Assembly: GCA_017654855.1 (NCBI GenBank)
Contig: CM030336.1
Span: 186,001 to 250,000 of the forward strand
Reading direction: 5' to 3'
Source of the DNA: Podospora anserina
Lineage: Eukaryota
Length of the DNA: 64,000 nucleotides
Of this stretch, positions 1 to 64,000 are shown in pieces (the first letter of the stretch is position 1; each line of letters begins with the position of its first letter). A program made the position numbers and the translations under genes. Below the pieces are notes generated by a model, which saw nothing but the letters and a program-made list of their open reading frames with translations, made no database searches and was not told where the DNA came from.

Positions 1-1194
1 TACATCATGGTCAACCAGTGGACGACGGTGGGCAAGGCCTATGTTGACTTTTACCAGGGGCTGAGAAGGGGGAAAGGGAACTATGAAGGGGCGATGGATG
101 TCCATTCGAGACTGATGAGCCGGTACCCCGAGGTGCCAGACTGGTGGTTCATCTTCATTTTGGTGGCGGCCATTGTCGTGTCGGTGATTTTCTTGAGGAT
201 ATATCCACTGGAAACACCTGTGTGGCTTGTTTTCCTCATGATAGGCATCAACATCATCTTTGCCGTCCCGCTATCTCTGTTGTCGGCCACCACGGGGACC
301 AACCTGGGGCTTGGGAGTCTGATACAGGTGCTGACGGGGTATCTTCTGCCCGGGAACCCCAATGCTTTCTTGTTTGCGCAAACCTTGGGCAGCTGGGCGT
401 TGGCCGGTTACGGAGACAACTATGTGCAAGATCAAAAGATGGCCCATTATGTCAAGATCCCGCCGAGGGCCGTGTTTAGGAGCCAGATTGGGACGATCAT
501 CATCACCTGTTTTGTTGCGGTTTCGACCCAAAACTTCATCATGGAGAACGTGAAGGGCTTGTGCGAGCCGGACCAGCCGAGCAGGTTCACCTGTGCTGCT
601 GACGGTGCACCGCTGTATGCCAGCAGCTTGATGTGGGGATTGCTGGGCAGCGAGAGGATGTTTGGTGCCATGTATCCGATGTTCAAGTGGTGCTTCTTGA
701 TCGGGACGGGCATTGCGGTAGTGTTTCTGGTCGGGCAGGGATACGGGCCGAAATACCTGCCCGGCATCAAAGAAAGACTGCGGGGAAGACTGGGACCAAG
801 GACATTTGCGCAGCTTGACAGGACAATCTTTCCTTTCGTGGCCAGCCTGTTGTGGTTGAACCCCGTGTTGATCATCCACGGATTCCAACACTGGGCGCCG
901 TCCAATCTGAGCTACAAGACGCCCGGGTTCATCCTGAGTTGCATTTTCATGTACCTGCTGCCAAAATACCGGCTGGCATGGTGGGAAAAGTACAATTACG
1001 TGCTTTCTGCCTCGTTGACGGCAGGCGTCGCCATCAGCGCCCTCATCATGTTCTTTGCTGTGGGCTACCACCCCGTGAAGCTGGATTGGTGGGGGAATCG
1101 GGTCAGCCACGCCGGCATGGACGGGAAGAGTGTGGGGATCCTGCCGATTCCCGAGAAGGGGTACTTTGGACCGGAGCGGGGCCAGTTCCCGTAG
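1..1194 (+). CDS. OPT-family oligopeptide transporter, C-terminal part (5' end outside window)
   Basis: Open frame from base 1. OPT motifs DVHSRLMSRYPEVPDWWF, QDQKMAHYVKIPPRAVF, WWEKYNYVLSASLTAG, LDWWGN. Many hydrophobic helices. Confidence 0.95.
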   Translation, partial: YIMVNQWTTVGKAYVDFYQGLRRGKGNYEGAMDVHSRLMSRYPEVPDWWFIFILVAAIVVSVIFLRIYPLETPVWLVFLMIGINIIFAVPLSLLSATTGTNLGLGSLIQVLTGYLLPGNPNAFLFAQTLGSWALAGYGDNYVQDQKMAHYVKIPPRAVFRSQIGTIIITCFVAVSTQNFIMENVKGLCEPDQPSRFTCAADGAPLYASSLMWGLLGSERMFGAMYPMFKWCFLIGTGIAVVFLVGQGYGPKYLPGIKERLRGRLGPRTFAQLDRTIFPFVASLLWLNPVLIIHGFQHWAPSNLSYKTPGFILSCIFMYLLPKYRLAWWEKYNYVLSASLTAGVAISALIMFFAVGYHPVKLDWWGNRVSHAGMDGKSVGILPIPEKGYFGPERGQFP

Positions 1195-1504
1195 TGTAGT
1201 CTTTAGATCTGCTGATCTTGATGTTGAGAGTGAGGTTGTTGGCAAGAGTTGGCGAGGCCTCCAGTTGCGACAGTCCACATTTCAACCCGACATGGAATCC
1301 CGTACATAATGAGCCTGTAAGTAGTCGTGAGCTTCGCTTCAATTAGTAACATTGAGCGTATGGAACATCGCATCGGCCTTCCTCCAGTAATAAGAATAAG
1401 TGTGGTTGGGTCTGGGACCAGAGGGGCCAATGAGCACAGTCACCACGCGTCACCACCCGACAGACGGCTCGAGTGCCGGTGCGGGGCCGGTGATTGATAA
1501 CGGG

Positions 1505-1934
1505 CTTGGCGTCGTTCTTGACAGGAAGTGTTTGCTACGGGATAAATACCCAAGACTGATCCCATCATCAGCCAGTTGTTCATCAAATGGTATAGATGGG
1601 TTGCCTCTGGTGGATGACAACAGAGATTATAGAGAATCAGCCAGTGTCTTCTTTTTCGTCTTCAGGAGGCAAAAACAACACTGCCTGGGTGGTGGATACA
1701 GGAGATACCGGTTAGGTGCATACCGACGGAACAGGGACAGCAACTGATATGAAGCAACAAAGATAGCAGGTGACCAGTGACCAACAGGGTGCGTCCGGCG
1801 GTCGGCACCAGCTTCCATTCATTGAGCACAGCCACGAATGGTGCAGAGAATCACAAGGGCCAAGACGGTGCCCCACTCTCCGTGGTGATTCGGGAGTCTG
1901 TGATTGGGCTGCTCCCCCTTCTCCAGCCCTTGGC
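1505..1934. promoter_or_regulatory. Putative PacC (GCCARG) sites x3 and a Crz1/CrzA site upstream of the ENA ATPase
   Basis: CTTGGC at 1505 and 1929, GCCAAG at 1859, CACAGCCAC at 1827-1835. All lie 390-820 bp upstream of ATG 2323. Confidence 0.5.
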
Positions 1935-2004
1935 CGACGTTGTCCCAGCGGTCCCAAGCAGGTTCCAAGCGCTCGGCGTTAGCCTTGTTCCTCGTTGTTG
2001 GCGT

Positions 2005-2047
2005 GGCGTGGATGGCGTGGATGGCGTGGATGGCGTGGATGGCATGG
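2005..2047. repeat. 9-bp tandem repeat (GGCGTGGAT)x4 plus partial unit
   Basis: Read directly from the sequence. Confidence 0.95.
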
Positions 2048-2322
2048 GAAGAAGCGTGTTCCGTGGACCGTCACCGTCAGATCTGATCCCCCACTGCCCC
2101 TGGGGCAATGATCCATTGATCCCTTGCCTCGTGCTGCTTCTTGTTGAGAGAGATCCAGCAAGGGTGCAGTTGCATGTCTTGGAACGGACCGGCATCATTT
2201 GTCATAAACCCCATGCTCTTCGCCCCCTTCCCGACTTCCTTTTATCTTCTGGAATTCTTCTCTTCTTTCCCTTGTGCATTGTCACTTCGCTGGAACATCA
2301 ATCCAGAAATCACTTTTATTGA

Positions 2323-5300
2323 ATGGGGACAGAGAACGACCTTGACGTCGAGGGCCAGACGGAACCTCCTATACGTGGCCTAAAGAGTTCCAAAAACACT
2401 TCCGCTTCGGCGTCATCCCCCACCCTCGCCGGCACCGTCCGTACTGCCGGCACCGTCTCCGCTGACAGCACCCCGACTCTCCCGGGCTTCACCCCCGAGT
2501 CGGCTCATACCCTCACCGTCCCCGATGTCTCCTCTCTCCTCGAGACCGACAGCCAGTATGTGTAGTTCCTGTTGTCTTGTGCTTCCCCCTTTTTTCTCCT
2601 CTCTCAAGGCCACTAACCCATCCCCCCCAGAAATGGACTCGACAATACCGAGGCTGCCCGTCGCCTGCAGCAGTATGGCCCTAACAAGGTTGAGGGTGCT
2701 AAGGGGCTATCCCTGTGGACGATTCTCCTAAGACAGGTGTCCAATAGTTTGACACTTGTCCTCGTCATCACCATGATCCTCTCCTTTGCCATCGACGACC
2801 ACATCGAGGGCGGCGTCATTGCCGCCGTCATTCTGCTGAACATCGTCGTTGGCTTTGTCCAGGATTACCGTGCCGAGCAGACCATTCAGGCTCTGTATGC
2901 CTTGTCTGCGCCCACGTGCAAGGTTGTCCGGTCCGGCCAGACCGAGTCTATCAAGGCCGAGTTTCTGGTCCCCGGCGACCTTGTCCGCCTCGGCGTTGGA
3001 GATGTCGTCCCGGCAGATCTGCGCCTCGTAAGCAGCATCAACTTGTCCACCGATGAGGCACTGTTGACGGGCGAATCTCTCCCCGTCAGCAAGCATGCCG
3101 AGCTCATCCTCAAGGACCGTGATGTTCCTCTTGGTGACCGCACCAACATGGTGTACTCGGCCAGCACTGTCACCCGCGGCCGCGCCATGGGTCTAGTTAC
3201 TGCTACGGCCATGAACACAGAGGTCGGCAAGATTGCCGAGCTCCTTCGGACCACCAGGGGCAAGACTGTCGATGAGGACAGCAGCATGGTCAAGAAGATC
3301 TGGACGAAATTCCGGAACGGCTTGCGTATTATCCTCGGCCTCGACGGCACCCCTCTCCAGGTCACGCTGAGCAAGTTTGCTCTTCTCCTTTTCGGTCTGG
3401 CCATCATGCTGGCCATCATTGTCTTCTCTGTCAGCAAGTTCAACATCGACGATGAGGTCCTCATCTACGGAATCTGCGTGGCTGTTGCCGTCATTCCCGA
3501 ATCTCTCATTGCTGTGCTCACCATTGCCACGGCCCTCGGCACTCGTGCCATGGCCAAGGGCAATGTAGTGATTCGCAAGCTCGCCGCCCTCGAGGCCGTG
3601 GGCGGAGTGACCAACGTGTGCTCGGACAAAACTGGCACACTGACGCAGGGCAAGATGGTGGCCAAGAGCGTCTGGCTGGCTGACGGCACCGAGATCACCA
3701 TTCAAAACACCAACCACCCCTTTGACCCCACGAGCGGAGACGTTCGCGTGGGTGACGTTGACTGGGTCCTCTCCGAGAAGGAGAGGAAGACGCCCGCTCA
3801 GCTTACCTCATTCCTCGAGACAGTCGCCCTGTGCAACAACTCGGCCGTCACCAAGGCTGACGCCGCTGGCCCCTACACGGCCATCGGTGAGCCCACCGAG
3901 ATCGCGCTGCAGGTTCTTGCCATGAGATTCGACTCTGGCAAGCCTCAGCTCACGGCGGGGGGCAGCCACGGATTGTTGGCCGAGTACCCCTTCGACTCGT
4001 CGTGCAAGAGAATGACGGTCGTCTGCCGCGCCGACGGCTCAGACGACGCAGACAGTGCCTCTGCATACGCTTACACCAAGGGTGCCATCGAGGCCATCCT
4101 GCCTCTGATGAACGCCTCGGACGCGCTCAAGGCCGAGATTGTCACCAGAGCCGAGGCTTTGGCAGCACTAGGTCTCCGTGTTCTCTGCGTCGCTCGGAAA
4201 CCCGTCGACGCCTCGCTTTTCTCTGTCGAGCTCAAAGAGGGCTCGGAACAGAGCAACAACGGCCTCCCCGAGAGAAACACGGTCGAGTGCGACCTCGTCT
4301 TCTTGGGCCTGGCTGGTCTCTATGATCCTCCTCGTGTCGAGTCGGCTGCCGCGGTGGCCAAGTGCAAGGAAGCAGGCATCATGGTCCACATGCTTACTGG
4401 CGACCACGTCAAGACCGCCACCGCCATCGCCTACGAGATCGGCATCTTGTCTCGGGACCCTTCTGCGGCGGCTTCATCTCCCAACAGCATCATGGTTGCC
4501 AGCGCATTTGACGCCCTGACCGAAGCCGAAATCGATGCCATGCCTTCTTTGCCCCTGGTCCTTGCCAGATGCAGTCCTACCACCAAGGTCAGGATGGTGG
4601 AAGCCATGCATCGTCGCAAGGCCTTTTGTGTCATGACCGGTGATGGTGTCAACGACTCCCCCGCCCTCAAGATCAGTGATGTTGGCATTGCCATGGGTCT
4701 GAACGGCAGTGACGTGGCCAAGGAAGCGGCCGACATGGTTCTCACCGACGATAACTTTGCCAGTATCGTCACTGCCGTGGAGGAAGGCCGTCGTCTTTTT
4801 GACAATATTCAAAAGGTATTTCTCTCTGCTCATTCTCATCAATGGAAACATGCTGACGGTAGTAACCACAGTTCCTCCTCCATCTACTCATTTCCAACAT
4901 CGCCCAGGTCATCCTACTTCTCATCGGTCTCGCCTTCAAAGACAACAAGGGCGTCTCCGTCTTCCCCTTGTCGCCGCTGGAAATCCTCTGGGCCAACCTC
5001 GTCACGTCTTCCTTCTTGGCCCTCGGCCTCGGCCTGGAAGATGCCCAGCCGGATGTCATGCAGCGCCCGCCCCACGACCTGGCCGTCGGCATCTTCACCA
5101 AGGAGCTCATCATCGACAAGTTCGTCTACGGCACCGCCATGGGCGGGCTCTGTCTCGCAGCCTTCACCTCGGTGGCCTACGGCGTCTCTGGCCCCGACGG
5201 TCTGGGCGAGCTGTGCAACTCGGACTACTCGCCCGCTTGCGACCTTGCCTTTAGAGCCAGAGCCACCACCTTTGCCACCTTGACGTTCCTGCTGCTGGTC

Positions 5301-5633
5301 ACTGCTTGGGAGTCGAAGCACTTCACCCGATCGCTCTTCAACATGCACCCAGAAAAGTATTCCGGTGCGTTGTCGGTGTTCAAGACCATCTGGCAGAACA
5401 AGTTCCTGTTCGGAGCCGTGTCCGCTGGCTTCGTCATTTGCTTCCCGCTCGTCTACCTCCCCGTCGTGAACCGGACCGTGTTCAAGCACGAGGCCATCAC
5501 TTGGGAGTGGGGCATCGTGGCTGCTTGTGTGGCGGCCTACATCTTGATTGTTGAGGCGTGGAAGGCTGGAAAGAGGAGGAGATTGGCGGGGGTGCGGAAC
5601 AAGAAGGCCGTGGTTGGGGTTGAGGCTGCCTGA
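2323..5633 (+). CDS. ENA1: P-type IID Na+/K+ efflux ATPase (ENA family); introns 2556-2630 and 4816-4871
   Basis: DKTGTLT phosphorylation motif, TGES, TGDGVND, GLYDPPR, AVIPESL. Both introns have GT/CTRAC/AG and restore the frame (NGLDNTEAARRLQQYGPN; DNIQK|FLLHLLISN). Confidence 0.93.
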
Positions 5634-6284
5634 GGTGGCTTATTGTTGGTTGGGGGTATATGGCCGCTGATGCTGTATACCTATGCACGTTGAAGGATGT
5701 TGGGTAACACGGGATGATTTACGAAATGTTGGTTGGATGACGATCATGACGGGAAAAATCTCACGAGGCCTCTCCCGGTAACCAGTCCGGAGATACGTAT
5801 CTGAGTGTGTTTGTGGCTTTTGGGCTGTGTTTGGGATCACCTCTTGTTGAGTTTGCAGCCAGAGGCTTGAATGAGGTGTGGCGATAGTTTTTGTCTATTT
5901 TTTCTTCCATTTTTTTCTTCTTCAGAATCTGGTCTTTTTACATAGCCATGACCGCCTAACTCGGACACACTCTTTGCCTGACGCATTGTCAGAGCGTATT
6001 TGCGTCTTGTCTGCCTGCATACCCATCACACGCTGTGTGACCAAGAATCTCCAATAGCAATTACACGCTCAATTCAAAAGATCTACTAGCAGTACACTAC
6101 CCGTATCTACGGTAGGTAGAGATCGACCACTCAAATCCCAGCACAGAAACTCCCAAACAAATACAAGGTGGTATAGAACAATGAAAACAGCAATTCACTC
6201 CGGAATTTTTGATGCTCACTTGACAGTCCCAGCCCCATGGTGTTCAACCATTGACATCCAACAAACCAGCCTGCAAACACAGCG

Positions 6285-7772
6285 CTAACCCCTCCGTCCA
6301 TACACGACCCAGAAATTCCAATAAGCGTGCAACCTCCTATCCCTCAAATCTTTTCTGACCGAGGCCATAAAGATCCTCACCTCATCCGCCGACCATCTAA
6401 GCACCCTGGTAAACAGAGCCAAGCTCATGCTCTCACACCCCCAGCTGAAATTCTCGTGGGCCCACTTCCCCAGCTCCTTGTGCTTTGGATCTCTAGGCCA
6501 TGTGTTGATCGGCCATTTGACCTGCCTGGCCACGATGTCCACGTACCCTGCCTCGGCCATCATGTCCGGCACTCTGTTGATGGCGTCCAGGGGAAACCCA
6601 GCTTTGTTGGCGGCATCGTGCATCAGCTCGTGCCACTTCGCCAGGGGTGAGTCGGGAGGGAGGGTGCCGTCGTCACAGCGGATGAAGAAGTCGATGTCGT
6701 GAACCTCGGTGTAGCTGTTGGGGCCGGCAAGGAACTCGCGAGACTGGCGGAAGAATTTGGGCCAGTCCTGGAAGGCGCCGATCATGAGCTGGCAGTGGAT
6801 GTAGTCGAAGCGCTGGGTGAAGTTCCACGGTTGCTCGAGGTCGTCGACTTCAAAGATGAGGTTTGGGGGGACGCACTGAGGCTGCACCGGAGCAAGGTCA
6901 ACGCCGAGCACCTCTGCTTCGGGATGCTCATCAGCTAAACATGGTGTCAGTACACTCAGTACACTGGTGTGCTCCGTAACGCAACATGAAGAAACGCACC
7001 GAACTCTATCGCCCAGATGCCTGTGCCACATCCCACATCCAGGGCCCGTTGAATGTTTTGAATAGGGGCAGTGCTGTGCTGCTTGTCCAGGGTGAGCCAG
7101 ACCAAGTGACATTGGAAGTCTGTCGCAGCTGGGTTAGCCAACAGTGCCTGGTTTGCGGCCTGATGATGTTCATACCCAATCGTTCTAGCTCTTGCTAGAT
7201 GTGTGAGATCACAGTCAGCTATGGTGTTTGCTTGTTTGAGACATGTTGGTTGGTGACGGCGAAATCCTACCTCGTCCATTGGAAGGACATATTCTGAATT
7301 TGGTTAGCTGAACGATCAAGACGGTTCGGATGCACGTCACACTCACTCGCTTCCAGGTAACCCTGGTATTGCCTGCCATGTTCCTTAACCTGCAGGATCA
7401 ATTCGTCGCGAAGAGAAGTGGTGGATGAGTGAAGACTGGCAATGGCGGAATCTCCGTCATCAAAAACGGAGTCAACCTCATCTGAGTCCTGTGCAGTTGG
7501 TTGCGTCAGCATCCCGTAACCCCCCCCCCCCGAGCGCCTGATGGGATTACATCTGGTTGGAGCTCCTCTGCCTCGGCAATGGTGACAACGGCGGCGGCGG
7601 CGGCGGTGCTCACGGGCGCATCGTCCCGAGCCGGTGGGAAGGTGGTTGCCGTTGGGCTCGAAGCCGATGATGGCTCTTTTGCGGGACTGGTCGGGGCGGC
7701 GTCGGCAGGTGTGGCGGGGTTTGTGTCGGGGGCCGTTGCTGTTAGCTTGTTGTTCTCCGCATCGTTGGCCAT
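6285..7772 (-). CDS. LaeA-like class I SAM-dependent methyltransferase, 5 introns including two micro-exons
   Basis: Spliced product has HGRQYQGYL..KYVLPMDEQELERLDFQ, LDVGCGTGIW (SAM motif I), GVDLAPVQP, FEVDDLE, WPINTWP, VVYGRR. Ala/Pro-rich N-terminus from ATG 7772. Confidence 0.9.
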
Positions 7773-8495
7773 TTTACTGTTGAAGTTGTACAAGGGTGTC
7801 CCCACCAGGCACGCAACACGCAGAAATACGATGGAGATGGTGGGAAAGCTGGAGCTTGAAGTCGGGAAGATCACAGAGAAGAGCAGCTCCGGCAGCGGGA
7901 AAAAAAGCCAGGCGTGTTTGATGGCCAGGCGTGTGTCCCGAGACACTTTTTCGCCTCCAGGACGGGCTGCTCGGACGGGCGACGCTTGTCTTGAAGCGGG
8001 AAGGGAACAGTGGGGAGGGAAGGACCCGAGGGTCAGGATTGATCAATAGCGGGGGGGTTTAGCGACTGGTACCCACTGGTAGCGTGCTGCAGGCGTGTGT
8101 CTCGCTGTCGGGTGGAGATACACAAAGGTCATGAACCAACTGCCCGGTGCAGTCTGCCCGTCCCAATGTCCGAATGGGGACAAGAGCCGCCAACAGCATC
8201 CCCGGGCCCTGTCTGTGCTCCGTGCCCAGCGGTGAGGATGGGGCCCAGATGGAGACGCACATTCCATGGAAGAGGGAGAGATAGAGGGGGAGGGGGAGGT
8301 GTGTGTTGGTGATTAGGTAGGAGGTGTTGTTGGTGGTGGACTGAGGGTAAGTATTGCTGATGTGCATCTGCATTCATTCACCCATTCCCTCATTCCATCC
8401 ATCTTATTAATTACTCTACCTACCTTCATACCTACCTTACCTGCTCCCATTCCCAAATCCCGTTCCCCGGGTAAAATTAATAACTCGGCCTGCCT

Positions 8496-8525
8496 TGCCC
8501 TGCCCTGCCCTGCCCTGCCCTGCCC
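8496..8525. repeat. (TGCCC)6 microsatellite in the P450 5' region
   Basis: Read directly from the sequence. Confidence 0.95.
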
Positions 8526-8613
8526 GCCAACCACCTGGTCCTTGTACTCCTCAACGCATTTCGTTCAACAGAGCTGGAAACAGACGGCCCAGCCCACCTA
8601 CCCAGCAGTACCT

Positions 8614-10497
8614 ATGGCTCTCACCGACCACCCCGCAGCAGCGCTAATAGCACGCGCTCTCGAGGCCACTGGAGCAACTGCCGCGACTGTCTTTGTCGCT
8701 GTGGTGGCGCTGTTCGTCCTACCCACCATCATCCAGTGGTACCGTCTCTCACATGTTCCCGGGCCCAAGCTGGCCGCCATCTCCAAGTACTGGCAAGTCC
8801 GCGAGTCTATCAAGGGGACGCTCCCTCAGGTGCTCAAAGAGCTCAACGACAAACACGGTGCGTTGCAACCGTCTCACCACCTTACCAACCACAACCTGGA
8901 AGCACTTGCTGATCATCCTCACCATCACCTACAGGCCCGCTCGTGCGTATCGGGCCCAATGACCTCGTCACCAGTGACCCCGATGTGTTGCGCAAGATGA
9001 TGGCCGTCAGGTCGCCTTACACCAGAGGACCGTGTAAGACTTCACCCAGCTCTTCTTCTCCCGCGGCTCAGACAGAAACGAACTGACCCATTTGCTTTTT
9101 GTGATGCACGCCAGGGTACGAAGCTTGGCGCTTGAATCCCACGAGAGACAATCTGTTTTCTATGCGCGATGAGGTCGGCCATACGGCCTTGCGCAACAAG
9201 ATGGTTGCCGGTGTATGTCCCGTCTGGTGTTGCCCGTGAGATCCCCTACGATCCGATGCTGACGGTGCGGTTGGGTAGTACTCGGGCAAGGAAAATCTGT
9301 CCATGGAAAGTACCATCGAGACTGAGATTGCTCGTCTGATCGACCTCATTGAGAGAAAGTACATCTCCACCCCCAAAGACTATCGCCCCATGGACTTTGG
9401 TGAAAAGGCCCAGTATTTTACTCTCGATGTCATCAGCGACCTGGCCTTTGGCGAGCCCCTGGGCTATCTCGAAAAGGATGAGGATGTTTACGATTACATC
9501 AAGATCACCACGGCATCTATCCCGGCCATGTTGACCCTCGGAAGTATTCCTACACTGGCCAACATTATCCAGTCTCGCTTTCTTCGATGGCTGTTGCCCA
9601 AAGAGACCGACAAGATTGGCTTTGGTGCCTTTATCGGTGTGACCAACCATGCCGTGGCTGCTCGCTTCGCCCCGAATGCCGTCCCTCAGCAAGACATGCT
9701 TGGTTCTTTTATTCGGCACGGTTTGAACCTCGAAGAGGCCCAGGGCGAGGCCGTCTTGCAGATTGTGGCCGGGTCCGACACCTCTGCCTCCACCATCCGC
9801 GCTTTCATGCTCAACATTTGTACCCATCCACCGGTTTACCAGAAGCTCCAGCAAGAAATCGACGAGGCCGTTGCCCAGGGGATCATTTCCTCTCCCATCA
9901 AAGATGCCGAAGCGCGGCAGCTTCCTTACCTCCAGGCGGTCATCAGAGAGGCCATCCGTATTCTCCCTCCTGCTGGTGGTGCCTTTTTCAAGCAGGTCCC
10001 TCCTGGTGGCGATGTCATCTGCGGCAAGTTTATCCCTGGCGGAACCCAAATAGGGTCTTCCCCGCTTGCCATTCACCACAGCAAGAATACATTTGGCGAG
10101 GATGCCGAAACATTTAGGCCGGAAAGGTGGTTGGAAGCGGATGAGGATCAGTTGGAAAAAATGAAGGCTACCGCAGATTTGGTCTTTCATTATGGAAAAT
10201 GGCAGTGTCCTGGCAAGACTGTGGCGCTGATGGAGTTCAACAAGATTTTTGTCGAGGTACGTGCTTTCTCAAAGGTTGGCCCATCCAAGATGGCCCGATG
10301 CTAACGTCAACTCAACAGTTGCTGAGACGATATGAGTGGTCCGTCATCAATCCCTTCAATGCTGCCAGAGTTAACAACGCCGTATGTTTTCCCTGCCACC
10401 AAATAACTAGATCGCTTCCCTGAGAGCTGACAAAATTTGACAGGGCGTATGGATGTTTGACGATTTTTGGGTGCGTGTAACTCGACGCGGGCAGTAG
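8614..10497 (+). CDS. Cytochrome P450 (pisatin-demethylase-like type), multi-exon
   Basis: N-terminal TM anchor, LSHVPGP, I-helix AGSDTS, EAIR (ExxR), FRPERW, heme motif FHYGKWQCPG. The last exon GVWMFDDFWVRVTRRGQ ends at TAG 10495-10497. Confidence 0.93.
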
Positions 10498-10642
10498 TGG
10501 CTCATATGTTCAACTGTATTTGAATAGCGAGGCGATAATTGCGAGTTGAAATCGAATTGATAAAACTGACAATGACTACGCGTTCGACTAAGGTAACACT
10601 GAGGTGAGATGTTAACTTCCAAGAAAGGACCAAGCTCCTGAC

Positions 10643-11901
10643 TTATAGCTCAGGGGTGTCCTGATAGAGCTGCTCATCGGCTGCAAGTCCATCAAAAAAG
10701 CCCGGAGAAATACGGTCCCCGCTGACGTCGGCGTTGTCGATGGTGGCCCTGATCTTCTTGACGTCCTCGTCCGAGAGCGTCACATTACAGGACGCCACGT
10801 TTTCTTCCAGATACTTGACCTTTTTGGTCCCCGGGATAGGGATGATGTCGGACCCCTGCGCCATGAGCCACGCCAGTGCCAGTTGGCCAGTAGTACAGCC
10901 TATCTCCGCGGTCAGCCGTCCTTCTCTATAGGGCGAATCAAATGAGAACGGGGAACCTACCCTTCCTCTTTGCAATCTCGCCCAGTTTCTCGACGACCTC
11001 AAGGTTCTTGGGAAAGTTCTCGGGGCTGAACCTCGGAACCAGCCGGCGGAAATCATCCGCGGCGAAATCATCGACAGACTTGATCTGGCCCGTGAGGAAA
11101 CCCCTGCCCAGCGGCGAGTAAGCAAAGACCGTCACACCCAGCTCACGACACGTGTCCAGCAGATGAGTCCCGGTCTCGTTCTCAATATCAAGCTGCCAGG
11201 GGTTGTATTCCACCTGAACAGCGTCGATCTGAACAATCTTGGAAGCCCGGCGGAGGGTGTTGGACGAGCATTCTGATATCCCGATTGCCCTGATCTTTCC
11301 TTGTCTATTTCCCTTTATCAGTACTTGCTTCGGAGATGTCGGGCGTGGGTGGAAAGCGGATGGCTTACTCCTTCAACTCCTTCAACGCCTGCGCTGTCTT
11401 CTCGATGGGCGTCTTCCCATCCGTGCGGTGAATGTAATACAAGTCAAGGTACTCCACGCCGAGCCTCTTCAGGCTCTTCTCGATGGACTGTCGGGCGTAC
11501 TCGGGGGTGGAATCAATCACAAACTTGAACTCCCCTTTCTCATTGGTCCGGCCGCCGAGGGCGAACTTGGAGGCGAGGAAAATGTCCTCGCGGCGCTCGG
11601 GGTGGAGGGAAAACCACTTGCCGAGGAGTTCTTCGCAGTCTCCGTACACGTCGGCCGTGTCCCAGTTTGTACAGCCGATGGACCAAGCATGGTCGAGGAA
11701 GGCAAGGCGAGATGATTCGTCTCTTCAGTGATGAGGTTGTCAAGTCAGAGTCAAGGAGGTGATAAGGGGGTGCGTAAGGTATTTAGGATCTCACCCTGGG
11801 TTGCCATAGGCGATGCTCAGGCCCATCAAGCCGAGTCCGATGGCTGGAATCTCAGGGCCGTTGCGGCCCAGTTTGCGAGTAGGAATGGTAACTGAAGACA
11901 T
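10643..11901 (-). CDS. Aldo-keto reductase (YakC/AKR13-like), multi-exon
   Basis: MSSVTIPTRKLGRNGPEIPAIGLGLMG, catalytic DTADVY, LASKF, LYYIHR, AYSPLGRG, IPIPGTKK. Confidence 0.93.
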
Positions 11902-12324
11902 GGTGTTTCAGGAAGTGCTTGTATGCCTAAGATTGGTGATTGAGGGTTTTGAAGACTGTGGTGCAGAAAAAGGTAGGTGTTGATTGCAGATCTTCTGGTC
12001 CTTATATACCTCCAACACCCATCCACAGCCACCGAAGTCGAGGTTATGAGCTAGACCAAATCCATACTGGGCTTCCAATGAAGTCCTTCCCGTTATAGGT
12101 TCATTGCATCATACATGGGCTCGACCCGGAGTTTAGAACAATTTTGCTTACAAAATAGTGCATCCTCATAGCCCCATATATTGGATTATTTTGGCCACTG
12201 TCGCCGGAGTTTGGCGGCCGCGAATTTTGTGGGCGGGATTTAACGCCGATGCTGCGGGCCACGAAAGGTGGTAGCTGTACCCGGGTTAATGCCGTCTTCT
12301 TCATGATTCTATGCCAAAGTACTA

Positions 12325-13196
12325 TCACAAATCATCACCCTTTATTCCCTCAGGTAAAGGTTCTTGTCTCGTCCAAATATTCATTCCCACCTTTCCTCCC
12401 GAAAGCACAGGCAGCCCAGCATGGAGAGTCCTCTCATCACCCCGCCCATCCGGCAGCAGATTCTCCCAGTAAATGGCATTGCCCTCAACAGGCCGGAACG
12501 TCACCCCGTTCTCCCACTCCTCATCGCAGTCTACGATCCCCTCCTGGCACCACTTGTCGTTCGCAGGGGCGTCTAACCTTGGGAAGTTGGTCCCGCCACC
12601 CATGGTATCGTTGGCGACATGAACATAGGCGAAGAAAGAGCTGACCCTGTTTCCTCCGAGACCTTGGGTATGGGAAGAGGATGTGAACCAGTCGGTGTGA
12701 AAGTGGTAGCGTTCTGATGGGCCGTATTTGACCAGCTGGAGGGGTTCCAGGTGTGTCTCGGGTGTGTCGTAGCCCTGGAAGGCGAGGGCTCGGGATTCAA
12801 TGCATCTCACTACCGCATCGCGGGGTGCAGTGGTGCTTTGTGATGTCCGGACGGAGAGATGGCTTTTGGAGTTGCCCCTCGTCACACCGGAACGGGTGAA
12901 GGTTTTTTCACTGTGGTGTGGTGAGCCTATGCTGTTTTTTTCTTCAAATAGGCCACATGTAAACACGCTTACGTCAGATTCAACAGGTGAGCACGTTCTG
13001 GCGGAGTGATCAAGTCTTTTATGTAGATGACCAATGGCGACTTTGAAACCATGAGCACTTTGTATGGCGGGTGTTCGCAGACATAGTTGTTGAGATCAAT
13101 GGGCCTGTGGCTGTCATCTTCAGTGTTTGATGTACTCGCGGCGATGAGAGTAGATGCGCTGAGCGCTGTAAGTAGGAGCGACTTGAGCAGAGCCAT
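12325..13196 (-). CDS. Prolyl 4-hydroxylase alpha-like 2OG-Fe(II) dioxygenase with signal peptide and C-terminal GDDL; intron 12911-12972; about 269 aa
   Basis: Signal peptide MALLKSLLLTALSASTLIAA. P4H motifs VSKSPLVIYIKDLI, RTSQS, EPLQLVKY, HFHTD (HxD), GGGTNFP, GNAIYWENL, TLHAGLPV (distal His), GGKVGMNIW (2OG-binding Lys). Confidence 0.88.
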
Positions 13197-13571
13197 GATG
13201 GGACTAGGTGTCTGGTTGGTGTTCAATCCAGCCTTGAAAATAGATATTTTCAGATGAAAATGGGAATGACGTCTCTTAAAAGGGTCTACCCCTAAAAAAC
13301 AGCTGTGCCGGAGATGGGCCCATGACAAGCAGACGTTTTGACATGATGAAACACACGGGTGTTGCGTTTGCAGCAGAATGATGCTGCGCAAAGCTTTCTT
13401 CTGTCACAGGCGGTCGATCTGTGCCCCATATCATGCACCCCTGTGGAGAGCACTCCTTGTCGGCCCTCCAACTCAAATGAAGCTTTGATCCCGTATCCCA
13501 ATTTCCTTTGTTTTTAAACACAGGCCCGGTTATCTCAAAAATGAGAAAAAAGAATTAGTCCATGATCCATC

Positions 13572-14808
13572 ATGAGAGAGTCAATTTGGACGTTGTACAC
13601 TCTTGCGGTGTTGTTGCAGCGCGTCTTGGCATGGGAGCATCTCGAAGGCAAGGAACTAGAGACAACACTCGGAGCTCGCGACCGGACACTTGTTGCATGT
13701 AAGTTGCTCAACGATGCTTTTTCATCGCCATGCGTTCTGACATATGTCTAGTTGTCCTCCCAGATGAGTAAGGAAAAGCAGAAATCAACGAAATCAACCC
13801 ATCTGCTGGTATTGATACCTGCCATTTTTCTAGGGAACACACTCAAGCCTTGGAACCTGAATGGGCCGCCCTCCAGAAACAAAACCAAGAAGATGTCTAT
13901 GTTAGTATAGACTGCTCGCAAGACGCAAAGCTGTGCCAAAAGTACAATGTCCGATCATGTCCGACGATCCGACTCTACAAACAAGATGGCTCTTACACTT
14001 CCTATCGTGGTCCGCGAAAAACTCAGCCTATCAAGTCATTTGTACAGAGACAGAGTCGCCCCGTCGTCTCTTATGTGAACGACCAGTCCATGCCATCATT
14101 TCAGACATCTGACGATATCACATTCATTGGGCACTTTGGGCCTAGTGAGAAACAAATCAAGGAGGATTTCACGAAGCTGGCAAAACAGTATCATGATCGA
14201 TTTTCCTTTGCCATTGCCGACTACACTCTCCCGAAGGTACTTGTTGAGTGTTTCAACAATGTCGACGAAACAAGTCTGTCGGCCACCAGCAACGACGTGG
14301 CCAGCCCTGGGGCGCTCCAAGACTTCATCTTCAGTTGCTCGACACCACTGATCCCTGAAATGACCCGAAGAAACGAAATGGACTTCTTTCAGGTGAGTTA
14401 CTGGCTGTTGCCATAGGTAATCCGAATGAGTTCGATTAGCTGACTCATCACTGCTTACGTGTCAAACAGTCAGGGAAAAGTATCGTTTACTTCTTCGCCC
14501 ATTCTCAGCAGAAAAAGGACGCATTTGTCTCCGATATTCGACCATTGGCCAAGAAATACGACGAGTATCTTCACTTTGTTACCATTGACGCAAAAGAGTA
14601 CGCCGACGCAGCCAAATTGATGGGCCTGAAAGAGGGTGGGACAGGTTTGTCGGTGCAGAATCCCAACAACGGAGACGTCTTTCCTTATGCTAGAAAGGAG
14701 GCCATTTCGGCGGCTGTAGTGGAGGCATTTCTGGTGGACATTATCCAAGGGAAGGTGAAGCCTTGGAGAGGAGAGGAGCTACACCAGCAGGGGCATGATG
14801 AGCTTTAG
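13572..14808 (+). CDS. ER PDI-like thioredoxin-fold protein (a-b-b' type, no CxxC, HDEL); exons 13572-13698, 13752-13767, 13834-14392, 14470-14808; about 346 aa
   Basis: Signal peptide MRESIWTLYTLAVLLQRVLA. PDI a-domain pattern TLVAFVLPDEEHTQALEPEW..SIDCSQDAKLCQKYNVRSCPTIRLY..YRGPR, then b/b' patterns (LAKQYHDRFSFA; LHFVTIDA) and terminal HDEL. All three introns keep the frame. Confidence 0.85.
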
Positions 14809-14969
14809 AACTGAGGCATCAAGCAGACTGACTGTAAGTCATCGGATGCATAGTTGGAGTACTGTAATATCTCAAAAGAAGAAAGATGGGACATAATACA
14901 AAAAAGAATCGTGGACGTTAAAGAAGGCAAGAATGTGGAGCCGAAAAGGAGCCAAAATGGAAATTAGAG

Positions 14970-15067
14970 TGCCCAATAACAGGATTGAACTGTTGACCTT
15001 CGCATGACTTGATATTAACCTTGCGGCAATATTAGTACGACGCTCTAACCAGCTGAGCTAATCGGGC
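14970..15067 (-). tRNA. tRNA-Ile(AAT) with 24-nt intron
   Basis: GCCCGAT/ATTGGGC acceptor stem, D arm GCTC..GAGC, anticodon stem TCGTA/TGCGA, CT-AAT-A, T loop TTCAATC. Confidence 0.95.
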
Positions 15068-16135
15068 CATTGTTTTTTGGTGCCCATATTCGAAATACAC
15101 ATTCTAGTTTGAGGCCGCTCTATGCAGTGTGATAGTTGGTATGTGTCTACTTTGCCTCCGCTGGGGCAGAATTGTAGGGAGTATATGGCGGAGTATATCT
15201 TGAAGTTCTACTACGGGACTATTTGCTGGGAAAGGTGCCCAGGAATGAAAGAATAGTGGTTGCCTCTTGATAAGATTCTTGAAAATCTTGATCGAAGCTT
15301 GTCTCTGATGCTGTTGTGAAGGGGTTCAGGGGCAATGACAATGCCAAGACAATCCGAAAACAGGACTTGTGTTGACATTTTCCATGCTCAAAGTATCGAA
15401 TTCTGTGTCGTGAGATAAGGAGTTGGGCAAAGAACGGCATGTTTAAGCCTTTTGAAGAGTGCCTCTTGTTTGAGATAATGACAGAGTCAAGGAGCACCTG
15501 AGGTCTCGGTTTCCACCAGGGCCAAACTCGAGTTCAGCATTTACCTTGGACTCCGGAACAAAATATAGAAGCTCGAAAAGCATAGATGGAGTCTCTTGCA
15601 GGGAGCTGCAAGTTGTCAAAAATCTCATATATGAAGGTCTTTCACCTTCCCCGTTCACCTCTCTCATTTTTTTTTCCCACGTCGTCAAAGCGCCTCATCA
15701 AACCGCATTCATGAACGAGCATTCAAAAGCAAAGTGCTGACCTGCTACAACCTCCACACCTCAGTCAGCATAGATGGAAGGTCAACAGAACGCCATCACG
15801 GCCATTTGGAGCCTAGTCGGCTCCCCAGTACACATATGGGGCCACGTACGGAGGCCTTTAAATACCTACCTTACCCTTATCACAAGCAGTATGGTCTGTG
15901 CTTAGGTTGTGACAGCGGAACGGAAACCCTGCGTTGTGCCCCGCAATGCATTGGCTTTTTTTGGTGGTGGCCCACTTGGGCTCTGGACTCCCAAGGGACC
16001 CCAGTGGTTGTTACCCCGCCAAATGTGATGATCTGAAAGGAGAAAAGCCCCTTGTTGACCGCTCCACGTAATTTCAGCTTCTCTTTTCTCTCCCTCTTCT
16101 CCTGCCAGCCTTGCCTCAATAATAGCCAAGCCAAC

Positions 16136-17396
16136 ATGTCTGACAAAGTCTACCGCGCGAGCACCACGGCGCCCGTCAACATTGCCGTCGTCAAGTCGGT
16201 CCTCACCATACCAGTCCCTCCCCCTTTGTCTAACAGCAGCAACACTAACACTCCAGCCCAACACCAGGTACTGGGGCAAGCGTGATGCCAAACTCAACCT
16301 CCCCACAAACAGCTCTCTGAGCGTCACCCTCTCTCAAGCCGACCTCCGTACCCTGACGACGGCCTCATGCTCTGCCTCGTTTCCTGCCAGCGAAGGCGAC
16401 GCCCTCCTTCTCAACGGCGAGCCATCCGATATTTCGGGTGCCCGAACCCAAGCATGCCTCCGTGAACTGCGCTCTCGCCGCGCCGCCCTCGAAGCTGCCG
16501 ATCCCTCCCTCCCTAAGCTTTCCACCTACCCCCTCCGCCTCGTCTCCGAGAACAACTTCCCCACCGCCGCCGGTCTGGCCTCCTCGGCCGCTGGCTTCGC
16601 TGCCCTTGTCCGCGCCATCGCCAACCTCTACGAGCTCCCAGCCTCCCCCTCCGAGTTGAGCTTGATCGCCCGCCAAGGCTCTGGCTCTGCTTGCCGCAGT
16701 CTCTTTGGTGGTTATGTTGCCTGGAGAATGGGCGACAAGGCTGATGGCACAGACTCGATGGCCGATCAAGTTGCCGAGGCCTCGCACTGGCCCGACATGC
16801 GCGCCTTGGTTTTGGTTGTCTCTGCTGCCAAGAAGGGCGTCAGCTCTAGCTCTGGTATGCAGCAGACAGTTGCTACCTCTGGCCTCTTCCGCGAGCGCAT
16901 CGCCACCGTTGTGCCCGAGAACATGGCCATCATGGAGAAGGCGATCGCCGAAAAGGACTTTGAGAAGTTCGCCGAGGTCACCATGAGGGATAGCAACTCG
17001 TTCCATGCTACCTGCGCTGACACCTATCCGCCCATCTTCTACATGAACGATGTTTCAAGAGCCGCCATCCGGGCTGTGGAGGCCATCAACGAGAAGGCTG
17101 GCAGGACTGTGGCGGCGTACACCTTCGACGCCGGCCCGAACGCTGTCATCTACTACCAGGAGAAGGACACGGAAGCTGTTGTGGGCACATTCTACCATGT
17201 TCTCCAGGGTGCGGATATCGGCGGGTGGAAGAGTGCGGACATCAAGGGTCTCAAGCCCACCATCTCGCTTGATGAGAATGTTGCTGGCCTGTTGAAGGCC
17301 GGTGTTAGCCGGGTTATCATGACGGGTGTCGGCGAGGGGCCGGTCAAGACAGACGAGTTTCTTGTTGCTGAGGACGGAACTCCGGCGAAAAGGTGA
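16136..17396 (+). CDS. MVD1: Diphosphomevalonate decarboxylase; intron 16195-16267
   Basis: APVNIAVVKYWGKRD after splicing, NNFPTAAGLASSAAG (GHMP motif), ARQGSGSACRS, DSNSFHA, AYTFDAGPN. Confidence 0.97.
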
Positions 17397-17950
17397 TTTC
17401 GTCAGATGTTGGGTTAGATTTTGTGTTTGATGTTGTTAGCTGGATATACCACGATGCCATTAGCGCCTGTAATACATCTAGATGCTCGGGTTCCCAGAAA
17501 GGGGCCGGATTTTCTATTCTTGATCATCAAACTTGGGGAGCACATGTCTGCAGTCAATTGCAATGCTGTGCTCTGTCAGCAAGGGGCTGTTGAGAAGGGT
17601 CAGGGTCCGATAAGCTGCTGGTGGGAAACGATAAGCTCATAACCCTGGCCCGCGTTACGTCAGAAGCGCCCCAACCGCAATCGTTCACTGCGCTCGGCGC
17701 GCGCCAAGCCTGTTCCTGTGCTGCTGGTACCTGTGCCTCATCTTGGACCTGGGGTGGATGGACGTTTTGATGATTGCAGAGCAGGTTCGAACACGAGACG
17801 CAAAACGTCGAATGAGCACAAGAGCTACCGCGACATCCATACCACACCTGATGCACCAGCGTTGAACGAGCCAAAGTTACCGTACCCATCCACCTAAGCC
17901 ACCCGTGACCACCAAAGCCACCCACGCACCTCAACGGGGGGAAGGTCGCG

Positions 17951-19442
17951 ATGAGCTCCGGTAAAACATGCTACGACATCGACCCAGCAGGCGACGTGCT
18001 CTGCACTTATACAGGCGACGGCCAAAAAGAGCCCTTCTTAGCCGTCGGTTTCCCCCTCCTACGTTCAGTCCCCTTTGCGCCCTTCCCGCCCGATTTCGAC
18101 TAATTTCCCCCCTTGTTGGTATTATCAGACTAAAACCGTCGTCCCAACCGCCAAAGCCCTCCTCTACGCCTTCTTACCAGCCGGATATCCCCACACCGTC
18201 ACAACCGACTATCTACCTTACCAGACTTACGACTCCCTCCAGGCGTTTGCCTCGTCCATCACGTCGTTGCTGGCCTCCCGCGCCGTGTTGGAAGGGTTGG
18301 GGGTAGGGAGCAGCGAAGCCTCCCCAACGGGCGCGCTCATTCTCAAGATCACGGGCGATACCATTTCGAGGATAGCGACGATATTGTTTGCCCACCGCAT
18401 GGGCCAGGCGATAGAGCCGGAATGTAAATTCTACCGGTTCCTGGCCGACATCTTTAACGATGCGGCTCAGTTTTTGGATCTGTTGACTCCGGCCCTGCCG
18501 TACCTGCCGAAGCTGGGGGTGATTGTCTCGGCGGGGGTGCTGAGGAGTCTCTGTGGTGTGGCGGCGAATGCGAGCAAGGCTAGTCTTTCGGCGCACTTTG
18601 CTGTCACGGGGAACCTGGCCGAGCTCAACGCCAAGGAGGCGTCCCAGGAAACTGTGGTGTCGCTGTTGGGCATGCTAGTGGGGAGTCTGGTGGTGAGGTT
18701 GGTGGAGGATAAGCACAAGGTCTGGGGGCTGATGATCATCCTTGCGGGTTGCCATTTGGCCATGAATTACCGGGCTGTCAGGGCGGTGAGGATGACGAGC
18801 CTGAACAGGCAGAGGGCGACGATTGTGTTTAGGGAGTGGTTGGAGAGCGGGACCGTGTTGAACCCGGCGCAGGTGTCGCAGAGGGAGAGCATTTTGATGA
18901 ACGGGAGGGGGGAGCTGAGCAGCAAGACGGGGGACTACACCGGGTTTTGTGACTTTGCGACATACGGAGAACTTAAGGGGTGGAACCCGAGGGGGTATCA
19001 CAGGTATGATCTGGAGACCAAGACGTATTTTATGGGAATATGGCATCGCGGCGGGTACTTCTACATGAAAATTGCCCTAAAGGAAACTGTCAAGAGTCCG
19101 CTGGCGGCTTGGTTCGATGCCGTCAACCACGCTTATCACTTTGGATCCGCCTTCAAGGATGGACTGGAGAGCCATTACGAGAGCGAGAAGCCTTTGGGAT
19201 ACGTGGATGAGGAGCAGAAGGAGTCAATATTTGCAGCTCTCGGGGCCGCTGGGTGGGATTTGGAAGCAAACGCGCTGGAGACGAGGTTACCAGTAAGGGT
19301 ACGAGTTGGGGATAAGAAAGGTCAGTTTACATCTTGGACTCGGGACCGCTCATGATTTGTTGACTGACATACCCCTCCAGGCACACCGGAAAAGGAGGGG
19401 CTTTTGCGGCACCCCGGGCATCAAGAGTCAAAACATGATTGA
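17951..19442 (+). CDS. DUF647 / RUS1 (root UVB sensitive) family protein; probable introns 18044-18127 and 19321-19380
   Basis: FLPAGYPHTVTTDYLPYQTYDSLQ, ECKFYRFLADIFND, GNLAELNAKEASQET, NYRAVRAV, LNRQR are typical DUF647 motifs. The terminal exons are inferred from splice signals. Confidence 0.88.
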
Positions 19443-19703
19443 GCTCATCTTGGACAGAGTGATTATCTGCAGAAAAATGCCGACTGGAATACAGGACTGG
19501 AAATAGATAAGACAGTTGTACACCATTAGAGATACCACGCAGCCTCAAACTGCACCTAACGATTAATTTCATCTTGCTTTTTTGACCCAAACGCCACCCT
19601 CATGATACTCTGTTCCTTCTTAAACGTATACTATACACAGCTTTTACAGAGACCAGAAGCGAGCAGGGATTTTTGTCATTCTCTTCATCTCTCTAGGTGG
19701 GCT

Positions 19704-20645
19704 TTAAGCCAGCCCAGTAGCCCTTAGCGCCCTCATCTTGACACCCTCCCAGGTGTTGAGCTTCGGCCTGACATCCAGGTAAAAGTTCAGCTTCCCTCCA
19801 CCTGACGTATCCCGCCCCGAGTAAAAGTCAATCACGTATTCCACCTTTGTTCCGCACCTGTCCACGATCCAATCGTGCCTGTCAAACGGCGCTGTATACC
19901 CCAGCAGAGTGTTGATCCTCGCCTTGGGCGTCATTTTCCCCTTTTCTCCCGCAAACGAGTACAACCTTGGACCGCCGCAGGACTTCGAGTCGTAGTGGGC
20001 CTCCCACTTCAGAATCTCAGCCCAGGCGCGCTCGTTGACGGCGTTGTGGATGGGCACAACAGTTTTCATGTCCTTCGCCTGGGCCGAGGTGAAGCCTTTC
20101 CTCCTCATGGCCTCGAAAAACTGCTTTTCCGATGGGTAGATCCAATGGCCCGACTCAGACGTGCCGGTTTCCTGCTCGCTATTCTGGGGACAGGCGGATG
20201 GACCTGTGTCTCTGGACCGGGGGATAGAGGAAACTTCACGGACCTCGTCGAGGACAGAGGCGCGGGGCTTTGGCGGGGTTGTGGAGGCGGATTCTGTCGA
20301 GGTGGGGGAAGAGAAGGAGGGGAGGCGCAGCCATGATGTCCACGAGGAAGACTGCTGTGGTTGTTGCGGTTGTGTGGAGCGTTCTGGTACTGGTGGTCTT
20401 GACTTGTTGCTGGCATTCTGTGCTGCTTCCTCCTTTGCCCTCGCCTGCTGCATCCACAGCTCGCGGGTTTTATGGTCGACTGGGCACTTCTCCTCGGCGC
20501 CAGCGTTTGCGCCGCGAGCTCCGGCTTCTCTCATCCTGGCGGTGTTTGGTGTGTTTGATGATGGTGTCCCTCCACTCGGGTCGTCCTGTCCTGCCTTTAC
20601 CACGTCTTTACCAACTAAAACTGTATCGACAAACTCGTGGTGCAT
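19704..20645 (-). CDS. CYT2: Holocytochrome c1 synthase (cytochrome c1 heme lyase); start codon uncertain
   Basis: CPV heme-regulatory motif, WIYPSEKQFFEAM, VPIHNAVNERAW, APFDRHDW, YVIDFY, LDVRP. Confidence 0.92.
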   Translation of the reverse strand: MHHEFVDTVLVGKDVVKAGQDDPSGGTPSSNTPNTARMREAGARGANAGAEEKCPVDHKTRELWMQQARAKEEAAQNASNKSRPPVPERSTQPQQPQQSSSWTSWLRLPSFSSPTSTESASTTPPKPRASVLDEVREVSSIPRSRDTGPSACPQNSEQETGTSESGHWIYPSEKQFFEAMRRKGFTSAQAKDMKTVVPIHNAVNERAWAEILKWEAHYDSKSCGGPRLYSFAGEKGKMTPKARINTLLGYTAPFDRHDWIVDRCGTKVEYVIDFYSGRDTSGGGKLNFYLDVRPKLNTWEGVKMRALRATGLA

Positions 20646-21709
20646 TCTGTGCGCATAATTCCGGGAATCGTTTCTTTGAGGGTCAGGTGGAGACTCGGGG
20701 AGTATCGCGAGGCTTCGTGTGCGACGGTCTTATTTATGTATGGTCGCAAAGGGTTGAAGTCAGCACGACGGAGCTGCGACGTCAGGAGGGGTCAAGCATG
20801 GAGCTTGGACTTGAGGTTGAACAGTGAGTCGCAAAAGAGATCACAAGATGCATCATGGAACTTTGACCCGCCCGCCCCTGTTGGGTGGATATTTTTAATT
20901 CAGCAGCTGTCGCGACCCGTGGTGCCGGATCGGCCTCTGGTTGGCCAGCTGGCAGGTCCCAGTTTCTAACACCGACCTCAGACGATGCTACAGTGAAACA
21001 AACATTCTGCTTTTATTGAAGCATTTTCTGGTTTTCCATGTGTATTGGAGTTTTCATGTTACATATCGCGATATCCTACTTTGACATCGGCTCGGCCGGA
21101 GCCCCATTCCCTGCTTCAAGTTTCAAGAACGGTGGAGTGGGAGTTTGAAATGTTTTTCATTTCTTTTTGCCTATCAAATGCTGAACATGATCTGTCAGGG
21201 TGAAGCCTGAGCCAGCTGTTTTGCCTGTTGAGGTCCCATATCATCGAACCAAAAACACCTTTGGATACTACTCCAGCGGGGATTCTGATCGATCCATCTT
21301 GCCACTTCCCATCCCCAATCTCCAGTCCACCACATACATCGAGGCACTTTCGTGCCCTGCACCAAAAAAGTGCAATGCGCCTATAAACAAAAGAAAGGCC
21401 GCCGCCGCCCTCTCTTCCACGAAAGAGCGTTATGCGGGCGTGCCATGCTGATCCCAGTGTTTCGATGTCCTGTAAACCCACCGCCCATGCCTATGCTTTT
21501 CCGCGGCGTCCATGGTTTTTTATTCGCCTCTCTGGCGTATGTCATACCTTATCCGGGTATCATGACATCTAGTTGAAAAAAGTGAAAAAAGGTTCCCTTC
21601 GAAACTCGTGGGGAAGTGGTGTGTGATGGTGCGGGAAGAGGTAAAGTTGAAGCACATCCACTCTAGGGGAGTGTGCCTACATGTGATTAAGAGTCGGCAG
21701 AGATGATGC

Positions 21710-22191
21710 TCAGGCCCAGGCCGCGGCACCGCCGGTCTCAATGGCCTCAATCTCGTCAGCGGTCAGGGGGACACGGTGGAAGCGGGCCGGAAGATCATTG
21801 CGGTCGAAGTAGACACCGGAGGGGGGAGCAACCGAGCCAAGAGCAGCACCGGCATTGCCGCCAATACCGGCGTCGGCGCGGATGGTCTTGCGGAGGGGAC
21901 CAAACTGCTGGGCGTGGTCACGGTAGGCGCTGAACGAGGTGTGGGCGGAACCGTTGGTGAAGGAAGCCGGAAGGGAGTTGGTTGGAGAAGCGGGGTGGGG
22001 GCGGGGAGTGTGGTCAATGGAGACTGTGCCAAGAATACGAGGTTAGCATGCGAAGCGTTCAAATGGCTCAATTCCATCGTCGTCGTCATGGACCCGGACT
22101 CACCTGGGATAGTCCGCTTGCCGAGGAACTTGATGGAGGGAGTACGCTCGGCGTGCTGAGCAGCCTGGCGAAGAACTCTGGTGGCAAACAT
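21710..22191 (-). CDS. KGD4: Mitochondrial KGD4/YMR31/MRPS36 family protein (2-oxoglutarate dehydrogenase E3 adaptor); intron 22024-22103
   Basis: Presequence MFATRVLRQAA, RTPSIKFLGKR, PRPHPASP, C-terminal LPARF..PLTADEIEAIETGGA. Confidence 0.88.
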
Positions 22192-22290
22192 TTTGATATG
22201 GGTTGGTCGGTTGTAGTAGTATAGTCGGGGAAGCTCCGGTCGTTCCGCTCAGTGAGTGCTCCTCGCTGTGGGTGGTTTGTCGGGGTGGTT

Positions 22291-22317
22291 GCTGGATGCT
22301 GGATGCTGGATACTGGA
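22291..22317. repeat. (GCTGGAT)n short tandem repeat
   Basis: Read directly from the sequence. Confidence 0.8.
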
Positions 22318-23791
22318 ATGGGCAGTATATAGACGGGTCGAGCGAGGAGACGTGAGCGAAGACGATCGGGGGACTTGAGGATGGAAAGGAAGATGGATGG
22401 AGGGCATGAGAGTTAAATGGGCTTTTTCACAAGCTCCCGAATTTGCAGCCTCCAGAAAGGGCTCCCCACGGATCTGGGTGCGGCAGCCAATCAGCAACAG
22501 CCCTCACCAACTGTTGGCCATGGAACCCCGAAGTCCGGAGTGGGAAAAAACCACGCCATTGCCTGTTGCCCAGCGCTGCATCCCACGCCGGCCCTTCCTT
22601 TGCAGGGCCGCAGCGCCCTTTCACCCCTCCAACACGACCCCACTCCACCCGTTTCTTCCCGCTGCGACACCACCTGGGCTACTACGAACAATGGGCAACT
22701 GGAACTGCGACTGCTCCCCAACGAGGCAACTGTCCATGTGAACCTACCTACTCAATCATCCCCTCGGCCTGCCCGGCATCCATCCTCCTCACGACTCCCC
22801 GGGACTTCTACGGAATTGTTGAATCTACGGTAGGTTTGGATGTTTGCTCTGTGGCCGGCGCCCATGATGTGACCAGAACACTAACTGCCCCAACCAACCC
22901 CACTCTTATCGCGTTGATAATGCCAAATGGTAAAATGCTGATGGTCGATCATAGAGAAGACCAGACGAGCTAGGGGGAACGGACACGGAGCGACAGGGGA
23001 GGGCACCAGCTTCCCCGCGCTCCCAATTCAAGATGGTGTTGACGCCATGAGGTGATTTTGGGTTGGGTGTCAATGAACCATGCCCCCGCCCTGCTCTAGC
23101 GGCCCTCTCTTGCCTGCCCGCCTGGGAGCCAATGTCCGCTCCTCGGCCAGAAGAGACCAAGATCGCATGTTCCAAGACTGGGGGAGCACGACGTGAAACT
23201 TGCATGTGCGGGTGTCATCTACCGTCGTGCATGTGAAGGCGAGCCCAGCCATGCATGCACTGGGATCTCCAAGTGGCTCTCAGCTTTCTCAAGTGCTTCT
23301 CTGTCCATTTCCATCCTCGTCCCATGTTTCCTTGACCCCCACCTACCTTTCTCCTCACAGGCACACCCAAACACGCAATGCTTGGTGGAGGATGAGGTGC
23401 TGGTTGGCACCATCTCTTCAGACGCTTCTGGCCATTGGTCACGGTATTGCCACTATCTACACCACGGACCGTGGGTAGTAGCAGTTTGTCAAGTCTATCG
23501 AGCAATAAAAACCGGCATTATTCACCCGGCTTATACGGGCTCTTTTACCCATTTTGTTTACTCCACCAGCGTTCCGAGATCTCGCGCATCTCATTGGAGA
23601 TGGGGCATGCCGTTGTGAGTGGGTATGAGCAACAACCGGCCCGAGCAGTCCGCAGGGTTGATTCCTGTCTTGTGTCCACTTCCGTTACGTCAAGCTTCAG
23701 AATGAGGTAGGGCAGGAAACCAAAACCCTAGCCCTAGCTTTCTGTCTTCAGATATTGTTGTTGCCAGCCATCCACACTAACAACAACTAGG

Positions 23792-23888
23792 GCCCGATTA
23801 GCTCAGCTGGTTAGAGCGTCGTACTAATATAACCTCACAGTTATAAGAAGTCATGCGAAGGTCAACAGTTCAATCCTGTTATTGGGCA
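23792..23888 (+). tRNA. tRNA-Ile(AAT) with 23-nt intron
   Basis: Exons identical to the copy at 14970-15067. T-run Pol III terminators follow. Confidence 0.95.
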
Positions 23889-24099
23889 GCTCCATTCTTT
23901 TAGCTCCTATCAGGGTCTTGCAACTTTGGGTAGTTTTTTTTTTTTTCCTCAACCATTCACCAGTTGTCTTTGTAGCTGAGTTGTCAATCTCCCTCTTCAT
24001 TAGCCACCTTAATCAAAAGCGTCCCAAGTATCAACCATAATGATACTGGATGGGGTTGTCCAGAAGTTTCCACCAAACCAAACTATTACCCCTGAATCC

Positions 24100-24919
24100 C
24101 TAAACATCAACAGCAGTGCCCATTGTTTGCTGAGCAGGGGCAGATGGAGGAGCCCTTGGATCATGGACCTGGGCTGTCTCGGGTCTTCCTGTGGCAGGAG
24201 ACTGTGGAATGGGAGCCGAGATGTCTCTTGTTGTCCTAAACACTCATACGATCAGTCAGTACCACACTGTCTCGTCTTCCGCACGCTGCGGCAAGTTGAA
24301 CACAGCAAACTTACACGGGCGAGTTCTTGCCGCGGTAGCGATGCACAACAACCGCTCCCAAGATGGCGCTGACGAGGTAGGCCATGGCAGCCAAAAAGGA
24401 AAAGGCCAGAACGGCCCTCCAGGACGCGCAGCCGCCGTAGCCCCTATCCCAGACTGTGAGGTCCGGCACACGCCACCACCCGCCCCAGTAGTATCCCCAG
24501 TAGTTCCAATACCAGGAAGCGTTACACATGGCCGAGCCGGTGCGCTGATCATACTCGAGTTAACTTCTCTCCCACTCTGTTTGCAAGGCCAATGCTGATG
24601 TCGCTCAAAAAGGAGAAGCAACTATAAACAAGGGGGATCATACCGAAGTCAACAAGCCGAAGACAACAATCCACATGACAAACAGGATCGCATCCATCGG
24701 GAAGGCCAAGTAGGCGTAGATGAACGGTGCGATAAAGACAAGCGCAAATAAAGTGCTGATGGAAGCCGTGACGATGGCATATACGATGCGAGAATCGGCC
24801 GAGACTCCTGCCTGGGAGACCAGATGCAGGAAGCGAGCGACGAGGCCGAGGACGATGACTGAACAAATCACCTCAAACACCCGGAGGATGATGTGGATCA
24901 CTTTGGATGCAGCCCCCAT
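24100..24919 (-). CDS. MARVEL / membrane-associating domain protein, 3 exons
   Basis: LRVFEVICSVIVLGL, D.ILFVMWIVVFGLL, aromatic loop WYWNYWGYYWGGWW, CASWRAVLAFSF. The last exon is inferred from GTAAGT..CTGAC..TAG. Confidence 0.85.
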
Positions 24920-25522
24920 TTTGAAAAGTCTTGATTCTCTCTTTCGGGTTCAGGAGTTGGTGTTTTGATTCAATGCCGTTGTCGACTATAACTGATGGGC
25001 GAAACAGAGGTGCACAGCTGATGGAGCAGGTTGATAAGCTACTGCTGTTTCTTTGTCTGTTTTTCCCCCCAAAGCTATGGTTTGGGACGTCATATGCTCC
25101 GGCCATTGTTCCAATGTGTGATGCTGTCTCGATGCGGACAGCGGGAGCTACAGGTCCCCTATTTTCCGAATGCAGACATCACAACCACCATAACCAGCAG
25201 GTGGTGGCCCATCGGCATAAATATCTTAAAGTGGAAATGCCACTGCAAACAGCTAGGTTACCTGGTAAGGTTGGAATGTACAAGTACTTCGAAGTAAGGC
25301 GCGCGAAGAATAGGGGTTCAACTTCATACCCAAATGCATCATGTGTCCCGAATGGCATGTGGGTTTGGAGCCATGGGATCTCAGTTACTTTACAGGAGCA
25401 CACAGCACCACATACGGCAATGTTAATGCACAACACGGACAGGAGATAGGAGAAGCAAAAAAAGAGATGGAGCAAAAAGTACAATAAGAAAAAAAAAAGG
25501 CGTCTGTCGTCGACGGGAATTG

Positions 25523-25609
25523 AGCCCGACGTGGGGGTCGAACCCACAACCTTGAGATTTCGGAGTACTCCTTAAGAGTCTCACGCTCTACCGATTGAGC
25601 TAGCCGGGC
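25523..25609 (-). tRNA. tRNA-Lys(CTT) with about 14-nt intron
   Basis: GCCCGGC/GTCGGGC acceptor, TGAGA CT-CTT-A, GTGGG TTCGACC CCCAC T arm. Confidence 0.95.
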
Positions 25610-26054
25610 TTTGAAGCCGACTGAGCCTTTATATTTGTTGAAGGTTGGGGGAGGGAATTGGTGTTTTGAGAGCAAGTTTGCAAGGTTGTGGCTAGATGGG
25701 TTGCGGCATTTCGGCGTTGGAAATTTTCACGGCAAAGTTTGAGAGCCAGACTAGAGACATGGACCCACTTAAAACAACGTCACTACCGCACTTAATACCA
25801 ACCGCCAAATCCTCATCAACCCTACTATATAACAGTATATCACATTCTTGTAGCTACCTAATGATCTTAAATGATATTTAAGAATATCCTCAGAGATTCC
25901 TTCCAACCTCAATATCGAGTTGCATCATCTGTATCCCCAGATCTTCCTACCCTATTTTTAACTTTCAAATGCTGGTATGTCACAACCCCGGTCAAGGGGA
26001 AGGAAAATCCCGCAAAAAAGACAACGATTTCCCATGACAGGATATCTCATGCTT

Positions 26055-26139
26055 TGGACGAGCTGGGAATCGAACCCAGGACCTTTCGCATACACTGTAG
26101 TATGCTAAGCGAACGCTCTACCAACTGAGCCACACGCCC
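26055..26139 (-). tRNA. tRNA-Ala(AGC) with about 12-nt intron
   Basis: GGGCGTG/CTCGTCC acceptor with the G3:U70 identity pair, TT-AGC-A, CTGGG TTCGATT CCCAG. Confidence 0.95.
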
Positions 26140-26580
26140 TTGACTTTGGATGTAAATGGCAGGTGGAATTGTCTTTGATGCAAGGTCCTCAGCAGGATAG
26201 AGGAGCGGAAGCGGTGTTATTCACACCCTTTTTCGGACAACTGTCTTGGTAGAGCAACCCCTTCCCGTGGTCACTTAGATGTGATCTGAGCAAGTCATCC
26301 TGAGTACCATATCAGAAATGGTGGGTTTGCTGTTGTCGAAGGCACCGATGTGACCTGGACTACTTCTTTTTAATCCCGTCTCGATGGCGTGATGCAATCG
26401 TAGTGCCCAATGACATTATGACGCCTCCCAGTCCCCGCAGATAGACCTTAAAGATACCCGGATACCTGATTTTTAGGACAAGGACAGGCTCTACACCTGA
26501 GTCTTGTTTTGAGAAGACCATCGCAGAGAGGAGAGTGGCAGCTTCCACTAGATTCACAACCCATCTTACTCCAGCCTAAC

Positions 26581-28543
26581 ATGGAAACACGCAGCGATTC
26601 TTCGACTCCCAACCCGGACTATGATCTTTCAAGGCCTCTCAGTCTCGATGGCAGTGGTCTTAGGCAAAAGCTCGCCTCTTATGGAGATCCACACTTCTCC
26701 CTCTTCATGCGCAAACTCTTCATCAAGGCTTTAGGGTACAGCGAGGACGCTCTTTCTCGGCCCATTGTGGGCATTGTCAACACCTACTCAAGCTTCAACC
26801 CCTGCCATGCCAACATACCCCAGCTAATGGACGCCGTGAAAAGGGGCGTTCAACTAAGCGGTGGCCTGGCTATCGACTTTCCTACTATCAGTCTCCACGA
26901 GTCTTTTGCCTCTCCGACCAGCATGTATCTTCGAAACTTGATGAGTATGGACACCGAGGAGATGATTCAGGCCCAGCCGGTTGATTCTGTTGTTCTGATT
27001 GGTGGTGGGTCTCTTCCAGTTGTCATGCTTTCTTTCCATGGATGGTCTGAATTACGAACTGACACAACCGACAGGCTGTGACAAGACCACTCCAGCTCAG
27101 TTGATGGGGGCCATCTCAGCCAACAAGCCGATTATCCATCTGGTGACTGGTCCGATGATGCCGGGCAGCTTTCAGGGTGCACGCATAGGGGCTTGTACAG
27201 ACTGTCGCAATAACTGGGCCAAGTTCCGTGCCGGCACGTTAGATATTGAAGACATAAGTGCTCTCAACGAGGAGCTTGCACCAACAGTACGTCTCCAGTT
27301 TCCCGCTTTCGCTCGGCGGTCTCTTACATCATGTTAGGGCGGAACCTGTGGGGTGATGGGTACAGCATCAACCATGTCCTGTATCCTTTTGGCCTTGGGC
27401 CTGATGCCGCTTTCTTTGCCAAGTGCTACAGCACCGGCCGTGTCCTCTTCGCGCCTCAGAATAGCAGAAGCAACAGGCACCCATGCAGTAGCCCTCGCAA
27501 GATCTCAGCTCCGGCCACAGGCTTTACTGACAAGAGAATCCTTCCTCAACGCCATCACAGTCCTGCAGGCAATAGGTGGCTCCACCAACGCCATCGTTCA
27601 CCTGATGGCAATCGTCAACCGCCACCCTCAGCTCGCCGGCTCCATCAAGCTACAAACCATCGACGACATCGGCCTCAAGACCCCCCTACTGGTTGACCTC
27701 AAACCATCAGGCGACAATTACATGACTGACTTTCACAACGCCGGCGGGATGCTCGCCCTCCTCCACGAACTGAAACCCTTGCTACATCTCGACGCAATGA
27801 CCATCACCGGCCGCACCCTAGGCGAGGAGTTGGCTTCCATACCCTTCCGCCCACTACCCCTAGACTCACCACTCAGTTCCATCATCCACCATTTCAACAA
27901 ACCCTTGTACCCCTCCAGCTCCCTCGTCATCCTCTCCAAAGGCAACCTCGCCTCCGCCGGCGGAGCGGTGATCAAAGCTTCTGCCTCCAAAGACCGCAGC
28001 CTCCTCTCCCACACCGGTCCCGCGGTGGTGTTTTCCGGTCCGCAAGACCTAGCAGAGAGAATCGACTCCCCCAGCCTCAGCGTCAGCCCCTCCTCGGTGT
28101 TGATTCTCCAGAACATCGGCCCGGTAGGGAATCCAGGCATGCCAGAGGCGGGATTGATCCCCATCCCGAGGAAGCTAGCTGCGAAGGGGGTGTCGGATAT
28201 GCTCCGCATCTCGGACGGGCGCATGAGCGGCACGGCCGGGGGTACAATCATATTGCATATTTCCCCCGAGAGCGCGGATCCGGAGTCTGTCTTGGGGATT
28301 GTCCAAGACGGGGATGTGATCACCTTTGATGCAGAGAGGAGATATTTACATGTGGAGATTGATGAGGACGGGGTCAGGGACAGGATGGCGCAGCGGAAGA
28401 AGATGATGGCAAGTGAGGGCAGTGGGAGTGCTTGGGTTGCCAGGGAGAGGGAAAGGGGTTATAGGGGGTTGTACAAACGGGAGGTTAACCAGGCAGAACA
28501 AGGGGCTGATTTTGGCTTTTTGACGGCTGCTGGCCCATCTTGA
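26581..28543 (+). CDS. IlvD/Edd family dihydroxy-acid / sugar-acid dehydratase; introns about 27005-27075 and 27287-27337
   Basis: Fe-S cysteines in FNPCHAN, GGCDKTTPA and GTCGVMGTASTM. Also AIGGSTNA, GPVGNPGMPE, SDGRMSGT, ILHISPE. Confidence 0.92.
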
Positions 28544-31500
28544 AGCCCTGAGAGAAGTTTGGAGAGCGTGGCGTTCATTTAGGGAGTTAGTGTCAGGAGG
28601 ACGACACAAATGTAAACACACGGTTTCAGGGCAACCACCATCGCCACCCTTTCAAAATTTGCTCTTGACTTCGGAGACCCCCATCATTTGCCCATAGCAT
28701 ATGCCGCTATCTGCAACTAGAAACCTTAGGCAGGGCAGGTTTGCATTTCTAGTGCACACCTTCGCCTTTGAAAACCCCCGAGTCATCTATCCCTCCTTTC
28801 TTAGGGCATCAAGTCCTGAACAAACGGCTGGCTCAAGAAGAAAATTGACATGGGTTTTCTTCTTTTCTCCCCGGTCTCCATAGCCCAGACAGTATTCACA
28901 TTCAGGAACCAAACAGAAAACCTCCGAACCCGCGGCCCGCCAACCAGGATCAGGGGAGAAGAATAGATGTATTGAGAGCTCCAATATTCAACGGCTCGAT
29001 ATAGCCCAGAGACGCATGTCATTTTTTCGCCATGAGGGGAAGAACGCGGCCGAGGCCCACGGCAGCCTTGTCAACCGGGACAAGTCTTCACCCGCGGGTA
29101 GCGAAGAATGGGCGTTCTCCTTGTCCGGTTGAGAAATGGTACAAGACAAACAAAGCCCTAATTCTAGAGCTCGGCATCCAGTGCAACCTCGCGAGAAATG
29201 TGCCCACCCTATTGGGCTCTCAGCCTGCAGGGACAGTTACACGCCACAATCAACGCAAAGTGAAAAGGATGCAGGATATCCACTGCCACGTACATATCTC
29301 ATATCAGGCACCTGCTCAACCTCGAACTGTTGGAGAAGAAGAAAAGAGCAGCCGAACAAGGAGGGGCAAGCAGATTCTGGTTGGGGGATACACGTCCCGC
29401 TCAGCCGGCCGCTTGTTGGCCGCACCGGTACCGAATCGTTCTTTTGATGTGGAAAAGCCGTGAAGTCGTCTAGAGATGTCCGTATATCGGGTGTTTGCGC
29501 CCAAAGACAGTCAGGCTGTGAGAGGAAGCAAAGAATATTGCTTCCTCTCGAATGTTACCGGGCCACGTTTCCTCCCTCGTCCCAGATTAGAATTGGACAG
29601 ACTTGATGACCTGTGAGGAAATCATTGTGACGAGACAACTCTCTTTGACCGCACCCATAAGCCTTCTCTCCAGCCACTGCATGCAAACAAGAAATTGGAC
29701 CCGGCACTTACACACACCTCTTGGAGAGCATCTAGAAAAGGGCGATTGACATGCCGCCATGTGGTCGCCGACAAATTCGGCACCCGCAGGTTTTTCTCGG
29801 TTCTCGCTTCCACTCAAGCTCGCCATCACCTCGCTGTGCCTTGCATTAGCTCCCTGCCTGGGAGGGCGGCTGTCGCCGGCGATTCGCTGGAGCCGCAGCG
29901 GAACGGTCGGGTCATCTTTGCGACAACGGTTGTGCCTTTTGGGGGACACAACTCCAATCATCTTGGCAAGCTCCTTTGGCCATACAAATTCCGTGCGTAC
30001 CTGAGCAGCGGCTTTTTTGGGGAACACCAGATCGTGGACTCTGTGGGACCACAAGCCTTGCAAGGTGACTCGGATCCATCTGGTCCAGTTTTGGGAGTGG
30101 CCGCCAAAGCTCCATGGTTGCAATGGGACCCAGCCGGCGACAGCGATAAAAAACTTGACATGTTTAGCCTCATGCCATTTTTGCCCATCGTCTGGGGACC
30201 TACCATGGGCCCATCACGAGGAATTCGAGAGTAGTACCAAGTGACGATTGCAGCTTCGGACCACAAGGCTTCCTCGGCTTTCTGTTGAACCGACATGAGT
30301 TGGCAGACATGCCGTGGCTGCCCAACGTAGCGGGCAGCCGCCTGCTTCTTGGGAGGCCAGTTGAAAGAGAGAGAGCACATGCGCTGACAGTGGACCAGAG
30401 GTTTGGACAGGGGAACAGGCGAGAAAAAAGCCAGGCAAAAGACTGGCCGGACCGATTTGGTGCATGCCAGATATTGCCTCACCTCTATCGAGGTGGCCAA
30501 GAGGAGGAGCAAGAAGAAAGGAGAAGAAGAACAGGCAGGAGGAGGCGTGAATGCATCCATGAGAGAGTTACGATTGGGTCCTCTCCTCTTACTTGGCCAC
30601 CTGAGAGCTTTGCAGGCTTGAGCGACGGGTGGAAAACGCATATGCGAGGGGGTTCAGTTTGCGAGACAGTCATGTCATCTCAGTGAACAATGGATGATGC
30701 TCCTGAGCGTAAGATACTTCCCGCCATGCAACGTGGGACAACAGCAGCCCATGTCCAAGACTGCATGCTGATGACCTTTCTGGGCGCGATGTGTTCAGTG
30801 AGCAGCAATTGTGTGATGTAGTTGTATATGTCGGCAGTTGCAGTTTCAGGCTTGATCCGTAGGTAATAGACATCGTATCGACGGAACCATCAAGCGATCA
30901 ACAATAAAACTGAACAATGCAGTCAGCAGTCCGGCAAAAGGTCACACTGATGTGGGGTGATCTGGGAGCCATGCCGCCAGAAATCGGCCAAAAACTCTGA
31001 TTTCTCGCGGATTCTGCTGTTTCGATCGGAGCTTGACGGAGCTGATTAGTCAAGCCGGAGCCGTGGCAGGATGGAACCGTGGAACTGCCAGCAGCTACCA
31101 CGGGTAGTCAACGGACCGGACGGGTGGACGGGACCTGGCAGCTAATAACAGATTGGCTCCCCAAACCCCAGCGTACCGGACAAGCCAAGAGCAGTGTATA
31201 TGGACAGATAATTAGTGGTATGAGTGGGCAGGAGGAAGATGTGGTATCGAGGATGAACACCGGCAGAACACGCTTGTGCAAGGTACGCGTGGCGATGGAC
31301 GAATGACATTCGGTAGAATAGACAAGAGACACCCTCCAACTTTTCTGGTCGATATTGGACGTGATGGAGGGTACCAAGTGGGAAGGACGGGGAAGGTCTG
31401 GACTGCGACTGACGGAACCCCGGGGTGGTGGCAACGAACAATGCCTCTCCGCTGGCAGACCTGCGGATATGAGATCAGAACTGTGAGGACTGCTAATTAT

Positions 31501-33911
31501 CTGGGATATCCTGCATTATTCGTCAGCAACTGTGCCCTCGACCTGTCCATGATCAGGAAAGTCTTACCTTAAACCAGTACCTGCATAGTAAAACAATGCG
31601 TGACCTTCACGTGAGCTGCATGGTCAAGAGAAAAAAAAATGATTTTTTGATGACCGAGCATGATGGAGCACGGGGCTGGAGGGGAAAAGGCTGACGGCCC
31701 CACCTCGCGGAAAAAACTTGGATTTTCCGAAGTTTGAATTCTGTCTGAAAAGCGGGGACGACATGGACGGCATATGCAAATTCTGATTGGCGGTGCCAAC
31801 TCAGTAACTCACAGCTCTTCGGGCCTGCCAGCCTCTCCGATTTCTTGCGTCATCAACCGTCCGAAGCTCTTATGCCTGATCAGCCATTGTTCAACGCCCA
31901 TCCCTTGCCCGCAGTATCAAGACGAGAATTCAACCAGCCTGTCAGTGGACCGTCAGTCAAACGCGTCGCGCTCCGCACGCGAGATCCAGCAGTACAATAG
32001 CATCAGACCTTGGCACTGCGGGGCCCCAACCACGACACCGCCATCTCAGCGCCGACAATGAGGGGTCTCCAACTCAATATCTTCAGCTGGCTGTCCTTAG
32101 GTCGGAGCTCACAAAGAAGTCAAACTCGCTGAGCCCCTCCTGGACTGCCCGTCCAACCTCACACCTCAACCGGCCGTCAGAAACGGCCCTTTTGGTCGCG
32201 AGGATATGGTGGTTTGGCGTTTCAAGGCGAGTCAGAAAGGGCATGGTGAGCTTGGTACTGGCTCCCCGCGGCGTCTTCAATCCCCAAGTTCCCCGTTACC
32301 AGACCCTGGATCCTTTTCTTGACCGCTACCACACCACAGCAAAGCATGCATCTGTCATGTCCATCCACCATCGCTCGCCCCACCGTGAGAGCGTTCAAAG
32401 TCGTCTCCTCTCGCATTCGACTTCATCAGACATGCTGGCTGCATGTCCCTCTTGTCCAATTTGGTCATGACACAAGGCATGGCAGGAATATGTAGTGGCT
32501 GGCTTTGAACAGGTGTTTCCAGAGTCCCCCACAGATGCTGCCGGTCGCGACCACTTCTTGCCAACGGTCTGTTCACGTGGCCTGGCTGAATGAGGGTTGG
32601 TGAAGAGCCCTCAGACAGACATCTGTTGGCTGTGTAAGGAGCCGGCTGATTGGCTGCCCGCGTCGTATCCGACTTGCCCAATCCATTTCTGGTACAACTC
32701 AGACCTATCTCTTGCTTTTTTTCTACCGGATTTTTGGCCTAATCACGGCGATTCGCGAGTCTTCTGTCAGGCGAAAGCCAAGTCGGCGGGAAGTGATTGG
32801 CAGTCACAGCTCCGACAGCGGTGATGGCAGCAGTTCTCCAACAGGGTCTCTGACCTGAAGGCCAACCGCCATAAATCCTCGAATCTTGTTCATGGTCTCG
32901 CGGCCAACCCCACGCCCGGCGACATCCAGGAATCTGAAGTGCCCGACTTACACGTGGTGCCACTGACACAACCGGCCACCACCACCACCACCGCCGCCGC
33001 CGCCCACCTGAGATTCTTGCATCGATATCGGTGGTGCGGTGTCGTGCTCTCTGGCATTGACCGATTCCGGCTCAAGAGGGCAACAAAAGCCTGGAGTAAA
33101 AAAACATTGGACAAGCTTCAAGTTGCAAAGAACATGTCGCGAGACACGGAGTAGTGTAGCCAGAGCAGGAAAAACACGAGAGTTACAAAAGCCATCCCGC
33201 ACCACCACTATGCTCATCAAAGCATGCGGCCAGCAATTGGCCCGGACAGGCTGGCAAAAAAAAAAAGCATATCTGATGGCCGCAGATGCCTCCTCTTTTC
33301 TGCCGTTGTTCTTCAGTGTTGACATTGCAACTCACCCGCTCCCTTCCCCCCATCTCCAAGTTCTAAGTCCCAGGCCCGAAAGTCGGGATCAGCAATCGTT
33401 GTTTTGCCGCGGGTGGTGACGTACAGGGACAGGACAAAAAACCAAAGTTCGAAAGTTGGGCGCCGGCCGTCACAGGAGTCGCGCCAACAGCCGCCAGCGT
33501 TTCCAGCGTTGCGCTCTCTTGTTGTTGCCCGTGTCTCTCTCGCGCCGTCGATAGCCTCTTTTTGGCATCCGGGACGGTACTTGGTTCCAGAGCTTTTTTT
33601 TTGGGTGGTGGAGTTTGTCTGTCTTTGGCGGCTTCCATTTGGATTTTGGACCGGGCTGGATGCCCCGCAAACCCGAGCAGTGACCAACGCACAACTGGTA
33701 CCCTGACACCCTGGCACCCTCACTCTCAAACCCTGGAAACCCAATTGAACCCCACCATCCACAGGTTGTTGACCATTCACACACCCTTGCCCCGTCGGCT
33801 CACCAGCCCACCACCCACCCACCGTCCACCGCCCACTTGAGCTGCTCCAGCACTCCAGGTCACTCCCACACCCACCTCGGGTGTGCCACACAAGAAAGTC
33901 ACTGTCTGCCG

Positions 33912-33912
<1 letters not shown>

Positions 33913-33946
<34 letters not shown>

Positions 33947-33955
33947 GTCTGTCTG
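33913..33955. repeat. (GTCT)n microsatellite
   Basis: Read directly from the sequence. Confidence 0.95.
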
Positions 33956-34088
33956 ACCCCAACGACAAATTATCTTCCTTTTTTACCCTACTCCCCCCGA
34001 CCCTAACTCTACCTACCTACCCCGCCACTCGATTCCCTTCCCCAGACGCCGCAAACCTACACCCATCGTCCAAGGTCGCCAGCAACAC

Positions 34089-35838
34089 ATGTCGACCCAA
34101 TTAAAGGAACTACGGCTGCCGCAGCTGGTGGAGGAGAGGAGGAAACACGAGCTTCAGCAGCAGCAACTACACCACCAGCTCCCACCACCATGTCTTGACG
34201 AAGAGCAGTACGCTCAGCTGTTCTTCACCTTCAACTCGGCCTCATCATCGTCCGACTTCGCTCTGCCGTCACCTGTCACGCCAACCTTTTCGCGCTCCAG
34301 CCAGCAAGCCAGGTTCTCCAGCTCGTCATCGTCTCTCGAAACCACCGACAGCCCGGCTTCGCCCTCCCACCCCATACATGTCATCAAGTCGCCTACCAAA
34401 CTGCCACTGCCGGATGTTCAGGAGGACCCATCAGAGAGGGAGGACGACAACACGGCCTTTATTGTGTCCGAGTATGGGGACACTGAATTCCCTACCTGGT
34501 CCTACTGCTTGTGTAAGGATTGGATTTTCGTCTTTTTTTCTTCTTTTGCGTTACGCTGTGCTAACCCAAACTGCGCAAACAGGTGATGCTGGATGTTCAT
34601 GCGATTACAAAAACGACACCAGGAAAGGTAGAAGCACCCATCCCTACTCGAGACCTGGATCAGACTACGACTTGGGGTCTCTGAGCGACGGTGATTTCAA
34701 CGGAAGCCCACGGTCTAGGAAAAGGCGCGTCGGATCCGATGCAGGGATTGCGAGCTGGGGGACCAGGCTTGGTTCAAGATTGACAAGCCTGCCGCGTTGG
34801 AGATCGGCATCCGTGTCCAGGCGTGCCAACCTGGCGTTTTCACCCGCATCTGATCCAGCTCTTGCAGAACAACGAAGGCCCAGCTTCTCTCATGCCGCCT
34901 CGAGCAGATCGTCATCCGTCTCTGTGCCGGCCATGGCCCGCGTCCCCGAGTCTGTTCCCGCAACGCCTGCGCTATCATTCTACGAGAGCACCGACAGTAT
35001 TGTGCCGACTTCTCCCCTTGATATCCAGCCAGCGGCCATGGGAAAACGTCTGGAGCGGGACCGATCCATGGCCACCACCCCTCTTCTCCCACCTCTGATG
35101 ATGGAGAAAGCCGGTCACCAAACCCAACCGCAGTCGCTTCAGACGTCGCCTTTGCAGTCGCCCGCAGTGGTGCCCTCCCCGATGCCCGAGTTTCCAGTGC
35201 AGGCGCCCTACCCGACACCTCCCCTCAGCACAAAGGCGTCTTTCACCTCTCTCCGCCGAGGAACTGTGTCGAGCATCTTCAGCGACCTTCCTTCTCCCGT
35301 GGTGATGACTCCCACCATACTTGTGGAGCAGCAGCCAGATGCATGGTCGGACCGTCTGGGACACGCAAACTTCACCATTGACCCAAAGCCATATGTTCCC
35401 GAGAAGGCGGATCTGGTCACCTTTCAAGCATTCTGTTCAGACTGGAACCTGGCCAGGACCAATTACGCAAAGCATCTCGGGCGGACCGGAGAACACTACG
35501 GCACCACCTCCAAGACGTACGCCCTCACCGAGGCCAAGTGGGCCGACATTGAGAGTGAGTGGCAGCAGGCGGAGCAAGCCCTGATCCAGAGGGTGGGTCA
35601 GTCTGGGAACGGCAACCCTTCCATTATCTCGCATTTGCGACGGACGGCCGAAGAAATGGTTCCGTGTGGAATTCCCCAAATCCAGAATAATGACGGCAAG
35701 TTTCCGGCACTAGGAGATTCCGAGATTGTGGGGCCCATGGCACGCGATGCTGTCATGGTCCGCGACGGACACGACGAGAAGAGGAGCGCCTCGATCTGGT
35801 TGAAGAATTTGGCCGAGAAGGTTGGCCTGAGAAAGTAA
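34089..35838 (+). CDS. Pro/Ser-rich fungal protein of unknown function; intron 34513-34582
   Basis: Two long frames joined by GTAAGG..CTAAC..CAG. Ordered-looking blocks LPDVQED, TTPLLPPL, DAWSDRLGHANFTIDPKPY, HLGRTGEHYGTTSKTYALTEAKW, KFPALGDSEIVGPM. Confidence 0.85.
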
Positions 35839-36679
35839 CCACCACTCTCGAGGCCCATGTCTCAAAGACACCACTCCACAAAACTTTACAAAGAGCACGA
35901 CACGTCTCGATATGAACCTGAGCAGTCGGCTTTCTGACAGCATTGCATAGCATTGCGGTTTTCTTTTTTTTTTTTTTGTCTTTTTTTTTCCACATTTTCT
36001 TTCCTTAACTGAGATACCCCATCGGTTAACATCATTCCTTACATAATGTTTGTCGGGCTGGTATGGCATATCACATCTGATAGGCGCTGGTGTTATCCTT
36101 TTACCTTCCCTTCATTTTATCGTGGCTGCTATGGCAAAGCAGGTTACACCTTATTGTTTACACCATGTTATTTAGAGCTAGACCATGTTCTGGCACTGCT
36201 GAGGAGTTGTCTTGTACATAAAAAGATGTATCTGTGTATCTATCCATCTTATCTACTGGAAGGCATGGAGCTTGGTTGGGGGGATCAGACGACTGGGTGT
36301 CTGTAGGACTCAGAGGGCATCGCATTGGGGGCGCCGGACAAAAAAAATTAGATGGAACATTCACAGCATTACCAGGGGTGGTAGGAATTGGGTTCGGGTT
36401 TGGACTCGGTTCCGGCACAAGGGGACACGGCGGCGGTGGCGGCGGCCAACCATGAGGTGTGTGGGAGGACATGGGCAAAAGGCAAAGAGACAGAAGGAGC
36501 TATTAGCTAGCTGTTATTCAGCATGAGGCCAGCCAAGCGAAGCAGCATGCTGTGTCCATTGCCTACCAATTCAGTCTTGAACCCCTTCCAATCGAAACCT
36601 CCTCGAATTTTGCCTTGTTGACCGTGATGCCAGCATGGGATGGAAGAGAAAAGTGGAGGGTAGCTGACACGGCCCGATC

Positions 36680-36921
36680 TACACACCCTCCCCACAAAAT
36701 AATTGGCACAGCAAAAGTAAGTTAACCTATACCATATTATAAACCATACCTCAAAAGCAGATTAATAGGCCTTTTGAATATATCTGAAGACCTTTTAGAC
36801 TGTATTTAAGGGCCTATAACTATCTTTTAAGGCCAGACAAACATCCTTCAAAGCATGGTTCACAATATAATGTGTGGTTAACCTACCTTTGTGTGTCAAT
36901 TATTTTGTGGTAAGGGTACTA
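36680..36921. mobile_element. About 240-bp AT-rich fold-back / MITE-like non-autonomous DNA transposon relic, RIP-mutated
   Basis: Long imperfect inverted repeat: CCACAAAATAATTGGCACA at 36692 versus TGTGTCAATTATTTTGTGG ending 36910. It is near-palindromic to a centre at about 36790 and flanked by TA. Confidence 0.75.
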
Positions 36922-39900
36922 CGGGATGCTGTGCGAGTGTCACGGTCGGTCGGGTTTGGTTGTCGTGGTGAAGGGGTTACAGACGCCGAGGGTTCCTCTG
37001 CCGGTGCCATGCAGCCTGTTGTTTTTGACTGCCTTAGCTTTTCATGTTAGCCCTGGTGGTGCCGACTAGCCTATCTTCTAGTGTTGGGAAGGATTTCTCG
37101 GGACCCGGGGCTGATGATGAGGGCTTGGCTTGCGCACATGGCAAAGTGCGTCCCATCTGAAGGGTAAGGTTTGGGCAGTGTGCCTGATCGAGGTTTGGCT
37201 GAGACAGAGGGGGTGATGGTGATGAGGCGGCTTCTTTGTTTTAGCGGATGGGTACGTACCTGGGGGCTTTGGAGTGGTTTGACCTAGACTGGCCGAGATG
37301 GGCTGAAAGACACGGGAACAGGCAGGGCAAAAAGGAGGGCCAAAGAAAAGGCCGTTGTTTCAGTTTACCCGCATCATCATCACATCTTTGGTTGTTACCC
37401 TACCTTAGGTACCTGCTCACCCACACCTTATTTACCGCGTAGAGACGGGGAAGAAAATGCAACTGCAAGAGAGAAGCGTATCGGAGAGTCAGAGCGATCA
37501 GGGTATCTTGAAGCCACGGGGACAGTGGTGCACTGTGCTGGTACCTACGAGAGGGATGGTGGCTTGCGTGGCCTGCTCTCTGCAAGTGGGGTGGGTGTAC
37601 AGAGCTGCGGTTTATCTGATGTTTCAACGCCACGGGGCAAGCCATCTAGGAACGAACCACACCTTATTGGGGGGGATGCAATGGAGTGAAAGAAGTGAGA
37701 CATTGGGGATGATCATGTGGAAGCCATGATTTGGAGTTTGATGGTCCAAAAATAGAGGGTTTTTGGGGGATACAATATCGCGGGCTCTTGTGTTGGGTTG
37801 GTGTCGATGTGCTGGTGTCCCTTCACTCAACATGATTGAGGAAGCTTGAGGCAGGGTAAAGTCCGACAATGATAGGCGGCATGAACGGAGGTGTCAGTCA
37901 GTGAAATAGTGGTGTGGTTGCTGTGCAGGAAATAGCGTGGTGTGCTATATAGGGTAGTAGGTACTCCGAATTGCTCGTCAAGACGTTGGGATGAATGAAT
38001 TTCAGCCTCCTTGATGATCCCTTGGATGAGCCGTTAATGGCTATTATTGTCCCCCGCCAGAAACGTGCTACCCTCTGGGTGCTCGATATACCAGGCACTC
38101 ACTATTGTAAAAGTAAGATATCTGTCCGTCAGGAAAATGGATCAAGTATCATTTGAACATTTCCCATGCCATACGGCGCCATATCTGGTGTTTTTTTCAC
38201 GATCCTCCCTCATTGGTACAACAGTACACAGCATACAGCTTCCCCCCAGTGTTGCAAGTCTGGCCTGACTCGACCTAACAACGAGCCACACAGCATGATA
38301 CAGCATCAGATAGCAGATAGCTACCCGCTAGGGAGGTGTAACAAGAGTACGGCATCCGAATTCCAAAAGCCATCCGTCGTGTTCCCCAAGCCTTGGAATC
38401 CCCACTCGTCGGTCAAATTCTTTTCCCCATACCGTCTCCAATACCGACCTATGCCACCGGCTCCTCTAGCCCCATGCTATATCTAGCAGCGTGTCGCCGC
38501 TCATGAGCTAAAAGAAATCTAACGCACATGCCGCTGCATCTGAACAACGGCAAGGCTAAGCTCCGGGGCGGAAAGGCACAGGTGTCTTGTCTGTGCTCCG
38601 GCTCATTTTCGACCCTGGAATACCGTCCGCCTGACTGCTGCTCTATCCAGCTGCTGCTGCTGCTGCTGTGAAACACGTACACCCGGCGCGGTGTGTGTCA
38701 TCTGTGGTCCGACCCTCCCTCATGTTTCTTTCGTCGTGGTCCGGGCTCCCTGATTCGCTTTCCTGTTCGGCCGCGAGCATCAAGTCAGACTGCACCTTGC
38801 CGAGATTTTCTTTCTTCAGTCACATTTCCCGGTTGGCATGGTTGGCTGCTGCTCGAGTTGAGCGGACACTGTGCAGCTGGACGTAGTGATTCTGTTGCGA
38901 ATCTTTGTCATCTACCTTTTCTCGCTGTGCTTTCTATTCGAAGAAAAGAATAAAGATGGATGGGTCATCGGACACAAACATATCCGGGACCTTCGCTCTT
39001 CCGACTTTGTGTTGCTCCCAGTGCCGCGGTCAACCTGCCCGACATATGGATGTACGGTCTCGGTCCTAAACGCTTCTTGTTGTGTTGTGGGTATCTATTG
39101 ACCTGTGGGCGAGAATCTCCGTCGCTTCAACATCTTTGATGTGACAAGGTTTGTTGCAAAGGAAATTTCTGGGATTGCTTGGTCATCCAAATCTCTTGTT
39201 CGGTCAGGAAAGCGTGGTAAGGCACCTGAAGTTGTCTTAGACATTGTGGGAGCTCGGGTTCGGGAGAGCAGCTCTACAGTGCGCCATCCCGACAAATAGC
39301 GCGATACTCGTGCTTGAGTACCAAGGAATAGGGTTAGGCAGAGGCCTCCAAGATTGCTATCAGTTGGCCGGTTGTCACCTTGTGCTTGGATGCGAATATA
39401 TTTGACCAAGCATTGGCCAAGAAGAACCAGAACAGCCAGAGTACCTTGTGATGTACTGAGATGGCCTCTAGGGTAACACCAGCGGCTAGCAAAAAAGAGA
39501 GACATAGGGCGAGAAGGCTATCCTATTCGATCACCTGTGCAATTCTGGACATGCTTGACATGTCGTCATCCACAATTCGAATCTTTTTTAAAGTTGAACG
39601 GACGGTTAGCCAAAGGCAGAGACAGTCTCATCGCCGGAGAGTGGGCCGGATCGTCGTCTGTGTGTGGCAGTGAACCTGTTTCTCGGATGAGGCCGAGCGA
39701 CGCCGTCCCGGGCAACCAAACCATGCTTCTGGGTCAGACGTTTCACCTGTGTTGAGACTATAGCAAATGAAATGGCTGTCGGCAGTCGAGGCCGACGTGT
39801 GGTTGCCAAGGAAACAAATTTCGCCCCTTTTTAGCCCCTTAAATTCATCACATTGGTGGATTCTATCGCTTCCATGATGGTCTGCAGAGAGTCTTTTGTT

Positions 39901-39966
39901 ATGATTATGATTAGGTCTCTGTCTGACCAGGTTAATAGTATACCTATCTTGGTGTTGGCCTGTCCA

Positions 39967-40555
39967 TCAGATTCCGTTGCCCATTCTCTCCATCAGCTGC
40001 TCTTTTGTGGTGCCAAGCACGTCATCCATGATTTCAGCATTTGGAACCCCAAACGCGCCATATGGACGCTGCAACATGTCTCTGAGTGTCTCGTACTTTT
40101 GCCCCAGCTTTCGTGAATCCTCAGGCTCCATCTTGCGTTCGAGTTCGTCAAGGTCCCCATCGGTCTCTTCCCGGATGTGAGGCTCCAGATCAACCCAGAT
40201 GGCCTTGAGTGCCGACTCGAAGCTCTCCTCTGATGGGTCGTATTTGGCCATGTGGCGGAGTTTCGCGTTGATCTAATGCGAGGTCAGTTTGTGGTCGAGG
40301 TTCAACCTGAGCGTGCAAACAAAGCAAGCTTACACTGTTGTAGTCATCAGACAACCGCCGCTGTCGTTCTGATCCCCCGGAGATATGGTACTCCAAGGCT
40401 GGGATAAGAGCAAGGTTCTCGACGATAAGGTAGCGGGCTAGGGCCCAAACAAACTCATCGGCGTTGCGCTCCTCGGGTTTGGTTTCCACGAGGACGTGAT
40501 ATGCGTCGGTGATGCGCGCATGGTCGCGTTTGACGACTTCTGAGAGGGTAGGCAT
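39967..40555 (-). CDS. Hemerythrin HHE-domain-like protein with degenerate metal ligands; intron 40273-40333
   Basis: LSEVVKRDH, FVWALARYLIVENL..PALE, DDY, DLEPHIREE..DL..LE follow the spacing of fungal HHE proteins. The intron joins two ORFs in frame. Confidence 0.72.
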
Positions 40556-41545
40556 CTTGTATGCTCGTTTTGTTGATGATGTGGTTTGATGAGAATGAGG
40601 TGAAAATAGTCAGTTTGTAAAAGAGCGTGAGTGACGGCGATGCCTGGTTGGTCTGCTATTGTAGGCGGTGTGGTGTGACGTCAACCACTGTAATTTTGGC
40701 AGTGGCCCGCTGTTCCTCAACATTGCGGGTGTCGCTGCAAACAGCAGTGGACGGCAGTGACTTCGGGTCAACAGAAACCACATGGAAACCCATCAACAGA
40801 GTTTTAGAGTTGATTAAAATGTGGAGTGGGCAGTATGGAGAAAGTGGTAGTCGCGACTTGGAAATTGCGTAAGCTTCACTGCCTTTTGGCAATCAAAGGG
40901 AAACCACCAGTGACAGCAACCCAAACCAGTGGCAGGAATACCAGCAACAACACGCTGCACCGATGATGACGGCAAAGAGCAGCACCTGGATTTCCTTGAC
41001 AGAAAACAGCAACGTCGCTAATACCTTAGGCACTGCAGCTTGCCTGTCAAGCACCCGCCGCGCCCGACTATTGCCAACAACAGCAAGCGACTGCATCAGT
41101 CACCTCCGACCTAAAGACCTCCGACCCGCGTGCTTCCAGCAACGATGCCCGGTTCCGCTCAATGGCATACTTCTGGTTATTCCATGTTGGATACCCTTCG
41201 CAAAGAGCCTACACACGATACTGCGATCATGCGACGAGGGCCTGCACTGACCATATGGCATCGATATCTGCATAGTCAACATGCATATACAACTTTCAAG
41301 GAATTTGCAATTATCCGAGTAATGCTACACTATGGCATGGCATCTTTGGCTGTGGTGAATAGGATCCTTTGGTGGAGACAAGCCAGCATCAGAAGAACAA
41401 CTATTGGCTCCCACAAGCAGCAAGTCGGACAGGAATGACCCGACCCAACCCCTTTCTCCTCACCATCTGTGCTCGGGACTCTCACAGACATGGAGGAGAA
41501 AGCAAACCCATACCTTAACTAATCCAGGCACCACCATCCATCAAC

Positions 41546-43828
41546 ATGAGGTCACCAACCGCTGTGACGGCCGATGATCACCAACGCTACCAGTACAAAC
41601 CCCTTCCAACAGGAACATCCATCAGGGTGCTCCAAATCAAGGGTGTACGAGAGGGAAAGCTCTGCATTTCTCTCGAGTTGATCGATCTTGCGGACGACCC
41701 TTTCTTCTACGCCCTATCCTATACTTGGAGCAACCCTCATGCCAATGGCGTGGACTTCACCGAGTACTTCAACACCGTCTCGGGCGAGTACACCAGCGAG
41801 TCAAAAACCGAGACTGTTTGTCACGGAAAAAGCATCTACATACAGACCAACTTGGCCGATTTTCTTCAGGAGCTCCAGAGCTCTCTCGAACAGCAAGACA
41901 GTCCCTTCCAAATACCCCGCAGCCAGGAATTCCGGATCTGGGTTGACGCTGTCTGCATCAACCAAGATGATCTCGAAGAGCGGGCTTTCCAGGTTCAGAT
42001 GATGGGAGATGTGTACCGAAAAGCGGCCCGGACAATCATCTGGCTGGGTCGTGGAGATCAGTACACCACAGACGCTGTCGAGGCCATTTCAAAATTGGCA
42101 GCATGTCCCCAAGACGTCTTTGTTCAAAGCAATATTACCCCCTTTCGCCAGCAAGAACCTGATGTCTACACGGCGAGTGGTGTGCCCTACATTAGTTGGA
42201 TGGAGTGGTGCAGTTTAGCCGCTTTTTTCAAAAGACAGTGGTTTTCGCGCTTGTGGATTGTCCAGGAGGTCATCCTCTCCCGAGAGCTCTTTCTGATGTG
42301 CGGCAGTCACCAGATTTGCTGGGAAGTCCTAGTGACAGCAGCACGCACCGTTGAGGCTCGCTGCAAAGTCCTGGGCTTCAGTCCCAGCACTCTCTTCATG
42401 CAAGCTCACGAAATTGCAGTTGCCTTGGAGCACAATACCGTCCAGTTGGCCCGCTGGAGAGATTTCTACTATGGCACCTCGGCACCGGAACCACAGACCA
42501 GGATCACTTTTGAGAACCTCATCTACGATACCTGGATCTTTTCAGCCACCGATCCCCGCGATAAAGTCTATGGCATGTTTGGACTTATGAAGACGGATCT
42601 CAAGGCAAAGATGGCTGTGGATTACACCAGTCCTGTCGAGCTTGTCTATGCACTGACGACCAAGCACATGATCGACCATTACTCGTCATTGCAAATCCTG
42701 TCATGTGTTCAAGACGCTTCTATCAGAAGGATCAAACCCTCCCCATCATGGACGCCCGATCTCTCACTGCCATACTTCAACATGATGTGCTCAAATGGCT
42801 TCTTCTGCGCGGCTGGGGTGGAGAACAAGACACCGCAGCTTCTGCCTTCATCGTCCTGGGATCGCCTGAAGTTGAAGGGCTGCCTATTTGACACCATCGT
42901 GGAGACGGGAAATGACAGAACGAACCACGTCAACTCCTCTGTTTTGCTTGATCCCTCTTGGTTTGAATTGTGCATGTTGCTCTCGCAACCCTATCAACAT
43001 ACAGGAGAGCCACGAACAGAGGTTCTTTGGAGGACCCTGTGCGCGAACCAAACTTCTGAATCTGTTGTCCCTGCTCCGAAGGACTATGGGATTCTTTTCA
43101 AAGAGTTATTGTCAGCGATGATCATGGTCAGGGCAGAGATTGAGTCAGAGGCATATGCAGAGGACCAAGCCAAGCAGGAAGCCAGAGGTGATCCTGGGCC
43201 GCCACCGGATTGCTGCACAGGCTTTATGGATGCACTGGGTAAGGCTCAAGAAAAGTGGACATTCGCCGAGTTCGACACATTGGGCCGGGAGGAAATCCTG
43301 CGTCATCTCTGCCAGAGACCGAGATTCCTGAGCTCTGATCGGCATGGCTGGTTGATTTATACTCTGACAAAACTCCAGATCTTGGCTTTGACGGAAGACA
43401 ACCCAAATACACCAAACTGGGAGGAGCTGGAACAGTTCTTTTACAACCCAACTTATGTCATGAGAAGAAAGAGGGGCCATGACATTGTGCTCGTTCGACA
43501 AAACGATGAGCGGTTCTCGGCTAGTTTTCATAAGAGATATGGGAAGCACAAGTTGTTTCTGACGGAAAAGGGGTATCTTGGACTGGGGCCAGCGAGCGCC
43601 AAAGTGGGAGATGTTGTTGCGATTCTGGCTGGTGCAGAGGGGCCTTTTATTCTGCGCCATGGCCATCCGGGATGTGACATTGGAGAAGAAAACCAGGAGG
43701 AACGGAAAGAAAAAGAGGGAGAGAATGAAGTGATGAGTCTTGTGGGGCAGGCGTATGTTCATGGCATCATGAACGGTGAAGCTGTGGAGGAGGAAGGCTT
43801 TAAGCTTCGAGAAATCGAACTGGCTTGA
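41546..43828 (+). CDS. HET-domain heterokaryon-incompatibility protein (het-6-like), intronless, 760 aa
   Basis: YKPL..SIRVL, FYALSYTW, IWVDAVCINQDDLEERAFQVQMMGDVY, WFSRLWIVQE, ATDPRDKVYG, PSWTPD, LVGQAYVHGIMNGE. Confidence 0.95.
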   Translation: MRSPTAVTADDHQRYQYKPLPTGTSIRVLQIKGVREGKLCISLELIDLADDPFFYALSYTWSNPHANGVDFTEYFNTVSGEYTSESKTETVCHGKSIYIQTNLADFLQELQSSLEQQDSPFQIPRSQEFRIWVDAVCINQDDLEERAFQVQMMGDVYRKAARTIIWLGRGDQYTTDAVEAISKLAACPQDVFVQSNITPFRQQEPDVYTASGVPYISWMEWCSLAAFFKRQWFSRLWIVQEVILSRELFLMCGSHQICWEVLVTAARTVEARCKVLGFSPSTLFMQAHEIAVALEHNTVQLARWRDFYYGTSAPEPQTRITFENLIYDTWIFSATDPRDKVYGMFGLMKTDLKAKMAVDYTSPVELVYALTTKHMIDHYSSLQILSCVQDASIRRIKPSPSWTPDLSLPYFNMMCSNGFFCAAGVENKTPQLLPSSSWDRLKLKGCLFDTIVETGNDRTNHVNSSVLLDPSWFELCMLLSQPYQHTGEPRTEVLWRTLCANQTSESVVPAPKDYGILFKELLSAMIMVRAEIESEAYAEDQAKQEARGDPGPPPDCCTGFMDALGKAQEKWTFAEFDTLGREEILRHLCQRPRFLSSDRHGWLIYTLTKLQILALTEDNPNTPNWEELEQFFYNPTYVMRRKRGHDIVLVRQNDERFSASFHKRYGKHKLFLTEKGYLGLGPASAKVGDVVAILAGAEGPFILRHGHPGCDIGEENQEERKEKEGENEVMSLVGQAYVHGIMNGEAVEEEGFKLREIELA

Positions 43829-44170
43829 CCGACAGCCTCTCACCTCGTCGGCGGACGTCGTTTCCCGATAAAGCTCTGGCTTGATTTCATGGGGGATTGG
43901 GGGTGCTGTCAAGCGTGCGGGGTAGGACTACCTAGTGTCCCCAGATGACCATCATCCAGACTAATGGCTATTTAACAATTGCCGACAACTACCAGTTGAG
44001 AATGTGGCGGATAAAGATGAACCGCTGTGCCGGTAGGTTACGTGTCATGCTCACCAAGAATAAAAGACCTGGACCCTTCCGCAGGCTGATTCAGAACTTT
44101 CAACCTGCATACCTAAGGTACCACCCCTGAAGAGACATCGGTTTGTTTACATTGAGAGTATCCACTCAAG

Positions 44171-45389
44171 ATGACTTCCCGGACGGATTTTGGCCAGCAA
44201 ACACTAGGATCGGAGGTGGCCAAGGTGTTTGCTGACCAGATCAGAGGAAAGACTGGTACGTCCTCTTCACACCCGGCCTTATCAAGTCGAAACTCAGCCT
44301 GTCAATCAGCTGCTAACAACCACAGTGCTGATCACCGGCGTCAGTCCTAAAGGGATCGGATCTTCGACTGCTCTTAATTTTGCCTCTCAGGCCCCAGGGC
44401 TTCTCATTCTTGCATCTCGCACCCGAGCTCGCGTCGAAGAAGTAGCCTCCCAGATAAAAGAGGCATATCCATCTGTCAAACTCGAGATTGTCCTTCTCGA
44501 CCTCAGTTCGCAAAAGTCCATCCGTCAAGCGGCCGCCGAAGTCTCCAGGCTCACAGACAAGTTGGACATTCTCGTCAACAACGCTGGAATCTGTGTTGTG
44601 ACCCGCCAAAAGACACCGGAAGGCATCGAGCAGCAGTTTGGCACCAACCATATCGGGCCTTTTCTTTTCACCAACCTCCTTCTTCCTTTGTTGCGCAAGG
44701 CAGGCAAAACAAACCCTCCCGGGGCAACCAGAATCATCAGTCTCACCAGTGCCGGCCACAGGCTGTCTCCCATTCGGTTCTCGGATTACAACTTTGAAGG
44801 AGGAAAAGAAGTCCCGCCAGAGGAAGACCATTTCAAGCCGTTGGCCGGGGCCTTTGCAAAGTGCACTGAGGATGGCTACAACGGGATCGTCACGTACGCG
44901 CAGAGCAAGACAGCCAATATCTTGTTCACCTTCTATCTGCAAAAATACTTGCCTTCTCAGGGGATTACGGCTTATACGCTGCACCCAGGAAGTACGTCAT
45001 CTTTTCTTCTTCTCACCTCAGGTTCTATGAGCAAGCTAACGAACCATGTTCAACAGGCATCTTGACCGACTTGAGCAGAGATCAAGACGAAGAGCTGGCG
45101 GCACAGTTCTACAAGGTGGCCCCGTACTGGAAATCTCCTGATGAAGGCTCATCCACCACGTTGGTTGCCGCCTTGGATCCGGCTTTGAACGGTGTGTTCT
45201 GCCTTCTTTTGTGCCGCCCCCATCTTACAGATAATAGAAACTGACAGAGGAACAGATACCAAAGGTTTATATCTGGTAGATTGCCAGTTCACAGAGCCAC
45301 ATCACCATGCCAAGGACCCTGTTGCTGCCGAGAGGCTATGGAGGCTGAGCGAGGAGTTGGTGGGAGAAAAGTTTGCCCTGACAGTTTGA
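44171..45389 (+). CDS. Short-chain dehydrogenase/reductase (retinol dehydrogenase/WWOX-like), multi-exon
   Basis: VLITGVSPKGIG, LDILVNNAG, FGTNHIGPF, YAQSK (YxxxK), LHPG, AERLWRLSEELVG. Confidence 0.93.
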
Positions 45390-46699
45390 TTACTTCTTGA
45401 GACTAATAGAATCATGCATATTCTACCTACCTACCTTGCCCCAAAATCATCCGTCCCGTTGGAAAATACGAATTCCTGATTCAAGACTCGGGCACCGGGC
45501 AGCAACGGTCTAGGCCCGGCAGTCAGGCACACCCAACGGACCAAATACGCCGGGCGCCATTGACACAGCCTCAATTACTTAGATCCCAGGGCCATCCGCG
45601 CGGTCGTGGCATCGGCTGAGTAGTGTGATTTGGTGTGCTGGAATTTCCAATCGTCATGCGGGTCTCATGCAGGCAAGACAGCGAAAGCTGGGAGATGGCA
45701 GGTTTGGGATTGTGGTGGGGTTGTGTCATGGTTGATTGGCTGCCATACTGTAGACTATTTGGGTGCAGCATCGCCCTGGACAAGAAGAGATGGGTGGAAT
45801 CTGATTGCTGACGGGGCGGTCGTCATGAGAGGACGCGTGACGGCGTTGGAAGTATGGTTGAAGGGGGCATAGCCACCGTTTGTGTTGCCAATTTTCCATG
45901 CGCGCCGCGCGACTCTTATGACTCTAGTGGTGTATATAGGGTCTGGTGCCCTATCAAGGACGAAGCATTCGTCTGGATGTTTCTGTTTCTTTGTTTCGAC
46001 GGTTTGCTGCTGATACCGACAATCTGGTCATCTAAGATTTGGAGGGCCGACAGTTCTTTATTCCACTTTATCAATATTCTTGCCCTAGTGCACTGTTCGA
46101 GAAGCATACTGCCAACTCTATCTCTAATTTATACCTGTCTCATTGTTCAAAAGTACCGCTCGGAAATCCTGCATTCGGGGACACTAGGTAGCCCCCACAC
46201 GTCAAAAAAAAAAGGGGGGGGGGATTGCAAACCGAACAGGACGGAACCGCATCCGGACCCGGTTGGCACGGGATGGTGCCACAGGTAAGGCAGACCGTCT
46301 TACTCAGCTTTCCAATTTGAAAGATCTTTTTTTTTCTTTTTCTTTTTTCGCTTCACCAATCGGTTGCTCAAGCTTTTCTTTGTCTCGGGTATTTTCACCT
46401 CCTCCAACCGCGACAGAAAGATTTTGTGGGCTGGCTGTCTGGATTGTGATAAAGCTCCATTCGGGAAAGAAAGTGAGCAGATAGCAAACGGACAGAGATA
46501 TGTGGGGCTGCGTACCACGATCTTTGATGAAGTTTGCTTTTTCACCCCAGCTCTGAAATTGTCGGTGCCCCCGTTGGAATAGATCATATTTTGTTCATCT
46601 GATTTCACTCTTGTCGTCATTCTTATCCAAACACATCAACCCCTGGCCAAAACCCTGCATAGAAAAATCATTGACCTCGTCCCAAATTCAGCCGCGACC

Positions 46700-47447
46700 A
46701 TGCCCTTTTTCAAAAGATACCACTTTTCACACCACCACCACCACCACCACCATCACCACCACCACAGGTCATCACCACACGGAGATCTAGAAATGTCAGA
46801 TTTTCAACACCACCCCGGCCATTCGAGGATAAACTCTGGCAAGTCATCTTCAGCCAGCAGCAACAGCGGCTACGATCTCGACGACGACGCCATCACGCCG
46901 TGTCCGCTGCTGGAGACAACAGCTAGCCATCAAACACACCACTCTCACCTCCGTGACCTTCAACCAAGCCACCACCGTCTATCACCAAATCAACACAAAT
47001 ATGGCAGCCTGAGTCGAACCTCGAGCCAGAAAAGGCCGGCGTCGAGGTCCGAGTCGTGGAGGAGCAGCCAGCCTCGGCCATTCCACGGATATGTTGGGGA
47101 CTACGATGAGGAAGAGGAAGAGTTGGATACGGAAATCCTATGGAAGCAGATGCTGGCGGTGCAGGACAGGTTCGGGTGCTATAATTCAGCGAGAATGAGG
47201 GCGGCTCTGGAAGGGGGCGATACCTCGATTCGTGAGTTGCTGTTGGAGTCGAGATAGATTCAGAAACTACTGACACACTGAACAAATAGCATCGAAAGTA
47301 TGCCTTGATCTCATCAACGACAGCATAGGTGAGATGCCCGAGGACGCAAGGCAGAGGATCGAGTTATTCCTCGAGAGGGAAGGCAGCGGCGCAATGATGA
47401 GAAGAGGGAAGTGGAAGAAGTTTTGGCACAGGGTTATTTATGTCTGA
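46700..47447 (+). CDS. Hypothetical protein with N-terminal His12 tract; intron 47232-47289
   Basis: ATG in ACCATG context. A canonical intron continues the frame to TGA 47445. Ordered-looking block LWKQMLAVQDRFGCYNSARMRAAL..PSKVCLDLINDS. Confidence 0.72.
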
Positions 47448-47528
47448 GTTCTTCATTGTCAAATAGACCAAATCATGGAAATACACCAATCTGACCACCG
47501 CCAAGAGCAATGGAAAGTAATACGATCC

Positions 47529-48416
47529 TCAACGCTCCATCTCCCCCATCTCCAGACGAGGCTTACTCCTCCTCCTCTTCGCCCCACTGACAGACTTGAC
47601 AGCCACCTCATAATTCTCTCCACCGTGCCCAACAGCATGAACAACCACCTCCTCCCCAAACGGCCACCCCGACCCCTTCCCCCACCTCCTCTCGTCAATC
47701 TCGCTCTCCTCATCCCCCGTCTCCCGCTCGTCATACTGCGCAAACATGCCCCGGTCCCTCTCCCCGCGCAGCAAGCTCTTGGCCTTTTCAAACGCCTCCT
47801 TCCGGGGCACACAGCAACCCGCCAGCTCGGTCCGCTGAAACGCGTTGCTGTTCTTGTCCCCTTTGGCATGTTTGAAATCCCGTTTTGTCTGCAAGATGTA
47901 ATGCAAATCGTCATGTCCACAACAGGTATCCGTCTCGTGCTGCGGGACCGTCGGGCCGGCGCCCTCTTTCCCTTCTCCGGGGTGGGAGTGATGAGGCAGC
48001 TTGTCCTCGTTGGGCTTGGTCACGACGCCGACGAGGAATTCCTGTCCCGAGGGGGACAGGGCGTACACCTGAATGTTGTCGCCGTAGGGCCATTCCTGAT
48101 ACGGATGGAGGCTCGACTGGGTGACAAACTTGGTGAAATCCGAAGGCGAGTAGTTGAGCGACTCTTTCAGGGCCACCTGGGCCCAGGCTTTTGCGGAGTC
48201 CAGATCGGTGTGGGTTCCCAGGACATAAGGGGTGCGGGTGGCTCCAGAGGTCGACTCGTGGTGTTCGGTGATTGTCAGTGTCGTGTGATAAAGGTTTTCT
48301 GGCGCGCTTTGCGTAATGCCAGAGGGAGGAGCGTCTGTGTTGGCTGATGGCTCCTCTGGTGCTGCTATTGGCGTATTCTCCTGGGGCGACAAATGCTGTT
48401 CGGCTTGGGCAGCCAT
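47529..48416 (-). CDS. Hypothetical fungal protein, 295 aa, with two internally similar halves
   Basis: Long ORF from ACCATGG. Repeated pattern WPYGDNIQVYALSPSGQEFLVGV / WPFGEEVVVHAVGHGGENYEVAV. Confidence 0.8.
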   Translation of the reverse strand: MAAQAEQHLSPQENTPIAAPEEPSANTDAPPSGITQSAPENLYHTTLTITEHHESTSGATRTPYVLGTHTDLDSAKAWAQVALKESLNYSPSDFTKFVTQSSLHPYQEWPYGDNIQVYALSPSGQEFLVGVVTKPNEDKLPHHSHPGEGKEGAGPTVPQHETDTCCGHDDLHYILQTKRDFKHAKGDKNSNAFQRTELAGCCVPRKEAFEKAKSLLRGERDRGMFAQYDERETGDEESEIDERRWGKGSGWPFGEEVVVHAVGHGGENYEVAVKSVSGAKRRRSKPRLEMGEMER

Positions 48417-49032
48417 GGTTTCCTTGGGCTCTGGATGAGCAACAGAATCCGTTTCAAATCATCCACATCAAAATGAGCAACTCGAACTTTCAACACATGT
48501 CTGAACAGGTTCAAGAGAGGCACTACAAGTATCTGATGTAATCGGTATTGTCCGAGCTTCTTGCGGTTGGAACATGGAGATGCATCCCGGTACATGACGC
48601 CAGTCTTGCGAAGGGTCATGTCTGTGCATCCTATGATAAGAACCCTCTCTAACTGCCTTGATTCTGTCAGTTTCTTCACGTCGGGTCCACACCTGGGGGT
48701 GGTCATCATCACACCTGCAATCAAGCGGCACCTCCAGGGTTAAAGTTGATCAACTAGTTGATGTATGGTAGCTGCCGAAAACGTAACCTATGACCCATGC
48801 TACCTCATAATTCCGAGTAAAATAACCCCATAGGTTTGCTGCTAATCATGATACGTCATGGCAGAGGAGGCTTCCCATGTCCTCTTGCCCTCAAATTTGG
48901 TATGCGCCTTTGCCAAGGAGTAAGTGAATTCGTGGCTAGACTTCGTCCCAACGATAACAAGCCTTTCTCCCTGCCAGTTCGAACCGCAAAATGCCCGAGA
49001 ACAAAAAAAAATGTCGGAACTACAAGAAATGC

Positions 49033-50844
49033 TCAAGCAGCTGATTCCTTGTGTTCTCCAGAGACACCCATCTTTTCCTCCGACGACAACATTTCGTTGC
49101 GCTCCTGTCTGAGGGCAAGATTGCGCGTATTTTTGGTCTTCCAAGCGGGAGTCCCAATATACTTGATGGCTGTTCAACGAAACAAAATGGTTAGCAGGAA
49201 TCGAAGAGAAACAGGAAGGCATAAAACGTACCGCCAGGCTTGGTATCATCAAACATCTCCTCAATCTCCTCAAGCGGCTTGTTGGCGGTTTCCGGGAACA
49301 TGAAAAATACATGCAGGAACATGGCTGCGCAGAATGTCGCAAAAATAACATAGACCCTCCAGGTAATGTTGGCAAAGGCCGCAGGAACAAAGTAGGCCAG
49401 GGCAAAGTTGAAGGCCCAATTTGCCGATGTGCACAGGGCAACCGCTTTTCCACGAAGACGAAGGGGGAACAGCTCGGGAGGGTAGGTCCAGGAGACAGGA
49501 CCCCAGGTGGGCGCAAATGAGGCGACAAACAGGTAAGTCGCGGCGATGATAGCCTTGGCGGGCGGTCCCTCCACCGCCATCGACTCTGCCGTCGAGATGA
49601 ACTCTCCGGGGTAGGGCGCGCGGCCGTAGACGGCAAAGAGGCCTGCGTTGATACACAGCCAGAAACACATCAGGAATGCGCCCACAAGGAGAGTCGGTCG
49701 GCGACCCCAGCGATCCATCCAGAGGAGGGCGGGAACGGTCATCACGACATTGATGACAAACTGAATGCCGCTCGGGAGAAGGACGGCGTTGGTACCAGGC
49801 TCGGACAGGCCTGCCATGGTGAAAACATAGGTAATGTAGTACATCATGACATTCATGCCCGTCAACTGCGACCAAATTTGCGTAAAGACGCCGACCTGGG
49901 TTCGGTTAATCATGCCGGGAGTGAAGAGCTCAAAGTAGCTGACATCAGCATTGGCGCGCTCAAACTCCACCACCTCGCGAATCTCCGAAAGCTCCCTTAT
50001 GACCCATGGAGAGTTGGGATCTCCCTTTCCGTGGATCAGCGTCAGCACTTCCACGGCTTGCTCCCAACGATCCTTCTTGGCGAGCCAGCGAGGGGACTCC
50101 GGAAGAAAGACCAGTCCCAGGAACAGGAGGACGGCGGGAACAGCTTGAAGACCCCAAGGAAGACGGAAGGCGGCGGTGCCCGGGATGAAGGAGCTGCCGT
50201 AGCAGATGAAGAACATGATGAGTATGCCCCAGGTGATAGCCCATTGTTGGAAACCGATGAGACGACCGCGCTTCGAAGGAGGGGAGATTTCAGAGATGTA
50301 CACAGGAACTTGGGCAGAGCATATTCCGACCGAGAACCCGTTGATGACGCGACCAATGGCCAACATGGGAATGTTGACCGAAGCGCATACAACCACTGAA
50401 CCAATAATCCTGGACGATGCAGGTCAGTCCATAGCTCCACCACGGCAACACCAAAGTCCAAGAAGAGTTGCGACCTACCAGATAATGGCGCCAAGCTGAA
50501 TCGAAGTCTTGCGCCCAAAAGCATCCGAGACAATGCCAGACACGAGAGCGCCGAGCCAAGAGCCGCCGGGCATGGCAGCAGTGATACCACCCTGAACGTC
50601 GTCAGTGGGTCCGAGACAGAGGCCATTCTCATCATGGCCCCTTTGGTTGAACTGGCAGAGATAGGGTTGGGTCGAGATGATAGCCGACATGGACGAAATA
50701 TCAAAGCCAAACAAGGCTCCGCCTGTGATGATTCCACCGTTAGACAAGCTATCCGAACGAGAAGAATGGCCCAAGAGAAAAGGGCTCAGACGTACCGATC
50801 ACCGCCACGGCGGCGATGAAGTATATGTTGCCGATCTTCCACAT
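49033..50844 (-). CDS. MFS sugar porter, high-affinity glucose transporter HGT1/HxtA/Gtt1 type, multi-exon
   Basis: GNIYFIAAVAVIGGALFGFDISSMS, DAFGRK, PVYISEISP, PESPRW, QLTGMNVMMYY, DRWGRR, PET. The last exon ends at TGA 49033-49035. Confidence 0.93.
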
Positions 50845-51052
50845 CTTATGATCTTGCCTCCAGATGCCGCAGAATCAAGAGAAGGAGAATATGTGATCGG
50901 TTAGGGGAAGGTGAAGTTCTTAGGTCCGGAAGGCAGTACGGCTAGAGGTTCTAGGTTGCTGGCCAAAGGAAAAGGAAAAGAGTTGTGATGATGGAGTCGG
51001 AAAGGTCAGAGACCGGGCCTGCAGAGTGGAAGGAGACCACAGGAACCCAATG

Positions 51053-51120
51053 GTGGGGTACTGGGGCAAACAGGTGTGTGAATCAACTGGGGAAGCATTG
51101 AATGCGTGACGCGTGTGGGG
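51053..51120. promoter_or_regulatory. Cluster of four SYGGRG (CreA/CRE-1) motifs upstream of the sugar porter
   Basis: GTGGGG 51053, CTGGGG 51061, CTGGGG 51087, GTGGGG 51115. Confidence 0.35.
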
Positions 51121-53232
51121 GAGGGGGGGCGTGTTGTTGGTAAAGACAGGAAGAGATCGCTCCTTCCTCTTTGTGACTGACAATGTGCCCACTTAAAAGC
51201 AAGCAGATCTGGGTGAGCTCGTGAGGCGAGTGACGATGTTTTGCATGCCTTGGACAGGTCACTGGGTCAGACTGAAGCTCGGATTGGGGCTGGCCGCTAA
51301 CAGACACCACGATATATACCTACCTGGAGCTAGCCTGTCTGAGAAAACTACAGGGTCATGGGGCAGTTTAAGAGGAAGTCAGCTCCAGTGCCCTCGACCA
51401 GCTTTCTTTCGGCCGGTCTCCTAAGCTCATTTCCCCGAGATTGCAGCCTCTATCGAGAGGCCAAGTCAGGCGGTGAAGACGGAAAACGAGGCTCAGTTGC
51501 TCCGAGAGCATGCCGTGTAAATCGGTAGCCCATTCCGGCAGGAAGGAGTGATTTGATTGGCTGTCCTACAATGTCGGCTTTCTTTGTCCAGGTCACCCAG
51601 CCTTCTGTGGTGCAGTCACGGCAGTATAGAGTCTTTTGCAGGTTCCAATCACCCATGCTGCATTATCACCATGTCTCGCTCGGCCGAATACCGCGGCGGC
51701 TCTTCTTCAAACCTTATCCGACGGGCTGGAAAGAAAGAATCGTTTCCCCCGTCTTCCCGGCAAACAATCCCCGGACCCGACCTACCTTAACCTATCCAAG
51801 TTGAGTTGTCCATAGCGTCAGCAGGTTTTGTGAGTGGCTCTCAGGTAGGAGAGGCAAGATCGACCCCGTACCCGAGTTTCTCTTGACTTGGACGCCTTGT
51901 AGTCGGTGTAAGCATCAGCCATGGTCTGCGGTGCACAGGGGGGGTGGTACCAAGGTGCCTCAGCATGAACGGGGTTTCGGGCGATAAATGCAATGAATAG
52001 CTTGTACACTGTACATCGTTGCGTTCTTTGATGTCAAGAGGTCATGATGGCGGACAATCAACAATTCATGGTCCAAGATAATTTGAAGTGGACATGGGCC
52101 CGGATGCGGCAACAAACTCCATGCATTTGTGACAGCTTTCAATGCTGTAAACAATGCAATTCAGACAGATACGTGGTGGGTGGTGATTCTGAACCATGAC
52201 GTCACAGAGAAAGGAGCGGGATTGTTGACAAGAAGGGACGGCCCGGAGCCTACCTAGCTTGAGAATTACGAGTTAATTGTCGGATGAGGCTTTTAACGAT
52301 CGAAATCACCGACGGACCTTCGGCTTCGATGGTCATGTTATCAATGGGATATTAAGTGTGTCAGCCTGACAGTGCCAGACTGCATTCGCATCTCTGAGAG
52401 CATTTGACGTGTCCAAAAGCCGAGGAAAACCGTGCACCTTTGCATTTTTCACGTGTTTTCTTTCTCAGCCTGTCATGAGGGCTTTCACGGTATGTGCCGG
52501 TGTTTCTTTTGCATCCGATGTCATATGATGCTGTAAACACAATGCAATACCTGTCTCGTACTGGTAGCCAAGGGAGAGCCATAATCTGTTCAGGATGGAG
52601 AATGATAAGGGAGGGCAAGGAAAAAGACGGTGAGTTGACTACCTGGATACCACATGATCCGCGGATTGTCTGTTCAATATACCTATCAGCCTCAATTTGA
52701 GTATCTTAACAACTTTGTTCAGTTTGTGACACAGGTAGGCTTTGTTTGTCACTCCATGTCATATCGCACTGATGTTTTGTTTTAAAAATGGGAAAGGGAA
52801 AAAACCCTGCATCGCCAAAAGTTCCTTCGTTGTTCTCAGTTGTTTTATCAGTGGGTGCTTGCTGTTACATACGTGATGGCTGGAAACCAGGGGAATATTT
52901 GCCGCATGCATGGTGTTGTGCATGTTGCCTTAATTAAGGGGCCCAAGGGGACGTAATAGCTAACCCTAACCCCTTCTACCTTAAAGTGCTGCCAGGAGCA
53001 ACCAAGTGCCAAGCACTGTGAGAACCCTGGTGGCTGCTGGCTGCTGGATGAGGTCAGCTGTTTTCGCATTTCCCAGCGCGTCAATCCAGGCTTGGCGCTC
53101 TCAGCACCGCAACCTTGAACCTGAATGCAGCGCCTCTCTGGCAGAGCTCTCCACGTGCCCGTGTCGTTGTTGTTTTGGGTATCGCAAATATATCGAGTGA
53201 ATCACTTCTCCGCCAGCGTCGCTTTATCTACC

Positions 53233-54719
53233 ATGTCTCCGTCAAAATCGTCCTTTAAGCGTTCAGCCGACAACCGATCCATATCTCCACCTCCGCCGAA
53301 GCGCAAAGCCCAAACTGCCATCTCGAGTATGTGCCCATGCTCGCGCTCGTCTTATTCTTGCCCCAGTCACTAAGAAGATACATTGTATAGAAAGTGCCGT
53401 AGCCAGCTTCTTCACGCCCGCCTCTCAGAAGCCGAAAGAGCCTACTGTCTGGTCAGAACGAAGTCCCGACGACAACTCTCCTGCCACCTTACTCGTTGCC
53501 AAGTACGACAAGACCGAGCCCGACGCCCCGGCCATCAAAAGGAAGAAGATCGCTGCCTTTGACCTCGACTCAACCCTTATAGCAACAGCTTCAGGCAAGA
53601 AGCACGCCGGCGACTCTGCAGACTGGAAATGGTGGCACGAGTCGGTCCCCGCCCGCCTGCGGCAGCTCTACCAAGACGAAGGCTACCAAGTGGTCATCTT
53701 CACCAACCAAGGCGGCCTAGCCCTCCATCCCGACCCCAAGACTAAAGCCCCCGTCAAGTTCACCAAGAACCGCGTCGCCGGCTTCAAAGCAAAATGCAAT
53801 GCTGTCCTGGGACAGCTCGGGATACCTGTCACATTATACGCCGCGACAGGCAAGGACATATTTCGAAAGCCTCGGCCGGGCATGTGGGAGGAGCTTAAGA
53901 AAGATTACAGCCTCCCAGAGGAGGAGATAGATCGGGAGAACAGCATTTTTGTCGGTGACGCGGGCGGTAGGACAGCAGAGCTCAAAGGGCAGGCCAAGGA
54001 CTTTAGCTGTTCGGACAGGAACTTGGCGAGTAATATCGGGATCAAGTACCTCACGCCAGAAGAATACTTTTTGGGGGAGAAGTCAAGGGAGTTTAAGCGG
54101 GATTTCGACCTGGAGCATTTCCCGTTGCCCGAGGAGGAGGAAGAGACACCAAGATTTGAGAAGAAGCACGAGAAGGAGATGGTCCTCTTCGTTGGCCCTC
54201 CTGGTGCAGGCAAAAGCACCTTTTTCTGGAAGGAGCTCAAGCCATTAGGTTACGAGAGGGTTAACCAGGATTTGCTAAAGAGCAAGGACAAGTGTTTCAA
54301 GACTGCTACGGAGTGGCTCAAGGAAGGGGAGTCGGTTGTCATCGGTATGTATACCCTGCCGCCCCCGGCTTTACCCCCTGGAGCATGATAATGTTGACCT
54401 GACAATAGACAACACGAATGCAGACCCCGATACACGCGCCCAGTGGGTTGACTTGGCCAAAAAGCACAAGGTACCCATCCGGTGCGTGTGGTTCAAGACA
54501 CCCCTCCATTTGTGCGAGCACAACAGCGCGGTCAGGGCGCTCAACAAGAGTCTGAACCCTGAAGATCGACAGCTACTCCCGCAGCTTGCGTTCAACGGCT
54601 TCAAGTCAAGGTTCAGGGAGCCCAAGGACAAGGAGGGTTTCGACGACATCACGGAGGTGGAGTTCAAGTTTAAGGGGTCCAAGGAAGAGTACGCCATCTG
54701 GGGCAAGTATTGGGTGTAA
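53233..54719 (+). CDS. pnk1: Bifunctional polynucleotide 3'-phosphatase / 5'-kinase (PNKP), 3 exons
   Basis: HAD motif AAFDLDSTLI, IFTNQGG, RKPRPGMW, FVGDAGGR, DFSCSDR, P-loop GPPGAGKST, IDNTN. Confidence 0.95.
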
Positions 54720-55035
54720 GTGCGGTGAGTGAAGATACGATTTCACAGGATTGTCAGCAAATGGTTTGTCATGATATGATCTTTTTCCCTGCCCCATCGG
54801 GGCTTTGGGTGAAATTTCCCTTTTCATACCCCTTGGCCCTTCGATCAGGTAGCCAACATTGCTATGCATGAGAATCACGTAAGCCCATCCCGCCAATGCT
54901 ACCCGAAATGATCAAATCCTGGTGACTACCTTTCCTCAACCCAAACGCCTATTTTTTATGCAGCCGCAGTCCCAGTTCCTTCCTAATAAAAGCACCAAAC
55001 AGAAACTCCAAGCAGAAAACAAGCGTTACATACAT

Positions 55036-55803
55036 CTACTTGCCTACTCTCTTCCTGGCTTTCTTGGAGGGCCTGCTGACGGTGCCGTTATTACCACCAG
55101 TCTGGCTTTCGGCCAACCGAGCCAGTTCCTCACGGGCATCTCCGTTGTTAACAGACATCTGCCTCTTGAGGCTTGATCCTCCGACCCTCGTCACCTTTTT
55201 CCCTCTCCCATTCGCGGCCCTTCTAGTGCCATCACGATGAAGGATTTGGTGAATTCTTGTCTTGGCCGCCGAGGCTGCCAACCGCTCTGTCGGGGGATCG
55301 GGCGCGACCTGCACTTGTTGATCATTTATCGTCCAGTGCGAGCCTATTGCCTGGTGATGGTGAGCTGGCCGACCATGAACCGGAGCGGTAGACACATGTG
55401 TCACGGGGCGAGATGTCGTCCACGAGGGGCCGTTGCCAGCTTGAGGTGTCACTGATGAGACATGTGACGATCTCGAGTGAAGAAGACCCTGGAGGGGTGG
55501 CCTGATGTGATGACTCGGAGCTGGCCGTGACTGGTATTGGGCCGGGCGTGAGAAGGGCTCCACGTGATCCGCGTGCTTTTGATGAAATTCCTCGAGGATT
55601 GCGGCGCCCATCGCACTCATGGGCTTCCTCTTCTTGCTCGGACTTGGAGGGGGACATTGCCAGGGGAAACATTTGGCCGCCGTCACTTGATCCTGTTGCA
55701 GGACTTGATTGAGGACTTGGGTGGCGCGGCGCGACTGTCTGATGTTGACGCTATTGGGAGCCTTGAAGGGCCCTTCCTGACGATGGTAGGCGTGGTCGGG
55801 CAT
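55036..55803 (-). CDS. Possible orphan basic, low-complexity protein (255 aa)
   Basis: ATG-initiated ORF convergent with PNKP, with NLS-like PSKKRK and KKARKR. No recognisable domain. Confidence 0.35.
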   Translation of the reverse strand: MPDHAYHRQEGPFKAPNSVNIRQSRRATQVLNQVLQQDQVTAAKCFPWQCPPPSPSKKRKPMSAMGAAILEEFHQKHADHVEPFSRPAQYQSRPAPSHHIRPPLQGLLHSRSSHVSSVTPQAGNGPSWTTSRPVTHVSTAPVHGRPAHHHQAIGSHWTINDQQVQVAPDPPTERLAASAAKTRIHQILHRDGTRRAANGRGKKVTRVGGSSLKRQMSVNNGDAREELARLAESQTGGNNGTVSRPSKKARKRVGK

Positions 55804-56846
55804 TTCTGGGAAGGTTCGTCTTTGATGCGGATCCGACTGGCCAGCCCTTTCGAAATTGCCGACGCGTTTTTATCGACGGGAGCAAGTGAGGGCTTATCCA
55901 GTTGTGAATTCCAAGGTCGGAGTGGGGACTATCTTGTGGTCGTGAGAGAAGATGCTCTGGTAGTCCCTGGTGATATCAGCGATACAGTTGATAAAAAAGA
56001 TGGGTTGCTCACTTACTGTTGCTGTCGAACAGTCAGTCAAACCGATATCCCGACTCTATTTGTCACTCTCTCATGGGGACAATGAAGCCTCATAATACGC
56101 CATTATTGGTGACTACATGCTTGGTGTAGTCGGTATTGTTTTTTGGTGGCCGCTTTGGGTAGGCAGCTGGTACCAAGTATTGTTGGAATACCTGAGCCAA
56201 TGGAAGCATTGTCGGTTGCCTTGGAAGTTGGGGGTCAGGGCAGGTGTGACGGCAAGACCGCTGGTGGCTCATGCTCTACAAAGCAGCATGAGCTTTCGAA
56301 AAGTTTGACTCGAAGGCGAATTGGGCCCTCCATCATTGCGGCGGTGCCCCGGAGTGTTGGGCTCCAGGGTTGTTTCATCGGATGTCAGAAGCCGGGGTGG
56401 CAAGCACGTACCGCTTCGTGACCTCTGGAATATTATATGCCGGATAGCCAGTTGTACAAGCTGACTTGTCATGGCGGGCAAGCACATTGCACTCTTGACA
56501 AAAGCAGGGAGCCGTGGAGCCGCCGGGAACCGCAAATTCGGTGAGGTTGGCGGTCAACGGAAAGCTCAGCTCGGGCCGCTATCATGGTGCCAAAGTTCGG
56601 ATGGACCGCGGCCGGAGACTGGAGACCGAAGAACAATTCCATCTTGCTTGGACTTCTGCAAGGTAACCTTTGAAAAGGTGGTATTGATATTGCACTCTTG
56701 ATGATCAGTGTCTCGGGCCGGCCCGCCAGGTGAGAGCACGTTGGTATGGATCATGGATACGCTCGCCAACATCAAAGCGGCCTGAGAGGCTGAGTACAGA
56801 GTCCAGAGTCCAGGCATCGATAGCAACCATCTCACCTATCCCATCC

Positions 56847-56870
56847 CACCACCACCACCACCACCACCAC
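56847..56870. repeat. (CAC)n microsatellite
   Basis: Read directly from the sequence. Confidence 0.9.
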
Positions 56871-58403
56871 CAGCAGCCTGGCTACCATTGCAATCTGATC
56901 ATCTTGATACTGCGAGACCACAGAACCGGACATCGCCGCCTTGCGGTGTGCATATCAATGATTATCTGCAATGCTATCTCGACATGGCTCGCGAATGCAC
57001 CCGCTGGTAAGCTGCTATCACCTTCTTGTTGGAAACCCCAGTTCCAACACGGCGGTATTGTCAATGGCACACTCCAGGATCGATAAGCGAGAGCTGGGAC
57101 ACTGACATGTGGTTGTCCCCACACACCTAGTGTACTGGAGCAGGTGGGCGTCTTGTTGGATATCTCTGAAGCTCCCACACTTTCATTTATCTCGCAGAAT
57201 CTCACAGCTCGCCGATCACAGCAGAGTCAGGGTCTGGCCGGACATGTGATCCGATTTCGCATGATGCTTCCTGATTATCCCCTTCAGGTTTCCCCAGATC
57301 TTGTATCTCGCATGAGACGAACTGGAGGGAAAAAGGCCTGGGATTTGGGTAGTAAAGCCCTCCGTATTGTTTTCGTGTGTACGTAGTGTAAAAGTCATTG
57401 GAAAGTGAACAAGATGAAAACGATTGGATCGGGAGTCTCCATGGCACGAGACCCAATGCGGGAAGTGGCTTGAACCCTGGTGGCCCGGCACTTGCGGGGT
57501 ACATGGGTTCGGCCGCCGTTGGCCTCTTGGGCGCTCGGCTTATCGCTAGCAGGGAAGCCCAGTGCAGGCTTCTAGAAACGGAAGGTGGAATTTGCCGTCA
57601 CCGACCACACTGCCAATTTTTCAGCTCCAGGTCCCGTTCCCCCCAGGACACAGCAGAATCGACAATCTCAACGACAGCTTTTCCCTCAGGTTTCCGTCTA
57701 ATAACCCTCACTGAATAATATCACGAGCAGTGTGTTATTTTTGTTATCTGCTCTTGGACTGAGATCTGTGCCGCCCTCCACTTGACGTCAACCGCGGACC
57801 AGGTAAAGCCTCCGGTGGCATCGCGGTGGCCACTTTTCGAGATGGATTTTTGATAAGATACACCGATGACGCGCCCGATTGAGAAGGTGGCATTCGACGT
57901 CAAGGTGCAGTCGGGCTCCTGCGTGTGTTTCTTGGCTTCAGTTTTGGTCGACCGATCAGCGAACTTGCGACGGCATCTCAACGGCGACTGGCCAGCAGCC
58001 GGTGGCTTTCTCGTCGACCTTGCCCCTCGCCCGTGCCGTTCTCATCCATCCGTGCTGCTCATTGGCCAATTCACTGTATGTGGGATAGGGATTCCCGATT
58101 CCCAACAAGCACTCTCATCCATATGTGCCTACCTCCCTTGTAGGGAAAACTCGACCGACACTTGTCCCGGCACCAGTGCCTTAATCGTCGGCCCTAGTCA
58201 CTTGGCCACCTTCACCTTTCCCGCTGGTGGTTGAAGGTCGAGATCCGCCACGGCCCTTCCATGTTTCCATCGCCGCGGTTCCTCCATCCTGGGCGCACAG
58301 CGTCTGGCCCGCCGGAAGTAACACCGAAAAGACTCTCACTACTCTATCTCTACCTACCACCCTACCTACCTACATACACCACACAACACATACACACAGG
58401 CCG

Positions 58404-58438
58404 CATGCCACATGCTACATGCAACATGCTACATGCCA
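58404..58438. repeat. 7-bp tandem repeat (CATGCNA)x5 upstream of the CNT gene
   Basis: catgcca catgcta catgcaa catgcta catgcca. Confidence 0.85.
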
Positions 58439-58960
58439 CCTCTCGCCTGTGCCTGCTTGTGGTTCGTCGGTTCCCTGCGTTGCCTCTTCTTGTTCGCTCC
58501 GGCTTCTCCACCGACTGCTCTTCCTGGTAATCCTTTTGTCCCTTAAACCTGGTTCCCATGGAGAGACGAGGTCACCGGGATGTCTCGTCAGGTCTCCTCA
58601 CTGTGCAATTCGCTGATTTCAGTCCCCTCCTACCTGGTATCTCCCGCCTTATCGCCTTATCTAGGGTTACGCTTTTCACAAGCACCACAGGCTCACGAGC
58701 CAGCCCGGCCATTTAAAGTTCTACCGTCGCCCCTCGGCGCCTGCACCTCTGGACTTGATTGACCAGGCCAGTGTCTGATTTGGTTCCTCGCTCGCTCGCC
58801 GGCCGCTGTCCTTTTCGCGTTCAGTTTACCGTTCCACGAACCACCTTGTTGGTAGCGGACGTCGAGACAGAGCTTGAGCTCTCATATCAGATCCAGTCCT
58901 CCAGGCCTCCATCCCTTCCCCGCCGTCCCCACCCTGTCCCTCAGATTCTTCTCTCTTGCC

Positions 58961-60951
58961 ATGGCGACCAACGACAACATCGAGCCCAGTGCTACTCCCT
59001 ACTCGGCCCAGCCCACTGCCCTTCAGCAGCAGTCTAGCTCCAGCACCGACATTGGATACCCAGACGAAAAGAACGCCTCGGCCTCCGTTCAGTATGCTGT
59101 CGACCCCGAGAAGCAGAGCACCCAGGCTGGCTCCCTTCGCGGCGACGGGAGAAGTTCGCTACCTACCGTCATCTTGCGGCTTGTGGAGAGGTTTTTCTGG
59201 AAGGTCGTCCAGGTAGCTCTGTTTATCGTCTTCAGCGTGTTAGTAACCAGAGCACACAAGAGCCCTCTCCGAAGTCGAGTGCACCGAACTGATATGTGAT
59301 ACCCGCAGATGGTGGATTTATGGCCTCGTCAAGTACCGACACACCGACGGCAAGGGATGGTTGATTCCCTCCTTGATCTACATCGCCATCTGTCTTCGCA
59401 TCTTCTTCAACTTTGTTCCATCGTCTCTGGTCATGCGCCCTGTGCGCACCGTCTGGAAGCACACGGCTGTCCGGGTGTACGATCGAGTGCCAACTCACCT
59501 CCACCACATTCTTGCCGCCCTGATCGCCGTCGCCGTCTTCTTGATCGGCACCTTTGTGCCTGAAGAGACCGGTGACAACACCCGCGCCAACCGGGCCATC
59601 TCCGTCTTCGGTCTCATGGTTATGCTTGGTCTCCTGACGCTTACGTCGCGAAACTGGAAGCTCATCCCCTGGCGTACCGTCATTGGTGGCATGCTGTCCC
59701 AGTACATCATTGCCATCTTCGTCCTTCGCACAAAGGCGGGCTACGACATCTTCAAGTTCATCTCGGACATGGCTCGTGCCCTGCTCGGCTTCGCCAAGGA
59801 CGGTTTGATCTTCTTGACGGATGAGGATCTGGCCAACAGCAACTGGTTCTTGACCGGTGTCATTCCCGCCATCATCTTCTTCATCGCCCTCGTCCAGATG
59901 TTGTACCACGTCGGCTTCCTCGCCTGGTTCATCCAGAAGTTTGCCGTCTTCTTCTTCTGGAGTTTGAGAGTGTCTGGCGCCGAAGCCATCGTCGCGTCCG
60001 CCACCCCCTTTATTGGCCAGGGTGAATCGGCCGTCTTGATTCGTCCCTTCATGGACCATCTCACCAAGGCCGAAATCCACCAGATCATGACTTGCGGTTT
60101 TGCGACCATTGCTGGTTCCGTCTTGGTGGCCTACATTGGCATGGGTCTCAACCCCCAGGCTCTCGTGTCATCTTGCATCATGTCCATTCCTGCCACCCTC
60201 GCCGTGTCCAAGATGCGCTGGCCCGAGACGGAGGAGCCCATCACCATGGGCAAGGTCGAGGTGCCCAAGAACGAGGAAGATGAAGAGACTGTCAACGCTC
60301 TTCACGCCTTCACCAACGGCTCGTGGCTCGGTCTCAAGATTGGTGCCACCATTGTGGCCTGCCTCTTGACCACGATTGCCTTCGTTGCCTTGATCAATGG
60401 TCTCCTCAAGTGGTGGGGCAGCTACTGGGGCATGGTGACTGACCCTCTTCTCGTCGACGAGAACAACAAGATCCTGTCCATCCAGCTCATTCTCTCCTAC
60501 TGCCTTTATCCCGTTGCTTGGTTGCTGGGTGTGCCCAAGCAGGATCTTCTTTCGGTGGCTGAGCTCATTGGCACCAAGGTGGTCATCAACGAGTTCAAGG
60601 CTTTTGCCGATCTCGTCGACCCCAAGCAGAAGTTCGTCGATATGCTTCCCCGTTCCAAGCTTATCGCTACCTATGCCTGCTGCGTAAGTTTTTTTGTTTT
60701 GTTGTTTTTTTTATTCGTCTCAGATCTTGGAGCATGCGTTGGGACTTGACACTGACATGTTGAAACAGGGTTTCGGAAACATTGGTTCCCTCGGCATTCA
60801 GATTGGTGTTCTTTCCACCATTTCCCCCAAGCGGTCCGGTGATGTCGTCAAGGTGTCCATCTCGGCCTTCCTCTGCGGTGTTCTGTGCACCTTGACATCG
60901 GCCAGCATTGCCGGCATGCTCTACAACGATGGCATGATTGATATGTCGTAA
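58961..60951 (+). CDS. Concentrative nucleoside transporter (CNT/SLC28, H+-coupled); introns 59239-59308 and 60684-60768
   Basis: IPWRTVIGG, SGAEAIVASATPFIGQGESA, MTCGFATIAGSV, GTKVVINEF, CGFGNIGSLGIQIG after splicing. Confidence 0.95.
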
Positions 60952-61457
60952 GCAAAAGAAAAGAAAGAAAAATGAAGAAAATGGTGTGAACGTCGCTCCG
61001 AACCGTGCAAGGAGACAAGACGCACATGTAATTTATCAATCGTTCAAGATACCCCGGATCGGTTGGATGCAAAGTATTATCAAATTTAATAATGAACACG
61101 AGCAATACAAGCTTCCGCGGGAAACGCGAGTAGCTCTGGGGTTGCTTTTAATCAACTCAAAACCCGAGGGGTTGGGACCGGCGAATGACTCATACCGGCA
61201 TAAACGGATCATTTTCTCCTCCACAAGTTGCCGAAGAGTGAGCAGATACCGGATGAGGCGGCAAGCACATACGAAGCTTCGCGACGCGAGGATCCTCTGG
61301 GTAGAGGAGCAAGTCAGAGGAACAAGAACAGGCAACAAAGCTGGCCTTCAGAAACTTTATCTTCTTTGGGCTGAACACTGCATTGGACGGAGTGGAACCC
61401 CTCAAGTAAACAAACCCCTGAATCAGTTGATATGGGGACCGGCCGCCGGCCGCTTTG

Positions 61458-64000: not shown

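Follow-up and report, generated by a model that had tools for sequence, protein, structure and literature searches.

Secretory-pathway prolyl 4-hydroxylation plays a central part in animal collagen and plant cell-wall glycoproteins, but to our knowledge it has hardly been studied in fungi. The animal collagen enzyme is an alpha2beta2 assembly of hydroxylase subunits (P4HA1-3) with P4HB, the protein disulfide isomerase (PDI), whose role as beta subunit is independent of its redox activity; plant, algal and viral prolyl 4-hydroxylases (P4Hs) are not known to have a PDI subunit, and the Chlamydomonas, bacterial and viral enzymes are monomers. Another PDI-family protein, ERp44, has an a-b-b' architecture with an xDEL signal (RDEL), retrieves ER enzymes that have no KDEL signal, and captures its clients through the cysteine of its CRFS motif. 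In the human CAT-PDI structure (7ZSC), as described in PMC9676403, the CGHC loop of the PDI a domain contacts the CAT domain, and the N-terminal extension of CAT (Cys311 and Ile324) binds a' and the b' pocket. PDI is also described as the fixed partner of an ER enzyme in the Chaetomium EDEM:PDI (9TPA) and yeast Mnl1:Pdi1 (8ZPW) complexes, where a full a-b-b'-a' PDI is linked through an intermolecular disulfide to its CxxC. For fungi themselves, P4H roles are called 'largely uncharacterized' in a report on Fusarium sacchari FsP4H1 (PMC13581073), a protein of 275 aa with a signal peptide, a P4H domain and the HxD...H residues; the report presents it as a secreted effector with its site of action in the host nucleus and mentions no PDI-like partner. 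A preprint describes 508 fungal collagen-domain proteins and cites P4H activity endogenous to a yeast (bioRxiv 10.1101/2021.10.08.463732), so the premise of the initial annotation that fungi have no collagen does not hold.

The 64-kb window of Podospora anserina DNA analyzed here contains a P4H gene (minus strand) and a PDI-family gene (plus strand) that are divergent, with 375 bp (13197-13571), a putative bidirectional promoter, between their ATGs at 13196 and 13572; these positions are as the initial annotation gave them. The P4H gene, which ends with its stop codon at 12325-12327, encodes 269 aa in two exons: exon 1 (12973-13196) carries a hydrophobic N-terminus and a conserved C-x-H-P-x-Y segment, and exon 2 (12325-12910, stop included) the 2OG/Fe(II) catalytic core with its HxD...H iron ligands and 2OG-binding Lys. 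The intron between them (12911-12972, 62 nt, GT..AG) joins the same residues as the model of the Triangularia verruculosa orthologue (P0002); a model with a 41-nt intron was dropped, as the orthologues and run X2 (see below) use the 62-nt intron. The PDI-like gene (stop 14806-14808, 346 aa) has three introns. Its exon 1 (13572-13698) encodes a hydrophobic N-terminus and the beginning of the a domain, and is followed by a micro-exon of 16 nt (13752-13767), where EEHT occupies the position of the PDI CGHC motif, by exon 3 (13834-14392) with the remainder of the a domain and the b domain, and by exon 4 (14470-14808) with the b' domain (Thioredoxin_6, E 1.1e-04) and the HDEL tail. A public model without the micro-exon (P0121, Podospora pseudopauciseta) was dropped, as the contigs and other orthologues use it; the same join is found in the models of two relatives (P0122, P0125). 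The neighbors are housekeeping genes (P-type ATPase, methyltransferase, aldo-keto reductase, mevalonate diphosphate decarboxylase, RUS1-like, cytochrome c heme lyase), and the neighborhood is not a biosynthetic cluster. No convincing collagen-like G-x-y repeat or Pro-rich ORF was found in a scan of the 64-kb window. An intron-bearing tRNA adjoins the gene pair (Rfam); it was missed by ARAGORN, which called one tRNA in the window.

Transcript-like contigs cover both genes in all four runs (X1, X2, X3 and X6, from four studies), none of which is recorded as RNA; they were taken as RNA because GT..AG joints fall at the predicted introns, and their depths cannot rank genes. For the PDI-like gene, 13698 and 13834 are linked in contigs of X1, X2 and X6 by the 16 micro-exon nucleotides and nothing else, loose contig ends in X3 agree with the micro-exon joints, and the intron at 14393-14469 is spliced in 4/4 runs. 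The P4H joint 12910|12973 is seen in one of the four (X2); the P4H intron is unspliced in the contigs of X1, X3, X6 and in one X2 contig, while the PDI-like transcript is spliced. In the intergenic region the contigs of the two genes do not merge, those of P4H extending to 13305-13425 and those of the PDI-like gene starting from 13432-13489. Two words recur there, ACCCCTG in 21 of 43 intergenic sequences (shuffle maximum 13) and GTGTTTCA in 13 of the 43 (shuffle maximum 7), and the order of the recurrent words is kept in Sordariales-like loci. Both genes would be transcribed from this shared divergent promoter.

The large P4H exon encodes a 2OG-FeII_Oxy_3 domain (Pfam PF13640, E 3.5e-08, above cutoff), which in the T. 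verruculosa orthologue (93% identical) is the sole Pfam domain, at residues 132-256. H146, D148, H238 and K248 are invariant in 24/24 orthologues and align to the same residues of the Chlamydomonas P4H 2jig, the best solved relative (E 5.4e-25); C40, H42, P43 and Y45 of the C-x-H-P-x-Y segment are likewise invariant in the orthologue alignment. With iron ligands and 2OG lysine both present, the protein is by sequence a P4H-type 2OG/Fe(II) dioxygenase, and peptidyl-proline, rather than another substrate, would be what it hydroxylates. The closest proteins by sequence are the plant, algal and viral P4Hs (Cr-P4H-1, 2jig/3gze; Arabidopsis P4H1; PBCV-1, 5c5t), which have the same single-domain size and the same HxD...H...K residues; what sets the fungal family apart from these is its conserved additional cysteines and the PDI-like gene linked to it. 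We propose that the 269-aa P4H is a single-domain secretory-pathway enzyme of the plant/algal size class; by eye, its hydrophobic N-terminus and that of the PDI-like protein look like signal peptides. Animal alpha subunits differ in that dimerization and peptide-substrate-binding domains are added to the catalytic domain that makes up the fungal protein, which is also without the extended CAT N-terminus carrying Cys311 and Ile324 in 7ZSC. FsP4H1 may belong to the same family.

The PDI-like exons match Thioredoxin (E 3.9e-12) and Thioredoxin_6 (E 5.6e-14) in Pfam, and the alignment of the family profile with Chaetomium PDI spans a-b-b' (residues 9-329 of 507), with no a' domain. Its scores are highest for Chaetomium thermophilum PDI (9tpa_B, the nearest solved relative; 270.6 bits), followed by yeast Pdi1 (146.5), human PDI (139.7) and ERp44 (85.3). 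Any CxxC is found in only two of 95 family members, in neither case at the active-site position, and 93 have none. The protein is thus an a-b-b' paralogue of fungal PDI that has neither the a' domain nor CxxC: its thioredoxin folds in a-b-b' order and its ER-retrieval tail place it in the PDI family, and the CxxC that a catalytic PDI carries in a and/or a' is absent. A fungal PDI paralogue would accordingly have kept a-b-b' and HDEL and lost a' and both redox motifs. The a-b-b' architecture with an xDEL tail is shared with ERp44, as would be the job of keeping an enzyme that has no KDEL signal within the early secretory pathway, but the fungal protein has no cysteine at the ERp44 CRFS site, as is the case for most family members at the aligned position, and the family is much nearer fungal PDI than ERp44 (270.6 versus 85.3 bits). 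By language-model features an ERp44-like cluster is third nearest (0.94), a lead only. As described for 9TPA and 8ZPW, the likeness to those complexes lies in a PDI-fold protein as permanent partner, whereas the full PDI and the disulfide to CxxC seen there have no counterpart in a protein without a' and CxxC.

The two proteins differ in their C-termini. The PDI-like protein ends in HDEL, as had been noted earlier, and the strict ER-retrieval pattern [KRHQSA][DENQ]EL is found in 84 of 95 family members, a further 10 ending HTEL, HSEL or HDEM. The same pattern is found in 0/70 full-length P4H orthologues, whose tails vary (GPDV, RGKD, GADL, LRGV, others), and GDDL of the window P4H, initially read as a KDEL-type tail, is therefore not one. 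Giving up that claim strengthens the parallel to the animal alpha subunits: in animal collagen P4H, too, an ER-lumenal P4H catalytic domain goes with a PDI-family protein, and it is the latter that carries the KDEL-type signal and the hydroxylase that has none. The asymmetry is what a retention partnership predicts. The fungal arrangement differs from the animal one in having as partner a dedicated paralogue, encoded by an adjacent gene, that lacks both a' and CGHC; this excludes the intersubunit disulfides of 7ZSC.

The adjacency of the two genes is conserved far beyond chance. Of 80 metagenome loci retrieved by means of the P4H profile, 59 have a PDI-like match, always upstream and on the opposite strand (59/59). 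Grouped at 95% nucleotide identity, the pair is present in 42 of 58 lineages and in 42 of the 44 that are testable, since 14 of the 16 lineages without it have upstream sequence of <=518 nt; adjacency and orientation are kept across P4H identities down to about 47%. Both genes lie on contigs of identical length in 26 of the 27 species named in both protein lists (13 of these contigs are <350 kb and one is 20 kb); the two genes carry consecutive locus tags in Truncatella angustata (002055/002054), Xylaria arbuscula (g2309/g2310) and Cercophora sp. (8323/8324). The exception is Diaporthe amygdali, where the contigs of the two genes differ in length, which may reflect two assemblies. Because some loci match Helotiales proteins best (63-74% identity), the head-to-head pair probably reaches beyond Sordariomycetes; none of the metagenome loci is clearly from Hypocreales or Colletotrichum. 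The expectation that orthologues stay adjacent and head-to-head is thus borne out. That the two genes are gained and lost together is borne out in part: they are paired in 42/44 testable lineages, but P4H orthologues are listed for Trichoderma, Stachybotrys, Tolypocladium, Colletotrichum and Pyricularia, and for these genera, as for Hypocreales at large, no PDI-like protein is among the 110 matches listed by a sensitivity-limited search that still reached members at 29-38% identity. P4H may therefore act without the PDI-like partner in some fungi.

A complex of the two proteins was predicted for the T. verruculosa pair with a score of 0.76 (runs 0.76, 0.75 and 0.76), compared with 0.10 for the best of three controls; the three runs share at least 70% of contacts, and the partner has a pLDDT of 86. 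The score mark is reached by 51 of 78 solved complexes and by 2 of 108 mismatched pairs (39 of 65 and 2 of 126 for eukaryotes). The prediction, which passes its controls, supports binding of P4H to the PDI-like protein, although the 0.76 pass may partly reflect family likeness, as a like complex, human CAT-PDI, has been solved. The 0.76 score cannot tell the PDI-like protein from canonical PDI as the P4H partner. In the PDI-like protein, conservation is higher at positions of the predicted interface than elsewhere (0.70 versus 0.52, Mann-Whitney p 7e-04), and these positions include the family motifs YRGPR and TRRNE; on the P4H side the difference (0.80 versus 0.73, p 0.079) is not significant. 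The predicted contact surface on the a domain surrounds the cis-Pro loop and the position where CGHC stands in PDI, and resembles in this respect the CGHC-loop contact described for 7ZSC (PMC9676403).

With a probability of roughly 55%, then, the pseudo-PDI serves P4H, which has no retention signal of its own, as a dedicated beta-like partner and holds it in the ER. Specifically, the PDI-like protein would be a non-catalytic beta-like subunit or escort whose main contacts with P4H lie on the a-domain face that once held the active site and at the b-b' junction; P4H would be kept in the ER by HDEL retrieval of this partner, which might also keep it soluble. Binding and retention through the partner are here inferred from the model together with the tails. 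Coverage of both genes by transcript-like contigs speaks for this reading; against it speak the P4H intron kept in contigs of three of the four runs, the monomeric state of the closest solved P4H relatives, and FsP4H1, a possible family member reported to be secreted. The original idea of a linked ER pair of P4H and a non-catalytic PDI-like protein is thus supported by synteny and the predicted complex, and fails as regards a KDEL-type tail on P4H itself; its statement that no such fungal system was known also agrees with our literature searches, which found no description of a fungal P4H/pseudo-PDI system. More tentative, at somewhat short of even odds, is the wider proposal of an ancient ascomycete two-gene ER module in which a duplicated PDI lost its redox motifs and a' and became the HDEL-bearing beta subunit of a minimal P4H.

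The alternative that survives best, which we nevertheless regard as unlikely, is that the two are co-regulated neighbors that form no complex, the pseudo-PDI being a redox-inactive chaperone for other clients (e.g., Pro-rich or hydroxylated P4H substrates) and P4H acting alone or with canonical PDI. Chaperones are known among the redox-inactive relatives of PDI (ERp27, PDILT), the b' domain that binds peptides in PDI is retained, the nearest solved P4H relatives (Chlamydomonas, bacterial and viral) are single-chain enzymes, and several genera have P4H orthologues with no PDI-like match among those listed. However, such neighbors would not account for the predicted complex (0.76 versus 0.10), for conserved family motifs that fall within its interface, or for a tail asymmetry (0/70 versus 84/95) that fits a retention partnership. 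It is very unlikely that the pseudo-PDI, instead of being a structural subunit, regulates or inhibits P4H or is its substrate. This possibility is suggested by the predicted contacts of R226/R227 (TRRNE) with P4H residues 145, 237 and 239, beside the iron-ligand strands, and by two nearly invariant prolines N-terminal to TRRNE in the family alignment; yet the contacted P4H residues flank the ligands and probably face out from the sheet, and the conserved HDEL tail suits a retention role. Adjacency kept for non-functional reasons (neutral microsynteny or entangled promoters) is the least probable explanation, for although divergent gene pairs can persist through overlapping regulatory regions and the surroundings are housekeeping genes with no cluster, the arrangement is kept in 42/44 testable lineages down to about 47% P4H identity, the predicted complex passes its controls, and a chance resemblance in function to the animal P4H-PDI pair would be striking.

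Should the wider proposal of an ancient module hold, the fungal ER would be a site at which secretory proteins have their prolines hydroxylated, and the P4H-PDI partnership would not be peculiar to animals, being either ancestral to opisthokonts or evolved twice. Lineages that lost the partner, e.g., Hypocreales, may then release P4H, which would fit the secreted Fusarium effector as reported. The module might be of use as a compact cassette of two genes for producing hydroxylated collagen-like proteins in fungi; the fungal hosts now import animal, plant or viral P4Hs (PMC12333218). It would also be a natural experiment in which parts of PDI are sufficient for the beta-subunit role, here a-b-b' without cysteines, and a conserved P4H/pseudo-PDI module would offer a genetic handle on fungal hydroxyproline biology in the tractable Podospora.

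The fungus from which the window derives belongs to the Podospora anserina complex; the large exon of the PDI-like gene is 99% identical to a Podospora pseudopauciseta protein. Gene models prepared from the sequence and its six-frame reading resolve two divergent genes. The prolyl 4-hydroxylase (P4H) gene on the minus strand consists of exon 1 (13196-12973), a 62-nt GT..AG intron (12972-12911) and exon 2 (12910-12328; stop 12325-12327), with a product of 269 aa. Its neighbor on the plus strand, encoding a relative of protein disulfide isomerase (PDI-like), consists of exon 1 (13572-13698), a 16-nt micro-exon (13752-13767), exon 3 (13834-14392) and exon 4 (14470-14805; stop 14806-14808), with a product of 346 aa that ends in HDEL. 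The 375 bp between start codons stand as the initial annotation read them.

To evaluate splicing, contigs from four public runs, each belonging to a different study, were aligned to 12000-15000; the runs are presumed to be RNA, and their contigs carry GT..AG joints at predicted introns. In three of the four runs, 13698 and 13834 are linked through precisely the 16 letters of the micro-exon (the loose ends agree in the fourth), and the PDI-like intron 14393-14469 is removed in all four. In the same runs, where the PDI-like transcript is fully spliced, the P4H intron is retained in three of four: it is spliced out in one run (X2) and read through in contigs of the other three and in one X2 contig, although contigs give no proportions of the two forms. 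Retention would end the reading frame after 75 codons, giving a truncated protein; it could be regulated or could arise from contig assembly. Within the intergenic region, contigs of the two genes come near each other and do not merge. The public Podospora pseudopauciseta model (P0121, 359 aa) omits the micro-exon in favor of a later acceptor (window 13699-13833, plus strand), inserting 19 unrelated residues where orthologues and RNA contigs have the micro-exon; this is probably an annotation error.

The head-to-head pair is real, and the case for it is much stronger than the initial annotation could know. By species names and contig sizes in the lists of the P4H and PDI-like protein searches, 27 species occur in both, and in 26 the two proteins lie on an identically long contig (13 of these below 350 kb; 20 kb in Podospora australis). 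In Truncatella angustata, Xylaria arbuscula and Cercophora sp. LCS_1 the two genes carry consecutive locus tags, and in Echria macrotheca consecutive JGI ids; Diaporthe amygdali is the sole mismatch, which two separate assemblies may explain. When metagenomes were scanned with the P4H profile, 80 loci were returned, 59 of which have a PDI-like match (tblastn, 109 PDI-like proteins), always upstream of P4H and on the opposite strand; 19 of the other 21 have no more than 568 nt of upstream sequence. When loci were grouped at 95% nucleotide identity into 58 lineages, the family HMM found the partner in 42, and 14 of the remaining 16 have at most 518 nt of upstream sequence, too little for a test. 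The only two testable negatives, L077 and L078, have 945 and 1290 nt of upstream sequence with no PDI-like gene in it; at 38% and 43% identity they rank with the most distant P4H relatives, and they probably represent an unpaired paralogous family. Spacing is about 260-570 nt at loci with both N-termini matched. For several loci the match is to PDI-like proteins of Helotiales (63-74% identity), and for others, weakly, to Paecilomyces-like ones; thus the pair is, from these matches, probably older than the Sordariomycetes.

Strict co-distribution is less clear. The top 120 P4H matches listed include Trichoderma, Stachybotrys, Tolypocladium, Colletotrichum and Pyricularia, and none of these five is among the 110 PDI-like matches listed, in a word-based search that can miss relatives and that reached members at 29-38% identity from other classes; no locus clearly from the groups of these genera was among the metagenome loci returned. 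A P4H without partner in them is suggested only. Neurospora and Sordaria appear in neither list of matches, an equally weak piece of evidence that fits joint loss.

In Sordariales-like loci the divergent promoter holds short words in fixed order about 125-250 nt from the P4H match: two to three CCCCTG/CAGGGG, one AAGCTT word and one TGAAACAC word, seen in window 13197-13571 and in intergenic parts of metagenome loci L002, L003, L014, L018, L020, L022, L023, L026 and L058. With all loci taken together, ACCCCTG is present in 21 of 43 sequences (shuffle maximum, 13). An intron-bearing tRNA gene (14970-15067, minus strand, 98 nt; Rfam RF00005, 51.2 bits, E 2.6e-10), missed by ARAGORN in default mode, lies 160 bp beyond the PDI-like stop; by eye its anticodon loop resembles Ile (AAT). 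The six flanking ORFs are all ordinary housekeeping genes, with no sign among them of a secondary-metabolite cluster: a P-type ATPase (2617-5283), a methyltransferase (6285-7133), an aldo-keto reductase (10643-11131), mevalonate diphosphate decarboxylase (16059-17396), a RUS1/UVB-sensitivity-domain protein (18042-19355) and cytochrome c heme lyase (19704-20729).

By Pfam the P4H is a catalytic domain only (2OG-FeII_Oxy_3). Its profile matches P4Hs best among solved structures (Chlamydomonas 2jig, E 5.4e-25; human P4HA2 catalytic domain 7zsc_A, E 2.7e-22), and 24 of 24 orthologues keep the iron ligands (HxD...H) and the lysine that binds 2OG without change; judged from sequence, the enzyme is a P4H-type dioxygenase, nearest to single-domain plant, algal and viral enzymes. 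The PDI-like protein (Pfam Thioredoxin and Thioredoxin_6) matches a Chaetomium PDI chain, 9tpa_B, at 270.6 bits over a-b-b' (residues 9-329 of 507), far above yeast Pdi1 (146.5), human PDI (139.7) and ERp44 (85.3), and is thus a fungal PDI paralogue ending after b'; 9TPA is described as the Chaetomium thermophilum EDEM:PDI complex (bioRxiv 10.1101/2025.01.29.635535). The window's protein has EEHT at the CGHC position, and 93 of 95 family members (at least 295 aa) have no CxxC anywhere, the two exceptions lying away from the active-site position. By these features it is a redox-inactive PDI-family member (pseudo-PDI) of ERp44 architecture without the ERp44 cysteine. KDEL-type tails had been claimed for both proteins; the claim holds for the pseudo-PDI, where 84 of 95 fit the strict [KRHQSA][DENQ]EL and a further 10 have HTEL, HSEL or HDEM as their last residues, but not for P4H, where none of 70 full-length orthologues fits and tails vary.

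Binding is supported by complex prediction for the Triangularia verruculosa pair (P4H P0002, residues 21-269; PDI-like P0125, residues 19-345), which scores 0.76 (runs 0.76, 0.75, 0.76) against 0.10 for the best of three controls, with the limits that likeness to a similar solved complex may add to the score and that the prediction cannot separate pseudo-PDI from canonical PDI. Of 78 solved complexes, 51 attain the score mark, as do 2 of 108 mismatched pairs (eukaryotes: 39/65 and 2/126); at least 70% of contacts are common to the runs, and partner pLDDT is 86. The predicted interface comprises, on the pseudo-PDI, the former active-site face (residues 43, 46), the surroundings of the cis-Pro loop (84-92), the YRGPR motif (102-106) and the b-b' junction motif TRRNE (225-230), and, on P4H, the GGGTNFP loop (178-186), a Cys-Asp-Glu insertion (202-210) and strands next to the second iron ligand. 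Conservation is higher at the interface than elsewhere in the pseudo-PDI (0.70 vs 0.52, p 7e-04), but not significantly so in P4H (0.80 vs 0.73, p 0.079).

The alpha subunit of animal collagen P4H relies on its PDI partner for the KDEL signal. The fungal pair has the same asymmetry of tails, the partner with the ER signal and the hydroxylase without, and by analogy may work like it in division of labor. It nevertheless falls outside that family: tests for alpha-specific domains and for a catalytic PDI found neither. Human CAT-PDI (7ZSC) differs in its main contacts: Cys311 forms a disulfide with the a' CGHC, Ile324 occupies the b' pocket and Cys529 forms a disulfide with the a-domain CGHC (PMC9676403). 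The fungal pair has neither the a' domain nor the cysteines nor the N-terminal extension, and the prediction is no simple copy of 7ZSC because at most the a-domain contact is comparable.

We favor, at a probability of roughly 0.55, a reading in which P4H, entering the ER by a signal peptide that is putative by inspection, meets a pseudo-PDI expressed from the same divergent promoter, would bind its a-domain face, would be kept in the early secretory pathway by HDEL retrieval of its partner, and so held would hydroxylate prolines of passing secretory proteins. The dedicated alpha/beta-like ER hydroxylase first proposed is plausible and partly supported, by the conserved pairing and the predicted complex; the matches listed do not fully bear out strict co-distribution. 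That the two are co-regulated but independent ER factors has perhaps one chance in five. It is quite improbable that the pseudo-PDI is a regulator or substrate of the P4H it is predicted to contact, and functionally neutral synteny, for a pairing so widely kept, is the least credible of all.

Full-text literature searches turned up no account of a P4H/PDI-like pair in fungi. Collagen domains and P4H domains are reported from fungi (bioRxiv 10.1101/2021.10.08.463732), Aspergillus niger has been supplied with human, plant or viral P4Hs for collagen hydroxylation (PMC12333218), and the roles of fungal P4Hs are called largely uncharacterised in a report that describes a Fusarium sacchari P4H (275 aa, with signal peptide) as a secreted effector (PMC13581073). 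Speculatively, if Hypocreales truly have no partner, secretion would be the expected fate of a hydroxylase that has no retention signal, which would fit that report on Fusarium sacchari.
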